The notes under the pieces: generated by a model
What the model saw: only the letters and a program-made list of their open reading frames with translations
Told to the model about the DNA's origin: nothing
Databases searched by the model: none
Assembly: GCA_965140415.1 (NCBI GenBank)
Contig: OZ223209.1
Location: forward strand, 960,001 to 1,024,000
Source: Myxococcota bacterium
GTDB lineage: Bacteria; Myxococcota_A; SURF-8
Direction: 5' to 3'
DNA length: 64,000 bases
Translations under genes and position numbers: made by a program
Shown: positions 1 through 64,000 of the stretch, in pieces
Position numbering within the stretch: position 1 is the stretch's first letter
How the letters are laid out: every line of letters starts with the position of its first letter

Positions 1-1
1 A

Positions 2-1081
2 TTCGATGTCGAGTGCGATAAATACCTGATGCGCGCCACCGGTCAGGTTATGAAGTTCAAAGGCTTTATGGCGGTGTATACCGAACAGAAAGACGAGAGC
101 AAAAGCGAAAGCGATTCGGATGTCATGCTGCCGGATCTCAAAGAAGGCGAAACGCTCAAGGTGCTCGGCTTGAATCCCAAGCAGAACTTCACGCAGCCGC
201 CGCCCCGCTTTACCGAGGCCATGCTGGTAAAAGAACTGGAAGAGCGCGGCATCGGTCGTCCTAGTACGTACGCGTCGATTCTTTCGACGATTCAAGACAA
301 GAATTACGTCTCCAAAACCAAAGGACGGCTGAGCCCCAGTGAATTGGGCGAGATGGTTACGGATCTGTTGCAGGAAAACTTCCCGCGCATCATGGACGCA
401 AAGTTCACCGCCGAAATGGAAGAACAGCTCGACGAAGTCGAAGAAGGCAAGATGCCCTGGCTTAAAGTCTTGAGCACCTTCTACGGTCCGTTCTCCGAAC
501 TGGTGGAAAAAGCCAAAGAGAACATGCGCAACCTCAAGCGCGAAGAAAAACCGACCGGCATCGAATGTCCCAAATGCAAATCCGAGCTGGTCATCAAGTG
601 GGGGCGCAACGGTTCGTTCATCGGTTGTTCGGCCTATCCCAACTGCGATTTCACCAGCGAATACGTGCGCGGCGAGGATGGCTCCATCAATCTCGTGACC
701 GACAAGCGCACGGATGAAGTCTGTGAAAAATGCGGCGGCGGCATGGTCATCAAAAACGGACGCTTCGGTTCGTTTTTGGCTTGCGAAAACTATCCGAGTT
801 GTCGCAACACCAAGCCGGTCAAGGTCGGGATGAAATGCCCGGAGCAGGGCTGCAACGGCGATATCATCGAAAAACGTACTCGCAAGGGCAAGCTGTTCTT
901 CGGTTGCGATCAATATCCGAACTGCAAGTTCGCCTCCTGGGATCGTCCCCGCCCGGAAGCCTGTCCCGCCTGCGGACATAGCTACATGGTGGAGAAAAAC
1001 GTGGCCAGCGGCATGAACCTGCGTTGCCCCTCCTGCGGCCATACCAAGGAAGTCGAAGAACATGACAACGCAGCAAGCTAA
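2..1081 (+). CDS. topA: DNA topoisomerase I, C-terminal part (gene starts before the window)
   Basis: Frame open from base 2; TQPPPRFTEA, GIGRPSTYA and FTAEMEEQLD motifs; C-terminal C4 Zn-ribbon repeats (CPKC...FIGCSAYPNC); precedes trmFO. Confidence 0.97.
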   Translation, partial: FDVECDKYLMRATGQVMKFKGFMAVYTEQKDESKSESDSDVMLPDLKEGETLKVLGLNPKQNFTQPPPRFTEAMLVKELEERGIGRPSTYASILSTIQDKNYVSKTKGRLSPSELGEMVTDLLQENFPRIMDAKFTAEMEEQLDEVEEGKMPWLKVLSTFYGPFSELVEKAKENMRNLKREEKPTGIECPKCKSELVIKWGRNGSFIGCSAYPNCDFTSEYVRGEDGSINLVTDKRTDEVCEKCGGGMVIKNGRFGSFLACENYPSCRNTKPVKVGMKCPEQGCNGDIIEKRTRKGKLFFGCDQYPNCKFASWDRPRPEACPACGHSYMVEKNVASGMNLRCPSCGHTKEVEEHDNAAS

Positions 1082-2444
1082 CCCGGACGTCGTAGTCGTC
1101 GGCGCGGGATTGGCCGGTTGCGAAGCGGCGCTGCAACTGGCCGGGCGCGGGCATCGCGTGCGCTTGTACGAACAGAAACCGGCGGCGCGCAGTGAAGCCT
1201 CGGCCTCGAATCTGTTTGCCGAACTGGTGTGCAGCAATTCCTTTCGCGCCAAAACCCCGGAAAATGCGGTCGGGATGCTCAAAGAGGAAATGGAGCGTCT
1301 CGGCTCCTTTTTCATGGCGGCAGCTCGTCAAAGCGAAATTCCCGCCGGTGGCGCCTTGGCGGTGGACCGGGAGCGTTTCAGCGCATGGCTGACGGGCCGG
1401 GTTCGAAACCATGCGAATATCGAAGTCGTCGAACAGGAAGTCACCGAGGTTCCCAAGGAAGCGGAGGAAGTGATCCTTGCAACCGGACCGTTGACCTCCG
1501 ATGCCTTTGCCGAACAGGTGGCGGCCTTGACCAACCGCGAGCATCTGCACTTTTACGACGCCATCGCCCCGATCGTCGAGGCGGACTCCATCGATCTGAA
1601 CAAGGCGTTCTTTCAATCGCGCTACGATAAAGGCGGCGACGATTACCTGAACTGTCCTTTCAGCAAAGCAGAATACGACGCCTTTGTGGCGGAACTGTTG
1701 CAGGCGGAAAAAGTCGCCCCGCGCGATTTCGAAAAACCTAAATATTTCGAAGGCTGCCTGCCGGTAGAAGTGCTGGCGGAGCGTGGCGAGAAGACCCTGG
1801 CTTTCGGACCGATGAAACCGGTGGGTCTGCTCGATCCGCATACCGGCAAAATGCCTTACGCCGTAATTCAGCTTCGCGCCGAAAACGCCAATAAAAGCGC
1901 GTATAGTCTGGTCGGTTTTCAGACGCGCATGAAGCACGCCGAGCAGCAGCGCGTCTTCCGCATGATTCCGGGCTTGGAACATGCGGTGTTCCAGCGTCTG
2001 GGCAGCGTGCATCGCAACACCTTTATCAATTCAACCCTGCTGGTGGATCGTCACATCCGCCTGCGTCGGGATCCGCGCATCAGTTTCGCCGGACAGCTTT
2101 CCGGCGTGGAAGGTTATGTGGAAAGCGCCGCCAGCGGTCTGGCCGTGGCGCTGTTCACCGACAGTCGCCTGCGGCGGCAGCCGATTCCGCCGATGCCATT
2201 GGAAACCATGATCGGCGCGCTGATGGCTTATCTGGTCCGAATGGACGAGCACTTCCAGCCTTCCAACGTTACTCACGGCATGCTGCCTGCTTTGCAGGGA
2301 AAGAAACTGCGCAAGCGTGACCGCAAGCTGGCGTATGCCGAGCGGGCGCGGGAAAAGCTGACCGAGTGGATCGTGCACAATCGCGTGGCGCTATTGACTC
2401 CGCGTCAAGAGGAAGCGACCGGGAGCGAGGAGCATGGCGCGTAA
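1062..2444 (+). CDS. trmFO: FADH2/methylene-THF-dependent tRNA (uracil-54) methyltransferase TrmFO (Gid)
   Basis: VVGAGLAGCEAA FAD motif, ELVCSNSF, YFEGCLPVE, GSVHRNTF, AGQLSGVEGYVES; usual topA-trmFO order. Confidence 0.96.
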   Translation: MTTQQANPDVVVVGAGLAGCEAALQLAGRGHRVRLYEQKPAARSEASASNLFAELVCSNSFRAKTPENAVGMLKEEMERLGSFFMAAARQSEIPAGGALAVDRERFSAWLTGRVRNHANIEVVEQEVTEVPKEAEEVILATGPLTSDAFAEQVAALTNREHLHFYDAIAPIVEADSIDLNKAFFQSRYDKGGDDYLNCPFSKAEYDAFVAELLQAEKVAPRDFEKPKYFEGCLPVEVLAERGEKTLAFGPMKPVGLLDPHTGKMPYAVIQLRAENANKSAYSLVGFQTRMKHAEQQRVFRMIPGLEHAVFQRLGSVHRNTFINSTLLVDRHIRLRRDPRISFAGQLSGVEGYVESAASGLAVALFTDSRLRRQPIPPMPLETMIGALMAYLVRMDEHFQPSNVTHGMLPALQGKKLRKRDRKLAYAERAREKLTEWIVHNRVALLTPRQEEATGSEEHGA

Positions 2445-2727
2445 GTCCATCGTCACCGAAGCCGCCAAAAAACCGGTGCGCCGCATCGGTTGGCGGCATA
2501 TTCTCTTGTATCTGATTCTGTTGGCGGTGCTATTGGGTTATATCTGGTGGAATCGCGTCTCCGAAGAACTGTACACCGTGCCTGCGCCTGCTGCCATTCC
2601 CGCACCACCCAAGCAAACAACCACCTTTCGCGTTGCGCCGCCTGCTCCGGCAAAACCGGCCTCGGATTCGACAACAGAAAAAAACCAACCTCAAGGCTCT
2701 GACACTACAACGCCTATCGCAGAGTGA
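2434..2727 (+). CDS. Small single-pass membrane protein with Pro/Ala/Thr-rich tail
   Basis: RBS GAGGAG, overlaps trmFO end, one hydrophobic helix after a basic N-terminus. Confidence 0.6.
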   Translation: MARKSIVTEAAKKPVRRIGWRHILLYLILLAVLLGYIWWNRVSEELYTVPAPAAIPAPPKQTTTFRVAPPAPAKPASDSTTEKNQPQGSDTTTPIAE

Positions 2728-2728
2728 A

Positions 2729-3628
2729 TCAATGTAGCTGAGAATCGTCGTCGGTGGTGTTGACGCGCCCGGCGTTGATGGGATCGGTTTCAGAGGAATC
2801 GGTAGCTGTGCGCTTCCGTTTTTCGTTGACCGGTTCCGATGGCTGCTCCACTTGCTTGGCAGCGGTCTTCTTTTTGGGAGTGACGTTGCGTTTTGGAATG
2901 GTGCTCTGTTGCAGCACCGAAAGCAGGTGATTGATGAATCCCGGCGAAAAGCGCCGCGACCTGCGCAACAGCTTGATATCCTGAATCGAAATGCTGGGTA
3001 AAATCGCCATAACCAGCCGGGGCGGCGTATCGGGATTGTTGACCAGCGCCTTTTTGACTTCGTAGCGTGTGAACCAGCGCGGATTGTTGAACACCTCGCG
3101 CAGTACGTCGGGATGATTGGGCCGCCTGGCGCATATCTTGATGACGTCGCGTTCCAATAGGCGCGGATGGCGCAGCAGGTTGTGAATGACGGCGGGGTCC
3201 GGGTCCACCAGCAGTTTTTCGATTAACAGCGGGTCCGCTTTACGGGCCATCCACTTTCGCTCGCCCAGCGTCACATCCTGCAAATCCTGATGGGCATACA
3301 GTTTCGCCTGGCGTTTGGCTTTGATGGGAATCGGCGCCAGCCATTCGGCAGCCAGCATCAGTTTTTTGCGGTCGGCGATTTCGAAAATGCCGGACAGCCG
3401 CCGCCCCAGTTGGCGCTTGACCTCTGTAAAGTCACTGAGCGCCTCCAGCAGATCCAGGCAGTCGCGGTCCTTGTTCAAAGCGCGCCGATACAGCAAATCC
3501 AGTACATGCGCAATTTCCAGATCGCTGAAACGCGCCAGGTCACTGATGACACGCCGGGTTTTGAATTCGCGTTGTGGCAGCGAACTGACGCGGTCGACAA
3601 TGGCGGTCAGAATCTGGGCGTATTCCAT
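2729..3628 (-). CDS. Hypothetical helical-repeat (LRV/HEAT-like) protein
   Basis: 299-aa ORF with repeated L..DPD..V..NL..HP / ALVNNPDTP units. Confidence 0.7.
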   Translation of the reverse strand: MEYAQILTAIVDRVSSLPQREFKTRRVISDLARFSDLEIAHVLDLLYRRALNKDRDCLDLLEALSDFTEVKRQLGRRLSGIFEIADRKKLMLAAEWLAPIPIKAKRQAKLYAHQDLQDVTLGERKWMARKADPLLIEKLLVDPDPAVIHNLLRHPRLLERDVIKICARRPNHPDVLREVFNNPRWFTRYEVKKALVNNPDTPPRLVMAILPSISIQDIKLLRRSRRFSPGFINHLLSVLQQSTIPKRNVTPKKKTAAKQVEQPSEPVNEKRKRTATDSSETDPINAGRVNTTDDDSQLH

Positions 3629-3743
3629 TGAATATTTCCGAGGTTATTCAGATGGAGATGAATATGCGCAGGCTGCGCCGAACCTGATGTATGGCAAAAA
3701 AGAAAGGATTGGTATTCGAACCCAAACAAGGTTGTCTAAAAGG

Positions 3744-4148
3744 TTACCAGCTACCGTGTGAGCCGTGTGAACCGTGTGAACCATGTGAACCATGGGAGCC
3801 ATGGGAAGAGTGCGAACTATGAGAACCATGAGAACCATGGGAACCATGGGAGCCATGCGAGCCGTGCGAGGAATGCGAACCGTGGGAACAGTGTGCGGCC
3901 TGCTCGGTGCCGTCAAGCCCCGGGGCATCGGCGCTGCCATTCAGGAAATCCTGATCCATGCCGCCGTCGAAGCCGTCGTGCTGATCCATGCCGTGATTCT
4001 CTTCCGCTTCCGCCCCTAGCGATTGACCCAGAAGCAGCAGCGTCGTCGATGCGGTCAACGCCTGCTTCTTCGTGATCTTCCCTTCCTCGCTGAGGAGAAA
4101 CTGAGCCACTTTTCTTTTGATTCTGGGGACCTTTTTATTGGTGCTCAC
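3744..4148 (-). CDS. His-Xaa-Ser repeat protein (HxsA-like putative RiPP precursor)
   Basis: GTG start with AGGAGG RBS; basic/hydrophobic leader, acidic spacer, 16 HxS triplets ending in Trp. Confidence 0.85.
   Translation of the reverse strand: MSTNKKVPRIKRKVAQFLLSEEGKITKKQALTASTTLLLLGQSLGAEAEENHGMDQHDGFDGGMDQDFLNGSADAPGLDGTEQAAHCSHGSHSSHGSHGSHGSHGSHGSHSSHSSHGSHGSHGSHGSHGSHGSW
3750..3893 (-). repeat. 16 x 9-bp tandem repeat encoding HCS/HGS/HSS
   Basis: Counted directly; copies differ mostly at synonymous positions. Confidence 0.95.
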
Positions 4149-4276
4149 AGAACATTCCTCCTAGAAGAGGCCGATCTCTCGCCTCGGTACTGACGACCCA
4201 ATCTGCCGCATTCATAGACGATAAACACAATGCACGGCAACCTGCGAAGCGCCTCTCCAGACCCTCGTCTCCAATC

Positions 4277-4304
4277 ATTCTATCAATTTGACATCAGAAG
4301 TCAA
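4277..4304 (-). promoter_or_regulatory. Sigma70-type promoter for the HxS precursor
   Basis: Minus strand TTGACT-N16-TAGAAT with TG extended -10; overlaps TTGAC-N7-GTCAA palindrome (4288-4304). Confidence 0.6.
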
Positions 4305-4473
4305 GGACTAATATCCGTAAGTCAGATCGATTTGCACGGGAACTTTGTATGAAGAATTCAAAGGTTGGCTGCTTGCGGCCTTCCGTCAACTACTGAAGCC
4401 ATTCCAATGAAATCTTCGTCATTATGTCAGACATCGATGTCAGAATAGGTGTCGCGAATTGACTGCGACAGGA

Positions 4474-4511
4474 GCGCAATAATTACGCGAGGTGTTGCGC
4501 AGTAATTGCGC
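4474..4511. promoter_or_regulatory. Tandem palindromic enhancer-like sites
   Basis: GCGCAataatTACGC (4474-4488) and GCGCAgtaatTGCGC (4497-4511), about 100-130 bp upstream of a sigma54-like promoter. Confidence 0.55.
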
Positions 4512-4604
4512 GACACCCGATGGAATTTGGAAAATTACTATATTTTGCATACTAAAAAAAGAATTGGTAACCATTCTTATATGCTTTCTCGGTTGAATAC
4601 AATC

Positions 4605-4620
4605 TGGCATGAGTCGTGCT
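4605..4620 (+). promoter_or_regulatory. Sigma54 (-24/-12) promoter
   Basis: TGGCATGAGTCGTGCT, exact GG-N10-GC spacing, 58 bp before the ATG at 4678. Confidence 0.65.
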
Positions 4621-4677
4621 TATATATGCGGCGTTTGGCGCGAGGGGGTTCACCGACATCACAGGAGTAAAAACAAC

Positions 4678-5112
4678 ATGACGCAAGAAAAGAAACGAAA
4701 CATCCTAAGACGCTTGACCCTGACCCTGTTTGTTGTAAGCCTTCTCTTGGCCGGGTACACCATGGTGCAAGGCAACCGCGAGATCGAGGTTCCAAACGAG
4801 ATGCTCTTGCCGATGCTCAGCCAGAAGCAGTCCGGTTCGGTAACGGAAAGCATTTCACGAAACTTGAGTGAAGCTCGTGAGTTAAGCGAGAATTTCATTC
4901 TGGAAAGCGATAGCGGACGGCTGGAAAGCATTGAAACCGAATTCGACAAGCGTATGGGTGTGATTGCCAGCGAACTGGATCGACTCAGTGATGTGGATGA
5001 TCCGGGTTTGGAAGTGATTGTTGCCCAGTTGATGAGGTTGAGCGTGACCTATCGTAACGATGTCAAGACGGCCTTCACCAAGCATCGCCAGGATTTGGGT
5101 TTGGATAGCTGA
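4678..5112 (+). CDS. Membrane-anchored protein with helical (four-helix-bundle sensor-like) extracytoplasmic region
   Basis: RBS AGGAG before ATG 4678; one TM helix then amphipathic helices. Confidence 0.6.
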   Translation: MTQEKKRNILRRLTLTLFVVSLLLAGYTMVQGNREIEVPNEMLLPMLSQKQSGSVTESISRNLSEARELSENFILESDSGRLESIETEFDKRMGVIASELDRLSDVDDPGLEVIVAQLMRLSVTYRNDVKTAFTKHRQDLGLDS

Positions 5113-5180
5113 TGCGTCTAATGGTTATTATTCATTAGGAAACTCAATAGGTTACCGAAAAGACTAGATTGAACTTTCAG

Positions 5181-5210
5181 AAAGCGGGCAAATAAGCCCG
5201 CTTTTTTCTT
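5181..5210 (+). terminator. Intrinsic terminator
   Basis: AAAGCGGGC-loop-GCCCGCTTT followed by T run. Confidence 0.75.
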
Positions 5211-5528
5211 GTCAAGTATTCAAATCCGGGAAAGAGAGACGTTTTGTCCTGTTTGGATAGATTTTCCTGGATTGTAATGTTCCCCCTTTCCGCGAGATTC
5301 CGATGGAGCATTGGCTCCCGCCATGCTCCAACGGAAACCGGTATATATCGGTTCTTAATCATTTTCAGCCACCGATTCCAAGAATGTGTGCCATAGTCTT
5401 ACGCGATCGAAGATCGTGGAAGGCTGTGTGTCTTCAATAAGTTACACACGGCCCTCCGGAATTTCCATTCCGTGAGACCATGGCACATCGTGATTACTCG
5501 ATGGACAGAAATGAGTAATACCTGCTCT

Positions 5529-5566
5529 AAACAAAATCCCCCGGTCAATGTCATCAACCGGGGGAT
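5529..5566 (-). terminator. Intrinsic terminator
   Basis: 10-bp stem ATCCCCCGGT/ACCGGGGGAT then T-rich run on minus strand, 25 bp past stop at 5591. Confidence 0.75.
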
Positions 5567-5590
5567 GTGTAAACTGCATGTAAAGAAGCT

Positions 5591-8035
5591 TTACTTGCTA
5601 CTGTAGTATTCGTCCGCTCCCAGATCGAAACCGCTGTCATGACGTCGACGGTCGCCGTCGATATCGAAATAATGATAGAAACCGCTGTAATAAGCTTCCG
5701 GATCGATTCCGGCGTCCACCGCGCCATGCTCGTCGTCGGGCAGCGTGTAGCCGTTTTTGGCAAAACTGCTGGTCGCCAGATCGAAAGTGTTATCTCCAGA
5801 TGCGACGCAAGCCGTGAAGTTACAGGAGTTCAAATCGTCCGCTCCGATGCAGTTCCGGTTGTAGCCTTCCCATTGCAGGGTGTTGCATTGTGAATTGGTT
5901 CCCGTGAGTGCGTAAATGTTGTTGTTGAACAGGGTCACGTTCCCCGGAGAATGGAAGCTGACCCCCATCGAATCAACGCTGTCTCCCGTGTACACGATAT
6001 TGTTGATCATGGTGAGTGTGGTGCCGTAACTGCCAAGTTGCTGAGAATTGCTGACTCCCATGCTGTAGTAGCGACCGTCACCACCGAAAATGGTGTTGTT
6101 CACCAGCATGGTCGTAGCAGGTGAGGGAATGGCCAGCGCGATGACATCGCCACCGCTATTGGAGACATCCCAGCCGTTTCCTCCTTTGAAATAGTTGCCA
6201 ACAATGACCGACTCCACAAAGAAGCCGCCTTGCAGAATCGTTACGGCGGTGTAGGCATAGCCATTGCCGCCGTCGATCAGGTTATTGACCATGTCCAGTT
6301 TGCCGTGTACGCCATCATACCCATCGATTGCAATGCAGGTAATGTTGCCACTGGAATTCTCGCCACATTCAATGCTGTTGCGGCGCAACTCCAGCGACGA
6401 TCCGGCTTCGGCGTTGACCACTCTGAAAGCGGGGTCGTTCGACGAGGAATTCGTGCAGCCGTAAATGAGGTTATTCCACAAGATCAGTTTACCGTTATTG
6501 ACCACTTTCATCAGGGTAATGTCGCTGTGAACATCCTGCTCGTAGGCTCCGCATTGCAGCGTCAAGCCATCCAGTTTAGCCGTTTGGCCATCGACGGTCA
6601 GACCGACATCGCTATCCGCCGGGCGGTTGATTTGCGTCACGTGCGCTGCGTGGTTGCGGGTCCAGCCTGTGGCTTCGTAACCGCCGAAGATATCTGCTTC
6701 CAACGTCACAGCTTCCGTATATTCGCCTTCAGCGGCAATTACCTGCCTGTCGGTGTCGCGTGCCATGGCAATGGCTGAAGCCAGTGTTTCCTTTGGTTCA
6801 GAGGGAGTGCCGGGATTGAGATCGTCGCCGCCGTTGGTATTGACAAAGACGAAGAGCGACGCATTGCTGGCGGCAAGCAGATCACCGGAGTCGCAATCGT
6901 TATCCAGGCCGTCGTCTGGAATTTCGCTTGCGTCGGGGCGCACGAAGGGATTGGCATCGTTGCAGTCGGTGCCGGGAGTCACGCTGCGGCTGACGGTGCT
7001 GTCTCCCCAGTTGTCGAGATCCTCGTCTTTCATGCAGGCGTGAACCGCTTCGTTCGGGGCCGCGCCCGGATTGGTGTAGTAGTTGTTGTCATCGCAGTCG
7101 ATGGAAAGGCCCTGCGTGCCGCTGACGGCGTAACCATCGCCATCGTTATCGCCGGTGGTCGCATCGCCGAATTTGCCATCGCAGTTTTCATCCACGGCAT
7201 CCAGATCGTTGTCTTCGCGGGAAGGATTGATAAAGAAGTTGTTGTCGTTGCAGTCGTTGCCGCCTTCGCTCTGATCTTGATAGCCATCGCAATCGTCGTC
7301 CAGTCCCTCGTCGATGGTGCCATCGCAGTTGTTGTCCAGGCCATCGAAAGATTCAGTCAGGATGGAAGGATTCGCCAGGTTGCTGTCGTCGTTGCAGTCG
7401 CCCTGGTTTTCCGTGTAGCCGTCGTCATCGTCGTCCACATCCATATCACCGATCACGATTGCAGTGGCTACGCAGCTATCCGGCTGTTCTTCTTCATCCG
7501 CATCGCTGTCACCGTCTGTCATATCGCCATCGGGCATATCGCCGTCTGGCGTATCTCCATCAGGCATATCACCGTCTGGCGTATCGCCATCAGGCGTATC
7601 GCCATCGGCAGAATCGCCATCAGTGGAATCGCCATCAGTGGAATCGCCGTCAGTTGTATCGCCGTCGGTTGTATCGCCGTCGGTTGTATCGCCGTCAGTA
7701 GAATCGCCGTCAGTGGAATCGCCATCGGTTGTATCGCCGTCGGTTGTATCGCCGTCGGTTGTATCGCCATCAGCTATATCGCCGTCTGAAGAATCGCCGT
7801 CCGAGGAAGCTGGATAGGCGCAAAATGAGCCAGCGTCGACAGTCAGGCAGGTTTCGCCGCTTTCGCAATCGTCGTCGCTGCTGCAAGGACGATTTGTGTC
7901 GATCACCCAATCCACATCGCCGTCAGTGGTATCGCCGTCGCTGTCGCCGGGATCGTCGGAACTACTCGATTCGCAGGCACCGAGAATGAATGTTGCCGTA
8001 ATAAGTATACACAGTAAATAGAATTTCCGTTTCAT
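5591..8035 (-). CDS. Surface lipoprotein: DGD linker, MopE-like putative metal-binding repeats, right-handed beta-helix
   Basis: Lipobox LGAC; repeated DxDGDGY...DCND...NP...DGLDNxCD units; GGDDLNPGT..P..TL..AI beta-helix start; C-terminal DIDG..R...DLGADEY. Confidence 0.85.
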   Translation of the reverse strand: MKRKFYLLCILITATFILGACESSSSDDPGDSDGDTTDGDVDWVIDTNRPCSSDDDCESGETCLTVDAGSFCAYPASSDGDSSDGDIADGDTTDGDTTDGDTTDGDSTDGDSTDGDTTDGDTTDGDTTDGDSTDGDSTDGDSADGDTPDGDTPDGDMPDGDTPDGDMPDGDMTDGDSDADEEEQPDSCVATAIVIGDMDVDDDDDGYTENQGDCNDDSNLANPSILTESFDGLDNNCDGTIDEGLDDDCDGYQDQSEGGNDCNDNNFFINPSREDNDLDAVDENCDGKFGDATTGDNDGDGYAVSGTQGLSIDCDDNNYYTNPGAAPNEAVHACMKDEDLDNWGDSTVSRSVTPGTDCNDANPFVRPDASEIPDDGLDNDCDSGDLLAASNASLFVFVNTNGGDDLNPGTPSEPKETLASAIAMARDTDRQVIAAEGEYTEAVTLEADIFGGYEATGWTRNHAAHVTQINRPADSDVGLTVDGQTAKLDGLTLQCGAYEQDVHSDITLMKVVNNGKLILWNNLIYGCTNSSSNDPAFRVVNAEAGSSLELRRNSIECGENSSGNITCIAIDGYDGVHGKLDMVNNLIDGGNGYAYTAVTILQGGFFVESVIVGNYFKGGNGWDVSNSGGDVIALAIPSPATTMLVNNTIFGGDGRYYSMGVSNSQQLGSYGTTLTMINNIVYTGDSVDSMGVSFHSPGNVTLFNNNIYALTGTNSQCNTLQWEGYNRNCIGADDLNSCNFTACVASGDNTFDLATSSFAKNGYTLPDDEHGAVDAGIDPEAYYSGFYHYFDIDGDRRRHDSGFDLGADEYYSSK
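7508..7807 (-). repeat. 20 x 15-bp tandem repeat encoding xxDGD
   Basis: Counted from translation (SSDGD, TTDGD, STDGD, TPDGD, MPDGD). Confidence 0.95.
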
Positions 8036-8365
8036 TAGTCCTCCACACGTATTGGTTCACTTCCCCTTGTCTCTTCATTTGGTGGGTATCATACCGTAAA
8101 TTCAGAACTATTTCGATAAAAAACTCAAATGGGCAGATCGGAGGGCCGGGGCAACTTGTAAGCATTTACGAGTTTATTGTGTGGCAGCGTCTCACCACAT
8201 TCGAAGGTTGAAGGGAGGCTGTGTGCATTTTTTGGGGAAATGTCACACGATCTCCCGGAATTTATATTCTATTTGACCATGTCACATGGCGATTTAACGA
8301 TGGATAAATTGAGGTATGCCTGCTTTCAAATCGATCAAATTTCGTCGGCCCCATTCCGACCGAAG

Positions 8366-8408
8366 ATGACCGGTAAATGACCGGTAAATGACCAGTAAAT
8401 GACCGTAA
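8366..8408. repeat. Four tandem 11-bp repeats (ATGACCGGTAA)
   Basis: Two exact copies, one with a substitution, one with a 1-bp deletion; inverted partial copy at 8508-8521. Confidence 0.85.
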
Positions 8409-8739
8409 ACGAGCAGTTGAAATTACCTGAATTTATGCGGCAAAACGGCAAACAGGAATATGGGTCGCGTATTGGCTGCTTTGTAATGCAATATGCGAAA
8501 ATCAAGTGGTCATTTACGGTCGGGTGATGCGTTTTAGTGTGATTCTAGTGTGCATTTTGTGTGGTTTTAGTACGTTTGGCACCGCGTAGTGGCGCAGTTG
8601 TCGGAATAATCGGTTTTTTACCCTGAGTCAAAGTGCTATTTCTGACATCTCCGTCGGGTGCTTTTTTCCGATATCGCTTCCAAGTTGAAAATATGCTAAA
8701 CTACATTCGTGAAACATTCTTGAACTTCAGGAGGCCGTC

Positions 8740-9813
8740 ATGTGTAGCGTGAAAACATCGTTTACTCTTTCCCCCGTCGGTTGGATGCGAACGCCTTACG
8801 ATCCATCTTTTACGCCGCATCAGCCGCCCGCGCGCGAAATCGAAGCGGGGGCGTTCCGGTTAGAAGTCAATCCGGAATTTGCAGAGGCGCTGCATCGATT
8901 GAATGAATGCCGCTATCTCGCGCTGCTTTCCTATTTCGATAAAAATCAAGGCGACGTGGCGCTTCGCGTTAAGCCGCCTTGGCTGGACGGCGTGGAAGTC
9001 GGTTTGTTCGCCAGTCGTTCTCCCAAACGGCCCAATCCGATTGGATTGCACGTTGTGCGTCTATTGAAAATCGAGGGCAACACCCTGTTCACCGGGCCGA
9101 TCGATTTATACGACAGCACCCCGATATTGGACATCAAACCCTACTTCGTCACCTTGGATGCCAAAGCCGATGCCGGTGACGGCTGGATGGACAGCGTCGA
9201 AGGTAAGGCACATTTATTGGAACATATGCTCGGAATTCCACACGAACACGGCGAGCATGGACACGATCATGCGCACGGGCACGAGCATCAGGCCGGGCAC
9301 CAGGCGCACGATCACGGCGAGCACAGCCACCGCGCAAGTTCGCAAGTCGATGCGCTCGATGGCGATCACGCTCACCAGCATGAAAGCGGCGCGGATTCCG
9401 AACACGATCATCATCATCACCATCATAGTCACACTCACAGCCATAGCCACGCGCAGGATCATATCCACGAGCACGGCGAGGACGAAGGCCACAGCCACAG
9501 CCATCACCACGCGCATTCTTCGGATCATGGCCATCAGCACGGCGTGACGCATGAACATCTGCACGAGCACGAGCATCGGCATGGAGATGAATCGCACACG
9601 CACGTTCATCATCACCATCATCATCATGATTCGGCTCCCGATCATCACGATCACGAGCACAGCCACACGCACGAACATCCGCACGCGCATGCAGGCGAAC
9701 ACGCTCATTCACACGGAGACAATCCGGCGGGAGAGCATTCTCACGCGCACACGCATCAACACGCCCACCCACACGCGGAAGGGCATCACCACGATGCGGA
9801 TTCCAAGGAGTAG
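8740..9813 (+). CDS. TrmO/YaeB(TsaA)-family SAM-binding domain fused to a long His-rich tail
   Basis: GLFASRSPKRPNPIGL and TPILDIKPY motifs; residues 168-357 hold about 76 His; RBS AGGAGG. Confidence 0.88.
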   Translation: MCSVKTSFTLSPVGWMRTPYDPSFTPHQPPAREIEAGAFRLEVNPEFAEALHRLNECRYLALLSYFDKNQGDVALRVKPPWLDGVEVGLFASRSPKRPNPIGLHVVRLLKIEGNTLFTGPIDLYDSTPILDIKPYFVTLDAKADAGDGWMDSVEGKAHLLEHMLGIPHEHGEHGHDHAHGHEHQAGHQAHDHGEHSHRASSQVDALDGDHAHQHESGADSEHDHHHHHHSHTHSHSHAQDHIHEHGEDEGHSHSHHHAHSSDHGHQHGVTHEHLHEHEHRHGDESHTHVHHHHHHHDSAPDHHDHEHSHTHEHPHAHAGEHAHSHGDNPAGEHSHAHTHQHAHPHAEGHHHDADSKE

Positions 9814-9892
9814 GATACAATATCTGACCCGACCTACGGATGGATATAAAATGAAGCAGCAGCAGTAGGTTGGCCAAATATCTGACCCGACA
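9810..9892. repeat. Inverted pair of GTAG-type REP-like elements
   Basis: 9810-9837 (minus) and 9865-9892 (plus), resembling GTAGGTYGGG...CCCGACA. Confidence 0.7.
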
Positions 9893-9897
9893 CCAAT

Positions 9898-10791
9898 CTA
9901 CGCCTGGCTGGTAAGAGGGAAAACGAATGGGCGATCGTCCATCGGAAAGAATCCTTGTACGAAAAGTTCGGATTGGGTTTCACGCTTGACGAGTAGATCC
10001 GGTGCGTCCATCAAATCAGGGGTGAAATCGTAGATAATCTTTTTAACACCGGGGCCTCCGATAAATGGGAACAGTTTCGTTATCGGTGGAATGGTTTCCC
10101 CGATAACATCGATCAGACGCAATGTGTTTCCGCTTGTTCGGAAAATGATCGCTACGCCTAGAGATTCTATAAAATACAAATCGTTGGGGTAAGCTACCGA
10201 GGCGTGAAACATAAGCAGCCAGCTCTGCCGTTGAACGCCGACCAGAGATGACACGGAAGTTCGAGAGACCGCCAACCCGTTTAGCAACTCCCGGTCGTGA
10301 AAGTTCATCAGGTCAAGCTTTGCTGCCTTTTCGGGCGAGACAGTGAAAGGCGGTGCCGCAGATTCGAAAGTATACTGCGGCAGGTTCCGATAACCGAACT
10401 GCTGGTAAAAATCAAACGCGGAGGGATTTGCGAAAAGAAAAAATAACTCGTGTGTATCTCTCCTGTGCTGATGAGCCTTTTTCATCAAGGTTTTAATAAG
10501 ACCTTGCTTGCGATAGTTGGGCAGAGTGGCAACCGTCCCAATCTGGATCGCGTTAACAGGCTTGTTCGCTACGATCAGATTCATTGGAGAGGCGGAAACG
10601 TTTGCTACAACACGATTCTGCTTGAAGAATGAAAATGGCGTATATTCCGTAAACGCATACCCGAGATCGTTCCAGGGTGAAAAATCCAGACCGCCGAAAA
10701 TGTCGGACACAAAGGAATTGAGCGCTTGTCTGGCTTCCGGCTCATGATAATAGGCCTGTCGAAATTCCAAGTCTTTCATAATATCGCTCAT
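9898..10791 (-). CDS. GNAT-family N-acetyltransferase
   Basis: IGTVATLPNYRKQGL acetyl-CoA motif, FLFAN...FYQQFGY; start placed at the ATG after AGGTG (the ORF-track start lies in a terminator). Confidence 0.85.
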   Translation of the reverse strand: MSDIMKDLEFRQAYYHEPEARQALNSFVSDIFGGLDFSPWNDLGYAFTEYTPFSFFKQNRVVANVSASPMNLIVANKPVNAIQIGTVATLPNYRKQGLIKTLMKKAHQHRRDTHELFFLFANPSAFDFYQQFGYRNLPQYTFESAAPPFTVSPEKAAKLDLMNFHDRELLNGLAVSRTSVSSLVGVQRQSWLLMFHASVAYPNDLYFIESLGVAIIFRTSGNTLRLIDVIGETIPPITKLFPFIGGPGVKKIIYDFTPDLMDAPDLLVKRETQSELFVQGFFPMDDRPFVFPLTSQA

Positions 10792-10825
10792 CATACAACA
10801 CCTATAACCAAACGACAGCACCCGT

Positions 10826-10863
10826 AAAAACGGCTCGGGCAAAGCCATGTTCACCCGAGCCGT
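10826..10863 (-). terminator. Intrinsic terminator after acyl-CoA dehydrogenase
   Basis: ACGGCTCGGG/CCCGAGCCGT stem plus T run on minus strand. Confidence 0.7.
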
Positions 10864-10923
10864 ATATCTTTGTCCCCCCGCCTTAATAACGGGGGAAAAC
10901 GATATTACAAACGTATCCGGAAA

Positions 10924-12732
10924 TTAATCCAGGCGGTATTCCACGCGCTCGATCAGATGCTGAGCGATCAGATCTTTCAAGCCCATCGTGTTCAAACCGT
11001 AGGGTTTCATCATGCGATGCATGGCCTTCAGGTTCTTGGCGAATTCTTCCTCGCTGTCTCCGGCGACATTGGCGCAGATCTGGCGCACGCGCTCCTGGAT
11101 GCTGCGGAATTTTTCGTAAACCAGCACCTGGGTCAGCATGATCGGCACCTTGCAGGCTTCCTCGCCCTTGTCGGCGATCATCTTCATGGTGCGCAGATAC
11201 GCACTCTCGGCACCGTAGACATCCATCATCATGTCGGCAAGGTTCTCCAACAGGATCTGGTTCTTCATCAGGTATTTGGGATCAGCCATGGCTTTTTGAG
11301 CCGGAACGCCAAGACCGAAGACGCCCCACTGGCGAATCAATTCGACCACCGTGGCTTCGCGACCCAGTACGCCCTCGGCGTCGTCGCGGTTGATCTGGTC
11401 GTCTTTGATCTTGCTCATCAGGGTCGTGATCGGCGTCATCAGATCGATTTCCCCGCCCATCGCGCGGCGCATCAACGTGCCGGGCATGATCATGCGGTTG
11501 ACTTCGTTGGTGCCTTCGAAGATGCGGTTGATGCGAGCATCGCGGTAGTGACCGCAAACCGGGTATTCTTCGATAAAGCCGTAACCGCCGTGCAACTGCA
11601 CACCGTCATCGACAACGCGCGCCAGCGCTTCGGAGCCGTACACCTTGAGAATCGAGGCTTCGATGGCGTATTCTTCGATACAGGCGACTTTCTTCATCGG
11701 ATAGGACGCATCGTCTACCGGAACGTCGATCTGCTCGATGGCGTCATCGATCAGACCCGCAGTGCGATAGGCCATCGATTCGGTGGTGTAAATTTCGGTC
11801 GCCATGTCGGCCAGCTTGCGGCGGCTCATCTGGAAACTGTCGATGGAACGGCCAAACTGCTTGCGCTCACTGGTATAAACCAGCGACTCTTTGAGCACCT
11901 GTTTGCACACGCCCAACGAACCCAGACCCAGTTTCAAGCGGCCAATGTTCAGAATGTTCAGCGCCACTTTGTGGCCTTTGCCGATGTCACCCAGCAGGTT
12001 TTCGACCGGGATCTTGGCGTCGTCCATGATCAACTGACGGGTCGAGCTGCCTTTGATGCCCATCTTGTGCTCTTCCGCACCGGTGCTCACGCCCGGAGCG
12101 TCGGCATCGACGATGAAGGCGCTGAAATGCTCGCCATCAACCTTGGCGTAAACGGTATAGACGTTGGCGAAACCGGCGTTGGTGATGAACTGCTTGGTGC
12201 CGTTCAAGATCCAGTATTTACCGTCTTCACTTTTGACGGCCTTGGTTTTGGCGCCCAGCGCGTCGGAGCCGAAACCTTCTTCGGTCAGCGCATACGCACC
12301 CAGAAATTCACCGGTGGCCAGTTTCGTCAGGTATTTTTCCTTTTGCTCGTGATTGCCGAAATAGACGATCGGCAGGGTGCCGATGCCGGTCTGGCACATC
12401 ATCGAGGTGGTGAAGCTACCCAGTTTGCTGGAATGTTCGGCTACCAGCATCGCGGCTTTCAAACCCTGCTCCAACCCGCCGTACTCTTCCGGTACTTCGA
12501 CCATCAGCAGGCCCAATTCACCAGCTTTTTTCAATAGTTCCGTGTTCAGCTGGATTTTCGTTTCCGACGCTTCCAATTCCTCTTTACGAGGATAGACTTC
12601 GCCCATCACGAAATCGTGAGCAGTTTTGGCGAACATCAGGTTGTCTTCGTCGAAATCTTCCATCGTGAAGATGTCGGCGGCATTCGTCGCTTCGAGCAGG
12701 AACGTCCCGCCCTTTTTCAATGTCTCGGCCAT
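10924..12732 (-). CDS. Acyl-CoA dehydrogenase (long FadE/AcdA type)
   Basis: YALTE..GSDA, LNGTKQFITN, KMGIKGSST, QLHGGYGFIEEY, RIFEGTNEVNR; RBS GGAGG. Confidence 0.95.
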   Translation of the reverse strand: MAETLKKGGTFLLEATNAADIFTMEDFDEDNLMFAKTAHDFVMGEVYPRKEELEASETKIQLNTELLKKAGELGLLMVEVPEEYGGLEQGLKAAMLVAEHSSKLGSFTTSMMCQTGIGTLPIVYFGNHEQKEKYLTKLATGEFLGAYALTEEGFGSDALGAKTKAVKSEDGKYWILNGTKQFITNAGFANVYTVYAKVDGEHFSAFIVDADAPGVSTGAEEHKMGIKGSSTRQLIMDDAKIPVENLLGDIGKGHKVALNILNIGRLKLGLGSLGVCKQVLKESLVYTSERKQFGRSIDSFQMSRRKLADMATEIYTTESMAYRTAGLIDDAIEQIDVPVDDASYPMKKVACIEEYAIEASILKVYGSEALARVVDDGVQLHGGYGFIEEYPVCGHYRDARINRIFEGTNEVNRMIMPGTLMRRAMGGEIDLMTPITTLMSKIKDDQINRDDAEGVLGREATVVELIRQWGVFGLGVPAQKAMADPKYLMKNQILLENLADMMMDVYGAESAYLRTMKMIADKGEEACKVPIMLTQVLVYEKFRSIQERVRQICANVAGDSEEEFAKNLKAMHRMMKPYGLNTMGLKDLIAQHLIERVEYRLD

Positions 12733-12803
12733 GGTTTCCTCCTTATTTAAGAACAAAATCAAGAACAGATAAATTCACGGATTGTACAAGCGGCAACCGT
12801 AAA

Positions 12804-12821
12804 AATGAATGGCTATTCATT
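12804..12821. promoter_or_regulatory. Palindromic operator candidate (TetR-like)
   Basis: AATGAATggctATTCATT about 70 bp upstream of the acyl-CoA dehydrogenase start. Confidence 0.5.
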
Positions 12822-13043
12822 ATGAATTTAACCTAGCACGCAGCGGGCAAGACTGTCAAGATCTATCCTGGCGTTGCCATCTGATGAAGGATGGAAACCC
12901 TGCGATCCAATCGAAGTTGTAAAAAAACGACTACCTATTATTTTTAAGAAAAAACACAAAAAATCGGCCTCTCTACCCGCAAAAACGCGCCAAACACCCA
13001 TAAAAACGAGCTTTCTTCCCTATTTTAATTATGAGCGGGATAT

Positions 13044-13073
13044 TTGACCTGGGACGTCAATCTGAGGTACAAT
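13044..13073 (+). promoter_or_regulatory. Sigma70-type promoter of clpP-clpX-lon
   Basis: TTGACC-N18-TACAAT; contains TTGAC-N7-GTCAA. Confidence 0.55.
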
Positions 13074-13218
13074 ACAAAAGTTGTGGCTATTTCGGAATCA
13101 TCCGAAGCCGTTTTGCGTCTTCACAATGAGGCGAGTGTCACCCAAAGCGGAAACGCTGGGAAACGCGATCATTTGAAGGCGCTCAAATTTGTCCGATCCA
13201 TGGAGGTAACATAGTAAA

Positions 13219-13830
13219 ATGACATTGGTTCCCATTGTAGTAGAACAGTCCCATCGCGGCGAGCGGACCTATGACATTTATTCGCGGTTGCTCAAAGAGC
13301 GGATTATCTTCATCGGGCAAGCCATCGATGATCATATCGCCTCGCTGGTTGTCGCTCAGTTGTTGTTTCTGGAATCGGAAGATCCGGAACGCGACATCCA
13401 CCTGTACATCAATTCTCCCGGCGGTGTGGTGACTGCCGGAATGGCGATTTACGACACCATGCAATATGTCAAACCCGACATCTGTACCTATTGTATGGGC
13501 CAGGCTGCGTCGATGGGAGCGGTATTGCTGACCAGCGGTACGGCCAACAAGCGCTATGCCCTGCCGCATGCCCGCATCATGATTCATCAACCCTGGGGAG
13601 GTTTCCAGGGGCAGGCGACGGATGTTGAAATCCACGCCAAGGAAATGATGAAAATGAAGAAAAGCCTGACCGAGATTATGTGTAAGCATACCGGCCAGAG
13701 CTTCAAGAAACTGAGTAACGATATGGAACGCGACTTCTTCCTGGATTCCGAGCAGGCTTGTAAATACGGGCTGATCGATAAAGTCCTGGAGCACAAAGCG
13801 GAAGCCGATTCCAACGACGATACCAAATAA
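13219..13830 (+). CDS. clpP: ATP-dependent Clp protease proteolytic subunit
   Basis: [26 protein letters not shown] (catalytic Ser), IMIHQP. Confidence 0.98.
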
Positions 13831-13850
13831 CGAGAGAGGAATCTCGCGCA

Positions 13851-15110
13851 ATGAGTAGCAATAAAGACCTCAGGTGCTCGTTCTGCGGCAAAAGCCAGCG
13901 GCAGGTCAAGAAATTGATCGCCGGACCGAGCGCCTACATCTGCGACGAGTGCATTTCGCTGTGCAACGAAATCATAGCGGAGGAATCGGAGCGGGATGAA
14001 AGCATTACCGCTTCTGCGTTTAACGTTCCAAAACCCTATGAAATTCATCAGCATTTAAACGACTACGTCATCGGTCAGGAACGCGCCAAGCGCATTTTGT
14101 CGGTGGCGGTGTACAATCATTACAAGCGGATCAGCCACCCGGCCAAACCCGGCGAAGTGGAACTGCAAAAAAGCAATATTCTGCTGATCGGACCGACCGG
14201 AACAGGGAAAACGCTGTTGGCGCAGACCTTGGCCAAACTGTTGGATGTGCCCTTTGCGCTGGCGGATGCCACCACATTGACCGAAGCCGGTTACGTGGGC
14301 GAAGACGTGGAGAACATCCTCGTCAGCCTGTTGCAGGTGGCCGATCACGACCTGGAGCGCGCCTCGCGCGGCATCGTGTATATCGACGAAATCGACAAGA
14401 TCGGACGCAAGAGCGACAATCCCTCCATCACCCGTGACGTCAGTGGCGAAGGCGTACAGCAGGCCCTGTTGAAGATTCTGGAAGGCACGGTTGCGAATCT
14501 GCCGCCCAAGGGCGGACGCAAGCACCCGCAACAGGAATTCGTGCAGATGGACACAACCAACATCCTGTTTATCTGCGGTGGTGCGTTCAACGGTCTGGAA
14601 AAGCTCGTCGAGCAGCGTGTGGGTGTCAAGGAAATGGGATTCGGCGCCAACGTGGTGAGCCGCAAGGAAAAGAAACTGGGTGAATTGTTCGAACAGTCCG
14701 AACCGGAAGATCTGATCAAATTCGGTCTGATTCCGGAGTTCGTTGGACGTCTGCCCATTTCAGCGGCGCTGGACGAATTGAGTGAACAGGATCTGGTACG
14801 AATTCTTACCGAACCGAGAAATGCGCTGAGCAAGCAGTATCACCGGTTATTCGAGTTGGACGGCGTCCGTTTGAAATTCACCGACGAGTCGTTGGTGGCG
14901 GTCGCGCGAAAGGCCGCTCGTCAGAACTCCGGTGCGCGCGGATTGCGGTCGGTGATGGAAGACATCATGCTGGACATCATGTACGACATTCCATCCAAAA
15001 CCAATATTCGAGAAGTGGTCATCAATGAGGATGTGATCAATGGAGGCAAAGCCCCATTGACGATTCTAAGCAACAAGAAGGAAAAGTCCACCGAAGTAGA
15101 ATCGGCCTAG
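13851..15110 (+). CDS. clpX: Clp protease ATP-binding subunit ClpX
   Basis: CSFCGK Zn domain, [23 protein letters not shown]. Confidence 0.98.
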
Positions 15111-15154
15111 GACAAGCCACAAGCTCGCACTAAAAGCTAACATAAGGTTTTATA

Positions 15155-17569
15155 ATGTTTTTCAAGCAGAACGAGAATGAATCCAGCAGCGGCGAGGAAA
15201 AGAACATTTACACGCTGCTGCCCCTTCGCGATGTCGTGATCTTCCCGCACATGATGGTTCCTTTGTTTGTGGGCCGGGGAAAATCGATCAAAGCGTTGGA
15301 GGAAGCCACCAAGAACGATAAAGACATCTTTCTGGTCGCCCAGAAGCAGGCCAAAGTCAACGATCCGCAGGCCAGCGATATTTTCGATGTGGGCACCATC
15401 GGTTCCATCGTTCAAATCCTGAAACTGCCCGACGGCACCGTGCGCGTGTTGGTTGAAGGCAAGCATCGGGCGCGTATCCAGCGTTTCGTGCAGACCGATC
15501 CCTACTTCGAAGTCGAAGTGGAGGACATGACCGATCCCTCCGCCGATGCCGTGGAATTGAAGGCCATGCGCCGTTCCATTTACAGCGCCTTCGAATCCTA
15601 CCTGGAATACGCCAAAAAGATTCCGAAAGACATCTTGAAGTCGCTTTCCAGTATCGAGTCGCCCTCGCAACTGGCCGACACCATCGTGTTGTCGCTCAAT
15701 CTGAAACTGCGCGAACGACAGGAACTGCTGGAAACGATCGACGTGCGCGAGCGCCTGGAGAAGCTGTATGAGATTCTTCAGCGGGAAATCGAAATCCTGC
15801 AAGTGGAGCGCCGCATCAAGAGCCGCATCAAAAAGCAGATGGAGCGCAACCAGAAGGAATACTACCTGAACGAACAGATGTCCGCCATCCAGAAGGAACT
15901 GGGTGATCAGGACGAATTCAAAAACGAGTTGAAAGAAATGGAAGAAGCCATCCGACGCAAGGGCATGAGCGCCGAAGCGGAAGGAAAAGCTCTGAAGGAA
16001 TTGAAGAAGCTGCGCATGATGTCTCCCATGAGCGCCGAAGCAACGGTGGTGCGCAACTACATCGACTGGATGATTTCGATTCCCTGGCAGGAGAACAGCG
16101 AAGATGTCACCGACATCAACGAGGCGAACCAGGTACTGGAAGAGGATCATTACGGGTTGAAAAAACCCAAAGAGCGCATCCTGGAATACCTGGCGGTCAA
16201 AACCCTGGTCGGCGATATGAAAGGCCCGATCCTGTGTTTCGTCGGTCCTCCGGGCGTCGGTAAAACCTCACTGGCAAAAAGCATCGCTCGCGCGACCGGT
16301 CGCAAGCTGGTGCGGCTGTCATTGGGTGGCGTACGTGATGAAGCCGAGATTCGTGGACACCGGCGCACCTATATCGGTGCATTGCCGGGCAAGCTGATCC
16401 AGATGATGAAAAAAGCGGGAACCATCAACCCGGTGATCCTGCTCGACGAAATCGACAAGCTCTCCTCCGACTATCGCGGCGATCCCAGTTCGGCGCTGCT
16501 GGAGGCGTTGGACCCGGAGCAGAACCACACCTTCAACGATCACTACCTGGATGTCGATTACGACCTGTCCAAGGTGCTGTTCTTGACCACGGCCAACTAT
16601 CTGAACAACATTCCACCGGCTCTGAAGGACCGGCTGGAAATCATCGATCTGCCCGGCTACACCGAGGACGACAAACTGAGCATCGCCAAGCAGTTCCTCA
16701 TTCCCAAGCAGGTCGAGGCCAACGGCTTGAATGAAATGGACATTCGCATATCCGACCACGCCATCAAGGGTATCATCCAGAATTACACCCGTGAGGCGGG
16801 TGTGCGTAACCTGGAACGCGAACTGGCAACCCTGCTGCGCAAAGTGGCGGTGCGTGTCCTCAAAGAGGGTAAACAGAAAAACTACAAGATCGGCAAGGAC
16901 ACACTGACCAAGAGTCTGGGTGTTGCCAAATTCCGCCGTGAGGCAATGGAACGCAAGAGCCAGATCGGTTTCAGTAACGGCCTGGCCTGGACGGAGATGG
17001 GCGGCGAGATCCTGAACATCGAAGTGGTCTTGGCTCCGGGCAAGGGCAAGCTGATCCTGACCGGCAAGTTGGGCGAAGTCATGCGCGAATCCGCTCAGGC
17101 GGCGCTAAGCTGGGTGCGTACCCATGCCGAAGTGCTGGGTGTGGAAGCCGACTTCTTCCAGAATTTCGATCTGCATCTGCACGTTCCGGCGGGTGCGACA
17201 CCCAAAGAAGGTCCATCGGCAGGTATCGCGATTATCAGCGCCATCGTTTCCGCCATCACCGGCATTCCGGTGCGTCACGATATCGCCATGACCGGCGAGA
17301 TCACGCTGCGCGGGCGCGTGCTGCAAATCGGTGGACTGAAGGAAAAACTGATGGCCGCCCATCGGGAGGGTGTCTTTGAAGCCATCGTTCCCAAGCTCAA
17401 TGAACTGGATTTGACCGAACTTCCCAATGCGGTGCGTAAATCGATGACCGTGCATACCGTAGAGGATGTCAGCGAAGTATTGAGTCTGGCGCTGGTGCAT
17501 CCCTGGATGCAGGAAAAGAACCCGGACAAGGCCTATCCCGCCGAACACGGCTCCAATGCACCGATGTAA
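15155..17569 (+). CDS. lon: Lon protease
   Basis: [41 protein letters not shown]. Confidence 0.98.
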
Positions 17570-17593
17570 TGATTCGAAGCAGGATTGATTATC

Positions 17594-17620
17594 GCGCCCC
17601 CTTTATCGGGGGCGCTTTTT
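17594..17620 (+). terminator. Intrinsic terminator after lon
   Basis: GCGCCCCC-loop-GGGGGCGC-TTTTT. Confidence 0.85.
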
Positions 17621-17723
17621 GTTGGGGGAAGCATGTAATCCCGCGCGTAATATTTCGGATCGGGATAGAATCAAGGACAAACAAATGGTTCAAGACAGGA
17701 GCCTTGAACCATCAATGGAAGAA

Positions 17724-17751
17724 TGTCGGGCAAGAAATTTGCCCGACCTAC
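17724..17751 (-). repeat. GTAG-type REP-like element
   Basis: Minus strand GTAGGTCGGGCAAATTTCTTGCCCGACA. Confidence 0.75.
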
Positions 17752-17795
17752 GCGAAAATGAAGATTCCAGCAGTCCTACTCAATAATAACGATCT

Positions 17796-18713
17796 TCAGT
17801 CCGTTAGATTCGATTCTGCGGCGGTGTAGGAGAAGCGAATCCGGTAGCCCATTTCCTGCGTGTCCTGGAATGTGTAATCGGGTGTCTGGCCCAAATAGAA
17901 AAAGGCGTTGGCCAGGGTTACCTTGAAGGTGCCGTATTGAACCAGAACCAGGTTGTTGGCGTCGGTTTCGCTGATGGCCCCGCTTAAAATGCCGTCGGAG
18001 ATGGTACCGTATTCCTCGCTGTAGGTGCCGCGCAATTCCGCGTCGCGAATCACTAAAATCGTGTCGGCGGTTTCACCCAATGGAAATTCGATGGTGAAAT
18101 GTTCTTCGGTCATGAAACGGCGTTCTTCCTGACTGGCGACTATTTCGATAACGACTTCTTGCTCGCTGTTGAACTGATAGGCCGCCCCGACCCGCTCGGC
18201 GACTCCCAGATGCATGTCATAGGGCAGCAGCGTCAGATCTTCGGTGTCGGGAGCGAGCATCATGTTCAGATTGTTCTGCGAAATCTGATCCACAAGCTGC
18301 TGATTGGCCATGGCGGTCAAATCCTGCGATCCCTGACCGGGAATCGTCACCACCAGTTGCGGCTCGGCCATGATCAAGGTATCCATGCGATAAGCATCGA
18401 CATCCGGTGTCGGAATGCTTTCTTCCTCGGCTTCGGCTTCCTGTTCCAGATCGCCGTCGGTGCTATCGCCATCGGGCAGCGGTTTGTCGCCATCGGGCAG
18501 CGGTTGATCGCCATCGACGACCACGAAGTCGCCGTCCGGAATGTAGACATCGCCGTCCGTGCTTTCCTGCTCGGTAGCTTCGGACTGATCCTCATCGCCA
18601 TCGACGATTACATCCGGGCCGCTGCTGTCTTCACTACAGGCAACGAGAAGCAGGGCGAGCAGGAAGATTGCGAAAAGTGAGCTAACAGCTCGGAAAGATA
18701 GGGACTTCTTCAT
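17796..18713 (-). CDS. Lipoprotein with DGD acidic linker, unknown function
   Basis: Lipobox LVAC; several DGD motifs; RBS GGAGG. Confidence 0.8.
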   Translation of the reverse strand: MKKSLSFRAVSSLFAIFLLALLLVACSEDSSGPDVIVDGDEDQSEATEQESTDGDVYIPDGDFVVVDGDQPLPDGDKPLPDGDSTDGDLEQEAEAEEESIPTPDVDAYRMDTLIMAEPQLVVTIPGQGSQDLTAMANQQLVDQISQNNLNMMLAPDTEDLTLLPYDMHLGVAERVGAAYQFNSEQEVVIEIVASQEERRFMTEEHFTIEFPLGETADTILVIRDAELRGTYSEEYGTISDGILSGAISETDANNLVLVQYGTFKVTLANAFFYLGQTPDYTFQDTQEMGYRIRFSYTAAESNLTD

Positions 18714-18735
18714 CTGGACCTCCTACAAACACGGA

Positions 18736-18960
18736 TCAGTAATATGCAAAATAACCGAAAATCAACAGGGTTACGGCTCCGGCGATACCAATCCAAAGCA
18801 CGACCGGGTCAAGCCGAAGACGCTCGTATAATTCCTTCTGCCGGGGATCGTTTTCCGCCCACCGAATGCGCTTGAACAGGGCGCGCGAGCGGAAGTTATT
18901 CCCTGTGTTCAACGCCTGTTCCAGCGCGGGCATGTCTTCTCGTGAAGTCTGCCGGGACAT
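18736..18960 (-). CDS. Small protein with C-terminal TM helix
   Basis: GTG start with AGGAGG RBS; co-oriented with the next gene. Confidence 0.55.
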   Translation of the reverse strand: MSRQTSREDMPALEQALNTGNNFRSRALFKRIRWAENDPRQKELYERLRLDPVVLWIGIAGAVTLLIFGYFAYY

Positions 18961-19132
18961 CGACCGGCCTCCTGTTCATGTTGGAATCATACAAACGTGT
19001 TTGCAGTGTAGCACAGCTTCCGGTAGCGGAGAAAAAAAAACAAAAAAGCGCGTCATAAGACGATCTATATTTGAGTTTGAAGCCTCCTTCTGATAGGATA
19101 ACGCGGCTTTTTGTTTGTGAGGATAGTGCAGC

Positions 19133-20053
19133 ATGAACGTGACATATATCGACGATGAATTGGACGAAGTCTTCTCGAAGTCTGTTGTGACTCTTGGAAA
19201 TTTCGATGGCGTACACCGGGGACACCAGAAATTGCTGGAATTGACCCGGCTGCAAGCCGAGCGTCTGGACGCGCATTCGGTGGTGATTACCTTCGATCCG
19301 CATCCGGTCGAATTGTTCAAGCCGGAGATCTTTCAGAAAATCCAGCTTTTACCGGAAAAACTGGCGAGCATCGAAAAGAGCGGAGTGGATAACTGCGTGG
19401 TAATGGCATTCAATCGCCGCCTGGCCAATTACAGCCCACGTGACTTTGTCGAACAGTTTCTGGTGCAGCGCTTCGGGCTGAAACATATTTTCATCGGTTA
19501 CGATACCACCTTCGGCAAGCAGCGCGCCGGAGACCCGGAAATGATGAAACGCCTGGGGCTGGAATTCGGTTTCGAGACGACCATCGTTCCCGCCGTGCTT
19601 CACGAGGAGCAACCGATCAGTTCCAGCCGTATTCGGCGCTCGGTATTGGTCGGAGATGTGGAAGAGGCCGGGGAATTGTTAGGTCATCCTTTCCAGATCG
19701 GCGGGGAAGTCGTTCGCGGATTCGGTTGCGGTGGAAGCCTGCTCGGTTTTCCCACCGCCAACCTGAACACCGGGCGACGATTGACACCTAAAAAGGGCGT
19801 GTATGCCGTGCGCGTGCGTTTGGGAGAGGAATGCTATTCCGGTGCATTATCGGTTGGCACCAACCCGACCTTCGGTCAGCAGGAATTGAGCGTCGAAGTG
19901 CATATTCTCGATTTCGACCGGGATATCTACGGCGAGCAGTTGACGTTGGAATTCGTACGTCGTATGCGCGACGAAAAGCGTTTCGACGGCGTCGAGGCGT
20001 TGAAAGCGCAGTTGCGCCGCGATATCGAGGCGACCCGCCATGTTCTGCTCTAA
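19133..20053 (+). CDS. ribF: Bifunctional riboflavin kinase/FAD synthetase
   Basis: GNFDGVHRGH, ISSSRIR, LGFPTAN, GTNPTF, EVHILDF..DIYG. Confidence 0.96.
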   Translation: MNVTYIDDELDEVFSKSVVTLGNFDGVHRGHQKLLELTRLQAERLDAHSVVITFDPHPVELFKPEIFQKIQLLPEKLASIEKSGVDNCVVMAFNRRLANYSPRDFVEQFLVQRFGLKHIFIGYDTTFGKQRAGDPEMMKRLGLEFGFETTIVPAVLHEEQPISSSRIRRSVLVGDVEEAGELLGHPFQIGGEVVRGFGCGGSLLGFPTANLNTGRRLTPKKGVYAVRVRLGEECYSGALSVGTNPTFGQQELSVEVHILDFDRDIYGEQLTLEFVRRMRDEKRFDGVEALKAQLRRDIEATRHVLL

Positions 20054-20804
20054 ACGGGTGGCGGTGGTCGTTCCCTGCTATAACGTCCAGAGCACCATCG
20101 CGGATGTCGTTTCCGACATGCCTGCTTTTGTCGATTCCATTCTCGTCATCGACGATGCCAGCACGGATGAAACGCTGGCGCTATTGGAAGATCTTGATTT
20201 TCCCCGCGTAACGATAATTCGTCATCAAACCAACAAAGGGGTAGGCGCGTCGATAGCCAGCGGCTATCGTGAAGCGTTACGCCAGGGAGCGGCGGTAACG
20301 GCGGTTATGGCCGGTGACGGTCAGATGAATCCCGACGAGTTGGAATCGCTGATCGCTCCGGTTCTAAATGGCGAGGCGGACTACGCCAAAGGCAATCGCT
20401 TTTCCGGCGGTCAGGCCTTTCGCTGCATGCCGCTGTCGCGCTATGTGGGGAATGTAGCCCTTTCTGTACTCAATAAACCCGTTAGCGGTTACTGGTCTTT
20501 GTTCGACAGTCAGTGTGGGTATACTGCGATTTCTTCCGAGATGCTGCAACGTTTGGATCTGGACGCGATCTATCCGCGCTATGGCGTTCCAAACGATTTG
20601 CTGGCCAAACTGCATTGTTTGCAGGCGCGTGTCATCGAAGTGCCCGTAACACCGATTTATCCCCGCGCTCATTCGCAGATGAATCCTTTCCGTGTTCCTT
20701 TTTCCGTTGCTTATCTGTTGCTGCGCTTGTACGCCCGGCGCATGGGCGGGCGCTTGCAGCAATCGCCCCGGATCAAAGAAGATGTCGCCGATGCCTTGCG
20801 CTAA
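20040..20804 (+). CDS. GT2 glycosyltransferase (DPM1-like)
   Basis: VVVPCYN, IDDASTD, NKGVG, MAGDGQM, DSQCGY. Confidence 0.9.
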   Translation: MFCSKRVAVVVPCYNVQSTIADVVSDMPAFVDSILVIDDASTDETLALLEDLDFPRVTIIRHQTNKGVGASIASGYREALRQGAAVTAVMAGDGQMNPDELESLIAPVLNGEADYAKGNRFSGGQAFRCMPLSRYVGNVALSVLNKPVSGYWSLFDSQCGYTAISSEMLQRLDLDAIYPRYGVPNDLLAKLHCLQARVIEVPVTPIYPRAHSQMNPFRVPFSVAYLLLRLYARRMGGRLQQSPRIKEDVADALR

Positions 20805-21978
20805 CACACTGGTTTTAACCAGTTCGTTTCCGCGTTATGCGGGGGATTATGCCGGATGTTTCGTAGCCGAGCACGCTGCGCTGTATCGGAATCTGGGCGA
20901 GGTGCAGATTTTAGCGCCGGCGGATGCCCTGGTGGACCCCGGTTTCCAACCGCTGGAGTTACAGGTCACCCGATTTGCGCCACGCTATGAAGATCGCCCC
21001 GGACCCTTTTACGGTGCAGGTGGCCCCGAGAATATGAAGCAATTGGAACGGTTGCTGGAAGCGCCTTATGCCGCGCTGGCGATGCTGGCCAAGGCACACG
21101 AACTCGCGCCGAACGCCGGGCGCATCGTGTCGCATTGGATCGCCCCGGCTGGTGTCGTTGGCGCGACGCTGCGTCGCCCGGATCGACCTCACCAGCTTAT
21201 CGTTCACGGCGGCGCGTTTCACCTGCTCAAGCGTACCCGTTCAGGGCGCGCCCTTATTCGTTGGGTGTTAGAGCGAACGGATGACATTGTGGTTGTGGCC
21301 AGTTGCCTGAAACGGGAGTTGCTGGACGTTCTGGGGGTGGCGCAGAGACCTTACTGGGAGCCACGCATCCGCGTGTTGCCGATGGGACTGGAAGTCAGCC
21401 GCTTCGAGCGTCCCATGATGCCGAGCGCGGCGCAATCCGAATGCCGTCCGACGGTCTCCGTTGTGGGACGGCTGGTGCCGATCAAGGGAATGGATCGGCT
21501 GGTGCGAGCCCTGGAAGGAAGCGAGGCCAGACTACAGGTTGTGGGAGACGGTCCAGAGAGCCGCCGCTTGCAACGGATGTGTATACGAGCGGGTCTGGAT
21601 GCAACGTTTCACGGTATGCTGAACCAGTCGCATCTGGTGGATCTGTATCACCGGACGGACATTCTGGCGCTGCCGTCGCGCAATCTGTCGCAACGGCATG
21701 AAGGCGTGCCGCGTGTCTTGATGGAAGGCATGGCCGCCGGGGTGGCCGTTGCTGCCACGGATACGGGCGGCATTGGCGATCTGGTGCAACACGAGCGAAA
21801 CGGTCTGTTGGATTCGGGGAATATCGAGCAATTGCGTGAAAACCTGCAACGCCTGATCGGACAGCCGGAATTCCGGCGTAGTCTGGGCGAACGGGCGCAT
21901 CGCGACATCCGCAGGCTGGACTGGAACCGTCAGCAGCCATTATGGTTATCACCTTTTGAGGGTGCCCAGGCGGTGTAG
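20791..21978 (+). CDS. GT4 glycosyltransferase
   Basis: VGRLVPIKG, VGDGP, EGVPRVLMEGMAAG; start at ATG overlapping upstream gene. Confidence 0.88.
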   Translation: MPCANTLVLTSSFPRYAGDYAGCFVAEHAALYRNLGEVQILAPADALVDPGFQPLELQVTRFAPRYEDRPGPFYGAGGPENMKQLERLLEAPYAALAMLAKAHELAPNAGRIVSHWIAPAGVVGATLRRPDRPHQLIVHGGAFHLLKRTRSGRALIRWVLERTDDIVVVASCLKRELLDVLGVAQRPYWEPRIRVLPMGLEVSRFERPMMPSAAQSECRPTVSVVGRLVPIKGMDRLVRALEGSEARLQVVGDGPESRRLQRMCIRAGLDATFHGMLNQSHLVDLYHRTDILALPSRNLSQRHEGVPRVLMEGMAAGVAVAATDTGGIGDLVQHERNGLLDSGNIEQLRENLQRLIGQPEFRRSLGERAHRDIRRLDWNRQQPLWLSPFEGAQAV

Positions 21979-22019
21979 CCGGTCTTGAAAAGAATCTATC
22001 CGATAGGGAGACGAGTACG

Positions 22020-22778
22020 ATGAAAGATGCCTACCTGGCCCACTTTTTCCGCTATTTGTGGGATGAGAAGAACCTGCTGGTCATTCGCGGGGATGGCAGC
22101 CTTTTAATGGATGGTCGTGCAGCTTATAATCTGCGCTATGGCATCGCGCCGGACAAGCCGGAACAAGAACGTGAATTGGGGCGCTTGATGACGGCCTGCG
22201 GGCTGGCTGCCGTTTCTTTATCCGAACGGGAAAGTTGGGGCTGGTCGGTTACGCATCGGCAAATCACGAGCGGCTACTTTTGCGGTGTGGAGCCGGAAGG
22301 CATGGTCTGCGGCAGCTTGCGTGAAAGCGCCGCATCCGCACAGGGGGTCGTCGTTCAACGACAGAAACCGGAAGAGGAGTTGACCCAGAGCCATTTCATT
22401 CCGGAACATGAGGATGTCATAGAGAGTGTGACGCAATACTTTGCGGTGTCCGAGCAGGTCGCTTCGCGCCTTGTGATAGTGGAGCAGGGAGAAAGCATCC
22501 TGCTGCGTGCGCTTCCGGGAGGCCAGCTGGAAGAATTCGCCGCCTTATCCGACGAGCAGATCAGCGAGCTGGTGAAACAGCAGATTTTACAGGAGCAACT
22601 CAAGCAATTGGATGAAGTGCTGCTGTTCTATGCCTGTCGTTGCGATGAAGACATGATTCTAAATATGATTCTCAACCTGCCTCAAGCGCAGCGGGAGGAA
22701 TTGTGGGGTGATGAGACAAGCCTGCACGTAGATTGTCCCCGTTGCGGTCGCGGTTATACGTTGAATCGTCAGGGATAA
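22020..22778 (+). CDS. Hsp33 (HslO)-like redox chaperone, divergent
   Basis: YFAVSEQ and C-terminal CRC...CPRCG Zn-switch motif. Confidence 0.7.
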   Translation: MKDAYLAHFFRYLWDEKNLLVIRGDGSLLMDGRAAYNLRYGIAPDKPEQERELGRLMTACGLAAVSLSERESWGWSVTHRQITSGYFCGVEPEGMVCGSLRESAASAQGVVVQRQKPEEELTQSHFIPEHEDVIESVTQYFAVSEQVASRLVIVEQGESILLRALPGGQLEEFAALSDEQISELVKQQILQEQLKQLDEVLLFYACRCDEDMILNMILNLPQAQREELWGDETSLHVDCPRCGRGYTLNRQG

Positions 22779-22781
22779 GGA

Positions 22782-23444
22782 TTAGTCGTTTTCTAAAAAG
22801 AAAGAGTTGATGTAGTTCAAGAAGACGTCTTTATCGTGGCCGAAGAAACGCACGATTCGCAGGCCGAAACCCGCTTCGGTGTTTTTCTTTTTCGCATCTT
22901 CCTCCGAAACGCGGTACATGATTTCTCCCGTCAGGTAAACCATCTTATTCACGTCCGCCAATTCGACTTTGATTTCCACATGCGAGCCGATTTCCACATC
23001 GAGAGTGGAGGCGATGAACATGCCGGTGCGGCTGATGTTCAGCGTATATTTTTCAACTAGTTCGCGTGGATGGTTGAAGGTGACTTTAAATACCTTGGCG
23101 ATGCGTGGCTCGCCGCGCATTTCGGCCAGTTCGTCGCTGACCTGATTGAAGAATTCCGTGTATTCTTCGGGGGCGTTGATCAGCTTGATTCCCATGTCGG
23201 ATTTGATGTTGCTTTGAATCGCTCGCCGCGACACCCAGGCGACTTCGCCTTTCATGCGCAAGGGTTTTCCATCCGCTTCGAGAATAATGTTCAATATGGT
23301 TTTGGCGCGGTAGAGCTTGGGCGAGGTAATTCCCAGTCCACCAATGGAAACGTCTTTAATGGCACCTTCATAATATTTATTCGCCTCCGTGCCGAAAAAC
23401 ACACGAAGTCGTTTGGAAACCCGCTTTTCATGTCGTCCGCCCAC
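22782..23444 (-). CDS. Tandem PilZ-domain protein
   Basis: Two RxxxR...D/NxSxxG units (RHEKR...DVSIGG; RGEPR...NISRTG). Confidence 0.88.
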   Translation of the reverse strand: MGGRHEKRVSKRLRVFFGTEANKYYEGAIKDVSIGGLGITSPKLYRAKTILNIILEADGKPLRMKGEVAWVSRRAIQSNIKSDMGIKLINAPEEYTEFFNQVSDELAEMRGEPRIAKVFKVTFNHPRELVEKYTLNISRTGMFIASTLDVEIGSHVEIKVELADVNKMVYLTGEIMYRVSEEDAKKKNTEAGFGLRIVRFFGHDKDVFLNYINSFFLEND

Positions 23445-23618
23445 ACCAAACTCCTTAACAAAAAGCCGCTAAAAACGGCCTTGTGTTGTGCGTACCGCTT
23501 TTACTGATGGAATCTTCCAAAAACGGTGTCTTTTCATTATATCCAAAAGAGGAGGTGAAATCAAGATTCTTCAAAGAATATCAAACAGATTAGAGACGAA
23601 CACCTGAAGGTGAGAGGA

Positions 23619-23658
23619 GGGTGGCCCGTCCCCGCTGCTTTGCCTCAGCGGGGACGGG
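23619..23658. repeat. GC-rich hairpin preceded by GGGTGG (REP-like or terminator)
   Basis: 13-bp perfect stem CCCGTCCCCGCTG/CAGCGGGGACGGG. Confidence 0.5.
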
Positions 23659-23678
23659 TCGATGCACCGCCACGTGCA

Positions 23679-24434
23679 TTACAAGACGCCGGGTATCAAG
23701 GCTTTGCGTTGACGAGGATAGTCCAAGAAAGCCTGCTGATACCAGCGATGGTGGGCAAGGGCTCGGGGAACCAGGTTGGCGGCAGTCCACACGGCGAAAA
23801 GCAAACCCGGCAAAGACCAGGTCAGAATCGCCCAACCGATCCACTCCATCAGTTCTCCGAGATAATTCGGGCAGGAAATCCAACGAAAGAGTCCTGCCTG
23901 AGGTATTTTGTATTCCTTCTCTCCCGGCTTGCGCAGGTGCAACAGGATATGATCGCTTGAGATGTTGATCACGAATCCACATGCAAACAGCACGGTGCCG
24001 GCGATGAAACGCAGATCGAAGAGCCAGGAAACACTTAATTCCGGTCCCAGCGTAAACAGGTAGCGCCCCTGCGTGTAACCGTTGACGAGATTGAAGAACA
24101 CTCCCATTGCAACGATCGAAAGCGGCATGGGAGCGCTTGTGCGCAGCCTGAACGGATAGATCAGGGAGCGTTGCAGATAGTGCAACAGCCAGATCAGCAG
24201 AAAGCCCATTGCCACCAGATTGTCCGTTCGGTTGCCGATTAAAAAGAACAACAGCATCGAAAAGGCGGCGGGGGTTTCCATAAGCAGCCAGCCCAGGCGA
24301 TTGTTCACCATTGGCCCCCAGCCTTCACGCGCGTGACGTCCATAGGGCGCGTCGATGAACAGCAGGGAAATGAACGTGATTGCCGCAACGGCAGCCCAGC
24401 CTGCAAGCAGGTATGAAAAGAGTTCCTGTTCCAT
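23679..24434 (-). CDS. 3-oxo-5-alpha-steroid 4-dehydrogenase (SRD5A/DET2) family membrane protein
   Basis: APYGRH, GWLLME, HYLQRS.IYP, YKIPQAGLF..ISCPNYLGE, NLVPRALAHHRWY. Confidence 0.9.
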   Translation of the reverse strand: MEQELFSYLLAGWAAVAAITFISLLFIDAPYGRHAREGWGPMVNNRLGWLLMETPAAFSMLLFFLIGNRTDNLVAMGFLLIWLLHYLQRSLIYPFRLRTSAPMPLSIVAMGVFFNLVNGYTQGRYLFTLGPELSVSWLFDLRFIAGTVLFACGFVINISSDHILLHLRKPGEKEYKIPQAGLFRWISCPNYLGELMEWIGWAILTWSLPGLLFAVWTAANLVPRALAHHRWYQQAFLDYPRQRKALIPGVL

Positions 24435-24446
24435 CGTTTTTCGTGT

Positions 24447-25235
24447 TTAACGACCCCACTTCAGTTTTCGGACGGAAAATTCGGATTCCTTCAAACCTTG
24501 ATTGGCTTTGAATTCCTGGAGTTCCAGGATGGTTTTGTGTCCGGTCAATTCGTCGGTCATGGTCACCACACTGAAGCGGTCGAAACCACAATCCCAGTGC
24601 TTCATCTTGTCGTTGAACAGGGTCTTGTAATGTTTGCCGTCGCTGTTGTAATACTCGGCTTTTCGTTGATTGAAGTTTTCTTTCAAAATGGTGAAGAGCA
24701 GGTAGTTATACACAGCCTTTTTGTCCGGCTTGGGTGTGCAGCGGATGACCCACTCGGTTTCGTTTTCCGATTCCAGCGTCGGAACGCACATTTCAGTCCA
24801 GCTTCCACCGGCAATATCGTCGTTACTGAAGTCGGAGCCAGCAAAGGTCTGGTTCATGCCGTGGGCGGCTACTCGGCGCACTTTCTTGAAGCCGGGCAGG
24901 TAGACATACACGTTGTTGCGGTCTTCGGTCAGCATGGCCATGCCCTTCATTTCACCGGTCTGGAAGCGAATAAGGCGTTTTTCGCTGCCGATCTGGCGAA
25001 TGTTGAAGGTGTAGCTCTTTTCGGTTCCGTCTACGTCCACCACGGTCATGATGTTGGTCATTTCCTGGTCTTTGTAACCATTGATGGTTTTATCCATTTC
25101 AGCCAGGATCTGTTCCGGGGTTGCCTTAGCGGTATCGACCGTCGATTTCGCCTGGGCGTTGGTCGGGCTTGCCGCGAACCATGCAAACAGGCAACCAAGG
25201 AGTAACAGTGTTGAGATAGAGCGGGTAACGGACAT
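24447..25235 (-). CDS. LolA-like outer-membrane lipoprotein-sorting family protein
   Basis: Signal peptide; YVYLPGFKKVRRV, FAGSDFSNDD motifs; RBS GGAG. Confidence 0.75.
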   Translation of the reverse strand: MSVTRSISTLLLLGCLFAWFAASPTNAQAKSTVDTAKATPEQILAEMDKTINGYKDQEMTNIMTVVDVDGTEKSYTFNIRQIGSEKRLIRFQTGEMKGMAMLTEDRNNVYVYLPGFKKVRRVAAHGMNQTFAGSDFSNDDIAGGSWTEMCVPTLESENETEWVIRCTPKPDKKAVYNYLLFTILKENFNQRKAEYYNSDGKHYKTLFNDKMKHWDCGFDRFSVVTMTDELTGHKTILELQEFKANQGLKESEFSVRKLKWGR

Positions 25236-25357
25236 AAATATCTCCATGTGTTTTGGACATCCCTTTTCAGACAACTACTGGTCACTGGATTTCGAATGGT
25301 CTGTACCGGTCATTACTGCGGAATGGGGATGCCTTTGGATTGACAAAGATACAAAAC

Positions 25358-25397
25358 AGAATGACATGCCAGTCTAGTAATACTGACATGTCATTCT
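25358..25397. promoter_or_regulatory. Double palindromic operator candidate
   Basis: 16-bp inverted repeat (15/16), each arm containing TGACATG(T/C)CA, between divergent genes. Confidence 0.6.
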
Positions 25398-25547
25398 AGT
25401 TTTTAAGATCCAACTGTCAAGCTCTTTTTTTTTATGGTTGTTGGAGCAGTGAACAATGCTGGTGTACATAAAAGAATTTACAAATTCTTAATGTCGCCGT
25501 ATATTTTTTGCAGTGCTGAACTAAACTCTTGGTAATGCGAGGTAATA

Positions 25548-26807
25548 ATGCAAAAAGCACGCTTGATGGTTTTCGGGCTTCTGATTCTGGTTTTATGTTG
25601 GGCTTGTACCGAAAGCGATGATGATCCCATCACGGATGGCGATGAACTGACCGGTGATAGCGATCAAACGATCGATGGCGATAGCGATGCGGAATTGGAA
25701 ACGGATGGAGACGTTGAGGCGGAGTTCCTTTTAGCCGAAGAACTCGGTCCCTATAATATCGGTGGATTCCGCTATACGTTCACGGAGCCGGCACGGGATC
25801 GCACGCTGCCGGGTACGGTTTGGTATCCTACGGAAGTCGAAGGTGAGGAGCAGTTGCGTTATCAAGGCGCGTTGCCCTTTGGAAACTGTCAGAAAGAAGT
25901 GGATCCTGCACCGGGCGGTCCCTTCCCATTGATTATTTTCTCTCATGGCCATCAGGCTTTCGATGCGCAATCCTATTTCTTGACCGAGCATCTGGCATCC
26001 CACGGCTACATCATTGCCGCCTGCGATCATGTGGAAGACACTACGGCAACCTCCGAAGATCAATACCTGGCAAAGAGCGCCATGGATCGTCCGAAGGATG
26101 TTTCGTTGCTGATCGATACCTTATTGGAATGGAACGAAACGCCTGGCCATATGCTGGAAGGCAAAATCAACCCGGAGCAGATCGGCGTGGCCGGTCATAG
26201 CTTTGGGGCTTATACCAGCATCGCGGTATTGGGACCACCTGTGAACATCCAGGACTTCGTGGATCGCTGCACTGAAATCGGCGAGGAAAACTGGAAACTG
26301 GATATGCGTTTCTGCAAGGAAATGCGCGATGCGGACATGTCTTATGTGGAGCATTGTACACCTTGCGTGCAGCACGATACGCGAATCAAGGCTTCGGTGC
26401 CGATGACTCCGGCGGCGTTGCAGGTTTTCGTTCCCGGCAGTTTTGCCGATATCGATGTGCCGGTTTTGGCGATGGCTGGTGAACGCGACACAACCGCCAC
26501 GCCGAACGAGGAAGTCAAGCCCTTTTTCGAGCAGGCTACTCATCCGGAAACCATGTATTGGGAACTGGCCAATGCAGGGCACTTCGCTTTTTCCAATATG
26601 TGCGACATTCTGGGGTCGAGCGAATTCGGCCTGGAATATGGATGTGGAGAAGGCTATATCGATTCGGAGCGTGCCTGGAACCTGATCAACACTGCCACCT
26701 TGGCATTTTTCAACATTCACTTACGCAACGACGAGCGGTATCGAAAATATTTCGAACAGGATTATTTGGATACGGCACCTGAAATTACGTTGCTGAAAAA
26801 ACAGTAA
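25548..26807 (+). CDS. Lipoprotein alpha/beta hydrolase (PAF-acetylhydrolase/dienelactone hydrolase-like)
   Basis: Lipobox CWAC, DGD linker, PLIIFSHG, DRPKDV, GHSFGA nucleophile, AGHFAF. Confidence 0.88.
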   Translation: MQKARLMVFGLLILVLCWACTESDDDPITDGDELTGDSDQTIDGDSDAELETDGDVEAEFLLAEELGPYNIGGFRYTFTEPARDRTLPGTVWYPTEVEGEEQLRYQGALPFGNCQKEVDPAPGGPFPLIIFSHGHQAFDAQSYFLTEHLASHGYIIAACDHVEDTTATSEDQYLAKSAMDRPKDVSLLIDTLLEWNETPGHMLEGKINPEQIGVAGHSFGAYTSIAVLGPPVNIQDFVDRCTEIGEENWKLDMRFCKEMRDADMSYVEHCTPCVQHDTRIKASVPMTPAALQVFVPGSFADIDVPVLAMAGERDTTATPNEEVKPFFEQATHPETMYWELANAGHFAFSNMCDILGSSEFGLEYGCGEGYIDSERAWNLINTATLAFFNIHLRNDERYRKYFEQDYLDTAPEITLLKKQ

Positions 26808-27157
26808 GATCGTTGTTCCAAGACGGGGGACAGAGCGTCGCCCGTCGGAAGATTGTGGCTGGAACGAGTTGATCGTTCACTAGTGGGGATAGTGTCTTCT
26901 TGTCCTAAGTCTTTATTGTTGCAATACATATGGGAATAATCGGATATGCTATGGCGGATTATACGCCGTGGTTGATCGCTGTTCCCGAAATAATCTTTCG
27001 GTCCTTTGCCGATCCCCGGCAAGGGTCAAACAGGCACGCTTGCAGGCCGGGAAAAAGAGCTAATTACATGATGGTTATGATTATAATAGGACGTACTGTG
27101 TCCCACGAGTAGTGCGCAATGTTATTCGTTAGGTGATAGTAGGCAGCGGAGGATAAC

Positions 27158-27544
27158 ATGCCACGCCGAAAAGCGAATGGGAGAGAGTACATCGAGTTCG
27201 GAAAGCGGGTTCGATCGTTGCGCAAGGCTTTGGGTTGGTCCCAGGTGGACATGGCCGAGCATGCCAGTTTGAGCCCAAGCTATCTGGCGGAATTGGAACG
27301 AGGTGGACGAAATCCATCCTTGGAAACGATTCTGAACTTGGCGGCAGCCTTGAATGTCAATTCGGGCTATCTGGTCGATGGCTTGCGCTACGACCCACCG
27401 GCGGGTTTGGAAACCGTTGCGGAAACATGGCCATCGATGAGCGATGACAAGCGCGCGCTGGTGCTTCAGCTTGTTTCCGTGCTGGTTTCGGATTCATCCA
27501 CCTTCGGGAATATCCCCAGAAATCGTCCCAAGACATCTGCGTAG
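27158..27544 (+). CDS. XRE-family HTH transcriptional regulator
   Basis: FGKRVRSLR...SQ..MAE...LSPSYLAELERGGRNPSL; RBS GGAGG. Confidence 0.88.
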   Translation: MPRRKANGREYIEFGKRVRSLRKALGWSQVDMAEHASLSPSYLAELERGGRNPSLETILNLAAALNVNSGYLVDGLRYDPPAGLETVAETWPSMSDDKRALVLQLVSVLVSDSSTFGNIPRNRPKTSA

Positions 27545-27998
27545 GCGTTTTCAAGTTCGGCTTGTAACCAGGCGCTTTGTGCGGCGGAGCAACGAACGAA
27601 GGTGATTCGTTCGTTCTGCTTCATTTTGGGAGTCCAGTTTTCTGCCACCCACCACTTGCCTTCGATCTTCATGAAAGGGAACGTCTGCATTTGGCACCTC
27701 ATTGCAGTTGCTGCATGGTGTTCACGCGAAATTCCGTCATTGCCGCTACAGACTTACAATCCGGCTGACAAGCTTATTCTACAATGATTCCAAAAATTAA
27801 TAAACGACAATCAACGTCGTTATTATAAAATCTCTATAATCTTTTTTAATTACAATTGGAACTGTTACTTTTGGGGGGAGACTTGGGACAGAAGCAAGTC
27901 AAAGTTGGCAAAATGCAAACTCGCCGTTTTCACGATGTTTTTCGGATGGCTTACGTCTCGCCGCTGCCAAAAGACATCACTGATAATGAATCATAACT

Positions 27999-28568
27999 TT
28001 ATTCTTCGGTGGGATCAGGAGTTTGCTTTTCGATACGTTCTTGCAGTTCACTTAGAATCCGCAGGGTTTCATGATGCAGAATTCGCGAAAATTTTCCGTT
28101 TAATCCTTCCAATTCGATGCGGATGCCTTCTTCCAATGCTGCAAGATCATTGGTATTTAAATAGGCTACCAGGCATTGCCGGAAGTCCTCGATTAGCGCC
28201 TGTACCGCCCGTTCGGTTGCATTGTTAAGGGGTTGAGAAGCTTGTGGTTGCACGAACTGAGTGCCCTGTTTTTGCTTCCGCTCGATTAGAAGGCGGCTTT
28301 CACTTTTAAGCATTTGGATAAAGCGCTCGTTGGCGCGTTGCATATCGACCTGGATGGACATTTGCCAGGCATGCGCATCACCCAGGTGTTCTTGCAGATG
28401 GGTTTGGATATCGTTGCGATAGTCGGCGAGCAGGGTCTGAATATCGGCTTCGATCGTACCCGGTGCCGGTTGCTGCATCGTGGTGGTATCTTCCGCTTTT
28501 TGGGAGGATTGGGTGGTGGCACAGGACAACAGCGCCAACGTCAGCACGAGCAGCAATAAGAATCTCAT
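27999..28568 (-). CDS. Hypothetical helical lipoprotein
   Basis: MRFLLLLVLTLALLSC lipobox; longer ORF-track start overlaps the next gene and is rejected. Confidence 0.7.
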   Translation of the reverse strand: MRFLLLLVLTLALLSCATTQSSQKAEDTTTMQQPAPGTIEADIQTLLADYRNDIQTHLQEHLGDAHAWQMSIQVDMQRANERFIQMLKSESRLLIERKQKQGTQFVQPQASQPLNNATERAVQALIEDFRQCLVAYLNTNDLAALEEGIRIELEGLNGKFSRILHHETLRILSELQERIEKQTPDPTEE

Positions 28569-28888
28569 GTACACTTCCAATCCCGGTATTTTCCGTAACA
28601 GATTGACGATCAAGCGGTTCCGATGCTGCGGACTATAGCGCATCGAAGGCTGCGAGTAAATAGAAAGTGACGGATCTCGGGGGCATTCGCAGAAGGATAG
28701 GAGCTTTGCGCCAACGGAATGAGTTCCTAGCGCTGTCGCTTTCATGCTGCGAAAAGATGCTTCGAATCCGTTGTACTTTGCTGTCAATTGCCTTATAATC
28801 GCGAACCTTTGGCGGCAGACTAGCGCCGCTTGACTTTCCGACCCGAACCGCAATCGGGATGCGGGGAACGAAAGAAAGAGGATGATCG

Positions 28889-30703
28889 ATGAGCGAGAAG
28901 AAAACGAAGTTAACGGTAATCGAAGGCGGAGCGCTTCATTCCAACGAAGCCATCGCAGAAATGTTTCCAACCTATGCGAACCTGAATTTGAGTGAAGCGG
29001 AGATCAATGCACTCGATTTCAGCGGTCGTTGCGAGTTGCTTTCGGATTTGAATTACCGTCACAAATATCAACTGCTGCGAAGAGCGGACGATACCGGTGA
29101 ACTGGTGCGCAGCATGCCTGCGGAAGATCTGTTTTTTACAATGGAAGTCGCTGGGCGAACTGATGCCATCGATTTATTCATGGAAGCAACGCCTGCTCAG
29201 ATGACCCACATCTTCGATCTGACATGCTGGCATAACGATGATATGATCGCGGAGGAACTACTGGACTGGCTCGGCTATATGGTCATGATCGATCCGTCCG
29301 ACGCGATGGATAAACTGGAGCAACTCGACTCGGAAATTCTGATCGCCATGCTATCCAAACAGATCCGGGTGCATCGCTTCGAATGGTCCGACGACCGCCG
29401 CTACATTGATGATGACAGCCTATTCAGCTTCGATGACATCTACCTGTTCGAACTACTCGACCCTGAAAACAACAGAAACGAACGCTTAAGCGTCTTTTTA
29501 CAAATGCTCTATCGCTTGAAATTCGATCTGTACCAGACCGTGATGGAAACTCTGGTGTGGGAGTTGTCTAGCAATCTTGAAGAATTAACTTATCGGGCGC
29601 ACAGCGACCGCATGTCCGACAACGGTTATCCCGAATACCTGGATTCGATTTCGCTGTTTGCACCGCTGAACCCGGAAGCGCTTCGCAAGAAAGTGGCTTC
29701 CATGTCGCCGCAGCCCAAGCGTGTTGCCGGAGGACGTGAAAACGTTCCGGCCTTTTTCGGAAAGATGTTGGATGCCGACAGCTTTCTCGTGCGCGTTCTG
29801 CTGCAAGGTGACGATGACTTACGGGAGCGTATTCAACCCGAGCTGGTGATTCTGGGCAACCGCATTCTGATCGCTCGCAAAGCGCTTGATGACATCGACA
29901 AAGTGCACGATGCGCTGGATGAAGCCCAGTATACAAGTTCGGTGGGCTTGGAATGGCTCAGCGAGCAAGATCCGAAAAGGGCAGGCGAGTTACTGTTGTC
30001 ATTACCCCTGGTCGAGATTTTCCGCTGTGGTTACAGTTTGGTGTTGCAACTGCAAAAGAAAGCGGCAGATTTTCGCCGCAATCAACTGGAACCATACGGG
30101 CAAAAGATCATGGGGCTGATTTCTTCTCCTACGCGCGAAACGCTCATGGCGCTGGCGCAACGGCCACCGCTGTACTTCGAGGGACAGTCTCTGCGGCAAA
30201 CCCCGATTTCAAGACCTTTCCGGGCGTTGGCTGAAATCGAGAAGGTTCAGGTTTTATTGGCGCGCATCGAGTTTCTGTTCGATCTGCATTTCCGCCTGCT
30301 GGCGCAGGATATCAAGCAGATCTTGCAGGGACATGCACCCATCAATCTGGAGCCATTGGACCCCGACATTCGTTTCGTGAAGATTTTCCTGACGCTGTGT
30401 GCGCATGGCTTGCAAGGCCAAGAGGCAGCTTATCGTCCGTTGGATACTGATTCGTTCGAAGCGTTTTTAACGCAGTGGCTCGAACCCCGCAGCGAAGGCG
30501 GTTTCCAGGTTCGCGAAGAATTGTATGCAGAGGTTCAAACCTGGCTGAATCGCTACCTTGCTGCCGAGAGCGAACAGTATCAATATTTGGCACAACAATG
30601 GGCGCAGCGCACTGTCGGCGTGCTTAACCAACTGGCGGCGGAGTTACGCGAACTCTCTTCCCGCATGGCTATTTCCTTGTCGCAGGTGTTGTTGCTGGGA
30701 TAG
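28889..30703 (+). CDS. Conserved hypothetical protein (DUF6178-like)
   Basis: 604-aa ORF; LVRSMPAEDLFF...ATPAQ...FDL.CW pattern recalled for this family, not searched. Confidence 0.6.
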   Translation: MSEKKTKLTVIEGGALHSNEAIAEMFPTYANLNLSEAEINALDFSGRCELLSDLNYRHKYQLLRRADDTGELVRSMPAEDLFFTMEVAGRTDAIDLFMEATPAQMTHIFDLTCWHNDDMIAEELLDWLGYMVMIDPSDAMDKLEQLDSEILIAMLSKQIRVHRFEWSDDRRYIDDDSLFSFDDIYLFELLDPENNRNERLSVFLQMLYRLKFDLYQTVMETLVWELSSNLEELTYRAHSDRMSDNGYPEYLDSISLFAPLNPEALRKKVASMSPQPKRVAGGRENVPAFFGKMLDADSFLVRVLLQGDDDLRERIQPELVILGNRILIARKALDDIDKVHDALDEAQYTSSVGLEWLSEQDPKRAGELLLSLPLVEIFRCGYSLVLQLQKKAADFRRNQLEPYGQKIMGLISSPTRETLMALAQRPPLYFEGQSLRQTPISRPFRALAEIEKVQVLLARIEFLFDLHFRLLAQDIKQILQGHAPINLEPLDPDIRFVKIFLTLCAHGLQGQEAAYRPLDTDSFEAFLTQWLEPRSEGGFQVREELYAEVQTWLNRYLAAESEQYQYLAQQWAQRTVGVLNQLAAELRELSSRMAISLSQVLLLG

Positions 30704-30707
30704 GAAT

Positions 30708-30732
30708 TGTCGGGTCGTATGACCCAACCTAC
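30708..30732 (-). repeat. GTAG-type REP-like element
   Basis: Minus strand GTAGGTTGGGTCATACGACCCGACA. Confidence 0.7.
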
Positions 30733-30761
30733 CCTGAAAATAGATCGCAGTACAATCTTCC

Positions 30762-30799
30762 AAAAAGAAAAACCCCCGAACCGGTAAGGGATCGGGGGT
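30762..30799 (-). terminator. Intrinsic terminator
   Basis: ACCCCCGA/TCGGGGGT stem, long T tract on minus strand. Confidence 0.75.
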
Positions 30800-30822
30800 C
30801 ATATCTTGCGTAGAATTGCGGA

Positions 30823-32028
30823 TCAGTAATTCTTCTCCATCACCACGCGGTCGCCGATCTTCAATTCGATCAGGCTGCGTGTAACCAGCGCCACGCTGGT
30901 GTCGGAACCGGCGGAGAGTACGATCATCTCACCGATTTTTTCATAGGGCAGTTCGTCGTTGTCGAAACCTTCATCGTAGTCGGTGGGGTCCGATTGGCGC
31001 ACGGCAAACAGGCGGTTGCCTTCCTCGATGCCCTGGCTGATGCCCTTGTCCAGGAAGATGACCTGGTTTTCCGTCATGAATACGGTTTCCAAGAATTTTT
31101 CAACAATGTAGCCGCTCAGCGTGGTTTTGTTACGACGCGGGCGAATGTCTTTGACCGGGTTTTTCCAGGGGCGTACCAGATCGCCACGGTTGATGGCATC
31201 GAAACTCGAAAGGATCTGAGCGGTAACGGTGTTTTTGCCGATGCGCTTGATGACGCAGCGCCCTAGAATCTTGATCTTGTAACCGATGTCTTTGCCGGTG
31301 ACCGGATGCTCGACTTCGCCTAAATTGCGGAAAATCTGATAGGTCTGGCCGATGGAAAACTGGTTGATGTTTTCCGGATCGATATAGAACGTATCGTAGT
31401 CGGTCAGATCGATCTTTTCCTCTTTCGCGTTTGCAATGACTCCAGAGAAACGCAATTCGTTCTTCGCGATAAAGCCATCACGTCTAAAGTTGTAGAAGTT
31501 GAACGCGGAGGATTGCACCTTGGTGAGGTACTGTTCGAGCTGATACTTGCCGCCTTCCACAACCTGTCCCCAGGATTCTTCATCCATCACTTCGGGAATG
31601 GTCGCCAGATCTTCGGCGGAAGTCTGATCCTGCATTTCCACCAACGTTCCGCCCATGCCGGCCTGCTGGAAGTAAATCACGTTACCCGGATAGATCCAGT
31701 GCGGGTTGGCGATTTGAGGATTCATCGCCCACACTTTCTGCCAGTACCAGGGATTGCCAAGCAAGCGCCCGCAGATGTCCCACATGGTGTCGCCCGACTG
31801 CACCGTGTATTGATCGATCCGTTCCGCGTTGACCGGCGGCAGATCCTGGCCGGTGGTGCGAACGTCGCCGTACATGCTGTCGCCGGAAAATTCGTCGGCG
31901 CTTTGCGGTTGCGAACCGCCGTCCTGCATGTCATAGCGATTATCCAAAGCCTGCTGAGCCGAGGCAATCCCCGCAATAAAAGTGAGGATCGTTGCCGCGA
32001 TCAGACTGTATAGATACCGTTGTTTCAT
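30823..32028 (-). CDS. LysM peptidoglycan-binding protein (TsaP-like architecture)
   Basis: Signal peptide; YTVQSGDTMWDI...W.KVW..NPQIANPHWIYPG. Confidence 0.85.
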   Translation of the reverse strand: MKQRYLYSLIAATILTFIAGIASAQQALDNRYDMQDGGSQPQSADEFSGDSMYGDVRTTGQDLPPVNAERIDQYTVQSGDTMWDICGRLLGNPWYWQKVWAMNPQIANPHWIYPGNVIYFQQAGMGGTLVEMQDQTSAEDLATIPEVMDEESWGQVVEGGKYQLEQYLTKVQSSAFNFYNFRRDGFIAKNELRFSGVIANAKEEKIDLTDYDTFYIDPENINQFSIGQTYQIFRNLGEVEHPVTGKDIGYKIKILGRCVIKRIGKNTVTAQILSSFDAINRGDLVRPWKNPVKDIRPRRNKTTLSGYIVEKFLETVFMTENQVIFLDKGISQGIEEGNRLFAVRQSDPTDYDEGFDNDELPYEKIGEMIVLSAGSDTSVALVTRSLIELKIGDRVVMEKNY

Positions 32029-32066
32029 CCTGCCGCCTCCTGTTTTGGCTGACTGGCGCGCCCGCC

Positions 32067-32849
32067 TCAGCTACCGTTCACCCGCTTGGCTGCTTCGCTT
32101 TTCGGATGGCGCGTTTTTAATTCCCGCCAGGTTTCCTTGGCTTTGTCTTCGTTGCCCTGCTTCAAATAGCATTGACCGATGTAGTACAGCGCATCGGCTT
32201 GCTTGTTCGATCCGCTTTGCGGTCCCAGTTTTCGAAACTCCGTTAAAGCGAGGTTCCACTCGCCCATTTCGAAAAAACTGACGCCGCTCCAGAATATTGC
32301 GTTGTCCGTATACTCGTTCTTTTTGTACTTACGTTGGAAATCGGCAAACGCCTCTAAAGCGTCATTATACCTCTTTTGTCGGTAAAGCGCTAGTGCGTTC
32401 CGATAATCCTGCACCAGTTTTCCAGGCGACACCGAAATTTCCGATTTCGCTCTAGGCTTTTTTTCCTTTTTATCCCAGTTGGAGATCAGAATCGGGTCGT
32501 TTTTGGGTTCCGGTTGCTTGGCGACTTTCGGCTGCTGCGCTTTGGCTTGCGGCTTTTCAGCTTGCTTTTCCGGCACCAGCCTTACACGTTTCAGGCTCTG
32601 CGGAGCTTTGGTGCGAACGCCCTGTTGCGTTCGTAACGCTTCCAACTGGTCCTGTGTCAGATACAGCCGATTATTCAATTCCTCGATGCGCACATGCGCA
32701 TCGCTTAACTGCCTGTTCAACTCTGCAATCTGTGCCTGTTGGTCGTCCAAACGTGCAACAAGCTGCGCCTGCTGGCCACAACCGACGGCAATCAGCGTTA
32801 CGCCGATCAACCAAACTCCCCAAAAACTGTACGCGATTCGATTCTTCAT
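32067..32849 (-). CDS. cpoB: CpoB/YbgF-like TPR lipoprotein
   Basis: Lipobox, coiled coil, three TPRs (DNAIFWSG, ADALYYIG, HPKSEAA). Confidence 0.75.
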   Translation of the reverse strand: MKNRIAYSFWGVWLIGVTLIAVGCGQQAQLVARLDDQQAQIAELNRQLSDAHVRIEELNNRLYLTQDQLEALRTQQGVRTKAPQSLKRVRLVPEKQAEKPQAKAQQPKVAKQPEPKNDPILISNWDKKEKKPRAKSEISVSPGKLVQDYRNALALYRQKRYNDALEAFADFQRKYKKNEYTDNAIFWSGVSFFEMGEWNLALTEFRKLGPQSGSNKQADALYYIGQCYLKQGNEDKAKETWRELKTRHPKSEAAKRVNGS

Positions 32850-33001
32850 ATTTATCGTTAAAAGAAATTAAATCTAATTTACTATAATTATATTGATTTT
32901 AAATTGTTCGTCAAGCCTTTTTCCCTTGAATTTCACGGATGTGGAAGCACAGAAGCGCAATGCTCTGCCAAGGAAATAAGATCGATTCGAATTGTATTGG
33001 A

Positions 33002-35164
33002 TTATGGCAGGATTTCCAGTGCAGTCAATGTCTTACCCAGTGTCAAAAGCAGGATGCCCCGGCCCTGCAAGTCTCCTCCTTCACAGAGAGAGGTGGGGAT
33101 TTGTCCCTGCTGCACGTAGTGCGAACAAAGCGCAGTGGCAATGGCTCCGGCGGCTGGATGTTGCCCCAACGTGTCGCGCAGATTCCAGACCGGCCCCGAA
33201 AATCCACTTTGTTGCAGGAATGCAGCTTTTTGCTTTTGACCACTTTCGCGATCTGCTGCCGGGATATTCAGAACCAGTGCGCCATAGCGCTTTACAATGG
33301 TATCGACTCCGCCAAGTTGCCGGATAAGCTCGGCGATGGCATCCGTTTTTCGTGCGGAAAGACAGGCCACGATGCCCAAACGCAGACCGGAATCGATTTC
33401 CGATGGAACGAGCAGCAGCGAACCGCCACCGTCGCTGGGTTTGGATTCATTGGCGAAGGATTCGTCGAAGCGCGGTGAGAGCGTCGGGTGGTATTCGTCC
33501 GCGCCGATCAAACAGAGCGGCTTGTCCGCTTCTGCCAGCAGGGTGGCACTCAAGACGGCCTGCTCGAAGGACGTATCCCCGCCGGTCAGGGTCACGTTGT
33601 GTCCCTTGGCGGAGAGCAGTAATGCCGCCTGTCCCGCCGGAGCATTGTGCACCGAGCCGATGAAATCGGTGGGGCTGGCGAGCTTTTCGCCGGAGTTGAA
33701 CAGCTTGATCAGGAAATCATGCGTTTCCGATAACGGTCCCCAGGCCGTCCCGAAATAAATTGCATCCAGCGCTTGTTCGGGATCTACCGTCATTTTGGCC
33801 TGCATCGCCAGCGCCATCACCAACCGGGAAAGCCGTTTCAGGCGGCGAATCTGCCGGGGTGGGAGGTTTTTCGTTAACGAGGCATCCTCGACGAGCCCCT
33901 TTAAACTTTCATTTCCTTCGATTGCCGCCAGGCTCGCATCGAGATCGCCTTGTGCCGTCAAGCAGGAAGCGCCCAGAATTCTCAGCCAACGCCGGTTGGA
34001 ATTCGACTCGATTGGGCGCGATGTACTGGACGATTGCACTACCAGCGCCGCGTTATTGCCGCCGAAACCGAAGGAATTGGAAAGGACTGTGTTTATCGGT
34101 CGCGTTTGCGATTCGCGTAGGGGGTCCAGTTGCAATTCCGGGTCGAGAACGTTCAAGCCGATATTCGCCGGAAGAAAGCCGTTCTTGATGCACAAGGCCG
34201 ATACCACCGCTTCCATGGCTCCCGCCGCACCCAGCGAATGTCCGGTCATGCCTTTGATCGAGGAGACCGGCAATGCACGAGCGCCGAACAGACGCGCCAC
34301 CGCGCGGCCTTCTGCCTGATCGTTATTGGGCGTACCGGTGCCGTGCAGGTTGACGTAGTCCACGTTTTCCGGCGTCAGTCCGGCATCGGTCAGGGCCGCT
34401 TGCATGGCGGTTTGTGCGCCTTCGCCCTCCGGATGAGGCGCTGTGGCGTGGTGCGCGTCGCAACTCAAGCCACCGCCGGAAATGCAGGCCAGTGCGCCTT
34501 CGGGTTCGCTGTCGCTTCCCTCCAGCAACACAAACGCCGCCGCCTCACCGATACTCATTCCCTGTCGTTCGGTGTCCAAGGGACGGCAGCCTTCCGGGTC
34601 CAGTAGTTGCAAGGAATTGAACCCATGGTAGATGAAACGGCAAAGCCCGTCTGCACCTCCGGCCAGTACGCGCCTGGCCAGACCGTTGCGTATCAATTCG
34701 AGTGCCAGTTTGATTGCAGAGGCTCCGCTGCTGCAAGCGGTGGAAACGGTCAGAACCGGTCCGTTGCAGCCGAGTTTTTCAGCCAATAGCGCGGCAACCG
34801 TGCCTGCTCCATGAAAGCGATAAGCTGCCGGGTCTTCCACCTGATCGCGAATACGACATTCACTGTCGGGCATGCCACCTGTCGTGGTGCCGATCACAAT
34901 GGCGTCCGGGGGATTTTCAGATAATGCCGAAATCTGTTGCACTGCGGCCCAGGCCAGCCGATGCGTCATGGGCCATTCGGCCTGTTCGGCGGGAGGATCT
35001 AAGATTTCCCCTACCAGTTGCGCCTGTGCATCCACCAAAGGGAAGCGAGAAAGTGGTGTTAACGCACGGGTTCCGTGTTGCAGTGATTTTGCGGTGGCTG
35101 TGAGACCTGCGCCAAGCGGCGAGACGATCCCGACATCGGTGATGAACACACGTAGCTGGGTCAT
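33002..35164 (-). CDS. Beta-ketoacyl-ACP synthase fused to a chain-length-factor-like domain
   Basis: TACSSG, HGTGT, GHSLGAAG, NSFGFGGNN; C-half with RRLKRLSR and SPTDFIGSVHN, no catalytic Cys motif. Confidence 0.88.
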   Translation of the reverse strand: MTQLRVFITDVGIVSPLGAGLTATAKSLQHGTRALTPLSRFPLVDAQAQLVGEILDPPAEQAEWPMTHRLAWAAVQQISALSENPPDAIVIGTTTGGMPDSECRIRDQVEDPAAYRFHGAGTVAALLAEKLGCNGPVLTVSTACSSGASAIKLALELIRNGLARRVLAGGADGLCRFIYHGFNSLQLLDPEGCRPLDTERQGMSIGEAAAFVLLEGSDSEPEGALACISGGGLSCDAHHATAPHPEGEGAQTAMQAALTDAGLTPENVDYVNLHGTGTPNNDQAEGRAVARLFGARALPVSSIKGMTGHSLGAAGAMEAVVSALCIKNGFLPANIGLNVLDPELQLDPLRESQTRPINTVLSNSFGFGGNNAALVVQSSSTSRPIESNSNRRWLRILGASCLTAQGDLDASLAAIEGNESLKGLVEDASLTKNLPPRQIRRLKRLSRLVMALAMQAKMTVDPEQALDAIYFGTAWGPLSETHDFLIKLFNSGEKLASPTDFIGSVHNAPAGQAALLLSAKGHNVTLTGGDTSFEQAVLSATLLAEADKPLCLIGADEYHPTLSPRFDESFANESKPSDGGGSLLLVPSEIDSGLRLGIVACLSARKTDAIAELIRQLGGVDTIVKRYGALVLNIPAADRESGQKQKAAFLQQSGFSGPVWNLRDTLGQHPAAGAIATALCSHYVQQGQIPTSLCEGGDLQGRGILLLTLGKTLTALEILP

Positions 35165-35424
35165 GAAGCCTGATTGTTCAGATGGTTCTGGACGAAAGCG
35201 GCCATGCTTGCAAAGGAGCGAAAGACCTGCTCGCCTTCTTCTTTGCTGTCGATCTTGACGCCGTAATCCTGTTCCAACAGCATTACCAGTTCCAGAATAT
35301 CGATGGAATCTATTCCCAAAGAACCGCCGACCAATGGTTCATCTTCGGAAACGTTTTCCGGGCTGATATCCGAAATATTCAAGACATCCAGAACCTTGTG
35401 TTTTAATTCGTCCACAAGTTGCAT
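35161..35424 (-). CDS. Acyl carrier protein
   Basis: LGIDSIDILEL phosphopantetheine site; ATGA overlap with KS. Confidence 0.92.
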   Translation of the reverse strand: MQLVDELKHKVLDVLNISDISPENVSEDEPLVGGSLGIDSIDILELVMLLEQDYGVKIDSKEEGEQVFRSFASMAAFVQNHLNNQAS

Positions 35425-35545
35425 GATGCGGATTCCTTTTTCTCTGCCGAATGAATTGCACCAGGCGATTTCTTAGTGAAAGCAAGCCACGCTTTTAGAA
35501 GTGCAGCCGCTTCCGTGCAATTCGAGCGATGGAGTCGTCGATTCC

Positions 35546-35800
35546 TTAGAGCAGACGCTGAATGTACTCGGCGATGGCCTCTACGTTGGTCAGTCCGGGA
35601 TAATCGTCTTCATCGATCGTAATGTCGAATTCATCCTGCAACACCAGGACCACTGTCGTCAGGTCCATGCTGTCAATGCCCAATTCGTCTACCAGATCGA
35701 GTTTCACATCGAAGGTTTCCGGGGTTACGTCTTCCAACTTCAGTTCGTTGATGATGACTTCCGCCACTTTCAGGCTGATGGTGTTGAGATCCTGACTCAT
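35546..35800 (-). CDS. Acyl carrier protein
   Basis: LGIDSMDL motif; RBS AGGAG. Confidence 0.92.
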   Translation of the reverse strand: MSQDLNTISLKVAEVIINELKLEDVTPETFDVKLDLVDELGIDSMDLTTVVLVLQDEFDITIDEDDYPGLTNVEAIAEYIQRLL

Positions 35801-35906
35801 GTCTCCTGCTTTCCTTTCCTCAATCCTGTCATAATCATCGGATGCCGTTTTCAATACTCAATCCGGCAGCCGGCAATTCCAACATAAGAACCACGTTCGA
35901 TTTGGT

Positions 35907-36329
35907 TCAATTATTCGATTCCGTAGAAGTGCGCATGACCTGCAATTCCGCCACGCCCACGCATTTCGATTCTGTATTTACTTGTCCTTTGTAGACGGCA
36001 TACGTTCCACGCCCGCCTACCTGTTCGACGGTTACCGTCAGTTGTTCTCCAACCGTTAAAACCGGTTCGAAAAACTCGGCGTTTTTAATGCCGACCAACA
36101 TTCCTCCCTGCGGTTCCTCTTCGTCGTAAAATTCGACGCCCACCGCCAGCCCTGCCGTCTGAGCGATCAGTTCGACGATCAGCAGCGATGGTGTTTCTCC
36201 GCTTTCAACCAGCGGCCATTGTTCGGACACCTGCGTTTGAGCGATGCAATGTCCGGTTTGCACCTTTACGATGCGTTGCAATAGCAGCATCCGGTCGCGA
36301 TGTGGAAGCAACTCTTCAATGGTCGGCAT
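35907..36329 (-). CDS. Hotdog-fold dehydratase (ApeP-like)
   Basis: LLPHRDRMLL, ELIAQTA, GMLVG. Confidence 0.8.
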   Translation of the reverse strand: MPTIEELLPHRDRMLLLQRIVKVQTGHCIAQTQVSEQWPLVESGETPSLLIVELIAQTAGLAVGVEFYDEEEPQGGMLVGIKNAEFFEPVLTVGEQLTVTVEQVGGRGTYAVYKGQVNTESKCVGVAELQVMRTSTESNN

Positions 36330-36717
36330 GAACCGTCCTTTCCGAGTGTGCTTGGTCCGTGAAAACCGCCAGTCCCGAAGCTACCAAATTTTCAGCCTGA
36401 CGGATTTCGAAAGCAACCGTTGGCAAAGACGCCTGCTTTTGCCACAATAGCCGAAATTCCAAAACAGCACCAGGTCTTAACATCTGTTTAAAGCGCACGC
36501 GCTTAATCGAAACGAGCCTTGCGTCCGGATTTTCACTACCAGCCTGCAAAATCAGCGCTTGTTGCAACAGCGCAAGCAACGCGACTCCCGGAAAGATGGG
36601 ATCTTCCGGGAAGTGACCCGAAAACCAGGGAGAATCCACAGGAATCGTGTAGCGGTAGCCCTGCCCGGAAGGCAAGGGTTGCAACTCGTTTCGATCGATC
36701 CAACTCTGGTTTGGCAT
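36316..36717 (-). CDS. Hotdog-fold dehydratase (ApeI/FabZ-like)
   Basis: WFSGHFPEDPIFPGV, RVRFKQMLRPG. Confidence 0.8.
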   Translation of the reverse strand: MPNQSWIDRNELQPLPSGQGYRYTIPVDSPWFSGHFPEDPIFPGVALLALLQQALILQAGSENPDARLVSIKRVRFKQMLRPGAVLEFRLLWQKQASLPTVAFEIRQAENLVASGLAVFTDQAHSERTVHADH

Positions 36718-36885
36718 ATCCCACCTGCATCGTAAAAGCAGGGCTTTCGTCCCGTTTTTCTTACATGAAATCGGCCAATACGGACAGCGAGCCGCTTGTT
36801 TTTCACAATGCAAAAATCCAGTAAAACCGGAGTTTCCAATACCGGATCTTGTCTCTAGCATGACGGCACCACTCTGTCAACGGAT

Positions 36886-38205
36886 TTAGCCGCCGAAGGT
36901 CAGATGCGCCATGATCACAGCCATGGTTAAACCTGCGGCATCCGCCAACAATGCGGCTGCCACTGCATGACGTGGACGGGTGATGCCCACCGCACCGAAA
37001 TACACGGCCAGGACATAGAATGTCGTTTCCGTGCTGCCTTGCATGATGCTCGCCAAATACGAGGAGAAGCTGTCCGGTGCATTTGCAACGATTTCGCTCA
37101 TCACGCCGAAAGCTCCCGAGCCGGAAAGGGGACGCATCAGCGCCATGGGTAACACGTCTGCGGGAATGCCCAGCGCCTGGGTCAACGGCGCGGCGAGATC
37201 CGCGAAAAAGGCAAAGGCTCCGCTGGCTTTGAACATGCCGATGGCCACCAGAATCATCACTAAAAACGGGATGATACGCAAGGCTACCTGAAGACCTTCC
37301 TTGGCGCCTTCGGTGGCGACTTCGTAGACTTTGACGCCGCGTAAATAACCGAAAACCAGAATGGCCAGCATAATCAACGGAATCACCCAGTATTGCAGGA
37401 CTTCGTCTTTAAACGACACCAATTCGCCCTGCTGGATCGCCTCCGAAACGCGGAACAGAACAATGGCCAATGCCGAACCGATGCCCAGGCCCATGATATA
37501 TTTTCCCAGCTTGCCGGGGGGAATCAACGGCTCGGTGTTCGTGTCTTCAATAACTGTATCTAGCTGATCTTGTTCGCTATTATCAGATGACACCTGAGTA
37601 CTGGCAGTCGCGGGGGATTTGCGGGCCAGCAGTTTGGCCGCAATAATACCCACCAGGGTGCTGGTCACTGTGGCGACAATTCCCGGTACGATGATCGACG
37701 CCGGGTCGCTGGCTCCGGCGGCGGCGCGCACGCCGATCACGCCCAGCGGTAAAATCGTGACGCTGCTGGTATTGATCGCCAGAAACAGGCACATCGCGTT
37801 CGTGGCTTCACCCGCCTTGGGATTGAGCTTGTTCAACTCAATCATTCCTTTAATACCTAGTGGTGTCGCGGCGTTACCCAAGCCCAACATGTTGGCGGCA
37901 ATATTCATGATCATGGCTGCCATGGCCGGATGTTCGGGGGGAACTTCGGGAAAAAGGCGCACCATCAAGGGGCGGATCGCACGGGCGATCATCCGCATCA
38001 GGCCGCCCGCTTCGGCGACTTTCATCAGGCCCAGCCAGAACGCCATGACGCCGATCAGCTTGATTGCCAGATTGACCGCGCTCTTGGCGGCATCGAAAGA
38101 GGCGTTGGTTACCGCTTCCATGCTGCCGTTGGCCATGCCTACGAGAATGGCGATGACGATCAGCCACAGCCAGATTGCATTGATTGCCGCAGGTTTCTGC
38201 TTCAT
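36886..38205 (-). CDS. SpmA/SpmB fused membrane protein (nucleoside-recognition Gate domains)
   Basis: ANMLGLGNAATPLG, RPLSGSG, GSTETTFYVLAVYFG. Confidence 0.88.
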   Translation of the reverse strand: MKQKPAAINAIWLWLIVIAILVGMANGSMEAVTNASFDAAKSAVNLAIKLIGVMAFWLGLMKVAEAGGLMRMIARAIRPLMVRLFPEVPPEHPAMAAMIMNIAANMLGLGNAATPLGIKGMIELNKLNPKAGEATNAMCLFLAINTSSVTILPLGVIGVRAAAGASDPASIIVPGIVATVTSTLVGIIAAKLLARKSPATASTQVSSDNSEQDQLDTVIEDTNTEPLIPPGKLGKYIMGLGIGSALAIVLFRVSEAIQQGELVSFKDEVLQYWVIPLIMLAILVFGYLRGVKVYEVATEGAKEGLQVALRIIPFLVMILVAIGMFKASGAFAFFADLAAPLTQALGIPADVLPMALMRPLSGSGAFGVMSEIVANAPDSFSSYLASIMQGSTETTFYVLAVYFGAVGITRPRHAVAAALLADAAGLTMAVIMAHLTFGG

Positions 38206-38350
38206 ATCTACCCCTGCCGTTCGACTCAAGATGGGCCATTATACCCAGTTTGTTATGGTATGCCAGTAGGAAAACGGGTGAGATTCCACAAAGAATGCAG
38301 GGTGGGGAGGGATTGGCTGTATCACTGGATATCGCAATTAACTTTAAAAG

Positions 38351-38437
38351 GGGTGTCATGGGCGAAGCGAAGAGAAACGGAGCTTGCCCATGCGAAACTC
38401 AAACACGGGCAAGCCTTCGACTTAGCCCGTGTCACCC
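38351..38437. repeat. 87-bp REPIN/MITE-like element, copy 1
   Basis: GGGTGTCATGGGC...GCCCGTGTCACCC; colinear with 58008-58094. Confidence 0.8.
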
Positions 38438-38490
38438 TGAAATCAAGCAGGTGTGCAATATGTAGTATTGAACTTGGAAGCTATTCGATC

Positions 38491-39102
38491 TTAGTTCGTA
38501 AAGCCAAGATCCTCTACTTTGCGCACGCGGCTGCGTTTGCGTTGTTCACGCTGTTTCTGTCGGACCCGCTGCTGAATCATTCTACGGTTCTGTTCGGATT
38601 GCTGTCGTTCGAAGGAATTTCGATCGTGCGCGTTGTTGTAACTGCGTCTGGAGCGATTCAGGGGCAGGTAGTCGTCCTCTGAATCTTGTTTGTTGATGAT
38701 GTTGACTTCCGGCAGATCGGCGGGACGGCTTTGGTTCCGATAGCGTGGGGGGATATCGTCTATGGAATTGGTGTAATGTACGGTGCCGTGGACATCCACC
38801 CAGGTATAAAGTTTTCCCGGTCCTTTGGAAGGTCTGGTCTGCACCCTTTTCGGAGGTTCCGGCACGAAGATGTTGTGGTCCGGGTCTTTTGAAACTTCAG
38901 GTTCCTTTTCGCCCTCTCCGGGTAATCGAACTCCGGGCACGGCACCGGTGCTGAGCACCTTGATGCTCTCCATCAGTGCACCAAATTGCGAGAAATACTC
39001 GTCATCTCCTTTGCGCAGCTCGTCCGGGTCCATTGCTTTGGTCGTATGGAAATAATAGACCAATAGCGTCATGAGCAGAATAATGAAAAGCAGGACTTTC
39101 AA
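38491..39102 (-). CDS. DUF4124-domain protein
   Basis: TTG start with GGAGG; N-terminal TM; LYTWVD..G.VHYTN...IP..YR. Confidence 0.75.
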   Translation of the reverse strand: MKVLLFIILLMTLLVYYFHTTKAMDPDELRKGDDEYFSQFGALMESIKVLSTGAVPGVRLPGEGEKEPEVSKDPDHNIFVPEPPKRVQTRPSKGPGKLYTWVDVHGTVHYTNSIDDIPPRYRNQSRPADLPEVNIINKQDSEDDYLPLNRSRRSYNNAHDRNSFERQQSEQNRRMIQQRVRQKQREQRKRSRVRKVEDLGFTN

Positions 39103-39200
39103 AAAACGCCTCCTTTTCGACGTTGAACACTTACATTTCTATTGTGCGCGAAATAAAAGTGACCTTCAAGGCATTTCATGCCGACCATGCATTTTTTACG

Positions 39201-41255
39201 TTAAAATTCCCAACTTAAATCCAGATCCGCTTTGACATCCCACACCGATTCCAGGTTGGGGAAGTAACGCGCGCTGGGTTGAACGGTTTTGCGGATGCCG
39301 AACTGGAAGGAAAGCAGTTGCACCGGACGCAGCCGGGCCAGGGCGATGAACATGGTGTTGTCCGCCGTGGGATCGAAAACGTTCTTGGCCGAATCGACGT
39401 TGACCTTGTAGTACGTTGCCGAAATCTGGAAGTATTTGGTGGCCGGAATTTCGAGATGCAACAGGAAATTGCCGTTGTCTTTTCCGTTGGCTCCATCAAA
39501 GGCCAGGGTGAATCCGACGTAGTCCAGCAAGGCATAGGAGAATTCAACGTAGGCCCCGAAATGTTCCCAGTCGGACGGGCGGTTGTGGAATTCCAAGTAT
39601 TTCGATGTGGCGGTGTAATCCGTGGTGCTTTTATTGTTTGCCGGTTTGTTCTGACTGAACCATTTGAACTTGGCGATTTCATAGAAGGAGTCGAAATAGC
39701 TGGGCGTGTAGTTGTCCTGGAAGGTGCGGAATTCCACACGCAGCCGCATGGCCTGCCGGATTTTACTGTAGAGATTGAAGCGCCCCAACAATCCCAAAGA
39801 GACACCCGCTCCGTTGTGCAGCCATTTGGTGTAGTCGGCATAGACTTTTACATCGACTTTTGGCTGCTCCACCGGCCAGCGCACTACTTTTAACTCGGCA
39901 TCCACACCGAAGAAATGAATGTCGGTGCTGTCGTAGATGTAGCTGTTATCCGAGTTGCGCCGATTGGAAACGACGGTATTGGGGGCGTCCCAGTCGGTCA
40001 TGTAGGTGAAACCCAACGAGAAACTTTCCGCCATCCAGCTATCGCTGAAAAACGATCCCGGTTTCAGGAAGAATAGACCGCCGACGATGTTGGCTCGCGT
40101 AATGTCATTGGTGTAGAGTTCCACGCCGCCGTATTTGGAATAGGCATCGAATTCGCCACTGACACGCGTCTGGAAATAGTCGAGGTTGGGCAGATAGCGT
40201 TTCATGATGATGCCATGCCCGAGCGACGCCGCATAGACGCGGTTGATGTTCAAATACAGGTTGTCTTCCTTGCGCCCGAATTGAATGTAGCGGATGACCT
40301 GGAAGAAGTCGCGCCAGTTATCCCAATCCTCGCTGCGGATTTTGATGTCGAACTTGTCCAGTTTCCCGTTATCGTCCTGATCCTCACCACTGAAGATTTG
40401 TAAATTCAACGGGATACCGAAGCCGAGGCGCAGTTTGCTGTCCTTGGTGATGTCGTCGGGGAAGAAGCGCAAATCGACCTGTGGTTCGATATGCGCGTAA
40501 TGGTTGAAGCCCAACCGGCGATAACCCAGAACAACGCCAGCACGATCATTTAATGGGATGATCTCCAGCGGACCGATGGTCGTCAGTTCGCCTTTGTAGA
40601 AACGTTCTTCTTTGGCCTGCTGCTCGCCTTCGGTTACACCTTCGGCAACCTCGCCGACCGGAATGGCGTCGACTTCCATCGGTTGTTGCTGCGGCGTGAC
40701 TGACAGCGCCAGTTCCTGCACCGCAGTTTTGAGCGGTTCGTCTAGCGTCATATCCGCCGGGATTTCCTGACTCTTTTTACCCAGCACGGTTCCACTGTTG
40801 GCATCCAGCATGATCAATGAAATCCGGACCTGATCGCCTTTTTTACGAATGTCTCCGGTCAAGACCCAGTCGGCTCCCAGTCCGCGTCCGGCCTGCACGC
40901 TGCATTCCATCGAGTAGCAACTCACGAAGGGCTTGCCCGCATCGCTGGCCAAGAAGGTTTGGGTTTCCTGCTTGCTGATGCCACGCTGGCCGCTTTGCAA
41001 CAACCCGCTTTGCAGGGTATCTTCGATTTCGCCGTCGGCGGTTTTGGTGTTTACGCCATAGCTGGTCAGGTGGATCACCGCAACCAGTTTCGGCGTTGCT
41101 GCCTCCGGACTCGTCGCTGCGGCTTCGTCCGTTGCAACCGCCTGGTCCGTTTGCTGGGCATCGGCATCGGGCATAGCGATGATGAACGCCATCCATGCCA
41201 AAACCAGGCACGAAAGCAGAATAATCTTGTGGCACGACGCAACAGGTAAGTGCAT
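39201..41255 (-). CDS. Putative outer-membrane beta-barrel with N-terminal periplasmic alpha/beta domain
   Basis: Signal peptide, alternating beta strands, terminal LDLSWEF beta-signal; start uncertain. Confidence 0.7.
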   Translation of the reverse strand: MHLPVASCHKIILLSCLVLAWMAFIIAMPDADAQQTDQAVATDEAAATSPEAATPKLVAVIHLTSYGVNTKTADGEIEDTLQSGLLQSGQRGISKQETQTFLASDAGKPFVSCYSMECSVQAGRGLGADWVLTGDIRKKGDQVRISLIMLDANSGTVLGKKSQEIPADMTLDEPLKTAVQELALSVTPQQQPMEVDAIPVGEVAEGVTEGEQQAKEERFYKGELTTIGPLEIIPLNDRAGVVLGYRRLGFNHYAHIEPQVDLRFFPDDITKDSKLRLGFGIPLNLQIFSGEDQDDNGKLDKFDIKIRSEDWDNWRDFFQVIRYIQFGRKEDNLYLNINRVYAASLGHGIIMKRYLPNLDYFQTRVSGEFDAYSKYGGVELYTNDITRANIVGGLFFLKPGSFFSDSWMAESFSLGFTYMTDWDAPNTVVSNRRNSDNSYIYDSTDIHFFGVDAELKVVRWPVEQPKVDVKVYADYTKWLHNGAGVSLGLLGRFNLYSKIRQAMRLRVEFRTFQDNYTPSYFDSFYEIAKFKWFSQNKPANNKSTTDYTATSKYLEFHNRPSDWEHFGAYVEFSYALLDYVGFTLAFDGANGKDNGNFLLHLEIPATKYFQISATYYKVNVDSAKNVFDPTADNTMFIALARLRPVQLLSFQFGIRKTVQPSARYFPNLESVWDVKADLDLSWEF

Positions 41256-41391
41256 GATCGTTTCTCTCCCCGGTAGCATCCGTTTTCCCAGCGTTCTTTA
41301 TAACATACCCGACCGTATCAGGGCCAGCACGAAATTCAGTGAGAATTCGACGGGTAATGTAAAGCCTACAGTGTAATCTTAAAATCCCTGC

Positions 41392-42792
41392 CTAGGCTTT
41401 CACTTCCGGATGTTTGAGCAGCCAGCTTTTCAGTTTGGCTTTATCGGATTTCCGTAAATGACGCCGCTTGCCCATCGGCTTGTCTTCATAGCGTTTACCC
41501 AGATCCTTCATCCACTCGGCGTCCGGGAATTTTTGCATCTTTTTGTAAAACGCCATCGCCTGCCGATCGAGACCCGCCATGCTGTAGATGTGTCCCAGGT
41601 ACATATTGGCGATCAGCGGAGAATCGGCGTATTCGGCCTTGCGGTTGTTGCTCCAGTACACCAGATGCTGCAAAGCCTTTTCATCCCGTGAAAGCAGCAC
41701 TTCGGCGTAGGCCTTGCGGATATCGAGCAGGAAGACATCCGCCCGTACAGTCAGATCGTGATAGGCTGACATCGGTTTGTTAAGCAGGTTGCGCGCGGAT
41801 TTCAGATGTTTCAGGGAGCGCCTGTAATCACCCCGTTTCTCATAGGTGTAGGCATAGAGCAGATAGACATAGTAATTATTGGGATACAGGGTGGCCATCA
41901 TGCGGCATTTTTCCAGCGCCAGTTGCCGCGTGGTGCTGCGGGGGGCAAATGCATAGATGGCGTAGACGTTGGCGAAGTAATGCAGGGGGCTGTCACTGGC
42001 CGCAGCCTGCTTGATCTGTTCGATGCCCTTCTTGTAATCGCCGGAAGGGATACCGACAAGGCGCAACAGCAATCTCGTTAACAGGCCAAAGCGACCCGTG
42101 TAAAAGTTATAAACCCCTTTTAAAAGCACGGCCCCGGTTAAGGTCGGACGTCGTTTCAGAATCTCATCCAGGGTTTTCATGCCTTCTTTGGCATGATGGT
42201 GCGCCTTTAAGTAGTTGCCGCGAATGCCGTGGAACATGGCCAGTCCCGCATTACTGACCGTCTCATAGAACAGGCCGGCATCCTTGTATTTGGGTAGGCT
42301 CTGGGCGCGCTGCGCTCGTTGCAGGCATTCGGTGAAGCGGCTCAGAATCTGGGCGTCGTCTTTGGTGTAGTTGGGGGCTAACAGAACTCGTCGCACCTTG
42401 AGCAGGGCGGACATGAAATACAACGAAAATACATGCGGTTGCAGCTTGATCAGCCGTTCCACTTCTGCGTCGAAATCGAACACTTCCCCGGCGGTATAAC
42501 GCTGCATGGCGTGGAAGAATTCCGGCGTGTACAGGTACACATCGTTATCGCGCAGCGAGAGGCCCTCGCCTTCCGGCAAGGTGCTTTCTGTGGCAGCCGG
42601 TTTTTGTTTCGTCTGCGGTTCAGTCGTTTTCTGGCTGTCTTTTGCCGGAGTCGTTTCCGCCGGAAGTTCGGGACGAGCGGCGGGTTTGGCCGCTTCTGCA
42701 AAAACCAGCGTAGGGGCAAGCAGCAGCGACAGTATTAAAAACATCGAGACAGCAAACGCCGAATCGAGACGAGATCGAGTGGTACGCATCAC
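41392..42792 (-). CDS. Exported TPR-like helical protein
   Basis: Signal peptide, Tyr/Ala/Gly TPR patterns; GTGA overlap with upstream gene. Confidence 0.7.
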   Translation of the reverse strand: MMRTTRSRLDSAFAVSMFLILSLLLAPTLVFAEAAKPAARPELPAETTPAKDSQKTTEPQTKQKPAATESTLPEGEGLSLRDNDVYLYTPEFFHAMQRYTAGEVFDFDAEVERLIKLQPHVFSLYFMSALLKVRRVLLAPNYTKDDAQILSRFTECLQRAQRAQSLPKYKDAGLFYETVSNAGLAMFHGIRGNYLKAHHHAKEGMKTLDEILKRRPTLTGAVLLKGVYNFYTGRFGLLTRLLLRLVGIPSGDYKKGIEQIKQAAASDSPLHYFANVYAIYAFAPRSTTRQLALEKCRMMATLYPNNYYVYLLYAYTYEKRGDYRRSLKHLKSARNLLNKPMSAYHDLTVRADVFLLDIRKAYAEVLLSRDEKALQHLVYWSNNRKAEYADSPLIANMYLGHIYSMAGLDRQAMAFYKKMQKFPDAEWMKDLGKRYEDKPMGKRRHLRKSDKAKLKSWLLKHPEVKA

Positions 42793-43325
42793 GTTACTCC
42801 TTGCGATTGCATGAGGTCGTTTAAGGTTTCACGATACACCAGCAAGTCGCCTTCGGAAAAAAGCACGAAACGGACTTCGCGAATGTCGGATAGCGAAGCA
42901 AGCTCTTCGATCACGGTCCGTAACGCGATCGGGCAGGCGAGTTTGATCGGGTAGCCGTACACTCCAGTTGAAATAGACGGAAACGCCAGGCTTTTCAAGC
43001 CCATCGAATCGGCCAGGCGCAATGATTCACGATAGCAGCTCGCCAACAGGCGGGCATCTTCTTCCCGTCCCGAATAGATCGGCCCCACCGTGTGAATGAC
43101 ATGTTTGGCCGGAAGGCGATACCCGAAGGTCGCCTTGGCCTGCCCGGTTTCACAGCCGCCCAAGCCTCGACATTCCTGCACCAGTTCCGGCCCAGCCGCA
43201 TCGTGAATGGCGCCGTCTACACCGCCACCGCCCAAAAGCGAGCGATTGGCCGCATTGACGATGGCATCGACTTCCATCGTGACGATATCTCCGCGCAGCA
43301 GTTTCAGGCGATCGGTAACCGGCAT
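42789..43325 (-). CDS. ymdB: Macrodomain O-acetyl-ADP-ribose deacetylase (YmdB-like)
   Basis: GDI..DAIVNAAN.SLLGGGGVDGAIH, VIHTVGP, AFPSISTGVYGYP. Confidence 0.92.
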   Translation of the reverse strand: MPVTDRLKLLRGDIVTMEVDAIVNAANRSLLGGGGVDGAIHDAAGPELVQECRGLGGCETGQAKATFGYRLPAKHVIHTVGPIYSGREEDARLLASCYRESLRLADSMGLKSLAFPSISTGVYGYPIKLACPIALRTVIEELASLSDIREVRFVLFSEGDLLVYRETLNDLMQSQGVT

Positions 43326-43340
43326 ACGTTGATCCCTCCC

Positions 43341-43850
43341 TCAGTCCAACTTCTTGTAATGCACCCGGATGAATTCATTGAAACCGCAGACTTGTGACCA
43401 GAAATGGTTTGACTGCGGATTACGCGAGCTGGTTTTAACTTCCAGGCGTGTAATCCCCATCAGGCGAAAACGTTCTTCCAGCACCTCGTACAACTGGCGT
43501 CCCAGGCCAAGGTCGCGGTAGCGTTCATCCATAACCATATCGGCGATGGAACCGATACTGCAACTTTTCATGGCCGGAGGCAGATTGCGAATCGTTGCCA
43601 GAATATAACCGATTATTTTCCCCTGAACTTCTGCAATCAACAGCAGACTGTCGGATTGTTGCAGCAGGTATTCAAGCCATTGGCGGTAATGAAAGCGCCC
43701 GTCACGGGAAGGAGTAAAGATGTCGTCGAGTTGTGCGTGAAGGGTGAAAAGCTGTTCCCACAAGTCGCAAATCGCGTCCAGATCCTGTTCTTCGGCATCC
43801 CGAATGTAGGGTACCAATCGCTTTTCTTGCGGGCCGGTTTTCCGTTGCAT
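43341..43850 (-). CDS. GNAT-family N-acetyltransferase
   Basis: IRDAEEQD, YRDLGLGRQL, N.QS..FW...GF. Confidence 0.85.
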   Translation of the reverse strand: MQRKTGPQEKRLVPYIRDAEEQDLDAICDLWEQLFTLHAQLDDIFTPSRDGRFHYRQWLEYLLQQSDSLLLIAEVQGKIIGYILATIRNLPPAMKSCSIGSIADMVMDERYRDLGLGRQLYEVLEERFRLMGITRLEVKTSSRNPQSNHFWSQVCGFNEFIRVHYKKLD

Positions 43851-43902
43851 CGTTCGCGGTTCGCTTTCTAGGCACGCCGCAGATCGTCTTCGGGCCGGGC
43901 GA

Positions 43903-44943
43903 TTACCTGGAACAGAAGTTCGGGGTCAAACAGTACATTTCGTCACCACCGATTCCCTGACAACAGCCACCGGGAAAGCTTTCGGCGCAATCACCGAATG
44001 CTTCACAGATCTGCGAACAGAACGAAATGGAACTGTTGTACAAGCAGCGCAAGTTGCGTCCGCAGGGTGGCAGATCCGTTTCCGCCGAAAATCCACAGGG
44101 TTCGGCCAGTGCGGCATAGGTCATTTCTGGACAACGCGCGTCGGGGTGGCAATACCCATCGTTTCTTGCCGTAAAGCCGGCAGGACAGTCATTCTCCGCC
44201 GCCATGCAGATTCGTCCACCACCCGCTTGCTTGTCGGCCATGCAGATGGCGTTACCGCCGCAGTCGCTGTCTGCATCGCAGGGGGTACAGGTGATATCTT
44301 TGCATTCTTCGCTTTCGGCATCGCAGAACTGCCCATCTTCTGCAATGCAAGCCGGATCGCATTGAACCGGCTCGATGCTGGAATCGCCGTCCTCGTCGCC
44401 ATCATTGCCTGGATCATCGACACAGGCTCCCGCCTGGCAGCGTTGATCCTCGGCGCAATCGCTGTCTACCAGACAGAATACGCACAGGTGATCCGACGAG
44501 CAACGGTGGCGCGGATAGCGGCAATCCGCCTCGTCCTGGCACAGGCGTTGACAGAGTTTATCCACACAGGCCTGACCGTTGTTGCAGTCATCGGCGTTCA
44601 AGCAGCTATTCAATTCTTCCGGCTCGGTATTGGGAGTAAGGCGACACGATCCGGCAAAGCAGTATTTGCCTTCTTCGCAATCCGTGTTGTCTACGCAGTC
44701 GGTGCAAACCTGCATTGCATGACAGCGGTTGCCATGGGCGCAGTCGCTGGTTTCTTCGCAGGTTTCAAGACAGGTGTTGAACACGCAGCGTTCGCCGTCC
44801 AGGCAGTCGGAATGCATCACACAGCTTCCTACCCGATCGCCGGAATCGGTGCCATCGGAATCCTCGCAAGCCGGGCAGAGCAATAACATAATGGAAAGAA
44901 TAGCGATATTCGCCAGCATTGGATGTAGAAGAAACCTGAACAT
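43903..44943 (-). CDS. Cys-rich repeat lipoprotein
   Basis: Lipobox CPAC; repeated C..xxDC..G..C....C units; DGDEDGD linker. Confidence 0.8.
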   Translation of the reverse strand: MFRFLLHPMLANIAILSIMLLLCPACEDSDGTDSGDRVGSCVMHSDCLDGERCVFNTCLETCEETSDCAHGNRCHAMQVCTDCVDNTDCEEGKYCFAGSCRLTPNTEPEELNSCLNADDCNNGQACVDKLCQRLCQDEADCRYPRHRCSSDHLCVFCLVDSDCAEDQRCQAGACVDDPGNDGDEDGDSSIEPVQCDPACIAEDGQFCDAESEECKDITCTPCDADSDCGGNAICMADKQAGGGRICMAAENDCPAGFTARNDGYCHPDARCPEMTYAALAEPCGFSAETDLPPCGRNLRCLYNSSISFCSQICEAFGDCAESFPGGCCQGIGGDEMYCLTPNFCSR

Positions 44944-45219
44944 CGAGCACCTCGTAACGACATCAAAAGAAAATACAACGCTATGATTTAAGTGCCAATT
45001 CGTCGCCTTGTCAAGACATTGCGGGGCGTGAACGCCGATTTCCGCCGGGAAAGCGGGATCGGAGTCGCACATTCGAAGCAAACAGAGAAAAAATGTCTGC
45101 AATTCAGGCTGTCATTTCCATATGATGGGAGACTTGCCCAGCTTCGCGAGCAGTGCTACAGTACAGGTCTTAGCAGAATCAGCGGGTACGCTTTTTTTTA
45201 CATGCTGAAAGATGTGTCG

Positions 45220-46692
45220 ATGAACCAGACCGAGATCTCCCGACGCGCGGCGTTGAAAAAAATCGCTTATGGAGGCGGCGCATTGCTGCTTGCCGCTACC
45301 GGAAGTTACTTCGTGTTCCGTTCTCCGCGAATAGCCGATGACGTTGCACGCGCGCTAACCGAAAAACTTTCCGGCGAAGTGATTCTGGATCGACTCCAAC
45401 TCGGTAACTACTCCCGTGATTTCGGGCGATTGATCGAAAAGCAACCACGTGTGGTCGTCAAACCCGCAGACGAGAAAGACATCCGCAGCGTGTTCGATAT
45501 CGCCAGGAAATTCCAGGTGCCGGTGCAGGTGCGCGGAAACGGGCAAAGCTGCATGGGACAATCGCTGTCCGATGGTGGAATCGTGCTTCACACGCAAAAG
45601 CAAGAAACCGAAATCGAGATCGATGGAAACGAGGTCTGGGCGGATGCTGGAATAAGCGTAAAAGAATTGCAGGCTCGTCTGAAGGCAAAAAAACTCTGCA
45701 TGCCGATTGCTCCCAGTGATTCACAGATGACCTTGGGCGGGTTGCTGTCGGCTGGTGGGCTGGGGGCTGCGTCGATCGAGCGGGGCTTATTGGTCGATTA
45801 CGTGCGGGAACTGGAACTGATCGCCCCGCATGGTGGATTGTTGCGCTGCTCTGCCGTGCGCAATCGGGACATGTTCCTGTATTCACTGGGCGGATTGGGT
45901 CAACTTGGTGTTTTGCACCGGGTGCGCTTGGTTACGGTGCGGCATCAACCTTTCGTCAAACTGGCCGAAGTACGCCTGCCGGGACCGGGAGCGATTGTCG
46001 AATTGCTGCAATTCGCCATGCAGGATCATTTACAGGGGCGCATCTCGTTTTTCCAGGCGGATCTTTCCTATAGTAAAACGATGGTCACATTGGGACGTGC
46101 TTTCGAAACGGCGGCAGAGGCGGATGCCTTCGATCCGGCGCTGATATTGCCCGAATCGCGAATGCTCGTTCAAGCCAAAGTCGTGCAGCAACCGCATTTC
46201 GACTTCTACGGGTTGAACGAAGAGCCTGATACTGGCAAGGCGAAAGGCTATCGAGTATGGGCGGATCTCCTTTTTCCAAACGACCGCTGGCAGGAGTATT
46301 TCGAGCGTTTGCTGATTCTGGCGCGCAATTCACCAAAGGAAGTTCAGCCGCATTCGATTCGCCTGTTCCCGATCCACAAAAACGATGCCCTGCGCCTGCC
46401 TTACGGCGCGCAGGTTGCCGACGGAAAACGCTATAACGTGCTTATCGGTACCGGCTATGCATTGCCTTCGTTCGATCCTGATGCGTTGGCCAAGGTCGAA
46501 GCATTCCTGGAGAAATTGCAGGATGTTGCAACGAGAATGAAAGCGCGTCCATACTTGACCGGCTGGTATCGACTAGACGAGGAGAAGAAACGCGCAGTGT
46601 TTGGTGACGACTTCAACACCTTGAAACGATTGAAAAATGATGTGGACCCCGATCGGTTGTTGAATCCGGGGGTCTGGATCGAAAACGCCTAG
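45220..46692 (+). CDS. Tat-exported FAD-binding oxidoreductase (VAO/cytokinin-dehydrogenase-like)
   Basis: SRRAALK Tat motif; DFG, VRGNGQSCMGQS, TLGGLLSAGG, GGLGQLGV, K..VDP..LLNPG. Confidence 0.85.
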   Translation: MNQTEISRRAALKKIAYGGGALLLAATGSYFVFRSPRIADDVARALTEKLSGEVILDRLQLGNYSRDFGRLIEKQPRVVVKPADEKDIRSVFDIARKFQVPVQVRGNGQSCMGQSLSDGGIVLHTQKQETEIEIDGNEVWADAGISVKELQARLKAKKLCMPIAPSDSQMTLGGLLSAGGLGAASIERGLLVDYVRELELIAPHGGLLRCSAVRNRDMFLYSLGGLGQLGVLHRVRLVTVRHQPFVKLAEVRLPGPGAIVELLQFAMQDHLQGRISFFQADLSYSKTMVTLGRAFETAAEADAFDPALILPESRMLVQAKVVQQPHFDFYGLNEEPDTGKAKGYRVWADLLFPNDRWQEYFERLLILARNSPKEVQPHSIRLFPIHKNDALRLPYGAQVADGKRYNVLIGTGYALPSFDPDALAKVEAFLEKLQDVATRMKARPYLTGWYRLDEEKKRAVFGDDFNTLKRLKNDVDPDRLLNPGVWIENA

Positions 46693-46758
46693 GGAAATGA
46701 TTCGGAAAAACCGGCAAAACTCCTGGAATCTTTACAGAAGGACTGGCAGACTGGATAC

Positions 46759-47550
46759 ATGAATTGCATCAACCATCCACAAACCCCCGCCGCCTTTTTC
46801 TGTGATGGCTGCGGAAAAAAACTGTGCGAGGAATGCATTTACGTGCGCAGCTTCGGCGCAACGAAAGTGGAAGTCTGCCCGTTTTGCGGACAGCACCTTC
46901 ACCCGTATTCCTCGCCGGAACAGAAAAAGGGTCAGCTTAAAAAGAAACTAACCGGCTTTTTCAAACGCGACCAATCCGCCCAGGACGGGCCGGACCCACG
47001 TTCGTTATTGGAACAGGCTCGCGGCCTGCGAACCATGCATCGCTATCCGGAAGCGTTGCAAGCCTTTGAGGAATTGCTGGTCCTGGCTCCCCAAAACGGT
47101 CAGGCGCTGGAGGGACGTTTCTCGCTTTTAGTGGAAATGCTGCGCAAGCCGGAAGCTCATCAGGCGGGAACAGCTTACCTGGAGCATCTGATTCGTATCA
47201 ACGATCAGACCGGGGCAACCAACGTTTACCGGCAATTGCAGAATCTGGACGAAAGCGGCCTGGTGGATGTGGAAAGTTTATGGACGGTGGCAAACTGGTT
47301 TAGAGAACGCGGGTTGCATATGGATGCCGTAAAGGCACTGAAGCGTCTTGCCGTAATGTACAGTCGGCACGACCGAGCGCCAGAGGCGCTGTTACTGGGT
47401 GCGCAGTTATTGGATGAAGAACTGGGAAAGCCACAGGTCGCACGCAGTTTCTACCTGCAACTGGCTAAAAGCTATCCGCGTCACGAACTGGCTCAACAAG
47501 CGCAGAAAGCCTTATCTCTTCTGGCGGAAAAAGAACCAGATAAAGGGTAA
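46759..47550 (+). CDS. B-box Zn-finger + TPR protein
   Basis: CINHP...C..C.K.LC.EC; TPR helices. Confidence 0.8.
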   Translation: MNCINHPQTPAAFFCDGCGKKLCEECIYVRSFGATKVEVCPFCGQHLHPYSSPEQKKGQLKKKLTGFFKRDQSAQDGPDPRSLLEQARGLRTMHRYPEALQAFEELLVLAPQNGQALEGRFSLLVEMLRKPEAHQAGTAYLEHLIRINDQTGATNVYRQLQNLDESGLVDVESLWTVANWFRERGLHMDAVKALKRLAVMYSRHDRAPEALLLGAQLLDEELGKPQVARSFYLQLAKSYPRHELAQQAQKALSLLAEKEPDKG

Positions 47551-47616
47551 AGCAAGCCGGATTTTGTCCGACATGTACGGCTGCCTGACTCGATTTCCCG
47601 GTCCGTCAAACGGTTG

Positions 47617-48972
47617 TCAGTCCCATGAAACAAGTCGGATCGGAATGGCAAACTCCCAGGATTGCACACTGGAGCATTGCTCGTCCGCCGTTCCAATCAT
47701 CAAGAGACTATATCCACCGTGAATGGAAGACGACCAACGGATGTTCGTTGCGAAAGCACCGGATTCATCGATTTCCACGCAGGTGTCCTGCCACGTATCC
47801 TCTCTGGAATTGTACAGGGAGATATACACCATGCCTTCTCCCAGCATGGAAACTCCTGAAATCGGGTAGAACCAGTCGATTTTGGCGACGGCACACGGGA
47901 AGCCGGAATCTAGCAGGATACCCATAAATGCAAAGGTGTCTTCCGGACAAAAAGAGAATTCGGTGTCCTGCTCACAACTTGTCGGCGCGACGTTCTCCGA
48001 TTCTGCCGTCATTCCGGCAACGGGCCATCCCCGCGTCCGGTTTTCGAATTCGATGAATTTGATGGGTAAGGTCTGGAAATACAGATCGCGAATGTCGAAA
48101 TGCAGGTGCGGTCCGGTGGAGTATCCCGTATTGCCTGATCTGCCGATTATCTGCCCGGTACAAATCGTATCTCCAAATGCAACATCCGCGCCGTTTAATT
48201 GAAGGTGCGCATACGTGGCGATGGTTCCATCGCCGTGGTCGATCTGAATCATGTTGGCATCGTCCACGCAGCTTGCTTCGGCACAGCCGTTATTGGAATC
48301 CTCTTTGACGTAAATCACCTTCCCTCCGCGAGCCGCCGCGATTTCCTCGCCTTCGTCCATAACGAAATCGATTGCGTAAGAGGAGTTGTTCTCATGGTTG
48401 TGTGTGAAATAGGCGTGGTATCCCTGGGAAATCGAATACGTCACCCCCTGCGGAAACGGCAGGTTAACCCATTGATCCGACAAGGGAACGCAGCTTTCAC
48501 CCCGCACGACCGTACCGTCGCCACAAGTGATTTTCGGTTCTTCCAATACACATTCGCCATCCACAAAAACAGTGTCAGGACCACAAACGACTTCTTCATA
48601 ATCGGGAATGCACTCGCCATCTTCCTCGTGCGAACCCTCGCCGCATACGATCTCTTCATAACTGGGAACGCATTTCCCGTCTTGTTCGTAGGAACCTTCC
48701 CCACACACGATTTCTTCGTAATCGGCAACGCATTCGCCATTTTCCTCGTGCGAGCCCTCGCCGCAAACGATTTCCTCGTAATCGGGAATGCAAACCCCAT
48801 CCTCTTCATGAACCCCTTCTCCGCAGTCGATTTCCGGGTAATCTGGCATACACGCTCCATTCTCTTCGTGGGTTCCAACGGCGCATTGCAAATCATTTCC
48901 ACTGCCGCAGCTAATCAACAGGTTTGCCATGAGAAGAAAGGAAATCGCTAGTAAATGGAAACATACTTTCAT
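47617..48972 (-). CDS. M23-family metallopeptidase lipoprotein with 7 x 20-aa Cys repeats
   Basis: Lipobox LISC; CGEGSHEEDGEC.PDYEEIV repeats; YAIDF, YAHL, GNTGYSTGPHLHF. Confidence 0.88.
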   Translation of the reverse strand: MKVCFHLLAISFLLMANLLISCGSGNDLQCAVGTHEENGACMPDYPEIDCGEGVHEEDGVCIPDYEEIVCGEGSHEENGECVADYEEIVCGEGSYEQDGKCVPSYEEIVCGEGSHEEDGECIPDYEEVVCGPDTVFVDGECVLEEPKITCGDGTVVRGESCVPLSDQWVNLPFPQGVTYSISQGYHAYFTHNHENNSSYAIDFVMDEGEEIAAARGGKVIYVKEDSNNGCAEASCVDDANMIQIDHGDGTIATYAHLQLNGADVAFGDTICTGQIIGRSGNTGYSTGPHLHFDIRDLYFQTLPIKFIEFENRTRGWPVAGMTAESENVAPTSCEQDTEFSFCPEDTFAFMGILLDSGFPCAVAKIDWFYPISGVSMLGEGMVYISLYNSREDTWQDTCVEIDESGAFATNIRWSSSIHGGYSLLMIGTADEQCSSVQSWEFAIPIRLVSWD

Positions 48973-49324
48973 CTTTCTCTCCTTCGCCGGTAGGTAATCT
49001 GTAACGATGGCAGTAAAGCAACCTTTTCGTATGCGATTTTCCACCACGCTCTCAATGTTTATGAATATGACCGTAATGTATTTCAAAGGAGGAAGAGTCG
49101 TCAATAAAAAAGGAGGGTGAATAAGTTAACCAAAGACGTGAATAGAAAAATGGGAATCCTCTCTATTGGAGTAGGGCTCCTAGTTGTCTTCATGGTCGGG
49201 ATGAAGACCTGTGATGGATTTGGATTGTTTCCAATTTCGAAACGTTACGAGCGGGATGCAATCCCGCTCGATCTTTCGAAAAGTAAGGAGATAAAGCCCA
49301 TAAAGGGAAGTTGGGAAATCGCTT

Positions 49325-50101
49325 CTAGAGCCGCCAGCCATGCGGGATGGGCTGATCGTCGAAGTGGATGCGTCCGGCTTCATCTCGTGCGAACCTGCCG
49401 CGCGCCATGGCTTCCAGCGTCTGCGGGAAGACCACCCAGTCGCCATCGATTTTCAAGCGTTCCTGGTTGTCCTCTTCCACCTGTAACGCCGTGGCCGGAT
49501 CGGACAGATTCACTCCGGCAGGCACTTCCACCGCTACCGCAGAGGAGATCATCAACAGCCCGCCGCCGTCTACTTCCGCTTCGATCAGATGCGTGCTGGA
49601 GCGCACCGAGGTTTCTCCCGCCAATATCGCATCGCGCACCGCATGATCGCCGGTATAGCGCCGCTTGCCCTGCTCGTTAAGCACGCTTAAATCCGCCGGG
49701 TGAACGTTGACACCCAGAAAGGCGCGAATAAGCGGTTCGGTGGCGACACTCATATAGCCGCCGTACACGGCGACGGTTGCCTGAAAGGGAGCCAGCGCCG
49801 CCACGGTGGCGCGGTCGAATTCGGCACGGACTTGCATGTCGCGCCGGGGCTTATTGCGTGCGGCGTAAAACGCGCGAATGTCGCGCGTGAGCACCGGCAG
49901 ATCGAAATCGCGTCCGATGGCGTTGGCCTGACTGTCGGCATTATCGGAGAAAAGCGCCACCATCTGAAAGGGACTACCGCCCGGTTGTTGTTGCAGCTTG
50001 CGTTCGTGTTCGAGGATTCGGCGCAGGTTGGTACCCGAACCGGACATCAGCCCGATCATGCGCATGGGACCGTTGGTTGGATCGTGAAAAGGGGTCAACA
50101 T
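49325..50101 (-). CDS. purN: PurN-like GAR formyltransferase (atypical long form)
   Basis: MSGSGTN, GYM, NVHP, EVDGG; directly downstream of purQ. Confidence 0.75.
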   Translation of the reverse strand: MLTPFHDPTNGPMRMIGLMSGSGTNLRRILEHERKLQQQPGGSPFQMVALFSDNADSQANAIGRDFDLPVLTRDIRAFYAARNKPRRDMQVRAEFDRATVAALAPFQATVAVYGGYMSVATEPLIRAFLGVNVHPADLSVLNEQGKRRYTGDHAVRDAILAGETSVRSSTHLIEAEVDGGGLLMISSAVAVEVPAGVNLSDPATALQVEEDNQERLKIDGDWVVFPQTLEAMARGRFARDEAGRIHFDDQPIPHGWRL

Positions 50102-50159
50102 GTACTCATCTCCCATATCGGTGTCCAGCAATCCGATCCCTCCCCGACTATCGGTGGGA

Positions 50160-50963
50160 TCAGCCGAAATAGTGAACTGCGTTGCGGAATAATTGCAGGC
50201 CCTGACCTTCTTCCGGCAGGGACTTTCCTTCTCGCCGCAGTTTGTCTGCCATGGCGGTCCACTGCGGATGGTTGAGCATCGACAAAAAGCGCTCCGGATG
50301 CGGCATCAGACCGAACACGCGCCCCGAGCGGTCGCATAACCCGGCGATATCGCGGGGAGAACCGTTCGGATTGGCCGGATACGCGCCATTCACCGGCTGG
50401 CCTGCTTCATCGACGTAGGTCAGCGCGATCTGCCGGTTACTCTCCAGCCGGTCCAGGGTCTGATTGTCGGCGTAGAATTTGCCCTCGCCATGAGCGACGG
50501 GGAAATACAGCGTATCGATGCCGCGTAGCCAGACGCAGTCCGGATTCTGCACTTTCAAATGCACCCAGCGGTCTTCGAAACGACCGGAATCGTTGTAGGT
50601 CAGCGTAAGCGCCTGTGCGCCCAGCGGTTGCTCGGCATCGGTGACCAGACCACATTTGACCATCACCTGGAATCCGTTGCAGATGCCGATCACCAGGGTG
50701 TCGCGCTCCAGAAAACGCGCCATCGGTTCGCGTAGGTTGGTCACGAATTTATTGGCCAATACGCGCCCCGCGCCGATATCGTCGCCAAAGCTGAATCCGC
50801 CGGGGAAGGCCAGAATCTGGTAATCGTCCAGCGATTTGTGACCGTCGATCAGATCGTTGATATGCACCCGCTCGGCCTCGCCCCCGGCCATTTCGAAAGC
50901 GGTTTGCGTTTCGTAATCGCAATTGATGCCGTAGCCCGTTAAAATCAGTGCTCTTGGTTTCAT
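50160..50963 (-). CDS. purQ: FGAM synthase glutaminase subunit
   Basis: GINCD.ET, PGGFSFGD, GICNGFQ, AHGEG, NPNGS, MPHPER. Confidence 0.96.
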   Translation of the reverse strand: MKPRALILTGYGINCDYETQTAFEMAGGEAERVHINDLIDGHKSLDDYQILAFPGGFSFGDDIGAGRVLANKFVTNLREPMARFLERDTLVIGICNGFQVMVKCGLVTDAEQPLGAQALTLTYNDSGRFEDRWVHLKVQNPDCVWLRGIDTLYFPVAHGEGKFYADNQTLDRLESNRQIALTYVDEAGQPVNGAYPANPNGSPRDIAGLCDRSGRVFGLMPHPERFLSMLNHPQWTAMADKLRREGKSLPEEGQGLQLFRNAVHYFG

Positions 50964-50973
50964 CTGTCTCGCC

Positions 50974-53967
50974 TTACCAGTCGAGGGTTTTCTTGTATGC
51001 GGTTTTCATGCGTTCGGTAGTCAGTGACACCAGCGGGGAAGCGTCTCCCGCGCGGAGTTCGACCGTTTCACCCGCTGCGACTTCGCCGATACAGGCAAAG
51101 GGCAAGCCGTTTAATAACGCTTCGAATTCCTTTGTGTTTTCAGGGGACACACTCACTACCAGACGCCCCTGCGATTCGCTGAACAGCAGTCGCGCGGGGG
51201 TCATTTCTTCGCTTTTTGGAATCAACGCCAGATCGGCGGAAAGTCCCAGTTCACCGGCCATGGCGCATTTGGCCAGCGCCACTCCCAACCCGCCCAGATG
51301 CACGCTGGCGGCGCTGGCGAGCAATCCTTTTTGAATGGCGTCTGCAACCACCAGATAAAGAGGCCGGGTTTTGGCCGGATCGGCGACGGGTGCACGGTTG
51401 CCGGTGTATGGGGCGTCCTGTTCGCGTTCGCCCAGCAGCCGGAAGTATTCCGAAGCACCTAATTCATCGGCGGTTTCACCCAGCACATACACGCGATCTC
51501 CCGCCGCTTTGAAATCCAGTGTCACGCAGCGGCGCACGTCGTGAATGTGACCGACGGAACTGATCAGCAAAGTGGGCGGCACCGAAATGTTGACGGCCTG
51601 ATCTTGCCCATCAAAGCCTTTGAAATCGTTGAACATACTGTCTTTACCGGAAATGAACGGCGCACCGTGAGCGATGGCCATGTCATAACAGGCTTTCGCG
51701 GTCAGTTTTAATTGTCCCAGTCGTTCGGGATCGTTACTGCTGCACCAGCAGAAGTTGTCCAGTAATGCAATGCGATTCGGATCGGCACCGATCGCCACCT
51801 GGTTGCGGATGGCGGTGTCGATGGCTGCTGCTGCCATCTGGTAGGGATCGAGATCGCCGTAGCTGGGATACAGGGCGGAACTCAGGCCGACACCTGCGGT
51901 TTTTTGCAGCATCGGGCGTACCACGGTGACGTCGGTGTGAACGTCCAGACCGCGTCCGATTAGCGGCTTGATCGTGCTGCCGCCTTGCACCTCATGATCG
52001 TACTGACGTACCACGTATTCTTTGGAGCAGAGATTCAACTGCGCCAGCATGGCGGCCAGATCTTCATTGAGATCGGGCGTTTCGGCCAGCTTCGGTTCCG
52101 GGAATGAGGGCGCTTGCCACTGACTGGCCAAGGTCTTTTTGGGTAGGCCATCGTGCAAAAAGTCCAGATCCACATCCATTACCTTCTCACCATTGAAGGT
52201 GGCGACGCAGCGCCCGCTGTCGGTGAATTGACCGATGACGGTCGCTTCCACATCGCGGCGGCGCATCAGATCCAGCAGTGCGTCCAACTTCTCCGGCGGA
52301 ACGGCGTAGGTCATGCGTTCCTGCGATTCGCTGATCCAGATCTCGTTGGGAGCCAGGCCGACGTACTTGATCGGCACCTTGGACAGGTCCACTTCGCAGC
52401 CGCCGGATTCCTTGGCCATTTCACCCGCCGAGCAGGACAAGCCACCCGCGCCGTTATCGGTGATCGAACGGTACAGGCCCAGATCGCGCGCTTCCAGTTG
52501 CGCGTCTCCCAGCTTTTTCTGTGTGATCGGGTCGCCGATCTGCACGGCTCCGGTCGGCGAACCGGCGTGCAGGCTTTCCGAAGAGAAAGTCGCGCCGTGA
52601 ATGCCGTCGGCTCCCACGCGCCCACCGGCCATGACGATCAGATCGCCCGGCAGCGCTCGTTTTTCGTGGCTGGGCTGCCCGTTTACGATTTCCGGTAGAA
52701 TGCCCAAAGTGCCAACGAAAACAAGGGGTTTACCCATGTAGCGGTCGTCGAAAGTCAAAAAGCCCCAGCTTGTGGGAATACCGCTCTTGTTGCCGCCGTC
52801 TTCCACGCCCTTGCGCACACCCTCGAAAATGACCTTGGGATGCAGGATGGGGTTTTTCGAACCAGGCTTTCTGTAAGGTAACTCTTTGTTATAATAGGGA
52901 TTTCCAAAACAGAATCCGTACATGTTGGTTACGAGTTTCGCGCCGATGCCGGTGCCGAGCGGATCGCGATTGACACCCACGATGCCGGTAATGGCGCCGC
53001 CGTAAGGATCCAGCGCGCTGGGGCTGTTATGCGTTTCCACTTTGTAGCAGACGTTATAGCCGTCCACAAAACGGATCACGCCGGAGTTGTCGCTGAATAC
53101 CGACACGCACCAGTCATCCTTGCCCAGCTTTTCGCGAATTTCCCGTGTGGCGCGTTTGATGAAGCTGCCGTACAGGCTTTCCACATCGTCGATACTGGCA
53201 GCGAAAATCGTATGCTTGCAGTGCTCCGACCAGGTCTGGGCCAGGCTTTCCAGTTCCACGTCGGTGGGTGTGCGGCCTTCCTTATTAAAGTAGTCGCGAA
53301 TGACGTGCAACGATTCCAGATCAAGCGCCAGCGGTCCACGGCGCACCTCGCGACCGTCCGCCTCGACGCGGTCCAGGATTCCCTGCGAACCCAGTTTTTT
53401 CAACTCGTCATCATCGACATCGAGCGGTACACGATCCACGCGCGGATTGGGAGCGAGCGTCACTTTCGGTGGCGCACCGGTCAACGCGGTCGCTTTTACC
53501 TGCGCCAGCGAATGAATCGCCGCCCGGTTGATCAGCGGGTTGCTCAGCCAATCGGCAATGCGCTTGGCCTGTGCTTCGTCGAGCGAGCCGGAGAGCAGAT
53601 AGGCGCGTGCGGAATAGACCGCTTCGCCCGGCTGAAAACTCACGCCCAGAAGATCCCGGATGCCGTCGCGGCTGGTGCGCCCGACGTTATCGGTGACTCC
53701 GGGCAGAAAGCCGACTTCGATCCACCAGTCGAAATTCAGGCTGACCGGCGTATCCACGCTGGATTGCTGCGTGACGGGATCGGTGAACAGTTCGCTTCGA
53801 CAGCGTTCGATCTGCTCCGCGCTCAGCTCTTTGTCGATGGTGTAGACCTCGACCACGCGGACATCGGATAGGGAAATACCCAGATCGGTTTTCACCCGCC
53901 CGGCCAACGCCAGACCGGCGGCGTCTTTGACCTCGGGTTGATGGATAACTTCGATTCGTGCCGCCAT
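50974..53967 (-). CDS. purL: FGAM synthase synthetase subunit with PurS-like N-terminus
   Basis: WSEHCKH, KVETHNSPS, DGIHGA, DNGAGGLS, SESQERM, SGKDS. Confidence 0.96.
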   Translation of the reverse strand: MAARIEVIHQPEVKDAAGLALAGRVKTDLGISLSDVRVVEVYTIDKELSAEQIERCRSELFTDPVTQQSSVDTPVSLNFDWWIEVGFLPGVTDNVGRTSRDGIRDLLGVSFQPGEAVYSARAYLLSGSLDEAQAKRIADWLSNPLINRAAIHSLAQVKATALTGAPPKVTLAPNPRVDRVPLDVDDDELKKLGSQGILDRVEADGREVRRGPLALDLESLHVIRDYFNKEGRTPTDVELESLAQTWSEHCKHTIFAASIDDVESLYGSFIKRATREIREKLGKDDWCVSVFSDNSGVIRFVDGYNVCYKVETHNSPSALDPYGGAITGIVGVNRDPLGTGIGAKLVTNMYGFCFGNPYYNKELPYRKPGSKNPILHPKVIFEGVRKGVEDGGNKSGIPTSWGFLTFDDRYMGKPLVFVGTLGILPEIVNGQPSHEKRALPGDLIVMAGGRVGADGIHGATFSSESLHAGSPTGAVQIGDPITQKKLGDAQLEARDLGLYRSITDNGAGGLSCSAGEMAKESGGCEVDLSKVPIKYVGLAPNEIWISESQERMTYAVPPEKLDALLDLMRRRDVEATVIGQFTDSGRCVATFNGEKVMDVDLDFLHDGLPKKTLASQWQAPSFPEPKLAETPDLNEDLAAMLAQLNLCSKEYVVRQYDHEVQGGSTIKPLIGRGLDVHTDVTVVRPMLQKTAGVGLSSALYPSYGDLDPYQMAAAAIDTAIRNQVAIGADPNRIALLDNFCWCSSNDPERLGQLKLTAKACYDMAIAHGAPFISGKDSMFNDFKGFDGQDQAVNISVPPTLLISSVGHIHDVRRCVTLDFKAAGDRVYVLGETADELGASEYFRLLGEREQDAPYTGNRAPVADPAKTRPLYLVVADAIQKGLLASAASVHLGGLGVALAKCAMAGELGLSADLALIPKSEEMTPARLLFSESQGRLVVSVSPENTKEFEALLNGLPFACIGEVAAGETVELRAGDASPLVSLTTERMKTAYKKTLDW

Positions 53968-54110
53968 GATGATCCTCGATCGTAGTAAAATGATGAACAA
54001 AACACCGGTCCCGTTTTGCGAGCCAAGCGGCTGGCATTTAACGTTTCCGATGTGGATCGCTACACCAAACTTGCGGCTACAAGCGCCCGGTGCAGCATGG
54101 AGCGCAGAGT

Positions 54111-54917
54111 CTACGCGTTAAGACCCAATTCGTCAATCAATTCGGGAGCAGTTTGTTGTAATGCTTCGCGCAATTTGGCAACTTGGCTTCGATTCAGGCG
54201 CACCGCACCGATAACGTGTTCCTCGAACGCTTCCCAGCTATGGGGAGCGACGGCTTTGACCGCGGTGGCCATGGCATCTGCGTAGACGCGGATTTCATAC
54301 TGGGCGTGTGCATCGAGCCGGAGGCGGATGAAGTGCAGCAGGTTGCGAAGATCGATCTGCCAGTACATTTCGGTATAAAGAGACAGCGGCAGGTTGATGC
54401 GCGACAGTTCGCGGGCGATATCGGCATCGATCATTTCGCGGTAACCCTGGAAGGATTGTCCCTGATCGCGGCGCAGAATTTCCAGCACGCGATTTCGCAG
54501 TTCGCCGGGAACCTCTTCTTCGCTGCCGCCTTGACGGTTGGTTTTACTCTGGAAGCGGATGTCGTTTTCCGCCGGAATGTAGAATTCATCCGGCATGGGG
54601 CTGTAACGACCCGAGATTTCATTCATGCGTGCGGTGCGATGCCGCACCAGTTGACGCGCCACGAAAATGGGCATTTTCAAGTGGAAGGTAAACACCACCT
54701 GCTCGAAGGGCGACATGTGCTCGTTGCGCAGCAGGTAGTTGATTAACCCCTTGTCTTCCCTCACGGTTTTTGTGCCCGCTCCATAGGAAACGCGCGCGCT
54801 GGCGACGATGCGGTCGTCGGAACCCATGTAATCGACCAGACGGACGAATCCGTGGTTCAATACCGGGATTTGCTGATCCAGAAGTTTTTCGGCTTCGGCT
54901 ACGGTTACATGCGCCAT
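54111..54917 (-). CDS. thyX: FAD-dependent thymidylate synthase
   Basis: ARVSY, HMSPFE, RQLVRHR...NEISGRY, HAQYEIR; RBS GGAGG. Confidence 0.96.
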   Translation of the reverse strand: MAHVTVAEAEKLLDQQIPVLNHGFVRLVDYMGSDDRIVASARVSYGAGTKTVREDKGLINYLLRNEHMSPFEQVVFTFHLKMPIFVARQLVRHRTARMNEISGRYSPMPDEFYIPAENDIRFQSKTNRQGGSEEEVPGELRNRVLEILRRDQGQSFQGYREMIDADIARELSRINLPLSLYTEMYWQIDLRNLLHFIRLRLDAHAQYEIRVYADAMATAVKAVAPHSWEAFEEHVIGAVRLNRSQVAKLREALQQTAPELIDELGLNA

Positions 54918-55112
54918 GCGGCACCTCCCTGATTGTTTGCGAGGCGTGTTCGATCTCGATAAAGCTGGTATTTCCAACCGTCCGGGCAGCCCATAGAAAT
55001 GTGAAACTCCAATTGACTCCCCTCAGTATATTTATGGGTCGGAGTCTAGCATCATTGGTACGGACGGGCAAGCCACTTTTATGAAAAATGGAAAGGGATT
55101 TTTCGGATTCAC

Positions 55113-56201
55113 TCAGGTCTGGTGCGAGGACGTATAATCGGGTTCTTCGGAGAAGCAGTCGGCCATGGTTTGCAACAGGCGATTCAGTTCAAAGGGGCGC
55201 GCCAGAAAAGGAATTTTAAACTCGTGGATTAGCCGTGTGGATTCCGGTTCCGGTTCTCCAGCGCATGTGAATATTACCTTAATATGTGGAAATAACTGGT
55301 GTAATTCACAATACACCTGGCAGCCGTGTTTCTTCTCAATATTCATGTCCAAAACGCAGAGATCGATGGTGTTTTCCGTCGTCAATAGGTATTCTTCGGC
55401 TTCGATGCCATCGCTGGCTTCCTGCACCAGGCAGCCGCAATCCACCAGCATTTTACGCACCACCGAGCGTGTCATACGATCGGGATCGACCAGTAAAACA
55501 GTTCTGTTTTCAAGTTTGTCTCGCAGCTGCGATTGAATGCGGTACACTTTCGGTTTCGGCGGAGTGGCTTTGGCTTCCGGGAGAAAAAGTTCACAGGTCA
55601 GATTGTGAGCTTGATGATTGTACATCTGCAAAAATCCCCCCATCGCTTCTATTTCTGCCCGCAATTCGGACAGGTTCTTACGTGGTGGTTGCGGAGGGCG
55701 TTTTTCGACGGGAATCGTTTTTAACCGATGCATTCCGTTGGCGGAATCTTCTGTCAGGATCATGCGCAACATGATGAAAGCACCCGCTTTGCCATGTTGC
55801 CGGGCTTGACTGCTTTCCGCTTCAATCTGCACTTTGCGGCTTTGTAATGTAAAGCTTCCTCCGTGACAATCGCGGTTGCAATGAGCGGCCAAATCGAAAA
55901 TCATTTGTAATAGTGTTTCACTGTCGGCCTGTAGTAGACAGGGGTCTTCCGAAGCTTCCCAGAATAGATCGCGATCGGCTGGAATGTAGCAGCGAATGCG
56001 CGGAATCGATTCGGCAACCAACTTGCGCAGGGACAATCGATGAACCTGGTGCTTGGCAATTTGAATGTCCTGCTGCTGCTGCCGCTTGGATCTCCAGCGA
56101 TTGGTTGCCACCAGACGCGCCAGGCGGTTCTCGGTTCGGATCGTTTCCGTCATCGAGCCGAGCTCGGCCAGCAATTCCTCGAAAGGATCTTGCCCGTTCA
56201 T
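55113..56201 (-). CDS. Degenerate HATPase-like region + atypical receiver domain
   Basis: C-terminal REC (VLLVD, EASDG.EA, LDM, FLARPF); N-part aligns by eye to eroded hybrid-kinase boxes. Confidence 0.7.
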   Translation of the reverse strand: MNGQDPFEELLAELGSMTETIRTENRLARLVATNRWRSKRQQQQDIQIAKHQVHRLSLRKLVAESIPRIRCYIPADRDLFWEASEDPCLLQADSETLLQMIFDLAAHCNRDCHGGSFTLQSRKVQIEAESSQARQHGKAGAFIMLRMILTEDSANGMHRLKTIPVEKRPPQPPRKNLSELRAEIEAMGGFLQMYNHQAHNLTCELFLPEAKATPPKPKVYRIQSQLRDKLENRTVLLVDPDRMTRSVVRKMLVDCGCLVQEASDGIEAEEYLLTTENTIDLCVLDMNIEKKHGCQVYCELHQLFPHIKVIFTCAGEPEPESTRLIHEFKIPFLARPFELNRLLQTMADCFSEEPDYTSSHQT

Positions 56202-56743
56202 GTCCAACCCCCTTGGTTGTTTTGTTCAGATAGGTACTGAACCCGTTTTATATCGTCGCACTGGAATTTCGCTAAAACTGCAATCCGGTTGCCACACGGA
56301 ATAGTTACCGATCCGGAAGCAGGTTTGACAAAAGAGCGAATTCCAGTCTGACGCCCACTAAGGATAGTGGACATGAGATATTTGTCAAGTAGAAATCGTT
56401 TTTATTTGTGGCTTTTTATTTTTACATTGTGTAAATAATTTAATCTATAGGAAAGCTGCGTTGAAAACTGACACAATGAATCTAACTAATAGAAATTATT
56501 GAAACATTTTATAGATCAAAATGACATGCGTGTCAGTTGCTTGGTTGTAGGCAAGTACGATTGATCTGTCCTGGTGCAATGTCGAATTCAAACCAAAATT
56601 TAAAGATGGAGAGCCATCAAGATGGAATCCCTCTGTCTGAGTATCGAAGAAACAGACTCATCCAATTCTTGACTTTTAGTGGGCTTAAGGTAGGCTTGGA
56701 CGATATTGGATAGACGGTTCTGTCCCTTTGCTGGAGGTCATGC

Positions 56744-57955
56744 ATGTACCGCGTGATAGTGGATGAGAGAAGCTACGATCTGGAGTCGGTTGAGCAACTG
56801 GAGAAATGGTATAACTCCGGCAAGGTGTTTGCGCATACCCTCGTTGTTGATCCGGTGAGCGGGCGGGAGACCTCGGTGGTGGAGTTCCTGGAGAATCCGG
56901 TGTTTTTTACAACGGTTGCAGGTTACCAGAAAGAAGATCCGGACCAATTACTTGAGCGTCAACTAGCCTACATTACCAGTCGTCCAGCCGAAGATTTTAC
57001 GGAAGCCGAATTCGAGCGCCTTCAGCAGTACATGGATCTCTTAAAGGAACATGACAAGCAGGGACTGATCAGTTGGGAGCAATTGATTCTTTTCCGCAAG
57101 CACTTGCGGAAGATCGCCATGGAAATTGAAATGCGTGAGCGGTTAGCGGAGATTCTGGAAGAAGATCGCATTTCAAAGCAACTTCGGGAAGAGGAAGAAG
57201 AGGAGGAACGGCAAAAGGCGACTCCGATTCAACTGTTACCCGATCTGTTCCTAAAGCGCAGAGGCGAAGGCAACCGCCGACAACGTCCCGAGCGCCCGGA
57301 GCCCAGGCCATACCGACAACCGCGTGAAGCGCAACCGCCCCAATCGCAGCAATCCAAGGATGAAAGCGCAAGCCAACAGCAACCGGCCAAGCGCGTCTGG
57401 TTTTTCCACTCACCGATGATCATCTTTATTGCACTGGTTTTTTTCACGCCATTGGGCCTTGTGCTGCTCTGGACGGCACCGCGTCTGGGGTTATTGGGCA
57501 GTATTTTCATTCGCATCGTGTTGACCTTCATGTTCCTGCAATCCTATTTCATAGGGGAGAGCGACAATCTTTTCGAGAATTTCAGGAATCGTATCGAGCA
57601 GGATCTGGGGGTTTTCACCCAGTTGCAGCCGGTGCAGGCCGAATTCGGGACGACCTTTGTAAGTGAACCGGAGTGGCAGGTTTCCGGCGCTGCCGGAAGT
57701 TATCCGGCAGGTCAGAAAATCTATTACCTGCTGCGACACATCACCTGCAATCAACCAACCGTGACCAGTACATTGCTGGTGTTGACCGATGACGGCTATA
57801 CGGAGTTGGAAAAAAGCAGCCTGGAATGGGATGCTTCTTACAAGATCTACACCAATCAGTTCGTTCCCAAAACCGAAGGCACTTACCTGGTTAAATTCCA
57901 CTGCGGCGAAAAGGAACTTACTGTTTTGGATGCCGCAGTCGATGTGCATCCCTGA
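56744..57955 (+). CDS. Hypothetical membrane protein
   Basis: RBS GGAGG; coiled coil, TM segments, C-terminal beta-rich domain. Confidence 0.7.
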   Translation: MYRVIVDERSYDLESVEQLEKWYNSGKVFAHTLVVDPVSGRETSVVEFLENPVFFTTVAGYQKEDPDQLLERQLAYITSRPAEDFTEAEFERLQQYMDLLKEHDKQGLISWEQLILFRKHLRKIAMEIEMRERLAEILEEDRISKQLREEEEEEERQKATPIQLLPDLFLKRRGEGNRRQRPERPEPRPYRQPREAQPPQSQQSKDESASQQQPAKRVWFFHSPMIIFIALVFFTPLGLVLLWTAPRLGLLGSIFIRIVLTFMFLQSYFIGESDNLFENFRNRIEQDLGVFTQLQPVQAEFGTTFVSEPEWQVSGAAGSYPAGQKIYYLLRHITCNQPTVTSTLLVLTDDGYTELEKSSLEWDASYKIYTNQFVPKTEGTYLVKFHCGEKELTVLDAAVDVHP

Positions 57956-58007
57956 CCTGTTCCCATTTTCTTGCAATTTGAGAAAACCGACGAGAAGTTA
58001 TCATGGA

Positions 58008-58094
58008 GGATGGCATAGGCCAAGCGAAGAGAAGCGAAGCTTGCCCATGTAACTCTCGAACACGGGCAAGCCTGCGGCTTAGCTCGCGCCACCC
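58008..58094. repeat. 87-bp REPIN/MITE-like element, copy 2
   Basis: Colinear with 38351-38437. Confidence 0.8.
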
Positions 58095-58235
58095 CGAAAA
58101 CGGACAGATTAGCAAGTTCCTGATCCGCTCCTCTACCAAGCACGACATTCGCATTGCCAAGTTACCCTGATTCGGTTAGCATAAAAGGAGACGGGATTCT
58201 CGGCTCTGACGTTCAACCTAGGGAGGGAGCGATCA

Positions 58236-60479
58236 ATGGCGCAGAAGGAAAACCTGAAGCTTCTTGAGGCGTTAAACGATAGCGTACGGCAGCGTTTCGA
58301 CGCGCAGAAAAAGATATTGAGCTACGAGGATTTTTTCGACCTGTTTGCGCAAACCCCGGTGCGTTTCAGTCGCAGCGCCTATCAGTACCTCACGGATATG
58401 ATCGAATACTACGGTGTTGACGAAACTCCGGGACCGATGGGCCGAAGCTTCAAGGTCTTCGAGCAAGCCTTCAATGGCGGCAAGGGCGCTGTGTGGGGAC
58501 ACGGTGACGTGCAGTCGGAGATCTATCATGTGCTCAAAACCTTCGCGCGAGGCGGACGGGCGGATAAGCTGATCCTGTTACACGGTCCCAACGGCTCGGC
58601 CAAAACCTCGCTGGTAGCCTGCCTGCTGAAAGGCTTGGAGAATTATTCCCAGCAGGAAGAGGGCGCGCTGTATCGCTTTAACTGGATTTTCCCGGAAGAG
58701 CGCATCACGAAGGAGAGCATCGGATTTTCCAAGTCCGATCAGAACGGTATCGATCCGGCGGCCAGCTATGCCTATCTGCCCGAGGATCGCATCGCCGCCA
58801 AAGTTGCGTGTCAGTTGCGAGACAATCCGATCTTTCTGCTTCCAAGAGGGGAGCGCGCCAAGATCTTTGCCGAGTTGAAGAAAAGCAATCCGGAGTTCGA
58901 CAACCACGACCTGTCGATATTCATGCAGGACGGCGACCTCTCGCCGAAGAACCGGCAGATTTACGATTCCCTGCTGGCGGCTTACGGTGGCGATTACGCG
59001 CGCGTACTGCGGCACGTGCAGGTGGAACGCTATTTCCTTTCCGAGCGCTACAAAGTCGGCGCGGTGACGATCGAACCGCAGATGAGTGTCGATGCTCACA
59101 TTCAGCAAGTGACCGCCGACCGCTCGCTGTCCTCGTTGCCACCGGTGTTGCAGAATCTGAATATCTTCGACACCTCGGGTCATCTGATCCAGGCCAACCA
59201 CGGCATCCTGGAATATTCCGATCTGCTAAAGCGCCCGCTCGATGCCTATAAATACCTGCTGGGAACCTGCGAAAAAGGGACCATCAACCTGGATGTGGCG
59301 CTGGTTTACCTGGATCTGGTGATGATTGGATCGAGTAACGACAAGTACCTGGAAGGCTTCAAGCAGGTGCCGGATTTCACCTCGTTCAAGGGACGCATGG
59401 AACTGATTCGCACGCCGTATTTGCGAAACTTCCTGGACGAACAGAAGATCTACGACGAGCAGGTGTCGATGGGCCCAAAGGATCGCAAAGTCACGCCGCA
59501 TCTGACGGAAATCGTGGCGCTGTGGTGCGTATTGACGCGCCTGCTGCGCCCGAACCCGGAGAAATACTCGGAAGACATTCGCCCGATCATCAAGCGTATC
59601 AATCCATTGGAAAAAGCGATTTTCTATGCGAGTGGGGAAGTGCCCGACTGGATTTCCATGGCTGAAGCCAAGGAACTGTTGGCCCAGCGTGGACGCTTGT
59701 TGCACGAATTCGATGCAGGTCCGATTTACGAAGGCAGCATGGGCGCGAGTCCACGCGAAGGAAAAATGCTGATGCAAAGCGTGGCGCAAGGCGATGATCA
59801 CAGTTGCATTTCGCCGCGTATGCTCTTTGCTCACATTCGCAAGCTCATTCAGGATGTGTCCGTTTTCGAATGGTTGCAGGCGGTGCCCGACGGCGAATAC
59901 GGCGATCAGAAAGCGCTATTGGACTACGTCCAGCAATACTATATCCGCAAGGTGGACAACGAACTGAAAGTGGCCATGGAAATGGTCGAAGAGGCCGAAT
60001 ACGCCAAGGCGCTGGAGCGCTATGTGGCGCAGACTTCCGCCTGGTTACAGAAAACCAAGGTCTTGGACCCCATCAGCGGCGTCGAGAAACCGGTGGACGA
60101 GCGCTTTATCCGCGAAACGGAGTTGATCATCGCTCCCGAAGACGATCCGCGCACCTTCCGGCAGGATGTGGTTTCCCGTGTGGCGGCTTACGCCCTGGAT
60201 CATCCCAACCAGCCGGTGGCCTACGACAAGATCTTCTCGCGCCAGATTCAGCGCATCGAGAACCATTACTTTTCTCAACAGCAAAGCCGCATTGCCAAGC
60301 TGCATGAAAACCTGATGCGTTACATGACCGACCGCAAAAACGAACTGGCCGATGAGGACAGGCAGGAAGTCGAGCGCCTGCTGGACCGGATGCAGACCCG
60401 TTTCGGTTATCACCCGGACTGCACCCGCGAAGTGGTCGGCATGTTGATGTCCACCAAGTACAAGAAGAATGGGGGGTAG
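58236..60479 (+). CDS. prkA: PrkA/YeaG-family AAA+ serine protein kinase
   Basis: LLHGPNGSAKT, ANHGILEYSDLLK, G.SPRE. Confidence 0.85.
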   Translation: MAQKENLKLLEALNDSVRQRFDAQKKILSYEDFFDLFAQTPVRFSRSAYQYLTDMIEYYGVDETPGPMGRSFKVFEQAFNGGKGAVWGHGDVQSEIYHVLKTFARGGRADKLILLHGPNGSAKTSLVACLLKGLENYSQQEEGALYRFNWIFPEERITKESIGFSKSDQNGIDPAASYAYLPEDRIAAKVACQLRDNPIFLLPRGERAKIFAELKKSNPEFDNHDLSIFMQDGDLSPKNRQIYDSLLAAYGGDYARVLRHVQVERYFLSERYKVGAVTIEPQMSVDAHIQQVTADRSLSSLPPVLQNLNIFDTSGHLIQANHGILEYSDLLKRPLDAYKYLLGTCEKGTINLDVALVYLDLVMIGSSNDKYLEGFKQVPDFTSFKGRMELIRTPYLRNFLDEQKIYDEQVSMGPKDRKVTPHLTEIVALWCVLTRLLRPNPEKYSEDIRPIIKRINPLEKAIFYASGEVPDWISMAEAKELLAQRGRLLHEFDAGPIYEGSMGASPREGKMLMQSVAQGDDHSCISPRMLFAHIRKLIQDVSVFEWLQAVPDGEYGDQKALLDYVQQYYIRKVDNELKVAMEMVEEAEYAKALERYVAQTSAWLQKTKVLDPISGVEKPVDERFIRETELIIAPEDDPRTFRQDVVSRVAAYALDHPNQPVAYDKIFSRQIQRIENHYFSQQQSRIAKLHENLMRYMTDRKNELADEDRQEVERLLDRMQTRFGYHPDCTREVVGMLMSTKYKKNGG

Positions 60480-60503
60480 ATAAAAGATCCAAGCACTAAA
60501 GGG

Positions 60504-61625
60504 TCAATTTAGGTCCCGGGAACATCGGAACCCGCTGCCGTTGAGCGTCATGACGGGATCGTAATAGTACCGGAGCGAAGCGCGCAGATTGTTGAAGTCG
60601 AAGCAGTCGCCGCCGCGAAGCACCCGGTAAGAGCAGTCGCCGCCTTCCCATACATCTCCCGTACCCGGATGGCCATTATAATCGCTGTGATAACAATCCT
60701 CCACCCATTCCCATACGTTGCCACTCATGTCGTACAAGCCGAAGGCGTTGGCATCATGCCCGCCAACCGGACAGGACTCCGCCTGATACCAGCATGCGAT
60801 GTCGTCCAGGCTGCTTGAGGTGTCACCGCAAAGCCAGGTCGTTGTGGTTCCCGCCCGCGCCGCGTACTCCCACTCCGCTTCACTCGGCAGGCGGCCGCCC
60901 ACCGCCTCGCAGAAAGCCTTGGCGTCGTACCAATCCACCTGCTCCACCGGACAGGTGGAACAATCACCATTGTAGCTCGGATTGCTCCCGGTAACCGCCT
61001 CGTACTGCGCCTGCGTGATCTCCGTCGCCGTCATTTCGAAGGCGTCCACCGTCACCGAGTGGCGGGGGCTTTCGTTCGAATTGCAATTCGTGTCCTGCGG
61101 GACGCAGCCCTGCTGATAGTTTCCAGAGGGAATTGAGATCCAGGTCAAACCAAATTCGACCACATCTTCATCTCCATCTGCTGGAACATCTCCGTCAACG
61201 GGTTCGTCACCATCCACCGGGGCATCGCCATCTACAGCATCCCCATCGCTAGGCAGGTCGCCGTCTATTGTATCCATGTCCCCATCAGGTGGGTTATCGG
61301 TATCCCCATCAGTAGTGTCCTTGTCCCCATCCGGTGGGTTATCGGTATCCCCATCAGTAGTGTCCTTGTCCCCATCCGGTGGGTTATCGATATCGCCATC
61401 CGTGGGCAGATCGCCATCCACGGTATCCTGGTCCCCATCCGTTGGGTTATCGGCATCACCGTCCGGTGTGTTTGGGTTCACGCAGTTTCCATCTAGACAA
61501 ATCAATCCATCTACGCACAACCCACCAGTCGTGCAGGGTTGCCCCAGGTGACCTTTGTCAGGCAGGAAGGAGTCACAAGATACCAGGAAAGCGGCTAGAG
61601 CAAATAGAATGGTAAATTTTGTCAT
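60504..61625 (-). CDS. FGE/SUMF1-domain (C-type-lectin fold) lipoprotein with DGD linker
   Basis: Lipobox LVSC; TEITQAQY, RLPSEAEWEYAARAG, FGLYDMSGNVWEW, RVLRGG, GFRC. Confidence 0.92.
   Translation of the reverse strand: MTKFTILFALAAFLVSCDSFLPDKGHLGQPCTTGGLCVDGLICLDGNCVNPNTPDGDADNPTDGDQDTVDGDLPTDGDIDNPPDGDKDTTDGDTDNPPDGDKDTTDGDTDNPPDGDMDTIDGDLPSDGDAVDGDAPVDGDEPVDGDVPADGDEDVVEFGLTWISIPSGNYQQGCVPQDTNCNSNESPRHSVTVDAFEMTATEITQAQYEAVTGSNPSYNGDCSTCPVEQVDWYDAKAFCEAVGGRLPSEAEWEYAARAGTTTTWLCGDTSSSLDDIACWYQAESCPVGGHDANAFGLYDMSGNVWEWVEDCYHSDYNGHPGTGDVWEGGDCSYRVLRGGDCFDFNNLRASLRYYYDPVMTLNGSGFRCSRDLN
61299..61388. repeat. Perfect 45-bp tandem duplication in the DGD linker
   Basis: 61299-61343 identical to 61344-61388. 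Confidence 0.9.
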
Positions 61626-61626
61626 C

Positions 61627-62727
61627 TTACCACCTCCCACTCAGCGTAATCACGCCACCTGAACCATCCGCCGTGGTACCCACCGAAACATGGTGCTCCT
61701 TCCACCAAGCCTCATCACCAGGCGAAAGCACCCATAGAACAATACCTGTAATCATCAACGCTCCGCCAACAGCGATGCCCGCATAACCCATTGCCGCCAT
61801 GTTTTTGGATTGATCCTCCGAGCCATTGATGGACCCGGAAGTCTGACTGTCGTATTCATTTGCATAGTGGGCAGCCAAGCCAAAACCAGCGCCACCTAAA
61901 ATCGCAGCCACACCGACACCCGTGAAGAACGTGACATAGCCGTACTTCTTGTATGGATTCATCGGATAATCCCGCTCCAAGGTCAGGTTCAAGCGGGTTG
62001 TCTCTTCCGACTTCACCCTTACGGATTCCTTGGCCGTCTTGTAGCCGTCGAGCTTTAATGTAAGCTTGTACTCGCCGACATCCACCTTTTGCTTAAAGGG
62101 CGTCTCTCCCATTTGATCGCCATCGAGAAACAAACCGGCTCCGGAAGGCTCGGAATGCACGTATAGCCGCCCCGGCTCCGGCGGAGGCGAGGGTTTGGGC
62201 TTCGGTTCGCTTCCCCTCTCTCCGTGGGAGAGGGGGCCGGGGGGTGAGGTCCCGAACAGTTCCGCCACCGCCTGCGGCAGGCTTTCTATCAGGGCGTTGA
62301 TATCGCCCTTGATGTTGCGGCTGCTGCGCCCGATCACTTCCGCCGTGCGCACATTGATGCGCCGCAGGTTCAGCATCCAGTAATCGCCGAGCTTGCCGAT
62401 GTCGCCCGAAACAGCCTCCGGTACGCCCAAGGCCGCGCCGATCTCCGCCACGCAGGAGGTATCTTCCGCACCGCACTGCTGCCGGGTTTCTTCGCCTTTC
62501 AGGATTGTAGTAATGTCGGCTTCGGAAATGACCTTTGCCCCGGAATACTTCGCCACCTGGTTGGCCACGAAGTTGGAGATCAGGTTCACATCCGCCTGTT
62601 TGACGTTTTCATTCCCCTGAAGCTTCCACACCACGATGCCGGGTGGCTCGTCTGCCAGTGATACAGCCGGAAAACTTGCGAAGAGAATCACCAAGAAAAT
62701 CAATAGCGGATTCATCCATTGCTTCAT
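61627..62727 (-). CDS. PEGA-domain protein with N-terminal alpha/beta domain and C-terminal Gly-rich hydrophobic helices
   Basis: L.V.SEPSGA.LFLDG..MGETP...GEY.L.L.LDGY; stop 1 bp before FGE gene start. Confidence 0.85.
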   Translation of the reverse strand: MKQWMNPLLIFLVILFASFPAVSLADEPPGIVVWKLQGNENVKQADVNLISNFVANQVAKYSGAKVISEADITTILKGEETRQQCGAEDTSCVAEIGAALGVPEAVSGDIGKLGDYWMLNLRRINVRTAEVIGRSSRNIKGDINALIESLPQAVAELFGTSPPGPLSHGERGSEPKPKPSPPPEPGRLYVHSEPSGAGLFLDGDQMGETPFKQKVDVGEYKLTLKLDGYKTAKESVRVKSEETTRLNLTLERDYPMNPYKKYGYVTFFTGVGVAAILGGAGFGLAAHYANEYDSQTSGSINGSEDQSKNMAAMGYAGIAVGGALMITGIVLWVLSPGDEAWWKEHHVSVGTTADGSGGVITLSGRW

Positions 62728-62924
62728 CTGTGCCACCCATGCAACCATGTAAATTGCGAGAAAGGTTTTGTGCCGAGATGCGGCAACTATATCATAATTC
62801 AAGTGGTTTTCAAGAATTTCACGGAAGATTGTCGCACCCAGAGATTAACGGTATTTCGATTGTCGTTGACCGTTTTGTGCGCTTGCGATATTCTAACAGA
62901 ATATTGGTTTCATAAGGAATTCCC

Positions 62925-64000
62925 GTGAAAGCTCGACTTTACATATGGTTACTGCTTCTAGTATTTGGATGTTGCGGCCTGGCCTGCGAATCTTCCGCCG
63001 AATTTCCCGATGGTGACATCGAACAGGAAGCGACTGGCGGTGACCCGGATACGGAGTTGGACGATCTCCCACCCGGCGATCTGGATGTGGAAGCATTCGA
63101 AGAAATGGCTGACACCGAAGCAGATGCGGAAACGACGGATGGCGATGTGGAACTGGAAGCCGAGAGCGAAATGGAAGCGGATGCCATCGATGTTGTAGAA
63201 GTCGATCTCGTCGAACCCTGGCCGGAGCGCATCGGCTACGACGAATTGCAATACGAGGGCGGCTATCAGGCCCAGAACATTCCCGATCCGGGCGAGTTGG
63301 TCTCCGTGATCCGGGTTCAGGGTGATCTTCCGGTATATACCTTGAGCTTACGCGCGATCATTCTGCACGGTTTTCTGCCGGATCTGCGCATCGAGTTGCA
63401 GTCACCTTCCGGGCGACGAGTGCTGTTGCGCGAAGCGGGTCTGGCGATCAGTGGAACCCAGTTGGATGAAAGCTGGGATCTGGACGCCTTCATGGGCGAC
63501 CGCACCGAGGGCGACTGGAGCCTGATCATTACCGATCTGTACGCCGGGGACCATGGCACTCTGATGTTCTGGGAACTGCAATTCCAGTCGGGACCGAACT
63601 GGCAACCGGAAGACGGCGACATGGAAGATGTAGTCGAAGGCGATCTGGACGAGGAGTCGGAAATCGAGTTGGATGGTGATCTGGAAGCGGACGTACAAGC
63701 TACGGACTTCCCCTATCCCATTCCCGACAATGATCCGGCGGGTTTGAGCGCGGTTATTTCCATTGCCGGTCAGGGAGCGGCAACGGTGGTCTGTGCCGCA
63801 GTGGATATTACGCACGAATACGGCGCGGATCTGCTGATCGAACTGGTCAGTCCATCCGGCACTGTGGCGACTTTAAAAGATGTTGGTGCACCGAAGAATG
63901 CCATCGATGGGCGCGAAACGTATTTCTCCCAGGACTTCGTGGGCGAAGAGCGTAGCGGCAACTGGACCTTGTGGGTGCGCGATCTGTACGAGCAGGACAT
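62925..64000 (+). CDS. Lipoprotein with DGD linkers and tandem proprotein-convertase P-domains (runs off window)
   Basis: My translation: TAAGGA RBS, GTG start, GLAC lipobox, open to 64000; DLRIELQSPSG..GDWSLIITD and ITHEYGADLLIELVSPSGT..GNWTLWVRD. Confidence 0.85.
   Translation, partial: MKARLYIWLLLLVFGCCGLACESSAEFPDGDIEQEATGGDPDTELDDLPPGDLDVEAFEEMADTEADAETTDGDVELEAESEMEADAIDVVEVDLVEPWPERIGYDELQYEGGYQAQNIPDPGELVSVIRVQGDLPVYTLSLRAIILHGFLPDLRIELQSPSGRRVLLREAGLAISGTQLDESWDLDAFMGDRTEGDWSLIITDLYAGDHGTLMFWELQFQSGPNWQPEDGDMEDVVEGDLDEESEIELDGDLEADVQATDFPYPIPDNDPAGLSAVISIAGQGAATVVCAAVDITHEYGADLLIELVSPSGTVATLKDVGAPKNAIDGRETYFSQDFVGEERSGNWTLWVRDLYEQD

Follow-up and report, generated by a model that had tools for sequence, protein, structure and literature searches.

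Our results indicate that the gene at positions 3744 to 4148 of this stretch, which encodes a run of His-Xaa-Ser (HxS) triplets, is a genuine member of the curated HxsA4 family and a stray part of a scattered system rather than a true orphan. On the strength of comparative sequence evidence, we consider it quite probable that its product is a precursor of the HxsA4 class, one of two ancient paralogs, that would be matured in trans by Hxs enzymes encoded at two other loci. The whole stretch of 64,000 nucleotides, hereafter the window, corresponds to positions 960001-1024000 of a single-contig, 5.98-Mb Myxococcota MAG that is 93.7% complete (genome label G000). An earlier note on the window had described the gene as an orphan with its own promoter and had offered two explanations for its product: that it is a RiPP substrate on which distant maturases act in trans, or that it is a metal-binding polypeptide acting alone. 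Genomic evidence (HxsA4 membership, the presence of HxsB and HxsD, and their co-occurrence) supports the first of these, with the modification itself being a prediction. The gene and its closest features are given below in window coordinates.

3744..4148, minus strand: hxsA4 coding sequence, 134 aa, GTG start and TAA stop (open reading frame list and NF038313 profile match)
4065..4148, minus strand: basic leader KKVPRIKRKVAQFLLSEEGKITKK, residues 1-28, with 9 Lys plus Arg, conserved in the family alignment
4011..4064, minus strand: hydrophobic, signal-peptide-like stretch QALTASTTLLLLGQSLGA, residues 29-46 (Kyte-Doolittle)
3894..4010, minus strand: acidic spacer, residues 47-85, with 11 Asp plus Glu, 0 Lys plus Arg, pI 4.05
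3750..3893, minus strand: 16 tandem His-Xaa-Ser triplets, residues 86-133, uninterrupted from H86
3744..3749, minus strand: C-terminal Trp134 and stop codon, the Trp being invariant in 17 of 17 aligned members
4157..4162, minus strand: Shine-Dalgarno sequence AGGAGG, 8 nt ahead of the GTG (read from the sequence)
4277..4304, minus strand: sigma-70-like candidate promoter, TTGACT-16-TAGAAT with TG, 10 of 12 positions (motif scan)
2729..3628, minus strand: 299-aa gene of no known family, 115 bp downstream of hxsA4 on the same strand

The open reading frame and its translation agree with the earlier description of a 134-aa gene with a leader, an acidic spacer containing GMDQ twice (residues 52-55 and 62-65), and 16 HxS triplets followed by Trp. 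From the N-terminus, the product consists of a leader with VAQFLLSEEGKITKKQAL, then TTLLLLGQSLGA, and then the acidic spacer, the HxS array, and W134. Residues 1-28 are the presumed recognition sequence for maturases. The stretch that follows (residues 29-46) contains the hydrophobicity maximum of the protein, at residues 30-44 (mean 1.25 in a 15-residue Kyte-Doolittle window), and may serve in export; it is kept across the order and is missing from some distant members (G038, G017, and G036). The sequence and length of the spacer are weakly conserved in relatives. The array begins with HCS and is otherwise made up of 11 HGS and 4 HSS triplets. The protein has one Cys, and its mature part contains 18 His and 11 Asp plus Glu, with Lys and Arg absent after residue 46 and a calculated charge of about -9.6 at pH 7 and +3.1 at pH 5.5. 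A Pfam search of the protein returned nothing above threshold, neither a peptidoglycan-binding domain nor any other, its single hit being a sub-threshold Collagen match.

The array does not look like a product of replication slippage, which is also what the earlier note had concluded from the prevalence of synonymous differences among the 9-bp units. Because 13 of the 16 units are distinct, no exact internal repeat exceeds 17 nt, and the differences from the unit consensus are mostly synonymous (22 synonymous and 4 non-synonymous among 48 codons), the units are not slippage copies. On the plus strand, two open reading frames over hxsA4 (3758-4075, 105 aa; 3792-4019, 75 aa) are by-products of the repeat, and the same strand gives a sub-cutoff match of 28.7 bits to the HxsA4 model.

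Membership in the HxsA4 family was clear. The protein scored 68.2 bits (E 9e-19; cut-off 55) against NCBIfam NF038313, and a whole-genome search with this model gave 69.3 bits for the same frame. Since NF038313 is already curated, the window gene belongs to a known family. Against NF038309 (HxsA3) the score of 39.5 bits was below the cut-off of 65; the leaders are similar, with positions 2-47 of that profile matching residues 7-52 of the protein. The score against NF038296 (HxsA2), 13.8 bits, was also below its cut-off (48). The canonical models include TIGR03979, which we take to be the HxsA accession, along with TIGR03978 (HxsB), TIGR03977 (HxsC), and TIGR03976 (HxsD). In the literature that we searched, the names HxsA4 and HxsC4 had no occurrences, and among publications mentioning "His-Xaa-Ser" none treats the HxsA4 class, as judged from listings and from passages of PMC9062424 and PMC13128918. 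What is new in this analysis is genomic: unlinked precursors are normal in the order, the enzyme genes are dispersed, and other radical-SAM proteins stand in for HxsC.

The maturation genes lie well outside of the window. Of the 94 matches to Radical_SAM (PF04055) in the genome, none falls within positions 960001-1024000, which confirms the earlier report that no radical-SAM gene occurs in these 64 kb. The earlier note had proposed a genome-wide HMM search for Hxs-type or SPASM radical-SAM genes and for paralogs sharing the leader, and both searches were productive: HxsB was found 2.6 Mb from the window gene, and a single paralog, likewise of 134 aa, was found beside it. The relevant features are as follows.

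3.58 Mb, locus L021: HxsB, 493 aa, with SPASM (TIGR03978, 559 bits; cut-off 370)
L021, directly after hxsB: second HxsA4, 134 aa, 16 HxS triplets and Trp (NF038313, 63.8 bits)
L021, after the HxsA4 paralog: 317-aa CxxxCxxC radical-SAM protein
L086 6041-10276, equal to 4.692-4.696 Mb of G000: hxsD locus
4.69 Mb, L086: HxsD-domain protein, 249 aa (TIGR03976, 64.8-67.4 bits; cut-off 50)
L086: 330-aa radical-SAM protein, best NCBIfam match HxsC at 98.1 bits, below the 267.9 cut-off

At L021, hxsB, the HxsA4 paralog, and the 317-aa radical-SAM gene (rSAM317) follow one another on one strand. At L086, the order is HxsD (249 aa), a 372-aa open reading frame, the 330-aa radical-SAM gene (rSAM330), and a 388-aa membrane-like open reading frame. 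A six-frame scan of the genome found two open reading frames that combine a run of at least 4 HxS with an EEGKIT leader, namely the window gene and the hxsB-linked paralog, which are 54% identical over 104 aligned residues. The description of the gene as an orphan accordingly holds within the window, where there is no maturase, and fails for the genome, which has HxsB, HxsD, and further radical-SAM genes elsewhere. As to the hxsD locus itself, the HxsD protein carries a Lys/Thr/Ala-rich N-terminal extension, and the product of the 388-aa open reading frame looks like a multi-pass membrane protein of no family. The rSAM330 and 388-aa genes adjoin hxsD in G001 as well, and rSAM330 adjoins hxsD in G006 and G015.

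The usual third enzyme appears to have been exchanged. No protein in the genome was over the cut-off for HxsC (TIGR03977; best 110.1 bits against 267.9) or for HxsC4 (NF038332; best 168.9 bits against 500), the partner named for HxsA4, and the enzyme set therefore differs from the one that has been studied experimentally. The 317-aa protein is not among the 34 matches listed for HxsC4 at E<=0.001. The place of HxsC is taken by different radical-SAM proteins, that is, the 317-aa protein and the HxsC-like 330-aa protein. A separate cluster of three adjacent radical-SAM genes (345, 426, and 359 aa), at 2054764-2057619 (L087, L089, L012, and L013), supplies the best HxsC4 matches of the genome, all sub-cutoff (168.9 and 133.1 bits against 500), and the six-frame scan found no open reading frame with an HxS run there.

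Genes of this system occur together across related bacteria. We compared 41 genomes, consisting of G000 and 40 relatives, and found HxsB in 19 of them (18 over cut-off, with the copy in G003 cut by a contig end). HxsD was found in the same 19 genomes (18 over cut-off), a 19-of-19 co-occurrence that overstates the support because the genomes are kin and not independent samples. HxsA4 was over cut-off in 16 genomes, all of them within the 19, and HxsB is present in every one of the 16 (15 over cut-off, plus the truncated copy in G003). None of the 22 HxsB-negative genomes contained HxsA4 over cut-off. Homologs of the 317-aa radical-SAM protein (E<=1e-15) were found in 13 of the 41 genomes, again all within the 19. 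Two of the sub-cutoff matches to HxsA4 were inspected. The one in G012 (54.0 bits) is a real 12-unit gene adjoining hxsB, and the one in G040, a genome without HxsB and HxsD, is spurious, reflecting an unrelated repeat in another frame. Further sub-cutoff matches occur in G011, G014, G018, G019, G020, G022, G030, and G035, all of them genomes without HxsB.

Comparison of the neighborhoods of homologs, another step that the earlier note had suggested, revealed compact operons in genomes of other families and scattered genes in the order to which the window belongs. In G015, contig 42 carries rSAM330, HxsD, HxsB, HxsA4, and rSAM317 as one operon, and HxsD, HxsB, HxsA4, and rSAM317 lie together on contig 96 of G021 and contig 288 of G036. 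Overall, an HxsA4 copy adjoins hxsB in 7 of the 16 genomes (G000, G001, G004, G015, G021, G023, and G036). Linked and unlinked copies coexist in three (G000, G001, and G004), and the HxsA4 genes are exclusively unlinked in nine (G002, G003, G006, G007, G008, G009, G017, G028, and G038), where "unlinked" in draft assemblies means a different contig, the hxsB contig having no HxsA4 match. Within the order of the window, all 10 of 10 genomes have the Hxs system with its genes scattered. For example, G008 has hxsB and rSAM317 at 1.74 Mb, hxsD at 3.14 Mb, and hxsA4 at 4.87 Mb; in G006, all four Hxs genes are at separate places; and in G002 and G003, hxsA4 is on a contig other than that of hxsB and rSAM317. 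In three genomes, hxsB abuts rSAM317 with no precursor between them, the gaps being 54 bp (G002), 87 bp (G003), and 36 bp (G008). In G007, the unlinked hxsA4 follows hxsD at a distance of about 260 bp, and hxsB is found on a separate contig. Taken together, these arrangements establish unlinked HxsA4 genes as the norm in this Myxococcota order. Contig 220 of G003 (L032 1036-1422 and 1578-1973) carries two tandem unlinked hxsA4 genes with 16 triplets each and a leader of the unlinked type. A search for related stretches confirmed at least 30 of 599 candidates, many by the repeat alone, and was not used for any of these counts.

The leader of the precursor is well conserved. Over 40 codons, comparison with 11 relatives gave pN values of 0.077-0.274 and pS values of 0.655-0.881 (9 of these comparisons had reached saturation at synonymous sites), a pattern of codon change indicating that the leader is under purifying selection. 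The synonymous differences among the repeat units likewise speak for selection on the gene. An alignment of 17 members shows no variation at P8, L18, or E22, in the His and Ser columns, or at the final Trp, and conservation of at least 90% at F17, E21, G23, and I25. As their first triplet, 15 of these members have HCS and 2 have HAS. Among 21 genes of the family, two of them cut by masked bases, the number of triplets is 16 in 10 and 17 in 5, with others at 11, 11, 12, and 12. Furthermore, linked and unlinked copies have distinct leader signatures. The unlinked copies of G000, G001, G002, G003, and G004 have (A/G/S)QFLx(S/G)EEGKITKKQALTASTT in common, and this AQFLxSEEG-type leader marks unlinked copies across three genera; in G000, G001, and G004, the signature of the linked copies is M(F/Y)LQGEEG. 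Since the signatures are consistent across genera, the duplication predates the split of the genera and both copies have been kept.

The leader is also found on proteins outside of the HxsA4 family. A first attempt with a word-indexed protein search was too insensitive (1 hit among 4 candidates), and an exhaustive profile search was used instead. With a leader-only profile, this search returned 227 cluster representatives at E<=0.001 among 1.84 billion proteins, most of them 40-200 aa long with the match at the N-terminus. Among the best 150 of the 227, runs of 3 or more HxS are present in 44, shorter ones in 74, and none in 32; these include fragments as well as proteins with Cys-rich or other cores. 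Given its occurrence on many proteins, the leader would be a widespread recognition module, and its distribution suggests a leader superfamily that is broader than HxsA3 plus HxsA4. Within this collection (P0001-P0150), many small proteins with different cores begin with a leader of the form LPxIKKxIxxFLxSEEGKI(T/S)KK and a hydrophobic stretch; among them are proteins with tails rich in Cys, others with short runs of HxS that finish with Y, and one form of 484 aa that has a run of 18 triplets.

The nearest upstream open reading frame (4609-5112) is on the opposite strand, and the layout therefore requires a separate promoter for hxsA4. The earlier claim that the gene has its own promoter stands to this extent, but the sole sigma-70-like match near hxsA4 is no commoner than in shuffled sequence (1 found against 1.4 +/- 1.4, not above chance). 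Downstream, neither a sequence scan nor folding of the intergenic RNA (z = -0.49 for the 3' intergenic fold) revealed an intrinsic terminator, and no terminator-like site was found between hxsA4 and the 299-aa gene, which is possibly co-transcribed with it. The product of the 299-aa gene had no Pfam or NCBIfam match. Its homologs adjoin the unlinked hxsA4 in G001 and G002 (54-55% identity) and are absent from the other five neighborhoods that were fetched (G004, G006, G007, G008, and G028), such that a functional link with hxsA4 is possible and not general. Upstream, the locus is preceded by topA, which the start of the window truncates, by trmFO, and by a 97-aa open reading frame on the plus strand. 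Neither topA and trmFO nor the neighbors of 167 and 814 aa are conserved beside unlinked hxsA4 genes in relatives, the base composition of positions 1-12000 shows no island signature around hxsA4, and a search of sequencing runs found no RNA runs containing the window stretch, which was present in three DNA runs of a single study that may represent the source sample.

Several neighboring genes encode proteins that are themselves rich in His or carry metal-binding motifs. A 357-aa TrmO_N protein (8740-9813, plus strand; domain residues 25-140, 103.5 bits) has a tail of roughly 215 aa in which His is extremely abundant, alongside Asp, Glu, Ser, and Gly, and is a second His-rich product in the area, 4.6 kb from hxsA4. 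In addition, both HxsA4 loci are flanked by genes for large proteins that look secreted and that contain (T/S/P)DGD repeats as well as MopE "putative metal-binding" motifs, identified by motif at the following positions.

Window 5591-8035, minus strand: MopE-motif protein
L021 4956-7085, plus strand: MopE-motif protein
L021 10253-15142, minus strand: MopE-motif protein

A 1629-aa MopE-motif protein upstream of hxsB keeps its position in G001, G002, G004, and G006 (33-47% identity). The 814-aa MopE-motif gene of the window is not conserved beside unlinked hxsA4 copies.

How might the window gene and its distant partners work together? In the maturation that we propose, hxsA4 would have a promoter of its own, and translation would start at the GTG, which follows a strong ribosome-binding site. 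The basic leader (residues 1-28) would be recognized in the cytoplasm by HxsB, the radical-SAM/SPASM enzyme encoded at 3.58 Mb, with the 317-aa radical-SAM protein encoded beside HxsB and the HxsD and HxsC-like 330-aa radical-SAM proteins encoded at 4.69 Mb as putative accessory proteins. Radical chemistry would then modify His or Ser positions of the 16-unit array, after which the N-terminus would be removed and the hydrophobic stretch would carry the product out of the cytoplasm. Because HxsB and HxsD are homologous to components of the E. coli system, we infer this general course of leader-guided radical-SAM modification, N-terminal removal, and export. Given that the two paralogs are 54% identical, it is an assumption that one set of maturases serves both. 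A predicted complex of HxsB with residues 1-60 of the hxsA4 protein (alignments A2 and A1) scored 0.00, which gives no answer either way.

Separation of a precursor from its enzymes is not without precedent. RiPP precursors can lie far from their maturase, as do prochlorosin precursors and ProcM. The likeness lies in precursor genes that are located apart from their one set of enzymes and in several paralogous precursors with a conserved leader; the differences are another enzyme class and chemistry and the presence of only two precursors in the G000 genome. Compared with the NF038313 class itself, the window gene conforms in its score over cut-off, its leader and HxS array, and its co-occurrence with HxsB. 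It departs from the class in its partners, the 317-aa and HxsC-like 330-aa radical-SAM proteins occurring in place of an HxsC4 over cut-off. Adjacency to maturase genes is seen for the linked paralog and not for the window gene.

The best reference for function is the E. coli HXS system (HxsA/B/C/D), which passages of Li et al. (Nat Commun 2026; PMC13128918) describe as a broad antiphage system in which the HxS repeats are each essential. According to these passages, N-terminal processing of HxsA needs HxsB, HxsC, and HxsD each, a modification of +8 Da is located on an SHRSS motif within the final HxS repeat, and the site of action is the periplasm, where the product blocks the entry of phage DNA (PMC13128918). 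[quoted passage not shown] The Myxococcota system resembles that of E. coli, as so described, in having HxsB and HxsD family members and a repeat protein with an N-terminal export-like signal and HxS repeats. Unlike the E. coli HxsA of these passages, the hxsA4 protein is 134 aa long, lacks a peptidoglycan-binding domain, has 16 nearly pure HGS repeats, ends in Trp, and is acidic in its mature part; and whereas the E. coli genes are compact, those described here are at three loci. Transfer of function from E. coli HxsA is weakened by the lack of basic repeats and of a peptidoglycan-binding domain.

Within the maturation in trans that we favor, one sub-case, to which we assign a real but minority chance, is that the same matured product is a periplasmic antiphage effector that blocks the entry of phage DNA. 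Defense systems are usually patchy, compact, and mobile. Against an antiphage role, therefore, stands the finding that all 10 genomes of the order carry the system and have its genes scattered, together with the 99.7% share of Pseudomonadota and the fixed D-B-C-A order given for HXS in passages of PMC13128918. That HxsB and HxsD are true family members speaks for such a role, as do the signal-like stretch in the hxsA4 protein and the antiphage activity of E. coli HXS, with its dependence on each repeat (passages of PMC13128918). On the other hand, the protein has no peptidoglycan-binding domain and no Pfam domain over threshold, and its mature part, without Lys or Arg and with a charge of about -9.6 at pH 7, contrasts with the published model, which in those passages relies on DNA binding by basic repeats. 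Because the mature part is acidic and the peptidoglycan-binding domain is absent, we rate an extracytoplasmic, His-based function that responds to metal or pH about as likely as a DNA-trapping antiphage role.

A more specific version of this idea can be offered tentatively, and as a whole it is more doubtful than probable. The type-4 Hxs system of the order may be, instead of a mobile defense island, a vertically inherited, scattered pathway, made up of hxsB, hxsD, two non-canonical radical-SAM genes, and one or two unlinked precursors. The product of this pathway would be a His-Gly-Ser peptide of 16 units and fixed length, modified at multiple sites, exported, and ending in Trp, that would act as a metal- or pH-responsive component of the envelope and not as a DNA trap. 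As part of the same tentative picture, the near-constant number of 16-17 units from family to family would stem from a defined architecture, either folded or cross-linked.

An alternative to maturation in trans is that the His-rich product stands alone and unmodified, binding Ni, Zn, or Cu once exported and working independently of Hxs enzymes. Its 18 His, one Cys, and acidic spacer would suit this function, as would the lack of a maturase within 64 kb and the proximity of the TrmO_N protein with the His-rich tail (8740-9813) and the MopE-motif protein (5591-8035). Yet these nearby metal-motif genes are not conserved beside unlinked copies in relatives, and HxsA4 was over cut-off in 0 of the 22 genomes without HxsB and HxsD. 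Moreover, a simple metal binder would have no need of the leader, which is the best-conserved part outside of the repeat and is shared with operon-encoded copies, and the unlinked hxsA4 of G007 lies beside hxsD. We therefore regard this alternative as unlikely. It is very improbable that the window gene is a redundant, silent or decaying duplicate of the hxsB-linked precursor: a linked paralog exists and no RNA run with the window stretch was found, but the frame is intact behind a strong ribosome-binding site, the leader is under purifying selection, its signature recurs in unlinked copies of other genera, and in G002, G003, G006, and G008 the unlinked gene or genes are the only HxsA4 found.

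The Hxs system acquired an experimental function only in 2026, when, as the passages of that work present it, antiphage defense was demonstrated in E. coli for one class of HxsA that is almost confined to Pseudomonadota. Our findings indicate that HxsA4, a class that is catalogued and unstudied, behaves differently in Myxococcota, where precursors are routinely unlinked, enzyme genes are scattered, HxsC is replaced by other radical-SAM proteins, and the mature peptide is acidic with no wall anchor. Genome mining that relies on finding a precursor next to its enzyme would, in 9 of the 16 genomes with the family, overlook every HxsA4 gene. More generally, the HxsA4 genes of Myxococcota provide a natural test of whether the chemistry of HxS repeats serves purposes beyond phage defense.
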